A stretch of DNA of 59,062 bases, counting the filler, from Sluysia triapertura (lineage: Eukaryota), in the NCBI GenBank assembly GCA_046118255.1. It is 4 parts of 4 records of this genome, joined end to end, with 100 filler letters (N's around TTAATTAATTAA, not from the genome) between each part and the next. Parts side by side here need not be neighbours in the genome. Positions count along the whole stretch, not along the records: positions 47,862 to 59,062 come from JBJNIA010187403.1; 3 more parts are not named here. One strand, written 5' to 3'. Position numbers and translations under genes: made by a program. This document shows, in pieces, positions 1 through 59,062 of the stretch (position 1 is the first letter of the stretch; each line of letters starts with the position of its first letter). The notes under the pieces were generated by a model, which was not told where the DNA came from, ran no database searches, and worked only from the letters and a program-made list of their open reading frames with translations.

Positions 1-16
1 AATAATAATAATAATA

Positions 17-76
<60 letters not shown>
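1..76. repeat. (AAT)n microsatellite
   Basis: Near-perfect AAT run at the window start. Confidence 0.95.
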
Positions 77-77
<1 letters not shown>

Positions 78-266
78 CTTCAGATATAAGTTTTAGAAAA
101 CTGTGCCAAGTAGCATTATCAAAATAAATAACAGAATTGTTATTACTGGTTACATTTTCGCACCAGTGAAAATTTTGCTGAAAATTATATTAAAAATTTA
201 ATTTCAATTAACACTAATGATTCTATAAATAACATTTTTGTTACTGTAAAATTTACTGGTAAAGCC

Positions 267-350
267 TTTCAATTGCAAAACATTTTCAATTGCAAAACAT
301 TTTCAATTGCAAAACATTTTCAATTGCAAAACATTTTCAATTGCAAAACA
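267..350. repeat. 17-bp minisatellite, 5 copies (TTTTCAATTGCAAAACA)
   Basis: Five head-to-tail copies with no spacers (first lacks one T); the unit is quasi-palindromic. Confidence 0.95.
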
Positions 351-3300
351 AATAACTTGTTTGTAAAGGTTGTAATGCTAAACTTTATTTTTCCTCTGTA
401 ATTATTACATATCTACCAATCAAATTTAACTAAAACAAGTAAAACAAATTTTTTTTTGTTACTCTTGAACACATTATGCAAAATAAAGTTTAGTATTTAT
501 AAATTCATTTAGTGATATGACTTTAAAAAGTATTTCTCATTTTTCTTTTTCCAATTTTATATAATCTTTACTTAAAGATTAAATATTTGTACTTTTTTAC
601 AATAAATCCATAATAACAAATTCTATTAAGACATTATGGGCAGGTAGCCTAACAGACTACATAGCGGGCGAAATTTTAGAGATGCAAAATAATGCTCATT
701 TGAAAACATGTTTTTATTTCTATTTAAACAAATAGTAAAACTGTTTTGATACATTTTCATTTCTAAACTAATAAAGTGAGATGTTACTGCTTTTAGCTAT
801 GTAGTCTATTCACAGCCTACATATCAATAACTACCCGGTTGAGTTGCAAAAAACATTTAGTTTTAATCATATTAACCCGGCGAATTATGTGAAACGAATA
901 TTCGGTGCAACCTATGTATCTCACAAAAATTTTTATATGAATTCGGTATAAAATATTGATTATGTGATCAAAAACGTAAATAACATAAAATAATATCAAA
1001 TATTAGAAATTTTATTGATGAAGATACGACAAAAAATGACAAAAATATAAATTATGTTTCATTATATTCTCTGCTGTATAAAACGGTACAAAAATGGCAA
1101 TTAATAATGAACTGGTTGAAAATATGTTTCCATTAAAAATATATTAAACCTTAATATGTAGAATTACAAATAAAAATCATTACTACTACTTATAGATGTT
1201 TGCATTGAAAATTCTGAAAATTTCTAAATAACAAAAACGTGCGGAAACAAAAATGGAATATATTAGTGACAATAAAATAAGTTATATATTAAATCTTGTT
1301 TATGCTCCAAATATTTAAACAATGTTAAGTAATTATAATAAAGATAACTACTAATATAAATTCCGCATAGAACAAAGCAACATCTGCCAAAATAGAAGAA
1401 TAATTTTGAAGTAAAAATGAGATCTCGTTAACACTTTATTTTAAAGAATTATCAATATAAGCACTTATTGAATTCAAAATCATGACGGTAATACGTTTTT
1501 GTTATTTTTTTGTTTAAGTGAATAAAAGAGTTTCTCCATTTGGATAATTTGTTTATGATAAATTATTTAATCTTTGTTAAAGGTATTTTTCAGTTAATGG
1601 TTAAATTTATTGTTCTTAAAGTTGTTAATGTTAAAGAAAAGTTAAAATTTTATAATTTACTTGAATATAATAAAAACAAAGAACTCCACTAATAATTCTA
1701 TTAAAGATATTTCTATAATGAACATATGTAATTATTATCTGGATTTATTCCTATAAAATGATAGATTAATTTGAAATATAAAATTTCTTTCATTAGATTT
1801 TGCTTATTTGTTTCAACTATACAATAATTTGTTCTTTATTTTCTAACCTATGATGATCCTTAATTTTTTTAATAAAACTTTAACATTGTTTTCACCTGAT
1901 TCTTTTTGATTCTGTACAAAATGCTTTAAAAGCTTATAAGTATATAATTTATAGCAAATACTAGCGCTCTATAAATTAATATTCTGTACTGTGTAAATTT
2001 AACAGCTTTCAAAGTCAAAATTTTGTTATTTTTGATAGAACAAAAAGACTTTAAAATTATCTTTTTTGTCGATTTTATAAGAAATTTACATAAAAAATAT
2101 TTTTAGACAACATCTTAATGATATCTTATAGTGTGACTATTTATACTAATAATGTAGAAATATTATATCACGAACATTAGAATGTGATTTGTTTATTATT
2201 TCATAAAAGTAAGTCTAATTTTTATTGTACGTCTTTATTTGGAATTTACTTTAAAAGCGAAACGTAAAAATTAATACATTGTAAAATAAATTAAAATTAA
2301 TCAATTAAATTTAATAAAATGATCAATAAATTAATAATAAAATAATTAAAATAACAAAGTACACACAACTAACCCATGTATAAAGGAACATTATTAAATT
2401 ATTAAATTATAAACAGTATATTAATAAATGAAAAACCCATTATAACATTGAATATAATAAAAATACATAAAAATTATTACAGAAAAGTAGAATTCTGGTT
2501 ATAGTAACGAGAAATAATATAGAAAACATATAATTGAGAAAATAGGTTGTAACGCATAATAAAGTAAGTCAATGATGAAGAAAGAAAATTTTAATCTAAA
2601 TAGATACAACAAAGATTCGCAAACACATAATTTTGCAATTTCCAGCTCTTAAGGATCAAAAGGTAATTCACAAAATTACAATTTATATGTTTTGAGAAAA
2701 CATTTCAATTGACAATGAAACAAAAAGATACCGTAGGTTTAGTAGGCAATCCAAAAATTTTTTTCAAAATTCTAATTTTAATCGAAAGGTTTATTGATCG
2801 ATTTAAATGAAGACATAATATATAAAGAATTATTCAATATAATTTCACTAAAAAAATTATACAAACTGTGAAAAGAATAGGCACAAAATTACCACAAATT
2901 TATGATAAATGATTATTAGAATTGTATTATTTCCTGAAACAAGGAATCAAGTTTATAATAGGTTGAATAATAAATAAAACCAAACATATGACTCTACCTT
3001 GATAATAGGAATAACAAATAGTGTGAATACATGATAAACAATTGCAAATATTCGGCATTGATGAAAATTGAAGTTATTTTTGTTATTTGGTACCTGAAAT
3101 AAAAAATAACCATAAAAGCCAACAACAGAAGTTAATTCGAATTCAAAATTTTATTTATTGTTATTTCAACAAATTCAAATTTGAATACTAAACATATTCC
3201 TTTCGTCGCAAACCTTAAATTAATATTTCCTTTCGTTTTCATAAAAAATCTTTTGAAATTGTGATCAAATTATCACAATGTTTACAAAGATTAACAAGTT

Positions 3301-5123
3301 TCTGTATAGCTTTTATTTCAAATTTGGCTTTATTAAGAAATATGTACTATATATACATTAACAGATTTTATTCTTTCGAATAGAAGAATCAAGAAATTTC
3401 ATAATATTTTTATTGATTGAAATTAATTTAATTATTCTAGAAAATTAAATCAATCTGTGATAATTTTCAATAAAAGCACGTAAATGCTTAATATGCAAAA
3501 ATCCTGAAAATTATTTGACAACTATAAAAATACAGAAACAATAGTAATTTGTACAGAATAAGTTAAGTTATAGGTTGTTTCAAAAATATACAACCAGCTA
3601 CCGGAAAATGTTAAATCTACAAGTGTTTTACTGAATAGTAATCTTAAAAAATACCTTGAGGTCAAGTTCACCTAATAAGCAAGGAGGACGTCCTATTATG
3701 CTTTTTAGAATAAGTCGCTTAGTCTTAATATACACTTCAACAGTATCACTTAGTCACATTTCAAGGTAATCTTATTAAAGAAGTAATTAAAAATTATAAA
3801 TTAAATTAGCCTTTATGGTCTAATCAAAAATTAAACGTCAAGCTAGCCTTTATGGTTTAGCGTGCAAATCAATATTTTAAATTAACAAATCAGGATTCAA
3901 ATTTATTAGTCAAAAATCCTTAACAAGGTATTGAACATAATATTAATAACGATATTAATTAATTCATTAAGCAAAAGTTAAGCTAGCCTTTAAGATCAAG
4001 CGTTCAGTTTTCAATATTTTAAGTAATATTTTTATTCTTCGCTTAACATAAGAATAAACTTAATAAAAATATATTACTTTTGCATGGATATTGTCTTGGA
4101 CGAATATAACTTTCTTTAAGTACTTAAATTTCTATATTGAAAAACATTTATTTTTGATTTAATAAAACAAATTTTTCTTTAAACAAAATTTAAATGTTTT
4201 TTAAATTTCTTTAAAATAAAATGTTTATTTTATTTAATTAACAAAATTTATATTAGTTTGAAATAAAATTAATATTTACTTTATTAACAAATTTATTTTA
4301 TTAAGTTTAACTTTGAGTTTAATTTGACCTTTATAATATTAATAATAAATACATAAACATTAAGCGTTTTTAAGCGTTCATACAAATCATTGGAAGATGT
4401 AATATTAAATAAAAAAAAGTTTTTTCTATTTTCGAAACACTATAGAAAATGGGCTATTTTAAATGCTACAACATTTTATATATTGCTCTAAAATGAAGTG
4501 GCACCATATTCAAACTTTGAAAGGTAATTTAAATTGTATTTGCATTTCCATCTAACATCATAGATAGAAACAGTTTATAATAAGGTTTTAAATTAATTAA
4601 ACGAAGTATTGAGAAAGTTTGAATAATTTCAAGTTACTGATTTAAATCCGAATAATTTTAAGATCGTTAAAAGTAAAAGTTTTATCTGTTTAAAGTATAC
4701 GAATAATTTTAAAATGAGTTGTTAATCTTTAGTAAATAATAAGTTCAATTTAAACTTAGAGTAACGGAAAATTTTTCATATTTGCGTTATAAACACCTAT
4801 ACTACATTTTTATTGCAAATATAATATTAAGAACCATTCATAATTACGTCAAACAATTAAAATTGAAATTCAGTCGAAAGATCTGCCTGAAACATACCAT
4901 TCGTCACATTTCTGAAATACAAAAAGCACTGTCGCTTTTACCTGCCAGTGATGACAGTTTTCAGTAGTTGGTTGTAGATTTTTGAAACAATTAGTATTAC
5001 ATTGCAGTTAATAATATTGCTAACTTGAAAAGCATATTATTTCACATTGGCTTAATATTTTACCGTTCTGTTTTTTTGCAGTAAAGTTACATAATAAAAA
5101 CATTTTTAGAAATCTAGTCAACA

Positions 5124-5966
5124 ATGGAACAGTCGAAAATTCGCACAACTATGAAGCATCTCAGACCGCGCGAAACATTAATAGTTTAATTTGATATAGT
5201 GTTATTTCTCAGCATACAGCATCAAATTACTTCACCAAATACCATACAAGTAACTTTGATCTTACAAATGAGTCGTTTCCCAGAATCAGAGGTCAATAGT
5301 GACGAATTAAAAGTCAGTGTTGAGTTTGAATCATCTTGGAGTGGCTATGAATTATCGTTAAAGTTTGGTGTTAGCAAACAAAAAATATTAACTCATTTAA
5401 CTCAAATCATAAAGTGAAAGATTTGCATACGTGAATGAACTTGCTTGATATTGTTTTTTGACGTCACAAACCTGACATATTTTTTATTAGAATTCTAAAC
5501 GTTCACCACAGTAGCTGGACAAAAATAAATAACCAAAACACACTCCAAAGCAAAATAGCACATTTGTGATCCATTATGATTTCATGAAACCTGGCTCATC
5601 GACCACAGCAGAAATGTGCTTCAATGAAGTGGACGAAATAATGTAAAAACGTACAGAAAAATAGCCTACATTTGTTAACAGATCGAATCTTATCTTATTG
5701 CATGATAATACTAGACACTACAGGAATTGGAGTTGCAACTTCTTCATCATCCTCCATATTCACAAGATCTAGCCCCCACTGATTACCACTTCCTTCACAA
5801 TTTCGGCAATTTTTATAGGAAAAGAATTTAATTCTGACAGTGCTGAAAAACTGGTCTTCTATGAATTCACTGACTCTAGTTTGTCAAGGTTTTATACGAC
5901 CAGCTTGAACTACTGCTTAAGTGGCAAAAGTTGATATACAATATGGGTGCATACTTTAATGAATGA
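5124..5966 (+). mobile_element. Decayed mariner transposase
   Basis: HTH-region remnant RFPESEVNSDELKVSVE...LSLKFGVSKQKILTHL; catalytic-region motifs LLHDN and HHPPYSQDLAPTDYHF (mariner YSPDLAPxD); ends MGAYFNE*. Multiple stops and frameshifts. Confidence 0.9.
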
Positions 5967-6283
5967 AACAATTCATGTTATTTGTAAATTATCAACCAAC
6001 GATGTTTTTTGTTTTTACAAATTTCATCCTTGACGCCCATATATACAAACTCTTCACTGATATTATTATTACTTGTTATATTTCAGTTATTAGTATTATT
6101 TGTTATATTTTAAAGGCATTCATTTTAGGATACGAAGACTTTAAAATTCTATCTTTTCTTTTATTGGAAACCAGTATAATTCTTTAAGAAATATAAATAT
6201 TAATTTAAGGTCAGCTCTAATTATGTGTATGAATATGTTTTGAATTTGCATGTGCTTCTTTTGTAATTGAAAAATTACTCTTG

Positions 6284-6363
6284 TTAACACATTATGAGCG
6301 GGGCGGGTATTAGTACCCGTTTTATGGACTGTCACTTAAGGATACCCGCTCATAATGTGTTAA
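6284..6363. mobile_element. 80-bp TTAA-flanked MITE (piggyBac-like)
   Basis: Perfect 19-bp inverted repeat TTAACACATTATGAGCGGG...CCCGCTCATAATGTGTTAA, including TTAA at both ends. Confidence 0.75.
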
Positions 6364-6625
6364 TAATTTTAGCAATAATAGTATAATAATATTAATAATT
6401 TTAGCAAATAATAAAATTAAATACAATATAATTCCAACCTGGAAGATGATTATTTTGTAATTGTCCGTTTAGTAAAATATTTAATAAATTAAGATATTTA
6501 ATGATTAATGTAAATTAAGATATTTAATGATTAATTTAAAATTAAATGTTTATTAAATTGATTTTATGAAATGTAGTACTTTAACCTATATATGTTTACA
6601 TGTATTTTACTACTTTACAGTAACG

Positions 6626-6775
6626 AATCTAAAGTTCTTGGCCACATTTTTAAGAATGAGGGTCCCGAAGCGCACTCTGAACGTTTGTAAATACTAAATA
6701 TACCTATTAAATTTGTCGTTTTTGGTGTCTAATTTTTATTTAAGTTTGCAGTTCGGTTACTTTTAGGACACCCTG
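6626..6775. mobile_element. Rearranged fragment of the Tc1/mariner family seen at 43991-44741
   Basis: 6626-6682 matches ~44527-44584 in direct orientation; 6678-6775 is the reverse complement of 43991-44088 and ends in the TIR ...GGTTACTTTTAGGACACCCTG followed by TA. Confidence 0.85.
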
Positions 6776-7644
6776 TATTGATAATTATTAAAAACAATAT
6801 TGTTTTGTTGATATATTTTCATGGAAGTTGTCTGGAAATTGAGATTTAAGATCGTTGCTTGAATGTAAACGTAACATAAAAGGTTTCCGCATGAAGAAAC
6901 ATATAAAAATGGACTTCACATAATAGATAGCAACAAGGTAGCAGTCAGTGGAACTTGGAATAGCGATTTCTTAATTTGGAAAGGGTCCATTTTGGTAAAA
7001 TTAAAAATATCTAATAGTACTTAATGTTGGTAAAAAAGAAATGAAAAGATCAAAAGGTTTTCAGAAAAAAGCAATAATCTTAAGTTAAGAACTTTTATTT
7101 TATCGATAATTGAGGCTGAAGAATATGTGGAGGTTGATCCTTAAGACATTTATAATAAGTCGTTCATAATCAAATTCGTTCATATTTTCGACTTCGAATT
7201 CGAGTGAATAGATTTTGTGCTGAGATTTTAGTTTGATTTTCAAAGCAAATCTAAAAACACTATGATTATTTGCTGATTATAACAGTTAACAAACACTTTG
7301 CCTTACAATCACAGTGGTATATTGACTCACACTGATTGATAAAGAGTTGACAGATAACCATACGTTATGTAATGCGATAATAATAATAATATAACAATTT
7401 TATTAAAAATAATCTTTTTTCAAAAGTAGTATTAGTTGCAAATAGATAATTCGTTGCATTTTCTCAGTATTGAAAGTGAAAATAGAAATTCATAGTCAAT
7501 TAAGCTAATATTTGATTATTGTTTGAATGCATACTAACATTAATATCATATTTATTTACACATACACAAATTCAAAATTGTTTACAATGAATATTGCTTT
7601 GATAAAATAATAGTGTTGAAACCAAAATGAAAATCTTTTAAAGA

Positions 7645-8367
7645 TGTTAGGTTGTCATCACGACCCTTTAAACTACTTTAAAATTATTTATAAAAGTCTA
7701 ACAGCACTTTAAAAATATTTATTTTCCAAAAAAGAAAATAAAATTTCTAAAAAAGAGAATAGAATAGAATAGAAGCTTCTAGAATGTTCTAGAACATTCC
7801 ATCGATTTTCATTGCTGATGAATAGTATATAAACAGTATCAGTTTAATGAAAATCGCTATTTTATAATTAGTTTAACAAAATTCAGCGCCATTTGCAATT
7901 TATTAGTCAAATCAATTTCAAGAAGGATTGGAGTTTTTTAATCGATTTCTGTGCAAGGGTAAATTATTTTGACTTTCATAAAAGCTAAAATCATAAAGTA
8001 CAAGTAAAAACAAATTTAATCCTTTATTATATAAATGATCCCGATATATTGAGGGAAAAGCTTCTACTTAACTTGAAAGAAAAAACAAATCAAAGATCTC
8101 AAAAAAGATTTTGATTTTAAACTCCAAGTTTTGTTTTTTGATTTTTAGTGTTTTCATTATGCAACATCTTGAATTTTTTGTTAATAAAATTAAAGCAATT
8201 AATTTTGTTCCATTGTGATATTTGTAATTTAAGACCCTCCTAAAGATCATTAAGTTAAGTAATTATAGTTTAGAAACGCCAACTGTACATTGTAAGACGT
8301 TTACTGTAACCAAACCCTGCTCCATTTTTTATTTTGCCGTAGGCTTAGCTTTAAGAAAACCACAGCA
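7645..8367 (+). mobile_element. Solo LTR (family A, probably Gypsy-type)
   Basis: Starts TGTTAGGTTG, ends ACCACAGCA (TG..CA), flanked by a 4-bp TSD AAGA/AAGA; internal TATA-like TATATAAA; homologous copies at 13842, ~36680 and 47651. Confidence 0.8.
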
Positions 8368-8876
8368 AAGATATATAATAATTCATAACAATGTATAAAC
8401 CGTTTATGTTTCAAAAATGTAAAATAGCTGGAAGATTATGAAATATTTAAAAACTAAGACAATTTTTTTGTTTCAGAAATAATTGCTGATTTTCTTTTTC
8501 TGTATTGTATTCATAATTATAGTTTCATATGAGTTCTACACATCATTTTCAAGCTACGATTTAAAATATTGCGCTGGTTTATTTAGAACATGCAACTTAT
8601 TATTTAAATTTAATATGTAAAGCAGAGAAGTATAACAATAGAATTACTGGGTTTTCCAGAGATATTTCTAAAGCTGGTGCAACCAGTGGTGAGATATGAA
8701 TCGCTTATACTAGTACTCTAGCAATGTGTCACTGCGACAAAAAAGCAAAACAATGTTAATTAAATGGTTTATTTTATACGAAAAACAACAGTATTTAATT
8801 TAATAAGAAATAGAACAAACAATACAATAGAATAAAATAAAGAAAAAATATGTCGTTTGTAAAAAATAACTAAAAG

Positions 8877-8915
8877 TACTACTACTACTACTACTACTAC
8901 AATAATAATACTACT
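8877..8915. repeat. (ACT)n/(AAT)n microsatellite
   Basis: Direct reading. Confidence 0.85.
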
Positions 8916-9200
8916 ACAACTTATGCCAGAAGCTACCATACTGTATTTCCTTCCTGCTTCCGTCTTGTGATCTTTTAGATTTATCCAGAGCCCAGCGATG
9001 ATTTTTCAAAAAAGATTTAACGTACGGGTTAGAGTTAAATTCTTCCAAAGATTTCCAATTTAAGCAGATCGTCATAAAATCTGAAATGTGTTTAACAGTG
9101 AAAGAAGATCTTTTCCTTGTAACGATATTATTCATCTAACTAAAAGCTCGTTCAGCTTCAGTGCTGATAACTGCGATTGTTTCCATAATGAACTTGGCTT
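8914..9200 (-). mobile_element. hAT transposase C-terminal dimerisation-domain remnant
   Basis: Minus strand reads IAVISTEAERAFS*MNNIVTRKRSSFTVKHISDFMTICLNWKSLEEFN, matching hAT ER.FS.MN.I.T..R..L; has an in-frame stop. Confidence 0.75.
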
Positions 9201-9394
9201 TTTTCACTGTTTGGGGAATTTCGATTTGGAATTTAAATATTTATTTAAATTTATTTTAAATAAATTTATTTTAATTTCATTTTTCAAAAATAAAATTCAA
9301 AGTTCTTATTCTCTTTTCTCCTTCTGGCCATGTACATGTAACTTCATAGAATAATTTAGCAAAGGATACAATCATTAGAAATCTTGCAGATGTC

Positions 9395-10046
9395 CAGTAA
9401 GACCATTATATAACAAACACCAACTTGTTCGTTAAAAAAATAACGAACAATCTTTTAACATTTATTCATAAAACAAAAATATCCTATTGTATTTATTTTT
9501 TGAAATTTTTCACTCATGTTTGAATTACTAAACCTTCTCCCAAAATAATATTGTGTCTGCTTTTGAAACATTCAAGCCATCCATTTGAAGCTTTAAAAGC
9601 ATCCTTCCCAATTTTACTTTCAATTCGTAGTTCCCCAGATATAATGAAGATTTCGTGTTTTTTCATAACAACTCATACACTAAGCTGTCAATTTATTATA
9701 AACTCTTTTTGCATCTGTAAACTCATTTTTATTTTTAAGAATTTTCTTTGTTACTAATAGGCTTGTTAAATTTGCTGCCATATTTCTTTTAAAGAGTATA
9801 AAAGCTCTTCGTTTGATTTTCTGAATTTGATAAGCTGAATTTTTTGGTCAACAGTGTAACTTTTCCTTCTTGTTTTTTCTGATTATTCCACACTTTCATT
9901 TAAGGGTTGAAAAATATGAAGTAAATTTTAATAAAATTTAATAATAAAACAATGTTTTTTGAGTTTATTTATATATTTATTTATTTATTTATTTGTAATT
10001 CCATTTTTTCGAAAAAGATGGTGTTCGTTATGCAGAATTTTGACTG
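9395..10046 (-). mobile_element. Internally deleted Tigger/pogo element (CENP-B-type HTH remnant)
   Basis: Minus strand RRKSYTVDQKIQLIK and FKASNGWLECFKSRHNI; degenerate TIRs CAGTAAGACC..ATAACAAACAC and GTGTTCGTTAT..TTGACTG. Confidence 0.75.
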
Positions 10047-10655
10047 CATTCAATGATAAAAAGTCAAGAAATGCGATAAACATGAAAAAGCAAAAGGCAG
10101 TGATTATAAATTTAAATTTCTCTTAAAAGAATAAACATCAGAGCAATTTCTGACAAATGGATTCCAAAATCGAAAGACAATGGTAACCTTTTAGACAAAA
10201 GGTTTTTTGAAACGATAACAGCTTAAAATTACGTATTTCGGCTCAAATCGATAGATTTTGCAGCAGTGGTGTAAGTTGTCGAAAGTTATCGATAAAAGGC
10301 GGGAATTTATAAATATACGTATATTTTTCTGTACACATTTTCTGCCCAATTTAATATTAAAAGGCTTAATGAAATAAGGTGTTAAAATATGAAACATTAT
10401 TGTTGTTTCTTGAAAGATGGATGATCTTGAAAGATATTCGAGACCTTATCAGATTGAAAGGTATTAACTTTTAAAATTCAATAAATAAACTGCCGATATG
10501 TCGGAATGAAGCAGATTGTGATGACAATTACAATTTAATATTCAAAACTAATCTTGTAATGAGTTTTTCACTTCATTATCTTTTGAACTACATTTGAATA
10601 ATTAATTTCTGCGTTCTTTCGATTATGTATGTATAATTTGTATCAATATTTGCAG

Positions 10656-10894
10656 TCATTTCTACCAATTAAAACCATTACATATTATCCGTATCTGAAA
10701 CATTGTGTAATTATGGGAATTTTTTCATCGGTTGTCGGTCCATTCGGGGGTTTCTTCGCAAGCGGATTCAAAAGAGCATTCAAAATAAAGGACTTCGGAG
10801 ACATCATCCCAGGACATGGAGGTATCATGGATCGGTTTGATTGTCAAGTCATCATGGGTTCTTTTGTTTACATTTATTACAATTCCTTCATCAA
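10656..10894 (+). CDS. CDS: Phosphatidate cytidylyltransferase (CDP-diacylglycerol synthase), internal 3' exon
   Basis: [37 protein letters not shown] is the CDS1/CDS2 signature; tttgcag acceptor at 10655 and GTGAGC donor at 10895. Tentative in-frame upstream exons at 10417-10460 and 10515-10555. The SPKKTWEG exon and the last exon were not found in the window. Confidence 0.95.
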
Positions 10895-11214
10895 GTGAGC
10901 TCATTACATTTTGTGGTGAATTAAGAAAATTGCCTATTTTTAAAATATTGCTTTTAAGTTTTCATAAGAAATGTCATTTAACAATTATTGCTTTAGTTAA
11001 CATTAGGTAGCATTCGAATTAAAAAAATTGTTTACTCGGGGTATAATGAAATATTACTAGACAAGCTTTGAAATTTAAGATATTATCCGCTCTGTGAAAT
11101 GATATATTGTCACTGTAAATATAAATTCAAATGTAAATTTTATGATCATTTACCACCGACAAAGATAAATAAGTACATCAATTACGAGTGTATTTTAAGG
11201 CTTGTCAATGAGCC

Positions 11215-11379
11215 TACAGGGTCCATCACTCAACAGAAACAGCTATTTTAGGACTCAATTATGATACTTTAAGTTCTTAGATATATTCTGCTGCTTTTGA
11301 TACAGTTGATCATGAAATATTACTTTGTGATCTCCAAAGAATGTGTCTCTCATTTAGTGCAATAAAATGGTTTGAATCA
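11215..11379 (+). mobile_element. CR1/L2-type LINE reverse transcriptase fragment
   Basis: HHSTETAIL and YSAAFDTVDHEILLCDLQRMCLSFSAIKWFES, matching LDLSAAFDTVDH..LL...WF.SYL; truncated by the gap. Confidence 0.85.
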
Positions 11380-11479
11380 NNNNNNNNNNNNNNNNNNNNN
11401 NNNNNNNNNNNNNNNNNNNNNNNTTAATTAATTAANNNNNNNNNNNNNNNNNNNNNNNNNNNNNNNNNNNNNNNNNNNN
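11380..11479. other. Assembly gap with artificial six-frame-stop linker
   Basis: 44 N + TTAATTAATTAA + 44 N; identical at three places. Confidence 0.97.
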
Positions 11480-12694
11480 TTAATTATGTTTATATTATCA
11501 TATTTCAGATATTTTATATCATTTTTCTTATATATTTTAAATTCTATACACTAACTGGACAATCCCAACAATTTTACGATGCCAATAAAATTTGGCGGAA
11601 CTTATAATGTTAATTTTAGGTATTTTAAATTTATTCAAAAAACAAAAGATTGTATCACTAAAGTATATTATAATACAATGAGGATATACAACATAGCAAG
11701 ATTACAATAAAGTTATAATTATAAGATAATAAAATTACAAAATTAACGTAAAACAGTTAATTCAACAATTAAATATCTTAGTAAGGAACTATTAAAAAGT
11801 TCTACAATTTATTAAAAAATTAAAATTAAGTGAAATTTTACTCTATTCTCTGAAATAATAAACTAACGAATGACTAATTTAAATATTCAGAAAAATCTTA
11901 TTCCTTGAATTCTTCAGCCAAGAATAAACTTTTAAAAAATTAGACTTTAAAAAATTGTGTTTATGTAAAAATTACTGCCTTTTATACTAATCTGGAACTA
12001 ACCTTAGGTTAAATTGATAATTTAATAATTTAAACAAATTTATATTTTAAATAATTTTCAATTAAATGAAATAAATATAATATTTAAATTAAATTAAAAA
12101 TGTTTAAAATGTTAAATAAAATTATTTATATGTTAAATAAAATCCAAATTAGTATAGATTTCAAATTGTCAATATAAATTTTCAATATTTAAGGATCAAT
12201 TTTTTATACACAAAAAATCAATATACGTATAAATAAATATTATTATCACATAAATAGACAATATATGCAAACAGAATATATAAATAGATATTATTATTAC
12301 GTTAATCTGCATTGCAAGATTCCAATATTTCCATGAATTATAGGTTTTAACAGCATCTTCGTTTTTATTACTTTTAGCACGTTCTCCTGTAACTAAAATT
12401 GACAATAAATAGCGTATAATTCAAAGTTTAACTCCTTACCTATTTCTAATTCGAATTGTTTTATATTTTTTAATCTTAAGTGGAGGGTCTAATCTTTTAT
12501 AATCAACGACAGTTTTCCTTATCACCTTAAATCAAAAATAATTGGAATACGTTAATTACTTTAATAATTTTTATGAACAGTTCACAAGATTTATTAAATC
12601 TGAACTTAAATATACATAATAAAAGCTTTCAGAATATATAGTTTCTAATATAAGAGAAATTTTATGAGAATTTAAAATTAAAGTTTTTTAAGTA

Positions 12695-13625
12695 CCGTAA
12701 AATTTCGTGCATAAATTATGGCTTATCTAAGAGAAAAAAGTTTTTTTAATCCTATTGCGGCTTATGCACGGGATTTTAAGCTAAATTTTTTTAAAAGAAA
12801 ATTTAAATAATTATTTAAAACCACTGAAATCTCCATCAAAACTCGAGCAGTCTGAATGTTTGGGTAACTCTTCGAATCTTCTCGGCATAAAATACGTGAT
12901 CTATAAATCCATCCTCAATACAGTTCATCATTACATCATCCCATGATTCTTTTATCCAATTACAAATTAAACCATAAAAGGCTATTTTAAAGCTCCACTG
13001 GGATAAAACTATGTGGTCCATTTTTCCAGTAGCTTACTTTTGAATGATCTACTAATTGAGGTATACAGTGGTTGTAAAATCTTGGTTAACCTACCAGGTG
13101 TCACTGCTAATCTGGAAAAAGATTTAATTTTATTTTTGGCATCATCAGTTAAATGGGACGTTACTGACTCAACTATCAACATTGATAACGGACTAAAAAT
13201 GAATAGGGTCTTCTTTTCCAAACGTCATCTACCAATTCCATCATGATTTTAGGGTAATTGATTAGTGGAATATGCTCACTTTATTTTATGTGGATTGCGA
13301 AAAATATTTTTATTTTAATATTTTTTATTTTTATTATTATTAATATTTTTGTTACTTTTATTATTATTATTATAATTATTTTTATTACTTGTATTACTTT
13401 ATTAATTTTATTGCTATTATTATTTAACATAATTTTTAAATAAAGATTTAATAGAGTGACCGTTATAAAGTTAAAAAGAATCATTAAACTGATATATAAA
13501 TGTATATCTAAATGATGATAAAAAATTCAAATATTTATGTGCCCATGGATAAGCCGCGGCTTATATACAAAAAAAGTTGTTTTAAAAAAATTTATAAGGT
13601 GCGGCTTATACACGGGATTTTACGT
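12695..13625 (-). mobile_element. Non-autonomous pogo/Tc2-type DNA transposon with DDE_1 remnant
   Basis: TIRs TA-CCGTAAAATTTCGTGCATAA and TTATACACGGGATTTTACGT-TA; internal AVTPGRLTKILQPLYTSISRSFKSKLLEKW and ICNWIKESWDDV (pogo IPGG.T..LQPLD..IN..FK). Confidence 0.85.
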
Positions 13626-13841
13626 TATTTCATTTTTTTAATTAATTAAATTTTAAGTGAGATTTTAATCCTCATTAAATCGGATTTTTGAAAATTCTTT
13701 AAGTAGATTTTGAGAAACATGTACTTTGTTGTGGGAATATATGTTAAACCATTTATAATTACTAGAAAATTATTCTTAAAAAGAGGGCATTTATTTAAAA
13801 AAGACTAAATAATTTCTTGTTTATTATTATTGGAAACAAAT

Positions 13842-14680
13842 TGTTAGGTTGTCATCACAACCCTACAAAATAATTTAAAATATCATAATAACACTTTAAA
13901 ATTATTTAAAACTATTTAGAACTACCAAAAAATTAATTAAAATCATATAAAACGCTTTAAAACCATTTATTTATCTTTAAAATTACTTGAAAAATATTAT
14001 TTTCCAAAAAAGAAAATAAAATTTTTGAAAAGGAAATTAGTTTCCAAAAATACAATAGAAGTTTCTAAAATGTTCTAAAACAATCCATCGATTTTCATTG
14101 GCTGATGATTAGCTCCACCATTTTGGAAAATCAATTTGCTTCAATTTGTTGCGATTTAAGAAATTGTGAAATCTTAGTAAACGTTCACAATTTATAGTTA
14201 TTCATCAATTTGGCAATTATACTCTGGATAACGTCAATTCCATTTTTGGTAAATTATATATTTGTAAGGGCGATTTCAACTTTTGAAGTTAAAGTCATAA
14301 AACACAGAAAATTTTTACATTATTTTGTAAAGTCCCGATATTTTGAGGGGTAAAATCCACTTAAAATATCTTAGCACTGGATTAAACGCTCTCGGAGCTT
14401 TAATCCCTAAAATAATTATTTTTACATTCTTTATCTATCACCACAGTCGTTATAAATTTTGTATTTTGAATAAAAATTAATATTTTTGTGTTATTTAATA
14501 AATCATTAAAGTTATACCCTTGAGCAATTGTAAGACCCTAACCACAACATTTGAATTTAGATAAATTATTAGCTTATATTATTACAGAAACGCCCTCTTT
14601 AGGACACAAGACGTTTATTCTAATTGGACCCTGCTCAAAAAATATTTTTCCGTAGGTTAAGGGTAAGACAAACCACAGCA
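13842..14680 (+). mobile_element. Solo LTR (family A, copy 2)
   Basis: Same TGTTAGGTTGTCATCAC start and AAACCACAGCA end as 7645-8367; flanks AAAT/ATAT (one mismatch). Confidence 0.78.
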
Positions 14681-17600
14681 ATATTTATTAAAGCGCAACA
14701 TAACGTAGAATAAGCATAATCATAGGAGCAAGTGTTATTATTATTTTATATCTTGATGACAAATGTGGTACTTCCTTATTTCAGTACTCTATTAATAGTA
14801 CTCTAATAGTAGTGATACTCTGTTAACGTTAAATGAAACGTTCGAATTTGAGAATAAAATATAAATTGTATTAACTTCTTTGTAAGATAAATTATTTAGA
14901 ATATTAAACTTAATAAATTTATTATAAACTTTTATGTTATTACTAAATAATTCTATTAATTTAATAAATGTTATATATTAAATGATTTAACAAAAAGCAA
15001 ACTTGACATTGATTATTAGGCAATGAAATTGAGAAAACTTCGTTAACATTTATAAAATTAGAGCAATCACTAAATAATAAAAGCATTAGAAGGGAAAAAT
15101 TGTAATTTACCTTAACCTATAATCCACTCATTAAATATAAGATCAGCTACATCGTGACAGATTTCTTGAAAAACATTATCTAAACTCTTAATTCTTGTAA
15201 ATTTGACCGTCCACTGGGTTTTAAATGCGCATTGGAGAATTTCTAAAGAATAAAAATTTACAATACATTAATTTTTATCGCAACATGTGAGAATGATCTT
15301 CGAAATATAAGATATTATTTAGGTTATTTCACCTAAAAAAGTTAATAGTTTTAGAACTCAATCTGTATTTTACACAAACGTTAATAATAAAAAATTCGTT
15401 TGAAATTAAATGAACAAATTTAAATTCTTTTGATGTTTTGTTAAAACTATTTACAGCCGACCAACATGGATGACATGTAATTAAAATCTTTTAAATATTT
15501 ATTTATAAATTTAGTTTCAAATGATAATGGTCTAATAAAAAATATAAGACATCGTTACTAAACAATTATCGTAAATTAAAACATTTCCAATAGGATGACG
15601 TAAAGATGTTCGATCTGGTGCAACACGCATCGACATAGCTTGAATTAATTTTATATCAGGTTCATTGAGGTTTGTGACATTTTTACGCTTTGAGGTAGCT
15701 TGAAGTAACTCTATATTAACATTGATTATTGAACTTAATATTAATGATCATTACATAACGTTTATGCTTAGTGTGGATTGAATTGGCTTATATTAATGTT
15801 GATCATTAAACTCTATAATATTATCTTTGCAGTTTAGCAAGGATTGAATTTGAATCATTAAACACTATAATATGGCTAAATTTCCTTTTCCTAGTATTAC
15901 AATAAAATAAAAAATGAATAAAACTAACGAAAAAATCACGAAATTCAAAATGTTTGAATTTGATTGAAAGTTAAGTGACGGCAGCGAAAAGGAATGAACT
16001 GTCACATAATTATGAAAAAAATGACACGGTGATTTGAAGATGATAATGATGATGACAATGATGATATTAATGATGATTCGAAGATGACATTGATGATGGT
16101 AGATAGTAAGATCGATGTGATTTAGAGAACTGGTGTGTTATAAAATACGCTAAGAAATATTATGATTATATTAAAGTAGAAGACAATGATAGTGTATATG
16201 AGTAGAGTAGAATTATGCATATGAGAATGGAGACATTTATGATGATTATGATGAAGTTTGTGACGAGAAAGAAGATAATGATGATGATTATGATGGTATT
16301 ATTAGTAATAATGATAGTAACTATAAAAATGATTATATAGTGATTATAAAAATGATTAGATAATATTAATTAATGGATAGATTTCTACTAATAATTAAAA
16401 TTAAAAATTATTTTAATTTAATTTTACTTATTAGAAATAATATTAATGGTAATAATATAAATAAATAATATTAATGTTAATAATAATAGTAACATAGAAT
16501 ATAATAAAAATGGTAGTAAGTAAATGTAATAGTAGTAAAATTAATAGTGATAATGGTTTAAAAAGTTGTAAATGTAGAAATAATGAGTACTGTGATGGAT
16601 GATTGAATGTGAATTTTGTTTGTTTAATATTTTAATTGTTTTTGTATGTTTAGTGGAACGAGGGCTTGGAATCATTACATGTATGATTATCAACGAGAAA
16701 TAAATCAATCCTATTAAATAAAAAAACTCATTAATTATTTAACAATAAGTTAAAGTATAAGATGGCTCCAAATTAAAAATTGGCGGACAAATAATTGATA
16801 AGTTGTAGCAAAAAATTGCGTTTCGAAAATTATGAACGTGATTAGAAAAAGGGCCAACTTTTTAACCAGTCTTTAACAAATCACGTTTGTATTTGTGTAT
16901 AATACATAAAGAATTAAAAAATTATTTACATAATTTTAGAAAATATTATGCACATTATAATATATTGTATTTAGAAAATAAAAATTATTTTTATTTTATT
17001 TTTTAATTTTGTGCAATTAATTATTTTTTCATTAATATTACTTTTTTTAATTTTAGTGTTAATTATTATCATTACAAAATTTTCCAAAATGAGGATGTAT
17101 TGCTGTCAACCTAGCACATGAAATGTATGACCTTCCCAAAAATACTACTTTAATCCAAAATTATTTTACTAAAATTTTTTAATTAATCTAATTTAGTTAA
17201 TTAACAAATGTATTTTACCAATCTTGTAGCGTATGGTGTGTTGAGTTCTAGTATTCGGTAGTTGATTTTAATGCATTTTTATGCAAAAAATTACTATTTT
17301 CAACATGATTTTTAAGTCTTATATAATTACTTAAAATAATAATACTTTTATTAACATTTTTTCAAATAACAAAATATCAAATAACGCCATAATTTCATTA
17401 AAATAAAACAATAAAACGTGAACTTTATATATAAATATATAATAAAAAGTAAAAAAAACCAATACAACATCATATAAGTAATGTTTATAGCATAATTAAG
17501 GTAATCTATGTATCGTTCTCTTTTAGGATAAATATGATTATTTTCTGCTAGAATACATCTTCCATGTTCAGAGTACGATGAGGATTTTGTAACACGTACT

Positions 17601-18684
17601 TTCGAAACATTCTAGCATTGAATTTAATTGAGTGTATTAAATTGAGTTTCAATATTTCCTTTTAAAACTCGTTACATTTTCTTGATGAGGTGATCGCATA
17701 AAGAGCGCTATTAATAATAAGATTATGCATAAAAATACTTGCATAAATATACATACATAAAAGTAACATGACCATTTTGCTAGTCATCACCATGTATTGA
17801 TCTTTTTTAATTTTTAAATTTTATTTAATTATTATTTTTATAGTTGAATAATTTAAATGTTTTCTATGACAAAATAAGCAAGGCGGACATCGTTTACAAA
17901 GACAACAAGAACGTGGATATTCGAGTTATAGGATTAGTTTTCAACTAATAATAAATACTGATTGTATATAACTCAGTAACGCATTAGTTTGATTAATTAA
18001 TTGAGCATTCAATAAGTGTAACAAATGTTTCTAACAAATAGATCTCATTTGTTTCTCAAAAGTCATGATGATCTCTAAATCAATGAACACTATGACTCTA
18101 TAATCTTGTAACAGATTAGATTTCAATCAAAAATTGATTTCAAATTGTGTATAAAATATGATCATCCAATTCATTTGCAAAATTCACTGATAAAACCAGT
18201 TTTTACGATTATTGTAATATCAAATCTGATTATAATTTTAGTTTTTCTTGGAATAGATTGATTATCTTACCATCAACATTGCGACTTGGCAATTTAGACA
18301 TATTTTTTATAAACATATGAAATTAATAGTTGACATAAAGTTAATCTACATAAAATGAATTATGTCGTTAAACGATGAAACAAAAACTGCAAATTTTTAA
18401 TAATAAAATAATATAAATTTTTTAGTATTAATAAAAATAAATTTTTAATATTTGTAAGTCCCTTTATGAAAGGTTTTTGTATTAATAACAAGTATTCTTT
18501 AATAATTTTAGATAATTTTAGTTGTGTACATAATTAGTGAATTCGCAATATTAAGTAGGTCATTATTATCTTCTCAAAATTACCATTTTAATTAAATTTA
18601 TTAATCTAAAAACCGAAGACTTAAAATTTCAAATAAATAAATTGACTGACAGATAAAATATATATAACTTTTCTCAACCTTGAG

Positions 18685-19884
18685 ATGTTGCAAACTTTTT
18701 TAAAAGGTAAAATACTTTAATCGAAATAAGATAATTCATTCCTAGAGTGGATAGAGAAAACGATTTTAGATGTATTTTATCTACAACAAAACCACAAATT
18801 GATCAAAAATATTGAAAAATGTAATTAAATGAAGAATTTTTCATGTCGAAAATTATTGAGAATCACTGCTATAAATAATAAATCGAAGTCTTGTTTGTCA
18901 GTCAAATAGATATTTAAATTTATGACTTATTCTAGGCATAACAGTGAAAAATGTATACAATTATAATTATTACTTTCAGAGAAATGACTCTAAAAGAACT
19001 TAGCTGTTCTGGTCAGCATGTGATACGATTGTTTCGAAGCATTTTCTTCGAGTTATATTCAGAAAATTCGATACCAAATATTGAATCTGTAGTAGAAATA
19101 TTATGGATAAATGTTCAACCGATTGATATTACATCTAAAAAGACTTACAAGGTTACTTTCTTTTTATCTGTTAAAGTATAATTATGAATTATTTTCTTAC
19201 TTATTGCTGTACCAATTTCGTTAAATCTTAATATTGTGAAAATAATGTGGGAAATGTCCGATCTTATTTATTTTTGGAAATTGACTAAGTAATCGAAGAG
19301 AATTACGAGGATGCATGAGTTTATAAAATAAATTGGAAAAATGGAATTAATAAAAAATAGTGCAATTATTTACACGAATGACATATTTGAGATTTAACTT
19401 AGCAAAAAAGGTAGCTTCACTTCGTAATTCCACTTAGTTTTGAATAGCATGACTTACACGAAAGTCACCTTGGTTCATTTTGTTCGTCTACTTTTTTTAT
19501 AATGTGCATAAAATACCAATAAAGTACTGTCTATTTAAAAAATTATTGCAATAACACCGAATATTTTTTTATGTACACAAATTAGTGGAACATAGCATGC
19601 AGAGAATAAAATAGTAAGACTTATCAGGTGTAATTCGCAATTAAAATAGAAATGGATCATATTCTGACATGGATTACTGTGTTGTTACAATAATATATTA
19701 TATTATGTTAATATATTAATATATTATATTAATATTAAAATAAATATTTTATAATGGTTTTTGGCAAGTAATGACTATTTATAACATAATTAATGAATGA
19801 TTTATTTAATGATTAATCGTTATTGATTTTATTAAGATTATATATTACATATCATTGGACTTGATATTTCGCAATACAAAATAG
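18685..19884 (+). CDS. Putative small OB-fold protein (TPP1/Est3-like or RPA70N-like), spliced
   Basis: Hand-spliced exons 18685-18706, 18746-18771, 18835-18887, 18980-19151 and tentatively 19837-19884, all GT..AG and in frame: MLQTFLKEWIEKTILDNFSCRKLLRITAINNKSKEMTLKELSCSGQHVIRLFRSIFFELYSENSIPNIESVVEILWINVQPIDITSKKTYK(IIYYISLDLIFRNTK*). Confidence 0.45.
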
Positions 19885-20604
19885 AGCCGTTATTCGTTTA
19901 TTTCTCAATGAGTGAACTTATTAATCTTTATCACTTTACCCTGCAGTAATACTTCCATACTTGGCCAGCGTGAGTACTAGGGTTTGGCAATATTGTTATT
20001 ATTGTGTTTCATTCACTGTAAGCCAACATATATTGCACATCGTGCATGTGGAACAGTCTGCTACCATTTTCAAGTAAAATATGTAGTTTGAATTCTTGGA
20101 GTTACAAAGTTTAGCTGCTACCCATTCATCGATTCCTTGCAAATATGATGGTCATATTAAATAAATTGAACATGACGTTGTTTTTAACTTATAAATCAGA
20201 TAAATTCTGATCTGCACAATTATAAACATGAAACCATGAGCAATACTGCAACGGGTCCATCATTAGGTCAAAATATTAATAACTATTGTATAATTGTGTA
20301 TCTAATGTATTACATTATTTGAATTAGATTATCAGTATTAATTCTTTTTTTCATAATTAAATTATATTAAAATTAATGTTTTATTTAGAACAGCCATAAA
20401 CTGTTAATATTGAGCTCAAGCACTCAAAGTTTCGTCATTTTGTATCATTATAATATCACCCAATCAAAATTTATTTTGAATGAAAATAAAAGTTTTAGTT
20501 ATCAATCTGGATTTAGAAGTTACAGTAATTTTAAATATTTATTTCCAATATACGATCCTGCTGATGTTGATGCCTCAAATGATTATACTAAGTTAGATTT
20601 GTAA
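19837..20604 (+). CDS. Exon-like segments of unknown product
   Basis: 19837-19911, 19947-20073 and 20110-20164 join in frame across 35- and 36-nt GT..AG introns; a further open segment at ~20389-20600 (NSHKLLILSSSTQSF...). No recognisable domain. Confidence 0.3.
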
Positions 20605-23600
20605 ATAAAATATTTAAATTATTGGACGCTAATGAAAATTGATCATTATTCTTAATTTTATTTAGAAAAATTTGTAGATTCTAAATTTGTACATCTTTTT
20701 ATGGAGAAATGTTTATGTGAAAAATAAGTTTTTATAAATTAAAATAAGTCTTTTAAAAATGAAATCAGATAAAACATAACATGTTAGTATAATCGGTAGA
20801 TTCAAAGAAAGAGTTTAAGATATCCAATATTGTGAAAAAATGTAGGATTTCGGTTTTAAATGTGTATAATAATATGTATAATAAAATGAGTCTCCTGCGA
20901 TTCTAGTCTTGCACACTTAAGGACTGTGCGTAGGTATTAGCAAAAATAAATTATTAGTGGAAGTTTAAACTAGTTAACTTATTACTTCCTTAAATTTCCT
21001 TTTCTAAGTTTGTACTGATTTTAATTGCAATATTAATAATTAAATACGGTTAATCTTTCGGTTTAGGGTTTCAATAATGATTGATAGTAAAGTCCGATTT
21101 TGCTACCGTATATTTAAAAACGGTATATCGAATTTCTGAACAGTTAAAATTATTTTGAAGAGGTAACCATTACGAGATTCTTTACAGTAATCTGATTCTG
21201 TTTTTCTGTGAAATATGTAACTTTGTATTTTGAAGGGTTTCCCTTATTTAAAGTAATGGTTAAATTAAACTTAACTTCGCTACTTATTTTCTGCTGTTTT
21301 AAAGATAGCATTAAAATAATTCCAAACTTTCGCAATCTAATATTAAGAGCAATCTTAGTATTAATATTACTTGTTGTGTTTTTATAGATATAATTGTGGT
21401 GTGCCGACTATGTGCAATACTTTTGGTGCTACTTACACGCATAAATTTACATAAAACCACCCACTGAAATATCCTATATATCATCAACATCACATCATCT
21501 TCTCACCATATACACATCTTAAAATCTACAATAAAATCGTTCATATCAAATTGTAATATTTAATTTTTATTAATATCAAGACTATCTTTTTCCAGCATCG
21601 TTTCCCTCATCCTTATTAGCACCATTCCGAAGAGCACTTTTAAACTCTTCGTTTTTTTTGTTTTATTGTGTAAATCCGTTTCCCTGTATCTAATATTTGA
21701 TTATCGAATAAAATTAAAGTTAAAAAAGTGATATCGAAGAAATTGTGGATAATTTGTGTATAAATATTTAAATTAAGAACTAATGAACAATTGTTATAAA
21801 ATATCGAACGTCAATAATCGTGTAGAAATTCTGGCAGATATTTATTCGAAGTTAATCGAATATTTTACACAATCACCATTGGCGTCTGATTTTCATGTTC
21901 ATTTTCCAATCAATTCCATATGTAGACATTTAACCTACGACAGTGCTTTGATGATAGGGTTCAAAAGTTTATTAACGGATTAGACAACTTTTCGGAGCAC
22001 TTATTATCTAATTCCAAAGTAAAGAAATACAAGATAAAGATATAGAAACACTTATTCGAATTAATTATCGAATACTTTATGAAATTATTCCCACACACGG
22101 AATTATTAGTGCACATTTGAAGGCAAAAAAACAATACTCAATAACCTCAACTTATCAAGAATGAATGAAAACAAATCGATCATTGATTCATAATCTCCTC
22201 TAGACTCGGATCATCAACCCGGCTTCGAGTTTCACGTACCACTGGTTTTCAACGAAATTGTATTGTTATTGATGGTTGTGACAATTGTTCTAGTGACAAG
22301 AGGTTACAACTGCAACTCAGGCGGCAACATTAATGGCAGAGAATGCAGAATGGTTATCGAAATTAAAAAAATTTAGAGACATACAGAATTCCATGGAAGA
22401 ATCAATCATTAATTTATTTAGTTGATTTAAGAATGAAATCGATTTAGAAGAGCATCAGATATTCGACTACGTTGTCAGCGAATAGCTCGATTCATCTATT
22501 TGTTTACCAATTTTAGAAGAAAAAGAGAAACATGATAAAGAAATTTTAAATTATTTAAAGTCACAAAAAATACATGCAATGAACCTCAGTATCTTTATTA
22601 TTATTATTATTAATTATAAAGAACGATCAAATTTTATATCCATTACATAAGTGTTGATCTAACGAAATTTACGATACAAGTTGAGGAAGAAGAATATACT
22701 AAAAGTAGCTTAGAGATTCCTAATATGCTTTGCGTTTATGACATGGATTAGCACAAATTCAGATAATTAAATTTAAATTAATAAATTTGTTTTAATAATG
22801 TGTTTTTTTCGCACTTTATAAAAATTAAACTATTTTAAAAGCTTAAGAATAAGATTTCAATACCATTATTTCACGTTAAATTATGTCAGTTTCGAATAGT
22901 CTTGTCGATTATGTGTTTGAGATTATAGTGACAAAAGTAGATTAGCTCATTATAATGAAAATTTAGTAATTGCAAGTCGTAGACTTCAAATCAGTGTACC
23001 AGGTGAACGTTTTAAAGCTAAAATGTCTTTAGACGATGTTTCACTAGAAGCAAGGGCAACTTCAAGAGGAATCTGGTTCTTTTTCGTGGTATTCGAGATC
23101 ATGATCGAGAAACTAATACTTAATGTCATGAACTCTGTGAACAAGAAGTGCGATGTCTTAGTTTTAATTTTTTCATTTAAATTTTGAACTGAATTCTAGT
23201 TTTAATGAACGAATATTAGTATACGCTTTTAAGTTGGGACTGTTGAATCATGATTTTTGTGATCGTTTTATGTTTGGCTTAAATTTTTTAAAAATTTAAA
23301 ATTCTCTGGTAAATTTTATATACGTGTTATGTGTCTACAATCTATCTTGCAAATTTAATGTCATATACAATAAATGCGATGAGTAGTTATTTGTCTTACT
23401 TTATTTATGTTTGTAATCGCAATAATGAACTTTTAAAAAAGTTTAACGAAGGTCTTAAGCCTGATATTGTTAAATTTTATGATTCAAACCTCAAGTCCAT
23501 TCGATTTCGGAAAATTTTAAAATTAAAGTTTAATAATTTTAATTCACTTGAGCTGTTTAAGTTTAAATGACCTAAAAGAATAAAAATTACTTTAATTTTT

Positions 23601-23678
23601 GTTAAATTTTTTAATTTTTTAAATTACAAAGATAAGAAAAGCCAGCAAGCTTTATGTAGTATAATCGGGCCATCACAA

Positions 23679-23724
23679 TGGTGTCGGGAGTGGAATTTGA
23701 ACCTTCGCACTCAAAAAGTATTAA
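23679..23724 (-). pseudogene. tRNA-Leu 3' fragment with encoded CCA / extended LTR primer-binding site
   Basis: Minus strand ...TACTTTTTGAGTGCGAAGGTTCAAATTCCACTCCCGACACCA resembles the tRNA-Leu variable arm, T arm, acceptor strand and CCA; on plus it reads CA-A-TGGTGTCGGGAGTGG, the geometry of an LTR end followed by a PBS. Confidence 0.65.
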
Positions 23725-24825
23725 ATGCGCCATTAAAATATATTTAATTTGTTGACTGTATTTATAAATCGTTTGTCATTGACTTTATTGTTTTGGAGAA
23801 TTTGAATAATTAAGTTTAATCATTTAAGTTGCTTATAACCAAGTGTGCAGTTTTCGCATATATCTAGGTTATATGACTGTGACCCTCAATACAAACTTAG
23901 TCAAGGGCTTTCCTTCACTATAGGCGGATCCACCTTCGGGAATAATTTTGCAATATAAAGCAGAGTTACGTAAATTGTCTACAAATTTTATATAAAACAC
24001 TAGCTACTTTACAAGAAAAGTTGAAGAAGTTAATTAAGTAAATTCATTTAAAGAAAATCAAAGAAAACACTTGCAATAGTATAATGAAGAAATCTTGGAA
24101 TGTAACTCACCATATTTAATTAGCCGAAAATGAAGAAGCTATGTAGAAATAAAGAAACATGCGCGTTTATTAAAATAGAAATGAAAAACAAATACTGTCA
24201 TTCATAACCAAATATACAAGCTAACACAACCACTAAATGAATGCATTTGAATTATAATCTGGTCTGGCCAATATTATAGGAAAAAATTATTTAATATATA
24301 AGAAATGTATACGTCACGAAAATTTATACATTATGATCCTTTTTACGACATTAACTATCAAAATAAAATTGACCATATAATTGAAATTAACTAGAGACTG
24401 ATTTAATGATGCAAAATTGTTATATAATGGAATTTAAAAGTTATCTGTTACACTATATAAAGTAAGGTTTTCTGCTCTTATTTCATATTATTAAACCCAA
24501 TTTCTTGTTAAAACTGATTATTATAGTATTATTTCGTAGCGCATAGATACAATAATTAAATAAAACAAAATAAAATCATTTTTATTATTTATATACCTAA
24601 ATACTGTATATTGAATTTTCTTTTATTAACATACTTCAGTAAATTAAGCGTTTGTTCTATTATTTGATTGTAGAAATCTGAAGTTTTAATTTGATTGAGA
24701 AACTAAAATTTGCACATTCATTTCTACTATAACCTCCTTGATATTAGAGTATAATAGTATATCTATTTAATTAATTAAATTTATATAAAGTAAAATATCT
24801 TAGGGTAAAATTTCTACGACAATTC

Positions 24826-24925
24826 NNNNNNNNNNNNNNNNNNNNNNNNNNNNNNNNNNNNNNNNNNNNTTAATTAATTAANNNNNNNNNNNNNNNNNNN
24901 NNNNNNNNNNNNNNNNNNNNNNNNN
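24826..24925. other. Assembly gap with artificial linker
   Basis: 44 N + TTAATTAATTAA + 44 N. Confidence 0.97.
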
Positions 24926-25081
24926 TAAATTTTCGAATATTTGATATTTTATTTAATTGATATTTACACTTTTTAACAATACAATTAATATTTTCTTCCA
25001 TTTTTGAATCCAGCCTATATTTTGAACTTTTTTTACTACCTACATTTATTTTGGTATTGTTGCTATTTTTATTACTGAATA

Positions 25082-25300
25082 TTATAAATTCTGACTTTTT
25101 TCATTGATTATTTTCAAGTACTTATTTCCAAACCATTTTATCAATTCAGATAGTAGTTCTTCTGTTCTTTGAATAGTATTCTCTGTGTTATTCATTTCAA
25201 ATTCAGTATATATTGGCACGTCATAATCATATGATTCGATTACACTTGAAACATCATCGATACATATTATAAACATTAAGTGACCCAAGTACTGATCCGA
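25082..25300 (-). mobile_element. CR1/L2-type RT fragment (degenerate YADD region)
   Basis: GSVLGHLMFIICIDDVSSVIESYDYDVPIY...LIKWFGNKYLKIINEKS, matching GS.LGP.LF.IYIND...YADD..IY...WF..N.L.lN..K. Confidence 0.7.
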
Positions 25301-25873
25301 GAAGTTTCATTTTAATTTCTCTAAATCATTTACTTAGTGCTATTTTTAAAATTTATTATTATTAATTATTACATAATTAAATGAATGTAATTAAAGTATT
25401 TTATCTTATCTTAAAGAATTACATTGGTTACCAATAAAAGTAAGAATAGAATTCAAAATAATGACTCTAATTTGTAAATGTCCTCAAAATGTCAAATTAC
25501 CCCAAGATTATGAAATAACAAATATTATAGTTAACGATTAATTTTAAGCCCTTTGAAAACTCATCTTGCACAACTTATTCGGCACAACATAAATTATTAT
25601 TAAGTTACTAAAAAGTAATATAATTTAATAAATATATTAATTAATAAACATTAAAATGATCATCGAATTATCTAATTCTAACCAAATTTATAAATAAAAA
25701 GTCAATAAACTAAATCGACAAGTACTTCAATATTCCGTATATTTAAATAACGTGTGATATTTTAAAAAGCTTTTATTATTTTCTAAGTATTGAAATTGAA
25801 TCAGAAATATTGATTTTCCTCTTAAGTTTATTATTTTTGTTTAAAAATATTATAATTTTTGGAAATTTCAGCT

Positions 25874-26581
25874 ATGAATCGTGGTAAAAATAATCGTTTT
25901 CAGCAACGAAACAAAAATAATAACAATGCAGTGTCCATTCGAAATTTCAACGGATATCAGAGATACAAACCACAAGGAGAAGACTCAGTATCACGTCATT
26001 ATATGTCGCATTCATGTGAATTGGATATTGATCAAAATGCCACTAAACGATTTTTGACATTAGAACTATATAAAGTTCAATTTAGACAAATGATTTTTTA
26101 TTTATCATCGAAAAATTTAAGCGTCGATAATTATTTAGCAAGCTTATGTGATCAGGATGGATATTGCGAATTAGAACACTTTACAAATTTCGGTCGCATG
26201 AAATCATTAAAGAGTAGCATTAATGATTTAGTAAAGGTATGTAAAAGGATAAAATTAATAAATATTGATCCAACCAATCCAAATTATGCAACGATATTAT
26301 TTAAAACAAATGATTCGGGTAACATTTTGATAAAACGAAGTGACTACGACATATCAAATCGTCACTTACTCTCAAAACGTCTACTTGATGCAATGGATTA
26401 TCCCGAGTATTGTTACCCATACATGCAAGAATATCTGCCAATTCTGAATCATAATTTCCCACCTGAAGAAGAGTCGAATAATCAAGATGATTATATAAAT
26501 GCAAACGAATTTATTAAAAAACATTCAATAAAATTAAATCGAAATGTATTTAAAAAGATAACAATTACGAATTCAGTTTGA
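25874..26581 (+). CDS. La-motif (LARP-family) RNA-binding protein, single coding exon, 235 aa
   Basis: RQMIFYLSSKNLSVDNYLASLCDQDGYCELEHFTNFGRMKSL matches the La motif KQ.EYYFS..NL..D.FL...MD.DG.V....i..F.R.K.L; R/N/Q-rich N-terminus; first ATG at 25874. Confidence 0.85.
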   Translation: MNRGKNNRFQQRNKNNNNAVSIRNFNGYQRYKPQGEDSVSRHYMSHSCELDIDQNATKRFLTLELYKVQFRQMIFYLSSKNLSVDNYLASLCDQDGYCELEHFTNFGRMKSLKSSINDLVKVCKRIKLINIDPTNPNYATILFKTNDSGNILIKRSDYDISNRHLLSKRLLDAMDYPEYCYPYMQEYLPILNHNFPPEEESNNQDDYINANEFIKKHSIKLNRNVFKKITITNSV

Positions 26582-27710
26582 AGCCATCTGTGAAATATTC
26601 ATTTTATTATTACGTATTTTTCAAATTGTATTTTTTTATTGTTTAATTTATTCGATTTTCCAAATTTACTCGTCTCCAAAAATCATTATTTATTTTTTGT
26701 TTTATTATTGCATCAGTTTACACAATAAGAAGACCATTTTCGTAGAACATTTTTCAATGAAGAACGTTTTACGAAATCTGAATAATGTTGATAATCAATT
26801 TTAAATCATAATGTCAGTAATTCGTTGCTGTTTTAGATCAGTAGAAACAATTTGCCACGTTTCTATTATATAACCTATGCATGTCTTTGTAAATTATAAT
26901 AAGCTTATTTTGTAAATATTTATATCAATATTTATTAATATTATTTTATGTACATAGTACATAAACTGATTATAAATTTTAAAAAATCATTTCAATTTTA
27001 AATTATTCCTTGCAATTATTTACACAAAAGTACTTTTCAATGTTAATATATTTTTAATTTTTGTAAAATTTTAAACTAGATCAACGCATTTATAGATTTA
27101 TATTTGAATTACTTTTTTTTAAAGTATTTATTTTGAACATTGTTTGATGTTAAGTTAAATGGCCGGGTTAAATTTGGGCGTTTGGTATAAAAAATTTCTA
27201 CATTTTTAAAAGCTACATTATTATAAATAGGATTAAAAAACTTGGACTTAAGGCCCGCTCCAACTTTTCAAATTCTATTATCAAAAACGAATCTATTAAA
27301 TACGGACTTAAGTTCCTTTTTATTATTCAAATTTAATAATTTCAAAACATTATTAAAAGTCGGCTTTTCACATTATAAAAATCATGAAATTTAAATCGAA
27401 AACAAAGCTAAATTTAAAATAAAACTTAATCACACGTATAAGAGTTACATCTAAAGCGTCGTATTTTAAATAAGGATTTCCAATACATTTACCAATTAAA
27501 TCACAAGGTTTTCTTACTAAGTAGATTAAGTAAAGTGAAATTATGCAAACGACTTTAAAACTAAAATTCTGTGCTGAAGCCCTTAATTGAGCAAGTCTTG
27601 TACTATAGGCAGAATTTCCACATTTTTAGAATAGAAATTATGCTAGGTAGGTATTTAGAATAAAACTACAACTCTTGTGATATGGTTTCCTAATGTTAGA
27701 CTTCGTAAAA

Positions 27711-27739
27711 TGGACTGACCGGGGATCGAACCCGGGACC
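27711..27739 (-). pseudogene. 3' portion of a tRNA (probably tRNA-Ala)
   Basis: Minus strand GGTCCCGGGTTCGATCCCCGG-TCAGTCC-A: perfect T arm, 7-nt acceptor strand with U70, discriminator A, then TTTT (Pol III terminator-like). The 5' half is absent. Confidence 0.75.
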
Positions 27740-27740
27740 A

Positions 27741-27995
27741 TTTCTTCCATAGAGGAAGAAATGGAGAAGTGGGTTATTGAAGTGATTGTTGAAGAAGAGA
27801 ATGAAGTGGAAGAAGCTGATTTAGTTAATCTTGATCCTATGATTGCCAAATGCTTTGATTGAGATGTGGATAATGAAAATTTTGATGGATTTAATGAGGA
27901 GAAACTTTAATAAATGAAAATTGAGAAGTTCTAATTTTATTGTTTCTTTGGGTGCGCCTTATACACTGATGCGCCTTATAGGTCGAAAAATACGG
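27741..27995 (+). mobile_element. 3' end of a pogo/Tc2-type transposon
   Basis: Acidic transposase tail EEENEVEEADL...DNENFDGFNEEKL*, then the TIR GCGCCTTATA..GCGCCTTATAGGTCGAAAAATACGG followed by TA. Confidence 0.8.
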
Positions 27996-27996
27996 T

Positions 27997-28550
27997 AATT
28001 AATCTATTTTTAGACTTAATCTTATTCTTTGTTTAAAGGTTTTATTGAGGTTCTAAAATTATTTGATAGTTTATAAGGCATTTAGGAGGCTCTAGATGTT
28101 TTCACCTTCACCTCTCTGATTCCTTTTTTACTTCTTCGTGTTAATTATTACTTTATTTAGATTTATTCTCAATACCAATACCAATAATTTTGTTTCTCAA
28201 CTATTTTAAAGATTTTAAATACTTTATAAGATTACTAAAGAATCTCAAATGCTCTTCGATGTTCCAAGATACTTAAAAGTTACTAAGGTCTTAAATGATC
28301 CAAAGGTTCTAAAGTTCAAAAGTATCTTAATGATTCTAAAGATTTTTCAAGTCCATCTCAAGCTTCCATAAGGTCTCAAAACCTTACATATGTCTTTGGA
28401 ACTCCATGGTATTCTTTAACTATTAACATTATTACAGATGTTTACCATGTTTAATTCATCACTTTGTATCAAGTTTTCCTTCATTTAATAGTTCTACATA
28501 TTTCTCACTCATCTTTTGATCTACAATTGGGCAAGCCCAACAATAACAAT
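27997..28550. repeat. Dispersed repeat family B
   Basis: Reverse-complement similarity to ~34890-35236 (AATTAATCTATTTTTAGA.TTAA.CTTA) and direct similarity to ~46270-46530. Confidence 0.65.
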
Positions 28551-28689
28551 AGTCAATATAATTGTAGACTGTTCGGTGTCATCGATATTTATGAAATCAA
28601 TTTTTTAATTAAATTAACAAATCACCTCTACGTCAATAATTATTTAAATAAATAAATTATCATTACCAATAGAAATAACAATGTGACAC

Positions 28690-29000
28690 GGCCAGTAGAC
28701 CTAGCATATGCAACCAAGTGGACTAAATTTTTATTAAATCGCACAATCTGATCGGTGCTCCGTAAAATGTGTATTACCGCTGATAAATACTAATCTCACT
28801 GAGTCAGACAGATATGGCTATAGTTATGGTATATTGTTGACAGTAAAATATATATTGAAATTGTTGGAGTACATGCATAAAGTTTCGTGGTATAAATGAC
28901 TATAATATAATAAAATTGTAAACACATAATGAAGTCAAAACTGATGGGTTGACATTATAAACATATACTGGAGTTCCAAAGAATTACACATGCAGTTAAT
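28690..29000 (+). mobile_element. Possible decayed LTR-retrotransposon integrase remnant
   Basis: LNRTI*SVLRKMC and YTGVPK resemble Gypsy integrase NRT...mLrk and G.Pk motifs; heavily degraded. Confidence 0.3.
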
Positions 29001-32000
29001 ATAAGTAAGTAAATAAATAAATAAAGTAATAAATAACAATCAAATTGAAATTGTATAAATAATCATTTTAAAATGAGATTCCACAAAGAATAATATGAAA
29101 TTAAAATTTTTTAATATTAAACCTTACTATTGTAGTTAAGAAATTACCTTAAAATAAGAATTAATAATAACAAATTTTAAATTAATAAAATCAAAAAAGT
29201 CAATCAAAATTATCTTAAAAATACGATTTAAAATTTTACATAAAAAATAAAATCATATTAAATTGAGATTGAATAGATCTAGTATGTAATTAAAAATTAA
29301 CAAAATTATTCTCGCTCAAAATTAACTTAAATTAAAGATGTAACAAAATAATATTGACTGGAAATAATTATTGTAAATAAATGAGATAATAATATTGATT
29401 TTTTACTATTACTGTTATTACTGTTATTTTTGTTATTATAACTAATTGATTGAAATAATTATTACATTAATTTTGTTAGATTGTTGATTGAAAATAATTT
29501 GAATTAATGTTATTTGACTGTAACAAATTGATTTTAATAACTACTATTAATTTGACTGGAAATAATTAGTATAACTACAGCGAGATTGTGTCGACAAACG
29601 TAGGGAGAATATCTGAAGATATTGAACATTTCTATAACAATTCTGAAGGTATTGGAAATTCTTATACAATGTAAGAATTATTTTCAGTCTCAAACAGAGT
29701 ACATAGAATTAATTAGGTAAAATTCAATACAGATTAGGATTAACAAATGAATAAAATTTGTATAAAGTAAGTAAATAAATTCAGTAATATAAAATAAAAT
29801 TTTAATGCTGTACTGAATATTGGAATGTGTACAAAAAATTTAAATAAATAAACTTTAAAGATTTGGAATTTCTATTGAGCACTTCTATCTCGAACAAGTA
29901 AGACGAGTATTCGAGTTTACACTTCCAGATAAAACAAATATAATAGATAAAGTGCAGATATCACTTACAGAGTTAGTTAATTGAGCGATTTATATTAATA
30001 AAAGATTGTACCTCCAGTTAAATCCAAGAAGGAACATAAAGTGAGAATATTATTAAAGAAGTTTAGATGATTACCAGATGATTATATCATTGTCATTATA
30101 TTATCGTTGTTGTCTTTTTCCTTCTATTTTATTATTCTATTATTTTTATTCTTTTTTATCGCAATTGGTTTTTTCCGATTTCTGCAAATTGTATCTGTTT
30201 TGAAAAGTATTAAAAAGAAATATTTAAATAATGCTACAGATAATTTAATATCGTAGAAGAAGAAATAATAAAGAATAAAGTAGAAAAAGGTTTCATTTTT
30301 ATATATTTTATGTAAGTATTATGTATTTTTATTTTTATTTTTATTTCCATTAAATTTTATTATTGTTATTATTATTATTATTATATTTTATGTATAATTT
30401 ATTTTTATGTAATAATTTATATAATTATTACTTTTTGTTTTAATAATAATTTATGTTATAAAAATGTAAAACTGATGTTTTATTATTCGATACATTAAGA
30501 TTTTTATAATTGTTAAAATACTATCCTCAAATTTTGGTAAATCTTGACAAGTGCCACATTATTAATTCGCATAAGCAATTTAAAATAGGTAATGGACTAT
30601 TTTGTACCAAAGAAAATGAAAATATTCAGTCATACACATTAATATCTTTTTATTTAAAATTCAAAAAGCGTGCAAAGTTATTTATAAGACAAGTTTAAAG
30701 AGAACTAATGATTATTGTATACTAGCTTTAAATTGATGAATTTTCAAAATGCTACTAAACTGTGTCATATATCACCTGATGAGTCTCAGTCTCGCCGAAA
30801 TGATGCTCACGAATGTGAAGTTACTTTTGCTATTATTAAAGTTTGTTTGCATTTTTTGATAAAATTTAAAAGATATTTGAAATATTTCGTGGCACGATAA
30901 CTAATTCTGAAACTAGTATACATATAGAATGTGATAATGATTAAAAAATTAACTAGTTATGTTTTTATTAAATTCACTAATGATGACGAAACGGTTATCT
31001 TTTATTAAAGGTGTCGTTACGAGAATTGAAAAGTATACTCTAGAAAGATTTGAAACCTTAACAGAACCACCAGACTTAAAATCATATACGACCCATTTTA
31101 TATTATTTTGCCAAGCATCTCTAAAAAGAATTTTTTAAAGTTAGTGATTTTAGCCGAGTTAAGTGAAAACTTTTACTTAGGTTACAAACTTTGTGTTTGG
31201 AGCACTTTGTAGTGGAAATTTTAAAAAATTGTAGTTGTTTACAAACCTTGTGCTTAATGCACGAATTAATAAAATATTTAGTAAAATATTGAAGAGTTAA
31301 AAATTAAATTATATTCACTAAAATGGGTAAAGTTATCGAATACAAAAAGTTTGTTTTCATAATTTTTGTTGGATACGTCGTTTTCCTTTCCAGACCTTTT
31401 GTTTGACCGCACCTGAACAAGTTTAAGATAATAAAATAATTGTACAATGTAACCTCTGAAAATTGGCAATCTTCAGAATCCGGTCATTTTCATAAACTAA
31501 ATACCCAAAGCACATATTTGTATCATCCAAATCTTCGAACATTTGCACTTCAAAATTTTGAAATGATCCGTAGGGGCTCCATGGATTTCGGATAGTGTAA
31601 ATACATTCACGACAGACTGATCCGATAAATTCAGTAGCTTTCGTGGTTTCAAGAAGGCAAACGGTAACTGGCTTCGTGGCCACTCACATACCTCCTTCGT
31701 TAAAATTCAAACGTACTTTATACTCTTTAATATTTAAACTTTTTTCGCTTGAAAGTGATAGTTCGATTAATTCCAATATCCTATCATTCATATACTCATC
31801 ATAAACTGCAGCATTAAATTTAAAATAATGCAAATATTCATCCTCATAAATATATAACTTTTTGGCGCTTTTAGCAACTGACTCAATTTCGATTCTGCAA
31901 TTTTAGGTTCAGCTTCACTGACAGGTTTAGCACTAAAATAAACATAGGCTTATTCATCTGTCATGTACCTTTGGTCATTGGCCGGTATTTATAAAAATGT

Positions 32001-34466
32001 GGTTCACGAGAACATTTAAATCTTGATTTCCACTCTCTCTCGGAGGTGGATCAGTGGATGACTTTCTTACGCCGTCATCATCATTATTCATATTAACTAC
32101 CCCTCTAAAATTACGGCTATTTGACATAGTAAAGCAGCACCATAAGGCAACAATATCGTCACTTCTGCCCATAGGATTTATCCTACTTGTAAGAGACTCA
32201 CCTGAAAAGTTCAAACTTGGTTTAGTTGTAACAGTTTTAACAGACAGTGTTTTTACATTTATCATCATTTTCGAATTTTTCGTACATTAAAACAAATATC
32301 ATAATAAAGATAAAATTAAAAATATTTATAAAAATAATAATGAAAATAACAATAAAAATAAAATTAAAAATATTAATAAAAAATAATAATGAAAACAACA
32401 ATAAAATAACAATAGAATGACAAAAAAAATAAAAATGAAATTAAAAATTTTAATAAAAATAATCAAAAAACCACGACTGAACCACACCAAAATTGCAACC
32501 ACGGCAAAAACAATAGTGAACATTCACAACTACATGCAATACCAGAGTTGTGATGTACCCGTTGGATGTGGCACGATTTCAGTAATAACAAAGCGTGTGA
32601 CCGTGTTCTACTTCCTAATATGAACTATTGATTCGACATGCAGTTGAAATTTAAGTTGTGGTTTTATTATTTTAGGTCTATGAATTTCAGTTTTATTTGT
32701 TATGATTTCATGTTCGTGTAATAAGCTGAATTTGAGTTTGTGTATGTACGTGTATGTATGCGATGAGAAAGAAAGGAGTTTGATAAGTGTTGAACACCAA
32801 AGTGATATTCTTTTAAAGAATATAATTTTTGTTATAAAACTTGAAAAAATAAATGTATTATTTGATTATTATTATTATTATATTATTAGTTACATTTTTG
32901 CGTAAATATATGGAATTTAGTTTTTATTTATTATTTCGTGAAAAAAGTAGATATAAATAAAGTATGATAGAAACAACAATAAAAGTAATGATAGAATCAA
33001 GATTAAAGACAGTAATAACTAAAGGTCCTCGAGGTATTATACATCAAATACAAATTATTGTGAAAAAACCGAAATGATTTAATTCTAAAAAGTAAATTTA
33101 AATTCATTATTTCTTGTATGTTACACCATACTCTGATGATTATTACTTTAATGTGAGACGTATTTTATTTTATTGTTAATTAAAATGTTGTTTATGGGAC
33201 GATTCATTATTTGTGAAATTTACAGTTGTTTTAAACATTTTTATTTGTTAATTAATTGAAGGGTAAACTTGATTAGTAGTTTTTGTTTTAGAAGAGATTA
33301 TTAGTAAATTGTATTTTATTTTCCATTATATTCCATAATACCAAAGCTGTACAAAATGATGGTTTATATGCAAAGAAGAAAAATGGTGATCACAAAAAAG
33401 AATAAATTGTTTGTCAGTTCGATGGATTGTTATTCATATTACTGAGACCAGTTGCTGGAGCTGGAGTTATTGGATTTCGGATTTAGGGATATCTGAAAAG
33501 GATGTGATTGATGTATATTCTGTGTGACATTTTTACCATACAAAATGTAATGTCCACTAAGATTTTGTTGATTTCTGATTTGAGGAAATTGAAGGTTTTA
33601 AGAATATTAAAATTTTCAGGATAAATAGTGAAAGATTATAAAATAAACTTTAGAGCGAGAAACTTTAGATAAGGGAGGTATTTAAGAAAATTTTCTTTAT
33701 GGATAGAAGGAAAGGTATCAAATTCTTAAAGACAACCAAATTTACAGTATTTTTCGGGAAGTTTCCTCTTCATCTATTTATCGAGATTTACAAACTGAAT
33801 TAATTTTGTTTTTGAGTTAAGAAATTAAAACTCGTAACGTATGTACTTCTACAATTTTAGAAAATCTTGATATATTTGATATATATACTTTCAGTCATCC
33901 TTTGACGATCCCACCGTAATAAGTATTCATTTCAATAAAAAAATCTTCATAAATCTTTTAGACATACAAAATGTTTCTCGAATATATCCGCTATGATTTT
34001 AGTGTGTAGATCTATTTTTATATTTAAAATTAAATTTCGATAAAATATTTAATTAAATGGTAACAAGTTTTAAGAATTTATTTTTGACATTTGGTGGCAT
34101 TTTCAGGACTTACATAATACTTATATTTGTAAGTTGTTATGATTTTCAATTCTGTTTTTGCTTTTAACATTAACCAATGTGGTTCTTTACGATGGAGATT
34201 TGTGTGGAATATTCTTCTTACGTGGAAAATTAGTTATTATTAATTGTGATTATTGCACTTCTACGTGGAATAGATTACAATATATCATTGTTAAAATTTA
34301 TGTTATTAGTTATCAATGACATTTTGAAATATAGTCTAGTTTATTATTATTGTGAATGACATATTTATTATGAGTTACGATGATCTAGATTCTCGTAATG
34401 TAAGCATCTATTGATTATTACTAGAATGTATTTATAACCAATGCAATTCTTTAAGAAAGGATGCAC

Positions 34467-35280
34467 TGTTAGGTTGATGTTATTATATAGGGTTATTTTT
34501 ATTTAGGATGTCCAAGATCAGACATTTTCCCCGGGAATGAGACGTGATGGAATGTCCTAGCTGTGAAATTGAAAAATGATCATAATAAAGAAGATGAAGG
34601 CATTCATGATCGTTTTGGAGTTCCAATGATCTTGAGGAAGCTTAAGATGTGTTCGAAAAATGTTATGAAACGTTTAGATAACCTTGAACTTGTGGGCCTT
34701 AATATCGAGAAGTCACATTTTAATTAATTCTCGATTTTGGAACTGTTGAATTTCTAATACTTAGAATGATGAATTGAATATGAGATGATTGCTATTGTAA
34801 AGATTGCCAAATTCCAAAGTCTATAAAGAATTGATACAAAATAATGAATATAACATTATAAACATTGTTAGAATAAGAATAATGAAGATGGAAACATTTG
34901 TGGTAATATTGAGATCTGATGATTATGTTGGTGTTACAAGGCTTTATAAGGTATTAAAACCTTTTATAAAGTTTTAGATGGATTTGAAAACGTTTTGGGG
35001 TGAAGGAGAATCATTGAATCAGTGAATCTTGAGAGTAATTAAGACCTTATTAACTTTTAAGAATATATGAGACTTTTGTGTAACTTTATAAAATATTTGA
35101 GAAATAAAATCAATGTTACTAATATTGAAGATAAATTTGAAGGTAAAGACATCAAATAAGAACCTCCTGAATCCCTTATAGAGTATAGGATAATTTTAGA
35201 ACAAAAAATAAGGTTAAATCTAAAAATAGATTAATTAATTAAAATCTTAATTAAGGAAAAATACTTTTGTGTGAATAACG
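34467..35280. repeat. Dispersed repeat family B, longer copy (possible LTR)
   Basis: Begins TGTTAGGTTG and ends AATAACG; the distal part is the inverse of 27997-28550; no TSD seen. Confidence 0.5.
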
Positions 35281-36679
35281 TTTAAATGGAGTCTGCTATG
35301 TCAAAGTTGTAATTGTCTATGTGTTTTTTAAAAAGACCTTTCTATGAAGATATATAGTGACCAAGTTCAAGCAAAGTCAAATTTTAATTCTTAGTTATGC
35401 AATATTGAAGTTTTCATGCTTACAATGATTAAGAGATATTGAATTTAGTAGAAGAGAAGAATATGGAAGTGAGTGAGAAATTTTTTTAGAATGATATGTT
35501 TTTGAATAAGAAACGTAAACATTTTCCATTGGAAAATTGGGTGTAATAAACCGAAAATCAATTATAATATTATTTTTATGCATCTTAACAATATTAGTGA
35601 TTGTAACTTTAATGTGAGAAGTAATTTAAGTAAAAATAGATCGAGTAGAAGACAATAATAGATGATCTTAAATTAGTTTTTTGTGTTTTGTATCTGGTAA
35701 AGTTTGACAAACTGTACCATGTAACTGTCAAAGTTATTATTGTCGATATAATTCTCAAAGGATGCTGTAATGATTTGTGTGAAAGAATATTTGATTGTAA
35801 AACTCAGGAATGATGGGATGATGAAAAAGTGTAAAGGAAATATTTTGGAATAGCGAATAATCCTAAATCGCTATACAAACATATTCAGGTATTTGGTAAT
35901 ATTTTTGTTTTATATTTATAATTTATAATATTTATTTATAAAATAAATAAAATATTTATAATAGTTTTTCAGGAATCGACTACTATTTTAAATGAAGTAA
36001 TTTTAGAATTAAATTGTACTAAGGATTTCGCTTTTTAGTTTTGTTTTTGTTGAGTCGCCTTGGTTTGTTAGTACTAAGTGTGAACTATTATTATTTTTAA
36101 TTGAAATATGAGATATCCATGTTGTATTGAATATAATTGATTTCAAATCTTTTAATCTTACCAAATTTTAAATTTAGTATTAGATTGAAATAAATTAATT
36201 ATTAATAGAGAATTACTACGGAAGTATTCAAGTGATTTGTATTGATGTAAAAGTGAAACGGAATATAATAATTTGTATTTGATTTTGTGATTAATGAATT
36301 CAAATTAAACTAATTATTTATTGAGTTGTTAATGTTTTTAATCTAAATCGAAAAGCGCACCATGAGATCTGTAATTAAAAATAATAATATTATTACAAAA
36401 TAAATTATAATAATACTAATTAATATCATTGATAATTCATAATTAACAATAAGGGAAAACATGAAATTCCGAATCAAAATAAATAATAAATTGTAAATTC
36501 ACCTGCATACCTAGAAAAGAATTGATTACAATTTTGCAAACAATGAGGTCCCAAAATTTATAACCATAATTAGTTAGTTAGTTATTATTATTGTGAAATA
36601 AAAGTTTATGTTTTCTAAGATCATTTAAAATGTCATTACAACAATTTGAAATCATCTTATAAATCGTTTAACATCATTA

Positions 36680-37446
36680 AAAAATATTTTCGAAAAAAGA
36701 AATTTATTTTCCAAAAAATAAATTATTTGTCGAAAAAGTAAAATAAAATTTCAAAAAAGAAAACTCGCTTCTAAAAATAGAATAAAAGCTTCTATAATGT
36801 TCTGGAACATTATAGAACATTCTATCTATTCCTATTGGCTGATGACTAGCATATAAACTAGCATCATTTTAGTGAAAATCGCCATTTTGAAATATAAAAT
36901 GCTTATCTGACATTCTTGATTTTGCTACATCGCCATTTTGGAGTTTTTTTGGAATTTTTTGGTAATTAACAATACATTCGACAGTTTGGTAACATCCACT
37001 GAGCAACAATCATTTAATATTCTTCTAGAACTCCATGCTTTGATAATTTATATATTATTAAGACCAATTTAAACTTCCGAAGTTGAAATTATAAAATATA
37101 CTTAAATTCTCAGTTTTTTTAAATTATTAAGTCCCCGATATATTGAGTGGTAGTATACATTTAAAATAATGCAGATATAAAATATAAAATTTTCTATTAT
37201 CTTTAGTCTTATTATTGTTATAAAATTTTTTACTCTTTTTGCCTAATGCAGTTGGTATTTTGTCTTTATTTAATTAAATCGTCTAATGGAAAGTTATAAA
37301 GTAAATTTCTAAGTAAATTAGTTGAGTGTTTGATAAGGGCCTAACTAAGGATCATTTCTATTATGATAAAATATTAGAATATATAGTTATAGACGTTTAC
37401 TGCAACCGGACCCAGCTCAAAAATAAGTGTTAGAAAAACCACAGCA
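36680..37446 (+). mobile_element. LTR family A, diverged copy 3 (5' boundary uncertain)
   Basis: Shares TTTTCCAAAAAA, ATTGGCTGATGA, CCCGATATATTGAG, AGACGTTTACTG and the terminal AAAACCACAGCA with 7645-8367. Confidence 0.7.
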
Positions 37447-38725
37447 AAAGCACCACCATTGCTACTAGTAACTCTGACAGAATTCTAGACGTCTAGCCAA
37501 CTATCCAAATCGTCAAGCTGTGATACATCTATTCGTAAGTTTTAATTATATAGGTCGTTTTTCTTACTTAATATCAATTATAATATCAATCTTAAAATTA
37601 TAAAATAATCATTAGGTTTTAATCTAATGATATAAAATTTTAGAAGATTCTTTAATTCTGTTGTTTGATAATTATTGATAAAATAAATTGGTTTTATTTA
37701 TACAGATATTATTATTAAGTTGCACTATTATGTTGTACATGTTGCATTAAGTTGTATCCATTGCTATTGATAGTTAGATTGAAATAATACAGTTAGGAAG
37801 GTTTATTTAAAATGACAAACAAGAAAAAGAAAAATTGAATGGACCAACTATTGTAACGAGTAAAATTAATAAAATAATACGTGTAGGAATAGTTGCACCC
37901 TCGTAAAATCCTACAGATAATAAATCGTAGACTACAATTGAACCCATAGTAATAAAAATAGTATTGCCTAAGTATATATTATTTTGAAAATATACATAAT
38001 TTATAGTGTGAATTTAAATTATAATTTTATTTGCACACATTACTTCAAAAATACATAATTTGTTGTATTTATTTGCAAACAAAAGTTTGTGTTTTTAAAC
38101 TACAAATAATAGATCAAATAATAATAGATAGATAAGTTTTAAATTATACTAATGTTAATTTATTTTATAAAATTTGCTTTTCATCTTATTTTCTGCTATT
38201 GTTTTATCATGTATTTAATTTAAAGATGTGTTACATAACATTATAAAGCGGGAAATTTATCAAAAATGAATTAGAAATTTATTATTATTATTATAATTAA
38301 TTGCTTGGAATAAAAATAAAAAACGCAAAACAATAATAATTACGATAAACCTCAAATTTATAACACTATAAACAGGTTTGAAATTTGTAAAAATACTAGG
38401 TAATTATAACCACTTTTTTAAAAAATTCTTTATTAACGTATATTTTTTCATTCATCAACTTATTGAGTTAACAATACAATTATTCTTAAAAATATTATAC
38501 TTTTAGCTTAACTTTTGTAAATTGCATTATAATTTGATTTAGTAAATAAATTAAATATAATATTCGACTCATATAATCTAGTTCAAAATTAAATAAATCG
38601 GTATAGTTCACTTTAGCCCTTTTTAATAAATTTTATAGTTTTTATTGTGTAACTTTATTTCATATGCGATGTGAGATTTTTTGTTTAAATATATCTTATT
38701 TCAATCTATACTCCGTTAATACAAA

Positions 38726-41700
38726 ATGGAAATAGATTTACAGGTTAATTTAATATTTGGAATTCTTAATAACGTATTTACAGTACTTAGTTGTAATACA
38801 ATCCAAAATTGATGTTGAGTATCATCAAAGTCGCTTTGGTTGTTCGACTGTTGATGGTACACCTTACACTCATGAATTTTCAGTTACATTAAATTCACCA
38901 CAAAGTACTATTATAGATCATGTTGAATTTTTTCTTCATGAAACATTTGAAAGACCTTACACGAGTAAGATTATGTTAACCTTTCATTTATATGAAAATC
39001 AGAACGCACAGAAGCGCCTTATAAATTAAGTATGCGTGCCTATAGTAATTTTGATATAAAAGTTCGCTTTATGATTTGTAAACGACGTTTTGAACGAACA
39101 ATTTCAATTGATTTATGTTTTGAAGAATTTCGGAGTAAACTTGATTATATTATATTACCAATTCGCGTACCATTAATTATGGCTAAACATGTGATCAAAA
39201 ATAAATCCGTAAGTGATGCATAGTTTTTCAATTGATTAATATTTGAGAAAGATAAATATTTATTAATTATTTTAATAATTTAAAATAGGTGAGAAAAATT
39301 AGTTTTTGAATAAAATGGAAAATCTAATGTAATGATATTCTCCTATTCTAAATTTTTTCAGTCTTACTAAAGGTGAAGAATTTCTAGCTGATCTTAAATC
39401 GAAATATGGTGCTATTATGTTGATATTTAATTTTTATTAGTTAAATGAATTTAAATAGCGAAATTAATCAATCTTCAGAACATTTTGTAAATTCTTGGAA
39501 TAATACTTTTAGAAATTGTTTTTTTGAAAATAATACTTTTTAACATTGTAATGATTTTATTGAATTCATGCATAAAGTGCAGCTTAGAACGTCTACGTAA
39601 AATTGTGTGGAAAGATGTAAAATTAGTCAAGATAATTGTAGTATAACTAATGAACTAAGTATAAACTGATTTTTTGAAAAGTTACCGTGCCTATTGTTGC
39701 CAAGTCGATAGTAATGTCTTTATATGATTTTCTCGAAGGTAAAGAAATTTGAATTTTAAATTTTTTAAAAACATCTATTTATTGAACATATTCTTGAAAA
39801 AATTCAAGCTATACTAATGTCAAACTCATTTCATTTTGCTTATGAAACTAACTTTTTATTTCAACAACGTTAGCTTTGTAGCTGACATAAATATACTAAA
39901 GTGGAATATTTCCTTTGAATGGTTTTTGTTTCTTTAGCTTCAGCTTTTATCAATTTTATAATTATAACTCAAATTACCACCAGCCCAAAATAACGATTTT
40001 TTGGAATTAATTCGTTACGGAGTACTTTTCCATATGAAAACTGTCACAGAATCTCGGTTTTTGTGGAAAAAATTGAAAATATTTATCTAATTCCTAGTAT
40101 TGATGTGATAATTGCTTCAGTATTTTTAAAAACCTGTCAAACATGAAATTAGGATCTTCATTCATAATATTTCTGAAATAGAAACATGAGAAATAATATT
40201 TCATGTTCTTCTAATGACTTAACGTCTTGAATCAAAGGGAATGATGTAGTAAATATGTCATAATAACTAATACGTGTCACAATTGAATACTAAATGTTTA
40301 TTCAAATTTTCGTAGTCACTTATCAACGTCGGATAAAGGGCCGGGCAAGCCGGTCTACTGCCCGGGGCACCAAATTTTGAGGTGCGCCGATATAAAAATA
40401 AAATAGTTTTTTAGATTTTATAAATTAAAATCGATCATTTTTTATGAGACATCGATTTTTTTACCAAGCAATAAAGGTCACAACGCTAATTATCTCGATA
40501 TTGTAAACTGTTTACAAACTGATGTTCAAAAGAAATTATTTTAATTAACTATGTTATTGAATTTTTGACAAGTAGCATTACAAAAATTCTTATGTCACAC
40601 GTATGCAATAGGAATAGCATAACTTTTCAAAGTTCTCGCTTCTTTGTTGTATCGCGCGTATTCTTTTTTAAACGGTTATTTATTGTGTGATTTTGATTTC
40701 TTGTCTTTTTTTACTATTTTTTTAAATCGCGGTAAATTTGAAAGGGGGCCAAATTTTGTTTTGCCTGTGCAAGATTAAGTCAAACAGGCAAATGTAATAC
40801 AAACAAAGCATATAATGAATATTATTATTATTTATTCAGATTCCAGTAATAATTGATAAGGATGAAAATATCATATGTGGTCGATTACGAAATCAATTAT
40901 TGAAAGAAAATATTGGATGTTTATCTGTGAAAATGTTTCCAAATGCTTATAAACATTTAGTAAGTTTGTTTAGAATGATTTTATGTTTGCTTAATGAAAT
41001 AAGGTGCTATTTTACAATAAATTATTCATTTAAATCATTTGAATATTTTTAAGGTATAAAAAATTTCTTTAGTGAACAGGATAAGATACCGCCAATCAAA
41101 AGTTGCATGATTCGTTACAATTATAACAAATTGTTGAACCAAGTCTGATTGATGTGGTTTTCAGTAGTTGCGTAATACCAGCTAATATACAATGCGGCAA
41201 AATAAGAATAAGAATATTGATGCAATTACTGCAAATGAAGAAAGAGTATATTATCAACATTTGTTGCTGGGTACTATAATAAGACAATGTAATTATATTC
41301 GTACATTATTTTAAAGTATAAACTATTATTTTGATTAAATTACCTTGCCACTAGAAATCTTTGAAATGTCAAGCTATATTTCCCACTAAGTTCTTTATAC
41401 ATTATTCTGAAAATTATATGCAACTACAATATATTCAAGAAACAGTACGAGAAAAAAATCTATAGGTGGTTTTATTTCATCTTAAAGAAAATACGAATTA
41501 AAACAAAAAATGTCAATTTTATTGATATATTGAGAGCTTTCGAGAGTTATTTAGTCGAAAATTTCAAGATCTCCCTTATCATTGCGACCAAAATAATCTA
41601 GCCTGTCTTGACTAGGCTAGTAAGGATTTATGTTTACAGTCTCCTAGGATTGGCTGATATACTGCAGCAATACGGAAGTTATTGCAAATAAGTTTGAAGT

Positions 41701-43759
41701 TGTGCTTAGAAATTGCACTGATTATATCCAAATTAATAGGTTTCTGGAGGTGCTTTAAATGATGAGAAAGATGAGCAGCCGCCCATGCACTTGGTATCGA
41801 GCACGATAAGTAGTGCATCGATCTATTGAATCAGGCGCCCTAAAATTTGAAACTTAAAAATAAAGTATAAAGTGTAATTTTGCTGAATTTTTCTTGTTCG
41901 TGTAACTAACAAAGGGGGTACATATGATTAACCTTGATGAGTCGTACGTTTTGAAGGCTTTTGAACTTTGATTGACTTTATCACTTATTTCCATTTTTAT
42001 TTGTCATTTATTTTGAACAATGCTTCCAATACACAAATCACACACGGATATTCAAATGGAAAATTAATAGCGATACAGGATGTAATAGAAATTAATAATA
42101 CGTTATTTGATTCATTGAATGACAACACATTTATCACACTTTGATTCGGCAGCATTTTTATTTTCTCAATAAATTGCTGCAAATATCTTTTAACCTTGTT
42201 TTTAGATGTCATTTTTAACTTTGAAGATATCATTTTCGAATACCACTTTTGGCCAGTGAAGATATTTCTGTACAATTGAACTAAATGTGCTGTAAATAAG
42301 TAAAGGAACATGATTACATAATTTCAGATTTTTAGAAAATATGGTTTTTGAAAAAATGTTTTGGGACACATGTCCCTGCAGTATGGGATACATATCTGGG
42401 GCTTATATATTCCCGCAGTATTGAAAGGGCTAAACATTTTTTGTGAATTTATCTGAAAGTTGCTGGAAAGCTCTCGTTTTATGGATCAGTCCTTTCTCCA
42501 CTACCTAAAGAATCCGTTTCAAAAATTTTCGAATATAAGGAATTTCCTTAATTTCGCCCTTAATTTATAATTAGCACATTTGATAGAATAAAAAAATCAT
42601 TTTTGTATAATTTTTCAGAAAGCACTGTTGAAACAGAATAATATAGAATCTGATTCAATTGAACTATCACAAGTTTCTTCAAATAGTAAACATAAATCCA
42701 GTGCGATGATTGGTCGATTGATGAACCCGAATGTCACTGATGAATCGGAAGAAGATTGTTCATTTGAAGACTTGAAAGCGCTACGAAAAAGTGGTGCTAC
42801 TGATAAATCATTAAAACATCGCGATTCTGGTGATTTTAGTTCTAAATCTTTGTCACACAAAACTAAATCGGTATTAAATTCCACAGAATTATTAACGAAA
42901 AACGCAGAATATAGCAAAAATAAGTCGAAAAAAGAAGACATGAATAAACAGTTACCATCAAGCGAGTCGAATTTGGAAAAAAGTATCAAAAAAATCAAAG
43001 ATCCAGACATAAATATTGCAAATACGATGCAAAATAAAGTCAAACAGAGTCAGCATCTTTGTGAAAACAGTCAAGGGACAAATACAAAAAGCGCTTTATC
43101 GAATTTGCCTTTCATCAATGATCCAAGTAAATCGGAAAGGGGTAATAACTTGAACAATAAAAATATCAAATCGCAAGGGAAAAGAAAACGTGATTCAACA
43201 GACGATAATTCCCATGACATTGAAAGTAAAAGAAAGAAGCAAGAAATATTGTTAAAACAAAGTCATTCTACAAAAGCTGTAGAGAGTAGTAAATATGAAA
43301 ATAAACAACCAATTGTTCATAAGAAAGATATTTCACGTTTTTTGCCATCGAATGATGGTCGTGGTGCAGGCTCGAATATTTATACAAAAAAGAATAAGCA
43401 AGTAAATTCAGAATTATTTGGTTCCGATTTAGACAATGATTCAGATGATGATGATGACGATGACGACTCTAAAAATGTACAAATAAAACAGCTGTTACAA
43501 ACTAAATCCACTACAACTTTAGAAATAAAACCGTCAAAAGTCAGACCACAAGTAAACCGTAATGTTGCGAAATCAGAACCAAAATTGACGACACAAGACA
43601 GTGTTAATAATCAACGTTATCCGCAGCTGGGAACTTTTACAAAGCATCCTTCTGTTAATTATGCTATTTTAGATGAATCAAGTGATAATGATGAAAGTGG
43701 GAAGGAGCGCAATCAAATATCGCAACAAGTGACACAGAAAGTTAATCTAAAATATCAGT
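38726..43759 (+). CDS. YEATS-domain protein, ENL/AF9-like, exons 1-5
   Basis: In-frame exons 38726-38743, 38784-38964, 39003-39208, 40840-40959 and 42619-43759. Spliced PYTHEFSV...DHVEFFLHETFERPYTKRTEAPYKLSMRAYSNFDIKVRF aligns to AF9 FTHDWMV...[39 protein letters not shown]. The long S/K/D-rich exon 5 fits the ENL/AF9 linker. The 3' end is ambiguous (43882-43964 or 44927-45696). Confidence 0.85.
40337..40790. mobile_element. Probable hAT-type MITE in a YEATS-gene intron
   Basis: GC-rich end AGGGCCGGGC...GCCCGGGGCACCAAATTTTG typical of CAGGGCCGG-type hAT ends; related GGGGGCCAAATTTTG..GCCTG at ~40744; right end degraded. Confidence 0.4.
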
Positions 43760-43990
43760 GTAAGTAATTTACTTATTTAATGAACAATTTCTTTCTATTT
43801 ATTTATCTATTTATACGCAATAATCATTTCTTTTTGTTAAATCTGAATGAATGTTGATTGTTCCACACTTGTTTGGAATAGTCTACGAGTTTTTCGATGA
43901 CAAGTCAGAACGAGTTCGAATAATCATCAACATTCAGATAAAGAGCGATAAACATCGTTTCTAAGTATTTTAATATTTTGTGAGAATATA

Positions 43991-44741
43991 CAAGGTGTCC
44001 CAAAAGTAACCGAATCGCAAACTTAAATAAAAATTGTATATCAAAAACGACAAATTTAATAGGTATATTTATTATTTACAAATGTTCAAAATGTCCACTT
44101 TGAACTTCAATAAAAGGAAGAAATCTTTTGACATCACTGTGACATACTTTCTCGCAAGTTTGCTCTAATTCTAATCGTTTATCCGGATCATCCTCATTTA
44201 GGTCATGAAGAAGATGAGGTCTGTATGGTTTTAGACCAATGTCGTGCAGATAGGATGAAGTGAGGTTCAGCACTTTCGATGCCCGCAAGATAGATTTTTT
44301 AGGAGAATGAACAAACGCAGCTGACACTGTATCTCCGTTTTCAGGTGAACAAACGGAGAACGACCCTATTAAGAAGCATTTGACACTATCAGTTTTTTCA
44401 AATTTGGATACAAGATTAAATATTGTCGATTTACTCGGTGTTCTGAAGTTTGCTTCCCATTTTTTTTCAATATGCTTTTAGGTAGTCCTTGCATAGTAAT
44501 TCTTAATAACGAAGATACATTCGTTGAAATCTAAAGTTCTTCGTTGCATTTTTAAGAATGAGGGACCAGAAGCGCACGCTGAACAAAAATCAAGCAATGA
44601 CGTCAGAACTAAAGTCACTCCAGAGACTACTAATCGCAGAAGGAAATGAATGAATAGTAGCGAAGATAACATAAAATGACATAAAAGAAGATATCTGACT
44701 TTTATTTAAGTTTGCGGTTCGGTTACTTTTGGGACACCATG
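43991..44741 (-). mobile_element. Internally deleted Tc1/mariner-superfamily element with intact TIRs
   Basis: TA-CAAGGTGTCCCAAAAGTAACCGAATCGCAAACTTAAATAAA ... TTTATTTAAGTTTGCGGTTCGGTTACTTTTGGGACACCATG-TA; transposase remnant PSKSTIFNLVSKFEKT, SPKKSILRAS, LKPYRPHLLHDLNEDDPDKRLE fused directly to the C-terminal GHFEHL; catalytic core deleted. Confidence 0.92.
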
Positions 44742-44926
44742 TACTTTGTTATTTGTTTTATTTTATTGTATATCTAAATGCTTTCATATCATAAAATGTT
44801 CTTTGAAAAAGTAGTAATGGTATCACTATAACTTTGAATAGATGTAAATTAAATATAACATTATCCACAGGTTTGATTTTTCATGTTGACTATTATTATC
44901 ATTATCATTATTATTATTATTACCAG

Positions 44927-45696
44927 GTAACAATGTAAATATTATCGCTCCTAATTCAGTTGATAGTGGATACGAATCAAAGTATACCGACTGTAGTTCA
45001 GTTACAGTTGCATCAGCAGCATCTGCTGTCACCACTAGTCAAACATTACCTTTCAATTTTATCGATCTACCCAAAATTGATCTAAAGCTGACTTCCAGAC
45101 CTCCATTAATCACCGAAAATATCGCAGCACTGACCAAAATCGATATTGACACATTAAGATTTTATCTGTACAAAGATTTTCAATGTTTGATACATTATAT
45201 TTGTGGAGATATTTTATCAACCAATCAAATTAACAACATCACAATCATTTACTTGGATATCCTATCAGACTGCGATCTGAAGAATATCTTGGAATATGTT
45301 ACGTTTTACACATGGAAGATCTACGACAATGGTGCTACATTACGATTGAGATTAGCATTACGTCGCATTGTGACGAATTATTCGTATTCGGAATCGGAAA
45401 TGGAACTGTTGCAACGTGTTCTGCAAGAGTATAAAGACGACTATTGCAGTTTGAATTTAGTGGAATGTTACAGTTATTCGGATTGCTTGGAAATCGTTGG
45501 TGGCGTTTGTTTCACCAAGGCCAATAAACAAGTGATTGAGATGATTATGAAGTTGTTTATTAAGTTTGCCTTTGATCTCGGACTGGATCTGAATCAGAAA
45601 ATGAGCAATGAATATGACGAACAACACAATCAACAAGATGGTACTACCATGATGAGTTTACAATATTGTGATAGAATAAATAATGGGCATTCCTAA
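44927..45696 (+). CDS. Terminal coding exon (~255 aa), probably the last exon of the YEATS gene
   Basis: Frame is open from the ttaccag acceptor (44926) to TAA at 45696, longer than the listed ORF; the phase-1 acceptor matches the phase-1 GTAAGT donor at 43760; contains DSGYES and a helical-looking C-terminal domain. Confidence 0.65.
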
Positions 45697-45822
45697 ACAG
45701 CACTTTTATTGAATTTATTTTTGGAAGAACATGTTTAGATCTATTAATATTATTGTGCATTTTTGTGATCCCACTGATTTTTATTGAATTTTCTACTAGA
45801 AGCAAACTTTTCCTAAAGATTA

Positions 45823-45825
<3 letters not shown>

Positions 45826-45878
<53 letters not shown>
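45826..45878. repeat. (TAT)n microsatellite
   Basis: Direct reading. Confidence 0.95.
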
Positions 45879-45881
<3 letters not shown>

Positions 45882-47219
45882 GTACCATATTTTTGAATTA
45901 ATATTCATTGAAATGAAGTTAATTCTTGATTAATCAGTAATTTTAAATTTTAGTCTTTTGGGTACGCACTGTACTTATGTTTCATATTGTTCATCGGCAA
46001 TCTTTCGCTGAAGCTATCTCATGTCAGTGACTATTATTTCGTAATTCAATATGGAATTAAATTTGTTATAAAAATCTGAACACGTCTAAGCACGATGAAC
46101 AAAGTTTTTGCAGTAATCTATATTGCCACGTGTTTCATAAATTGAAATTGCTAATGCAAGTACAACCACGAGTTAACTCGTGATCGGTGAACAATGTGTT
46201 AATATTAATATTACTTATTTTAATGAAAGACGATGTTACGTATATTATTTTAAAGATAACTCAAAAGCATTTATTGATTACTGAGGTCATCGATGGTCTC
46301 GAGATTCACAAATTCAAGGATCCTTTATTATCACAAGGTCTCAATACCCTATAAAGTTCTTTGCAACTCCAAGGTATTCAGCTTTCAGCGTAACTGCAGA
46401 TGTTTTCACCTTCATCATTCTTGGTCCAACAATATCTAAAGTGTTCCATACATCACTTCGCATCTCAATTTCATATTTTATTTACCAATTTTCTCTTCAA
46501 CAGTTGGATAAGCCTAACCGAATAACAAATTATCAAAATTATGAAGGTTAAATATTTGGTTACTCAGCTTACATGCCTTTTACAATACCTTTATAAAGTA
46601 TGCTCGACAAATTCAATTCGATTTCTTAATGACTGTTCCTCATGTTTACGGGTTTACTTAATAAACGATTTTAAATCCTTTAAAATAGGGCATGAAAATA
46701 AAAGTTTAATATCTTAAAATAAGTAATTCGACGAATTTTAATAATTTAAAACTATATAAATTAATAAGTGTTTACCAAAAATTAAATCATATTTTAAAAA
46801 TAACTTGGACAGGGAACCTCCGGAAAAATTAAATCTTAACTAAAAGTTATAAAAATAATAGAATGAACTACTAAATAATTTTTTGTTATTTTATTTGATC
46901 AATAAAATAATGAAATTTACAAATTTACCCATACGTGGAACTTCAATAATAAGAATTACTCACTTCAATTTCTAAGAATGACGAACGTGAGAAGAGTTTG
47001 ATACAATTCTGAACAAAACTTGTGTTGTAAATTTTGAACTATTTCATTTCGCATTTTTTTGTTATCGATCATCACTATTGCATTTTACAATCAAATAGTC
47101 TTAATTTTAAGAATGTTTAGTTTTAGTGACGTTTTAATTAATGGTTAAATAATGATTATGGCGCATAGGACGTTTAATAAATTAGTTTAACATATGATCA
47201 ATAATTTTAATTAGAAAAT

Positions 47220-47502
47220 TTAACCGTTTGAGTGCAGGAGAATTTTCTTATGCATATGCTAAAAGTCTGGGATGAAATGCGTAGCATTTTTTGGGGCGAA
47301 GCAATTAACACTAATTGTTATATAACAATTAATTTTATTCAAAAAAATATTTTTTTATTTTCACATTACAAAAATGCGCAAATTACATGAACTTTTTTAC
47401 CAAGAGCATCTTCTCATTATCGATACAAAACAAGAAAAGCGCCACATTTTTGGCATACGACAAGTGAAGCGCAATAGCGCTTCGCTGGACTCAAACGGTT
47501 AA
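47220..47502. mobile_element. piggyBac-like MITE
   Basis: TTAA-CCGTTTGAGT...ACTCAAACGG-TTAA inverted ends with TTAA TSD; subterminal hairpin GAAGCGC-AATA-GCGCTTC. Confidence 0.85.
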
Positions 47503-47650
47503 GATATTATTTAGTTTTAGATGGATTTATGTACCTAATTGCATTAGACATTTAGTCGATTTTTCGTACTTAGTATTTAGGAAAATTAAAATTAGAATCT
47601 AAATTATGCATAAAATTAAGGAGACATTTCAGATTTATTTTGTTTAATTC

Positions 47651-47761
47651 TGTTAGGTTGCCATCACAACCCTTTAAAATTACCTAAACTATAATTAAAA
47701 ATCTTAAAAATTACTTTAAAAATATTTAAAAACCTTTAAACAACTTTAAAACATTTATTTT
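47651..47761 (+). mobile_element. LTR family A, copy 4, truncated by the gap
   Basis: TGTTAGGTTGCCATCACAACCCTTTAAA start nearly identical to 7645 and 13842. Confidence 0.75.
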
Positions 47762-47861
47762 NNNNNNNNNNNNNNNNNNNNNNNNNNNNNNNNNNNNNNN
47801 NNNNNTTAATTAATTAANNNNNNNNNNNNNNNNNNNNNNNNNNNNNNNNNNNNNNNNNNNN
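47762..47861. other. Assembly gap with artificial linker
   Basis: 44 N + TTAATTAATTAA + 44 N. Confidence 0.97.
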
Positions 47862-48499
47862 AATTATTTTTGTTAAAAGGTTTCACGTATTCTCCTGATT
47901 AGAAAAAATCTTTTGGAAACTTTGAGGGATCTCGAAAAACTTGTGAAATATTGAAAATATTGTGTAACCGCTTAACAAATTTCCATTGCTATTCATAATT
48001 GTTTTAATCTGATCTTGGCCGGACTAAAACAAATTATTTTATTTAATATAATAAAACAAATTATTATTTCTTGATTAAAAATTAATAATTTAACTAATTA
48101 AGTAAAGACAAGTAAAACAATTAATTAAAAGAGCAATAAGCAATTAAAAACAATTAATTAATATTACTTACATTAATTTGATTTAATTTGACATATAAAT
48201 TATTCCAATAACTACAAATTAAAAATTGTAATATAAAATTTATAAAATAAAGTCCGTAATTTATAATAGTTTATAATATGTACAAAGGTAATACAGTTAT
48301 ATATTCGTTATTAATCATAAAGTAATTCGTTATATCACAAGTTGTTAATAACCATAAAATCAATATTCGTTTATTAGTCATAATCATAACACACATAACA
48401 TCCTTTATACTTTACTCTTAGTATCTAGCATCTTACCACTTACAATTAACTTTGGATTATATCTTTTACTATTATTACTATATTTATCATTGAAGAATA

Positions 48500-48690
48500 T
48501 AAATTTTAACTTTTTCTCTAATATTTTTTCTCAAACCATTGTATCAATTCCATTATTCGTTGTGTTCTTTTAATAGTATTTTCTACATTACGAATTTAAA
48601 TTGATTACCAATTGAAAATTATCGGCATTCATATGGTATTTATGTTGCAACCCAGGTTTATTTGATAAATACATGTGGACGAAATATATC
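48500..48690 (-). mobile_element. Degenerate LINE RT fragment related to 25082-25300
   Basis: Nucleotide similarity (AAACCATT.TATCAATTC...TGTTCTTT.AATAGTATT.TCT) to the 25.1-kb RT fragment. Confidence 0.5.
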
Positions 48691-50485
48691 GCATTACTTA
48701 ATGAAATATTTTATTAAATTATTTTATTGTATTAAATGAACATTCTTTTGAGATCATAAACTGCATCATGATCAGTTTATAAGCAGACAAATGTAACACC
48801 ACCATCAAGACACATTATGAGTGCAACTATTTAATTAAAATGTATTCTTAACACAGCAATTTTTTTCGTACAAAATTTTTACAATTCATGTGAAATTGTT
48901 TTTTAATATTCATTGTATTTGATTCATACCTATAATTATTTAAAAGTAACAAAGCATTACGGAAGTTTTAATAATACAAATTAATAATAATAAAACCCGT
49001 ATTACTTTTTTTTAATCGTTATTTCATTAAAATAGAAATGAAATAATCTAATGCTAACAAACACAAACCAATCCGTAACTATTAAAAGCTTCGCACGAAG
49101 GATTAAATTCACCCAACCCTATAATAAATTATACTATACGGCCTGTATATTTAAGCCATACTATCAAGATAATACTTTTTATTTCTTTAACACAGAAAGA
49201 AATCGGTCACATGTCGCATATTATATAATAGAATATCAGATTTACAAATTATTGAAATTACAATTGTCTTAACCAAATTTTCATTTATAATTGAAGCTAT
49301 TATTTCTCAAAATTAATTACCTTTACTAGTTATTCATCTGAGTTAAATAAATTGTTGGTAAATATATTTACTATACCACATATTAATAAAAAACTTAATT
49401 ACATTATGCATTAAAATTTCTCTTGCCATTAAACTCAAAAATTCAGTACTTCAACAAAATTTGCCTTTCCAAAACTTCTATCAATGTTCTTACTAAATTC
49501 CACTTTATTGACTGATTATATAAAGATAATTTCGTAACACTTACAACATACCATAAATTAAAAAATTATCAGTTACATCTTATGGGGAAACAATTATTTA
49601 AAATCAAATGAATAAGAGAATTGAATTTATTTACATAATTTTTCAAATAAAGTAATAAAAAGCATGATGTTGTAATTACGTTTTTGTAGGTGAATTCATA
49701 TGATGTGTCGACATGCGTAATTAAATTTCTGAACTGTGTAATTTTTAAACGAACTTAACTTTAAATGCATGTAGAATGTCTCAAAATCATATTTTACATT
49801 TATTTAAGTTTTTTAATATAAAAAACTTCACTGAAAATATAAAATGTTCTTTGTAATTTTTCGTTGTCCTAGTAATTTTGAATGTGGTACTTTCACACTT
49901 TTGAGATCTAACGTATATTAAAATTTGACTCTGTTGGATTCACAGTAAATATGGATCATAAAATTACTCAATTGTCCCATGATTTGATAACTTTCACAAA
50001 AAACGTAAAAATTAAAAGCATTACATTTTGAGTACATTTTTACATTTTAAAAAAATGTTGAAATCTATACCATTTATTATTTGAAAGCACAATAGTAAAA
50101 TGAATAACCATAACAAAAATGGAGTTTAATAATAAATATCAGAATGATAACTTCAATAAATCTCAAAGTTTATGACAATCAACAATAAATATAGCTATAA
50201 ACAATAAATAAAATTAAAAATTCAGTTAACTACTAACTATGCAATTACTATTAAAATAAATCAAACATTTTACAATTTTAACTTTTTATCATTGAAATAA
50301 TAATTTTCTTGTGTCAGCATTTTTTAGAATTTGAAATCGCTTTTCTGATCTTTGTTGAATTTGGTAGCAATTGAATCATTAGACGTTTTGATTTATTTTC
50401 ATTTGATTTCGATGGATATTGTAAGGTTGACTTGATGATTACAGTCGGATTTGTTCCAAGTGTAAATTGTGAGACGATGAATTAG

Positions 50486-50640
50486 TTAAACTATTGGTGG
50501 TATGAATGTCGTAATATGGAACTTCTATAGATACCATATTAATATTGACTCGATAATTGAAATCTTTCAATCATTACCTTTCTCAATTCTGCCATTAAAT
50601 TTTGTTTTATGCACCTAACATCGATTCTTACACACATTTG
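50486..50640 (-). CDS. Candidate terminal exons, possibly of CAP-H
   Basis: ttttag acceptor, 63-nt phase-0 exon 50640-50578 (QMCVRIDVRCIKQNLMAELRK), 53-nt GTAATG..TAG intron, then KFHITTFIPPIV*; phase-compatible with the CAP-H donor at 53688. Confidence 0.3.
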
Positions 50641-53600
50641 CTAAAAGTAATAATAATATGAACAACGATAATAATAATAATAAAAAGAAAGGGTGTGAAA
50701 CTTCATGCTCTGATGGAAAAGGTGGACTCAGCGGATTGACAGAAGTAATTATATAATAAATTATTGTAATTTAAGTACATTATATATTATTCAAGTTACA
50801 AAATATTATACTTTATTTAAGTGATTAAATGTTGGTGTAATATGTGGTGAATGTTTGTGATTGTCTGTGTTAGGGGTTTATGAATGAGCTGAACACTACA
50901 ATGATAAATGTACAGTGATGTTTTGAGAGAAAGTAATGTTAAGCTGTTAGGTTTTGATGGTAACAGATCGTGAATTTAAAATGTTTTGAAGATGTCTATT
51001 AGTTAATTTCGAATGTGATTGTGATTGAATTGTTATGAAGTGTCGAATAAAATATTTTTGGTGAGTCTCTTGCTGTAAATTGACGGTATTGAATGTGATT
51101 GTGGTTTGAATGTTGTAAGGTTATAGATTTGAAATGTTTTGGAAAAATTGGATGTTGATTTTGGTGGATGTGAAAAGGAATAAGATATAAGAACGGTTGT
51201 GACGAGATTTACAAAGTTGTTGTGTGGTGTTGAAACGAATATGATTTTAATTACTTTTGAGTTAAATTGTAAATTTAAAAATGTGAGTTGTAGATTTTGG
51301 GGATAAATGTTATATTGAGGAAGACTTATGTAACAGAATGTTTTTAATGAATTTCTAAAAATGTTTAATATAAATTTTTAATAAAATTGGTTAAGGTAAT
51401 AGGTTGGTCACCACATTTACAAATATAAAATCAAATGAAAATAAATTTTTCTAATTTTGTTATATTAATAGTATCATTTATTCATTGTTAATTTAAAATA
51501 AAATTATTATTTTACGTTATTTTCTTTTAAATAAATAGAGATTGGGGTTGGAGCTACGGAATAAATTTGAAATCATATAAGTAAAGTTCATGAAATAAAG
51601 ATTTTAAGAATAGAGTAATTGCTGCTTAATATAAAGTTATAAATTGAAATAAAAGCCTCCTAAAATATGATAGAAGTAAAGAATATTTACACAAGATTAA
51701 TCAAGACATAGTAAAATAATAACAAGAGTTTGAAAGAATTATTTAATAGATAAGCACTGGGTCGAGCATTAGAATTCACACTTCCAGATAAGATAAATAT
51801 AATATAATATATAGATATCACTTGTAAAATAAATTAGTAAAGAAAGTTTACGTTAAAAATAATAATAATAGAATTCGCACACAAAACTTTAGAGTTAAAC
51901 CACATAAAGTATATATAGCTAATTATAAAGCAGAATTGTTGCCTGATATAAAAGAGTTCATTTAAGCACATTCAAATATTTATAACACGTAACTATATAA
52001 TTTTTACCATTTTTATTCGCGACGAAACTACGAGAAAACCAGAATTAAGCATTTTTACTAATAATATAAATGCATTTAAAATGAAAGAGAATTTTATCGA
52101 TACCGAAAGCATAAAAAACCAGAATTAAAGATTTTTAAAAGTAACAGTTTAATTAATGCACAAATAAAAATTTTTATCGATTATGCAACACTGAAAGTAA
52201 AAGTATAGTATTATACTGACAGTGAAAGTGAAATTAAATACTTCAGATTATCAAAAGGACAGAATAAAGTAGTCTATCAGAAATAAATTTTTATCCTAGG
52301 AAGGAAATTGAGGTCTGTAGAGAACTCGTCATACGGTGTTCATCATAATTCATCACATAATATTCACTATAACTCATCTCATATAGTTCATCACAACACA
52401 TCGCTTAAAAACGATACACACATACACAAACTATTAAACGAACTACTAAACTCTTTCAAAAGTAAACACGACCATCATATCTAACAAAGTATTTCATTTT
52501 TTGTTTATTCATTTAATGTTGATATTATATTTTTATTCTCATAAGTTAATACATCCTGTATTTTATTGTTCGTTTAAAATGTTTTTATTGTTAGTTAATT
52601 CGGGCCTTAAGCCCTTTTTGATGAATTTAAACGTTAAATTAATTAGTTATTTTAGTTTAATAGTTTTTAAATTTTTAAAACCCAAAAAATATAATGTTAA
52701 GAAAAAAATTAAATCTTTAAGAAGGATCAAATGGTCCATGACGCTCACAACACTTTAAGGTCATTAAAAGTTACATGCTTAAATCTTGACGACTGCACCT
52801 TATTCCTACCTCAAGCTAATTTAAAGCTATATAATGCGAGAATCTATTATAGAAGATTCCACTTTTGAAATCTTAAAATTTCGTAGCTCCTTCAATATCT
52901 TTTCTGTATAATGTGTCTTAGATTCTTATTTACATCAGTTCCCTTAGCTTCGCCTTTCCTGTTATATCAACTTACTAAAATCCGACTTAACTTCACAGAC
53001 AAATAACTACAATACCCACGACTTTTTCCCAATACAAGTTAGATAACATTTAATATGTAAAGGATTGAGAATGGTATTGATTCGGGTTAGACATTGGTAA
53101 AAGCTATTGTTTAACGGATGGTGGTTATTTGGTTAACGGGTTGTAGTTTTTATTTGGTTAAAGTTTCGTAGGAGACAAAAGTTCGCAATTACATATTATC
53201 GCACATACAATATTTTATATTTTATATTATATTTTAATATTGATAAATAATTATAACTAATTATAATTATAAATAATTATACCACACTAAAAATATCATT
53301 TAATTTAAAATTAAAATTTTGGTAATAAGTATGGGTTGAAACAGTTTAAACTGCTTTGTTTAAACAACCTTCGAATTCATTATTTGTGTTTGTATATTTT
53401 CACTTCTATACCTCGACGAAGGACCTATAAGAACTCTGACTCCTAATAAGTTAGATTTATCTCTATACAAAAAAGAATAACGCAAATAGGATTAAGCTAA
53501 CATTCTTAAAAATAAATTCCAACATTTAACAAATAAAAACCTAACACTATCTTAATATGAAAAAAATTCTCATTTTTTCTTACACATTCTTACTGAAGAA

Positions 53601-53688
53601 GTTATATTTATATGATTTCATTTTTCACTCTCATATTAAGTATTAAAAGTTTATTCTTTAATTATTTACAAATCAACTAAAATATTAC

Positions 53689-54057
53689 CTGTTCATTAGA
53701 CAGAAATAAAAGGCACGTAAGAACAATTGGAACTGATAGATCTTTCGACATTTCTTTGGATATTCGACTATCAACTACCTGCAGCATTTTACTAAGATTG
53801 GTAGATTTCGATTTAACTAGAATTTCATTTTGCTCATTTTGACACTTTAAAAAATCATTAATCTCCATTAATTCAATAGATTCTCTCAAATGATTGAAAA
53901 TTTCCTGTTTCAAACGTTTAACATTAATCCGTTTTGCTGTTTTTGCATAATTGATATGAATTTTTTCTACTTGCTTCACGGAAGGTATCTGTACTCCATC
54001 AATACATTGATCATGCCCAATATCATCGTCCACAACTGGATTCAAATCATTCTCAAA
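53689..54057 (-). CDS. NCAPH: Condensin I kleisin subunit CAP-H (barren/Cnd2), C-terminal internal exon
   Basis: VEKIHINYAKTAKRINVKRLKQEIF and DLSVPIVLTCLLFLSNEQ match CAP-H [20 protein letters not shown] and LSIPLAFACLLHLANEK; catttag acceptor and CAG|GTAATA donor, both phase 0. Confidence 0.92.
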
Positions 54058-55400
54058 CTAAATGTAACAAAGTATAATTTAAATAACAATTTTAAATAAA
54101 AAAATTGAATTTAAAATAATAATTTTATTATCGAGATATTAATTTCATTTCTAGAGTAATCAAATATAAAAATTTGTAAAATACAATTTTTTTTAAATAT
54201 TTTAAATGTTTTACAGTTCTACCCAATAATAAATTCTATAAACGTTAATTTTGATGACTCAAATAATTTAAATTTTTTGAAATAAATGTTTTTAATTTCA
54301 TAAATATCCATAAGTTTGTTATATTTTGCTATACATATGAAAAATATTAGATTATTAAAAGACAGAACTCTATCATTCTAATGGAGCAAAGTTTAGAATA
54401 ACGTTTTATTATTGATAAGGTAAGAATTCAAGTTCATTTGCAGAAACTTTAACCAAATCAACATTTTTGAGGTTACTGAAATTTCGTAAAAATACTCACA
54501 TTCGTGTATTTTCGTGTACATTATTTTATTTCGTGAAGTTTCAAAGACCAATAACTTGTTGATTTAATCTAATATTTCGAAGTGAAAAAAGAATCATTCA
54601 AAATCGAAACTTTAGTTAACAAAGTATAAAAGTATAGTTATACATAAACCCTACAATCAAAACTCAATTAACGCAACAATAATATTTTAATACACTTTCT
54701 CACATTGATAATTTTTTCAATAATACGCATACTTACATTTTACTTCATTACGCATAGGTTAACAAATTTCTTTCATTTGATGTATAAAAACAATCATATC
54801 ATTATTATTGTCATATAGTTATTGTTTTCACTATTCTATTTTCGTTAATTGACTTATTGTTATAACTTTCTCATTGTATTTCTATGATGCGTCAATATGA
54901 ATTTCTCGTTATATATCCTTATAGTTGAATTCAATTTATCTCAATTAATTGCTAATTAAAAATATTATTGTGTCAAAGGAAGTAGCTCTAATTTTATTCT
55001 ACCTCATTCATATTTAAATCATTTTATTCGATTGTAACTATGTAAAAAACAAAGCTGCTGTATACAGTTCATATACAAAAGTCACAAAATGTCTTAGTAG
55101 ATAATCAAATAAGAAGTTGGTTTGAAATTATTGTAAAGAATTATTTAGCAAACTGAGAAGATTATTGAGAATGCTTTAAGCATTTCATTGAAATAATAAA
55201 AAGTTAAAAATTAAATATATTATTATTATTATTATTAAAATATTATTTATTTAATTTTATACTTTAATAATTTATACTTATTTAATTTTAGACTTTAAAT
55301 TAATAAACTCATTAAAATTAATTCTGCTTCTGTCAACTTTGACAGATCATTTGGTACAAAATTAGTTTTCACAAACATAAATTAATTCATACCTTTCACT

Positions 55401-56507
55401 ATGTCTCAATCTTTGTCTGCTTATTTTAAAAGCTGCATGGTGACAGACAATGATTTTTATTCGTAGTTTAATACTATCTTCGTTTCTAATTTTATTGGCC
55501 AACCAATGAGATTATACTTTTTAGTATAATCTTAACTATTGGAGTATAGAATAATAATTAGTTTAAAATCACAATTTAATGTCAACAACACCAAAAACAC
55601 AAGTTATACTTAATAAAAGTTAAAAAATTTTATCAGCTCACAAAAATTTTTCAGAATTAATTTTTTAGACTAAATTTTATTATATTATAAAACGAGTTCT
55701 TACGTTTTACAAAAAATTTAAAGATTTGAACAGTTGCGACGACAATTATGATAATGAAGATTATTATAACGATGATGATCAAACTCATTCGTACTCAGAC
55801 TACAGTACGCTTGATGATTTATCAAATCATAATAGATTTAGAAAGTATTGTAATGATCAATTAGAAAGAAAGCATATAACTAGTATTAAGAGCAGCTATA
55901 CAGAATTACAAGAGACTATTCGAATTTTGAAAGTTAATGAAGTGTCCCCTTCAATTATTTTACAAAATGCTGTCGAAAATATAGATGAGTTAAGCGAAAC
56001 ATATAAACATGTTGAATTAAAAAATAAGCGTCGTGTAATGAGCAAGATTTACAATTTTCGTTAAGCCGGCATATTTCGTTACCAACAACTAACTCTGATA
56101 TTTGTAAAGCAAAGATGTTACCAGATGTCTCTAGTCTCAATAACACTCACAGTGTCGTTCTGAACAAGTCACGCACTAACCAGTCAATTTTTAATGTAAC
56201 ACAACCATCTAATGCTTCGATCAGACCAATTAGACCGTGCAATGTTACAAGTGTTGATAATGCAAAGCACCATATAATACAAGACTATGATATATCATGT
56301 TTCTTCAAATCAGCATTATGTCCATATGGAATTTCAATAACAGGGGAAAGCATCAATAATAGAAAATCTTGTCCATATGCACATGGATTTCTCGAATTGG
56401 TTTCAATTCCTGGATTATATGCAATTAGTCTTCCTCAGTCACAGTTTAAAGAAAACGAATTTGATGTAACATCTCAGCAGTACTGTTACAACAAAAAACT
56501 TTTATAA
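55401..56507 (+). CDS. Max-like bHLH plus Unkempt-type CCCH zinc-finger protein (model 251 aa)
   Basis: Exons 55401-55462, 55734-56034 and 56115-56507 join in frame. LERKHITSIKSSYTELQETIRILKVNEVSPSIILQNAVENIDEL resembles Max [77 protein letters not shown] resembles a CCCH finger. Confidence 0.7.
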
Positions 56508-57509
56508 AGTAATTTTTAATACTATGAATCGCTTACCATTTTTTATTCAAGATGATTATAATTTTGTAATTTTATTTAGAAAAATCAATGGTAATTTCAT
56601 CGTAGCATATTCTTGTGTGAATGAACATTCTTGGCCATTAACTTTTCATGTTATTAAAGAAAATTTTAATATTATAATTTTCGTTTACATATTAATAAAC
56701 TTTTTAGATGTTATTTTTTGTTCAAATAAATTAAATAATTTAATTATTTTAATAATACTAGTTAAAATTTTAAAAAAAAAATTAATTATAATTATCCAAA
56801 CCTACACAAATGGCGTTTGGATAAATTACGCCCAAAATATGATTTCCAGAAGTCACTTTACAAGCAAATTTATAGTAAAAATGAAAAGACCATCAGGAAC
56901 TAATGATTCCATCAAAAATGATAATATGTTAAAAGTCAAACCCAAATCAAACAAAATAAATTAATCTCCAAACATTTACATTAACTTTAGGTATCAAATA
57001 AACAACTTCAGTATTTAGAATTATCTCAAGTTTGAAATGAATCAAATTAAAACTAATCGCAATGATTATTCATTCATTCTTTAAATCTTTTGAATCTTTT
57101 TCAATTTTTAAATCTAAAATTCATTTAATTTAAATTTCATAACATTCATTCATTGTTTTAAATTAAAATTTATTTAATTTAAATCTATCTAAAATAAAAT
57201 TAAAATCATTATCATTAAGATTATAATGCTTTATATCAATTTAAAATGAGATTTAATAGAGTTAATTGAATTTAAAATTTAATAATAAATAGTAACTAGT
57301 TTTAAATTGAAATTAAAGAAATTGTCATTTTAAAATGAGATTCTATAAAAACAATGTAACATTAATTTTTAAGAACATAAAGATCATCCTAATATGAGAG
57401 TTAAAATTATGTTAAGATTGAATAAAATTAGTATACATTTTTTTCGATTAGAATTAATTTAAATTAAAGATTAGGCGAATTATAATCGAGAAAAATCATC
57501 TTAAAATAG

Positions 57510-57648
57510 AATAAATATAAACCATATACAATTAAAATTTAATAACAATTTCGAGCAAAAAATAATAATCATTGCGCAATAAATATAAACCATATACAAT
57601 TAAAATTTAATAACAATTTCGAGCAAAAAATAATAATCATTGCGCAAT
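57510..57648. repeat. Perfect 68-bp tandem duplication
   Basis: AATAAATATAAACCATATACAATT...CATTGCGC repeated twice exactly. Confidence 0.92.
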
Positions 57649-58574
57649 GTTTACCTATAATTATTATTAACCTATAATAATTATTATTATTTACTAATAA
57701 GAATTAACTGTGTAATTATTATTTATAATTTATAATTATATATGAAATTTATTAGTCTAATATTTACCATGTATATAAAATTTATTGATGGAATTTGTAT
57801 AAAACTTGATCTATCACATAAATTTATTAAATCATTGTAGAATTTATTATGTATATAAAATTTATTGATTACTATATGCATGGAATTTTGACTTTTATTA
57901 TGTGTAATTGTGTATGAAATTTTATATAAAATTAAAATTAAAGAATCAGAAGAGTGTTACAGTTCATTACGTGTTGTCGTCATTCGAGTTTTCTCGGAAT
58001 GAAACAGACATGAACTCACTATGCACACCTCCTGTTCAACATATCAAATGGTTTATGGAACAATTCCTTGTTTAATTTTAAATCTAATTTTAAATTTTGG
58101 AACATAAATGTTCATCGTACGACTTATTTTATTTTTATAATAAACAGTTCTCCGGTTTAAATAAGAATAGATAGGTTTATAAAACAAATCAACAAAGATG
58201 AACGTCCTCTAATAACTAACAATATCAAATAAAAGTTCTTCTTATTAACAGACCTATTAAGATCTACAATAAAAAATGATTCACAACAAACATAATATAA
58301 TTACCTCTAAAAATGGCCTTATGACTGCATAAATTATTTATTTTTATACATATAATCAATGCGTAAAGTTAAAGAAAATATAGTGTAATCATAAAATCAA
58401 TAAAACTTTGTTATAATTGAGAAGATCACTGTATCATGTATAATTCACATTCCATATTTTGAAAGTTACAAATATTGATTTTATAATTTTGAAAGGCCAA
58501 AGTTTATGTTGTATTTCCTAAAATTTGTGAAATGTAAAAACATTTCCAATCATAAACTAATTTCAATTTGTACA

Positions 58575-58950
58575 ATGGCAAGCAGTGGGAGCATGTTTAT
58601 ATTATTGAAGCGATTAGTGACGTGGGTCTTGCATCCCATGAAATATATAATAGACATATATAATTGAGTTCACCCATACTTTAGAAAGGTATGGTTTAGT
58701 AGTTGACAATGTTTCTTATAACACTGACAATGAAAAGTTTGAAGCTAAGTTTAATATTCAGTAAATCTTAAGATTGAGGCCTTAATCTGGTATGTCTAAT
58801 CCTATTGAAAATCTTTGAATTAAAATAGAACAAGCTTTAAAAGCGAAACGAATTCTTGTTTATTGAGGTCCTCAAGAGTTATCAATTATCGAATGCAGAA
58901 AAATGTTCGAGAAAATAGGCCAATTATGGTGGCCAACCTATTTACATAAT
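58575..58950 (+). mobile_element. Decayed Tc1-type transposase C-terminus
   Basis: SNPIENL*IKIEQALK resembles SPDLNPIENLW; the remnant ends in ANYGG, like the Tc1 terminal A.GG.T.Y. Confidence 0.65.
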
Positions 58951-59062
58951 AATCATTCTCTACAAATCACATTCAAAAATAACATCACAAAACAACATTA
59001 AATTAAATCAACACATTATACATAAAACCATACTCTTAAACATTTTGATACTCCCATATTTA

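What the first reader, a model, noticed from the sequence alone, without database searches (positions are those of the whole stretch)
55401..56507. Max-like bHLH fused to an Unkempt-type CCCH zinc finger
Seen: two adjacent ORFs join in frame through a GTAATG...CTAAC...AAG intron (56035-56114). A short upstream exon (MSQSLSAYFKSCMVTDNDFYS) joins in frame, and its TDND recalls the Max N-terminal SDND. From recalled family sequences: the first domain aligns along its length with the Max bHLH. The second, FFKSALC-x9-S-x6-C-x3-HG.LEL followed by LYAI, has the spacing and flanks of Unkempt zinc finger 3 (YYKTGIC-x9-C-x6-C-x3-HG..DLR..VYDI). I know of no described protein combining a Myc/Max-network dimerisation domain with an RNA-binding CCCH finger. 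Inference: a lineage-specific chimera that might link the Myc/Max network to RNA.
Basis: partly seen in the sequence, partly recalled or inferred. Interest (0 to 1): 0.85.

Follow-up and report, generated by a model that had tools for sequence, protein, structure and literature searches.

The report
Broken copy of bHLH–CCCH gene family
This is one damaged copy of a repeated, apparently lineage-restricted gene; other copies appear to encode a Myc/Max-like helix-loop-helix domain and one CCCH zinc finger in a single unbroken reading frame, so the proposed intron is probably coding sequence hit by a one-base frameshift.

Summary
The two ORFs exist (55726-56064 and 56115-56507), and an 80-nt GT..AG removal (56035-56114) would join them in frame. 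That join is no better than chance: 19 GT..AG pairs restore the frame. The two frames overlap at 56028-56061, and the "intron" has exon-like GC (0.34, against 0.15-0.21 in the flanks).

Contigs of the one public run holding this DNA show a multi-copy unit (about 55663-56815) at 10-25 times the flank depth, with at least 10 sequence variants.
- Two variant contigs carry one extra A behind 56040 or 56042. This fuses both ORFs into one continuous frame.
- The upstream "mini-exon" lies in a segment that the joints indicate most other copies lack.
- ORF A has no in-frame ATG.

Domain calls are weak singly but agree:
- Pfam gives HLH and zf-CCCH_UNK below threshold, at noise level here.
- The top 12 PDB hits for the HLH half are all Max or Myc.
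- The only PDB hit for the finger is TIS11d.
- The ESM Atlas points to Max and to CCCH clusters.

No homologue and no RNA data were found. Verdict: the domain combination is plausible and undescribed, but this copy is probably a pseudogene and the intron is unsupported.

The parts
55663..56815 (+). Approximate extent of the multi-copy unit that holds ORF A, ORF B and the start of a third long ORF.
   Evidence: summed contig depth is 130-366 here, against about 14-20 in the flanks. Many contigs are 90-99% alike, and 10 of them carry A at 56002. The ends are only known to the 134-nt bins and from one joint at 55663.
55726..56034 (+). It has an acidic D/N/Y-rich N-terminus followed by a helix-loop-helix. 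The frame is open 55669-56061 and holds no ATG before 56038.
   Evidence: AF2 predicts helices 28-70 and 75-102 with pLDDT up to 93.
55855..55992 (+). bHLH-like core (aa 44-89 of ORF A). Glu47 is kept, Asn43 stands at the His position and Ile51 at the Arg position of the Myc E-box triad.
   Evidence: Pfam HLH, E 0.045, 14 bits. Myc alignment. Top 12 PDB hits are Max or Myc. ESM 'Protein max' at 0.87.
56028..56061 (+). Overlap of frame A and frame B. One extra base here makes a single continuous ORF.
   Evidence: Searches show the overlap. One search shows an A put in behind 56040 (depth 29.1 of 75.6) and behind 56042 (10.5 of 75.6) in other copies.
56035..56114 (+). It is more probably a coding linker read in frame B.
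   Evidence: GC is 0.338, like the exons. Frame B has no stop across it. The acceptor is weak. No RNA data exist.
56115..56507 (+). ORF B: an S/N/T-rich linker, one CCCH-like finger and a 40-aa tail.
   Evidence: AF2 gives no confident model.
56301..56390 (+). CCCH-like finger (aa 63-92 of ORF B), C69-x9-S79-x6-C86-x3-H90.
   Evidence: Pfam zf-CCCH_UNK, E 0.009. The only PDB hit is the TIS11d finger, E 0.88. The ESM hits are CCCH clusters.
56349..56351 (+). Codon AGC (Ser79). A>T at 56349 gives TGC (Cys), which completes the CCCH ligand set.
   Evidence: One search shows the variant at depth 45.6 of 60.9. One search gives the codon effect.
55401..55463 (+). It is probably not part of the gene.
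   Evidence: It joins in frame only through GT 55463 and AG 55733. It lies inside 55300-55662, which 18 other letters replace in contigs of depth 71 and 49 (table 5c).
56470..56961 (+). A third open frame of 164 codons that overlaps the end of ORF B. A one-base loss at 56493 would fuse ORF B to it.
   Evidence: It is longer than any ORF in 200 shuffles. The one-base loss at 56493 is seen in one contig at depth 45.2 of 220.2. GC is 0.18 and Pfam gives only noise hits.

Best explanation
The window holds one degenerate member of a recently amplified, multi-copy gene family.

In at least some other copies the whole stretch from about 55726 to 56507 appears to be a single uninterrupted ORF of about 260 codons. 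It would encode, in order:
- an acidic N-terminus;
- a Myc/Max-like helix-loop-helix without a leucine zipper, keeping only the Glu of the His-Glu-Arg E-box contacts;
- a disordered S/N/T-rich linker of about 100 residues;
- one CCCH zinc finger (C-x9-C-x6-C-x3-H) with a TTP/Unkempt-like lead-in and an AHGxxEL tail.

The window copy has lost one base in 56028-56061, which splits the ORF into two frames. It carries Ser where most of the depth at 56349 codes Cys, at the second zinc ligand. It has no ATG for the first half. It is therefore most likely a pseudogene. The 'intron' is coding sequence, not an intron.

Inferred, not shown: an intact member would dimerise through the HLH and so present two CCCH fingers. 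With its degenerate basic region it would act as a modulatory or altered-specificity HLH partner rather than a classical E-box binder. The finger would contact RNA or another nucleic acid.
For: -: depth is 130-366 across 55744-56815, against about 14 in single-copy flanks, with at least 10 variant contigs.
- one A inserted behind 56040 or 56042 in two contigs, exactly inside the 34-nt frame overlap. This gives one continuous ORF.
- 56349 A>T at depth 45.6 of 60.9 makes Ser79 into Cys.
- no indel is listed inside either ORF, apart from a homopolymer variant 12 nt before the stop.
- the 'intron' GC of 0.338 equals exon GC. Seven of 19 listed substitutions are synonymous, against about 0.19 expected.
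- 19 alternative in-frame GT..AG pairs exist.
- no ATG in frame A.
- Domains.
Against: - About half of the depth spanning 56040 lacks the extra A, so the un-inserted form is not unique to this copy and could be spliced.
- The variant contigs could not be read whole, so I have not seen a complete intact ORF or its start codon.
- The run's type is not on record. I take it for DNA from its even coverage of non-coding flanks.
- Every domain match is below significance taken alone. 3 of 11 control ORFs from this piece also draw Pfam hits at E 0.05 or lower.
- The excess of synonymous changes is not significant (P about 0.07).
- No expression data exist.
Confidence: 0.6

Rival explanations
1. This copy is a functional spliced gene of two or three exons. 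Removal of the 80-nt intron 56035-56114 yields a bHLH-CCCH protein.
For: - GT, CTAAC and AG are in place and the join is phase 0/0.
- About half of the depth at 56040 has no inserted base.
- ORF B starts exactly at the acceptor with an ATG.
Against: - The 80 nt have exon-like GC.
- Frame B is open through the whole interval.
- 19 GT..AG pairs would do the same job.
- The acceptor lacks a pyrimidine tract, unlike the TTTAG before the Cnd2 exon.
- ORF A has no ATG.
- The mini-exon lies in a segment that the other copies appear to lack.
- The second zinc ligand is Ser here.
Confidence: 0.15
2. The whole family is dead DNA. It would be a chimera of a bHLH fragment and a CCCH fragment, joined by retroposition or capture by a mobile element and then amplified, and never a functional protein-coding gene.
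For: - The unit is multi-copy and intronless. Other copies carry internal deletions (joints skipping 93-300 nt).
- An A10 run at 56772-81 and AATAAA at 56694 and 56725 lie near the 3' edge of the unit.
- High-copy repeats lie next door.
- There is no homologue among 1.84 billion representative proteins.
- The bHLH half has more depth than the CCCH half.
Against: - Long open frames are kept in 24% GC DNA.
- No indels are listed inside the ORFs, and there is a mild excess of synonymous changes.
- The zinc ligands are kept in most copies.
- No terminal repeats or target-site duplications could be shown.
Confidence: 0.15
3. Two separate small genes or chance ORFs. The bHLH and CCCH resemblances would be composition-driven noise.
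For: - All profile and pairwise matches are below significance.
- Junk ORFs in this piece draw Pfam hits of similar E-value.
- AF2 fails on ORF B.
Against: - Three different methods name the same family for each half.
- The predicted missing Cys is present in other copies.
- ORF lengths exceed the shuffles.
- The extra base in other copies joins the two ORFs.
Confidence: 0.07

Closest known systems
Max / Myc bHLH (group B bHLH of the Myc/Max/Mxd network)
   Same: - The sequence pattern LERK...IK.S...L, a loop, then ..IL..A...I is shared.
- The loop 'NExxP' resembles that of Myc.
- The best PDB matches are exclusively Max and Myc.
- The nearest ESM cluster is 'Protein max'.
- A helix-loop-helix is predicted.
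   Different: - It falls below the Pfam threshold.
- Asn and Ile replace the His and Arg that read CACGTG.
- No leucine zipper follows helix 2.
- The tail is a long linker plus a CCCH finger.
- It is multi-copy, and no orthologue was found.
TTP/TIS11 (ZFP36) CCCH fingers
   Same: - The lead-in FKSALC resembles YKTELC.
- The C-terminal half, [10 protein letters not shown], resembles C-Q-F-A-H-G-F-H-E-L.
- TIS11d is the only PDB hit.
   Different: - There is a single finger, not a tandem pair.
- The spacing is x9/x6, not x8/x5.
- The window copy has Ser at the second ligand.
Unkempt (six tandem CCCH fingers plus a RING; PMC4358403)
   Same: The only Pfam CCCH model that registers is the UNK-like one (PF25427, E 0.009). 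The longer spacing fits that model.
   Different: - There is one finger and no RING.
- The half is 130 aa rather than a large conserved protein.
- There is no phmmer hit to any Unkempt chain in the PDB.
HLH proteins with defective basic regions (Id/Emc type; from general knowledge)
   Same: It has an HLH with incomplete DNA-contact residues, which suggests a modulatory dimerisation partner.
   Different: The basic region is only partly degenerate (the ERK motif is kept). No sequence kinship to Id was shown.

Membership tests
bHLH (Pfam PF00010) | Profile match at or above the gathering score | tested here: not met
   14 bits against a cut-off of 20.7, E 0.045. Control ORFs reach similar E-values for unrelated families.
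bHLH (Pfam PF00010) | Two amphipathic helices separated by a loop, after a basic stretch | tested here: met
   AF2 predicts helices 28-70 and 75-102, with pLDDT 88-93 in helix 1. The basic stretch RFRK..ERKH is read directly. Fold searches returned only generic helical pairs.
bHLH (Pfam PF00010) | Dimerisation through the HLH | tested here: inconclusive
   The homodimer job gave no verdict (ipSAE 0.01).
Max / Myc (group B bHLH-Zip) | His-Glu-Arg E-box contacts in the basic region | tested here: not met
   The alignment to Myc places Asn43, Glu47 and Ile51 at these positions. Only Glu is kept.
Max / Myc (group B bHLH-Zip) | Leucine zipper continuing from helix 2 | tested here: not met
   Read directly: helix 2 is followed by ...SETYKHVELKNKRR and then an S/N/T-rich linker. 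There is no heptad Leu series.
Max / Myc (group B bHLH-Zip) | Closest sequence relatives are Max or Myc | tested here: met
   The top 12 of 177,635 PDB sequences are Max or Myc, though at E 0.28-0.59 each. The ESM first hit is 'Protein max' at 0.87 with 179 shared features.
CCCH zinc finger | Ligand pattern C-x(4-15)-C-x(4-6)-C-x3-H | tested here: not met
   The window copy has C69-x9-S79-x6-C86-x3-H90. In other copies 56349 A>T (depth 45.6 of 60.9) gives Cys79, so the pattern is met there.
CCCH zinc finger | Profile match at or above the gathering score | tested here: not met
   PF25427 gives 16.3 bits against a cut-off of 31.1. The finger with Cys restored was not searched, because no reference exists for it.
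Unkempt | Six tandem CCCH fingers and a C-terminal RING (PMC4358403) | tested here: not met
   There is one finger and no RING. No PDB hit to Unkempt was found.
Spliceosomal intron at 56035-56114 | GT..AG ends with a branch-site motif | tested here: met
   GTAATG, CTAAC at 56089-93 and AG at 56113-14 are present. However, 19 in-frame GT..AG pairs exist.
Spliceosomal intron at 56035-56114 | Absent from the mature transcript | not testable with these tools
   No RNA run holds this stretch.
Spliceosomal intron at 56035-56114 | Non-coding character (composition, stops in frame) | tested here: not met
   GC is 0.338 against 0.15-0.21 in the non-coding flanks. Frame B is open across it.

The most novel reading that the evidence does not exclude
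Intact, expressed members of this family exist. They would form a previously undescribed protein architecture: a Myc/Max-type HLH dimerisation module coupled to a single TTP/Unkempt-like CCCH finger. The family would have been born and amplified to ten or more copies recently in one AT-rich eukaryotic lineage. That would be a natural case of a transcription-factor dimeriser wired to an RNA-binding finger.
Probability: 0.3. Interest if true: 0.65.

Novelty: new variant of a known kind. Interest (0 to 1): 0.45.

Why it matters
If intact copies are expressed, this would be a new domain combination, an HLH dimeriser plus a CCCH finger, and a young fast-expanding gene family. It would be useful for studying how new regulators arise and amplify.

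For annotation the lesson is practical. In-frame GT..AG pairs between two overlapping frames are expected by chance. The paralogue evidence here points to a frameshifted pseudogene copy rather than a spliced gene.

As it stands, the window copy itself is probably non-functional.

Tried and rejected
Searches for relatives that found nothing:
- Word-indexed protein searches with ORF B, ORF A and the Cnd2 exon found nothing. These are length-limited, so a blank says little.
- Exhaustive phmmer of ORF B against 1.84 billion representatives gave 0 hits.
- Metagenome and viral contig scans found no relative.
- A search for RNA evidence listed only one run, of unrecorded type and with no RNA.
- Papers: no text contains 'bHLH-CCCH' or its variants. 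A broader search gave nothing relevant.

Structure work that was uninformative:
- The AF2 model of ORF B has pLDDT 28.5 and is unusable.
- Foldseek PDB, the ESM-atlas shape search and VIA-align wide on the ORF A model returned only generic helical hairpins and coiled coils.
- Complex prediction on an HLH homodimer gave no verdict. It is not evidence either way.

Other ideas checked and dropped:
- Rfam found nothing on the piece.
- Ciliate genetic code: it does not extend the Cnd2 match or give better ORFs.
- Programmed -1 frameshift: the only slippery run (A AAA AAT, 56019-25) lies before the frame-B stop at 56025-27, so it cannot work (read from the sequence).
- Terminal repeats around the unit: only low-complexity AT-rich matches were found.
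- A second copy within the piece: none.

Left out: any search or fold of the joined exons, of the frame-restored ORF, or of the finger with Cys restored.

Full report
WHAT IS IN THE SEQUENCE

The piece (47862-59062) is 24% GC eukaryotic DNA.
- ORF A is open from 55669 to 56061 (131 codons).
- ORF B's frame is open from 56028 to 56504 (159 codons, with an ATG at 56115).
- In 200 shuffles of the piece the longest ORF had a mean of 88 codons, a 95th percentile of 117 and a maximum of 147. Both ORFs are therefore longer than chance.
- GC rises from 0.15-0.21 in the flanks to 0.29 in ORF A and 0.34 in ORF B.
- GT at 56035, CTAAC at 56089-93 and AG at 56113-14 are present. Removing these 80 nt joins the ORFs in phase 0.

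IS THE INTRON MORE THAN CHANCE? NO

- The two frames overlap by 34 nt (56028-56061), and 19 different GT..AG pairs would restore the frame.
- The 80 nt have GC 0.338, like the exons and unlike any non-coding stretch nearby.
- Frame B has no stop through the whole interval, where chance is about 0.06-0.11. The third frame has five stops.
- The acceptor (GCAAAG) has no pyrimidine tract. The one homology-supported exon in the piece, Cnd2, is preceded by TTTAG.

EVIDENCE FROM OTHER COPIES

No RNA run holds this stretch. The single run that does (X1, Logan contigs) has no recorded type. I take it for DNA because it covers non-coding flanks evenly. I laid it on 53600-57600.

- The flanks have depth of about 14-20. 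One 1992-nt contig there differs by a single letter.
- 55744-56145 has summed depth 322-366 and 56146-56815 has 133-246. Many contigs are 90-99% alike, and 10 of them carry A at 56002.
- The Cnd2 exon next door shows no such variants, so these are paralogues within one genome and not other organisms. The tool warns that summed depth is not a copy number. My reading is at least ten sequence versions.

Three differences in those copies decide the reading.

1. One A is inserted behind 56040 (depth 29.1 of 75.6) or behind 56042 (10.5 of 75.6). Either lies inside the frame overlap and turns ORF A plus ORF B into one continuous ORF with no splicing.
2. 56349 A>T (depth 45.6 of 60.9) changes AGC (Ser79 of ORF B) to TGC (Cys). 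Most of the depth at that site therefore reads C-x9-C-x6-C-x3-H.
3. Contigs of depth 71 and 49 join 55299 to 55663 with 18 other letters in between.

Two further points come from the same data.
- No indel is listed inside either ORF, except a homopolymer variant at 56493, 12 nt before the stop.
- Of the 19 listed substitutions 7 are synonymous, against about 0.19 expected. This hints at constraint but is not significant.

THE START OF THE GENE

Frame A has no ATG before 56038. The mini-ORF (55401-55463) can be joined in frame only through GT 55463 and AG 55733 (62 nt in phase 2, plus 1). Its donor is GTAGTT and its acceptor is A-rich. Because the segment is missing from the other copies, I do not count it as part of the gene. 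I could not see whether other copies have an ATG, for example at the TTG at 55726, because the tool lists only the best-supported differences.

THE DOMAINS

Pfam gives HLH (E 0.045, 14 bits, cut-off 20.7) and zf-CCCH_UNK (E 0.009, 16.3 bits, cut-off 31.1). As a control, 3 of 11 other ORFs from this piece draw unrelated Pfam hits at E 0.05 or lower: Wzz, HOOK_N, DUF7353 and CemA. These E-values alone are therefore noise. What counts is that independent methods agree.

For the HLH half:
- The top 12 of 177,635 PDB sequences are all Max or Myc, at E 0.28-0.59.
- The nearest ESM Atlas cluster is 'Protein max' (0.87, 179 shared features), and all the top families are HLH.
- AF2 predicts two long helices with a break at 71-74.

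For the finger:
- The only PDB hit is the TIS11d/ZFP36L2 finger. [10 protein letters not shown] aligns with CQFAHGFHEL at E 0.88.
- All named ESM hits are CCCH clusters, at 0.79-0.85 and with low recognition.
- The paralogue Cys is at the predicted position.

I put the HLH at about 85% and the CCCH finger (for the family) at about 85%. 'Max-like' is fair, though Myc scores equally. 'Unkempt-type' is too specific. Unkempt has six fingers and a RING (PMC4358403), and no Unkempt chain is hit.

In the Myc alignment, the E-box contacts His, Glu and Arg correspond to Asn43, Glu47 and Ile51. No leucine zipper follows helix 2.

WHAT IT MOST LIKELY IS

This is a deviant, probably dead, copy of a young multi-copy family. 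The intact gene would be one exon of about 260 codons: an acidic N-terminus, then the HLH, then an S/N/T-rich linker, then one CCCH finger.

Shown: the multi-copy state, the frame-fusing base in other copies, the Cys in other copies, and the lack of an ATG here.

Inferred: that intact copies are functional, that they dimerise through the HLH, that the degenerate basic region makes them modulators rather than E-box binders, and that the finger binds RNA.

How the family was amplified is open. Tandem duplication, retroposition and capture by a mobile element are all possible. An A10 run (56772-81) and AATAAA motifs near the 3' edge hint at retroposition, but such runs are common in this DNA. No terminal repeats were found.

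CONTEXT

A Cnd2 (condensin subunit 2) C-terminal exon lies on the minus strand at 53680-54057 (Pfam E 6e-17; yeast Brn1 E 0.002). The rest of that gene is not visible within the piece. The family copy therefore sits either in a long Cnd2 intron, antisense to it, or beside a gene fragment. Immediately downstream lies a very high-copy repeat.

NOVELTY

No homologue of ORF B exists among 1.84 billion representative proteins or in metagenome and viral contigs. No paper text names a bHLH-CCCH protein. The architecture appears undescribed, but it rests on weak domain matches, unseen full-length copies and no expression data. The organism could not be identified.

LEFT OUT

None of these has a stored reference.

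Noticed in passing
window 53680-54057 (-): A C-terminal exon of condensin subunit 2 (Cnd2/Brn1/CAP-H), Pfam E 6e-17, profile positions 649-747 of 764. It is single-copy by depth. No upstream exons are visible on the minus strand up to the end of the piece, so there is either an intron longer than 5 kb or an isolated gene fragment.
   Followed up: partly
window 57084-57485: A very high-copy repeat. Summed contig depth is 12,000-49,000 against about 14 for single-copy flanks. GC is 0.147, and there are many joints and loose ends. It is likely a satellite or a small mobile element.
   Followed up: no
window 57510-57645: A perfect tandem duplication of a 68-nt unit (two copies, 100% identical).
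   Followed up: no
window 56470-56961 (+): A 164-codon open frame in 18% GC DNA, longer than any ORF in 200 shuffles. A one-base loss in the A6 run at 56493, seen in one contig, would fuse ORF B to it. Pfam gives only noise hits. The multi-copy depth ends near 56815, inside this frame.
   Followed up: partly
window 55300-55662: A 363-nt segment that 18 other letters replace in other copies. It is bounded by a perfect 13-nt inverted repeat (AAAATTAATTCTG at 55314-26 and its complement at 55652-64) and by TTTTAGACT at 55286 and 55663. It may be a small inserted element.
   Followed up: partly
window 50362-51861: A strong excess of G over C on the + strand (GC skew up to 0.67), with a 114-codon open frame on the minus strand (51036-51377) that has no Pfam match.
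   Followed up: partly
window 55744-56815: The depth of the bHLH half (322-366) is about twice that of the CCCH half (133-246). Joints skip 93-300 nt inside the unit. Some copies are therefore truncated or internally deleted.
   Followed up: no
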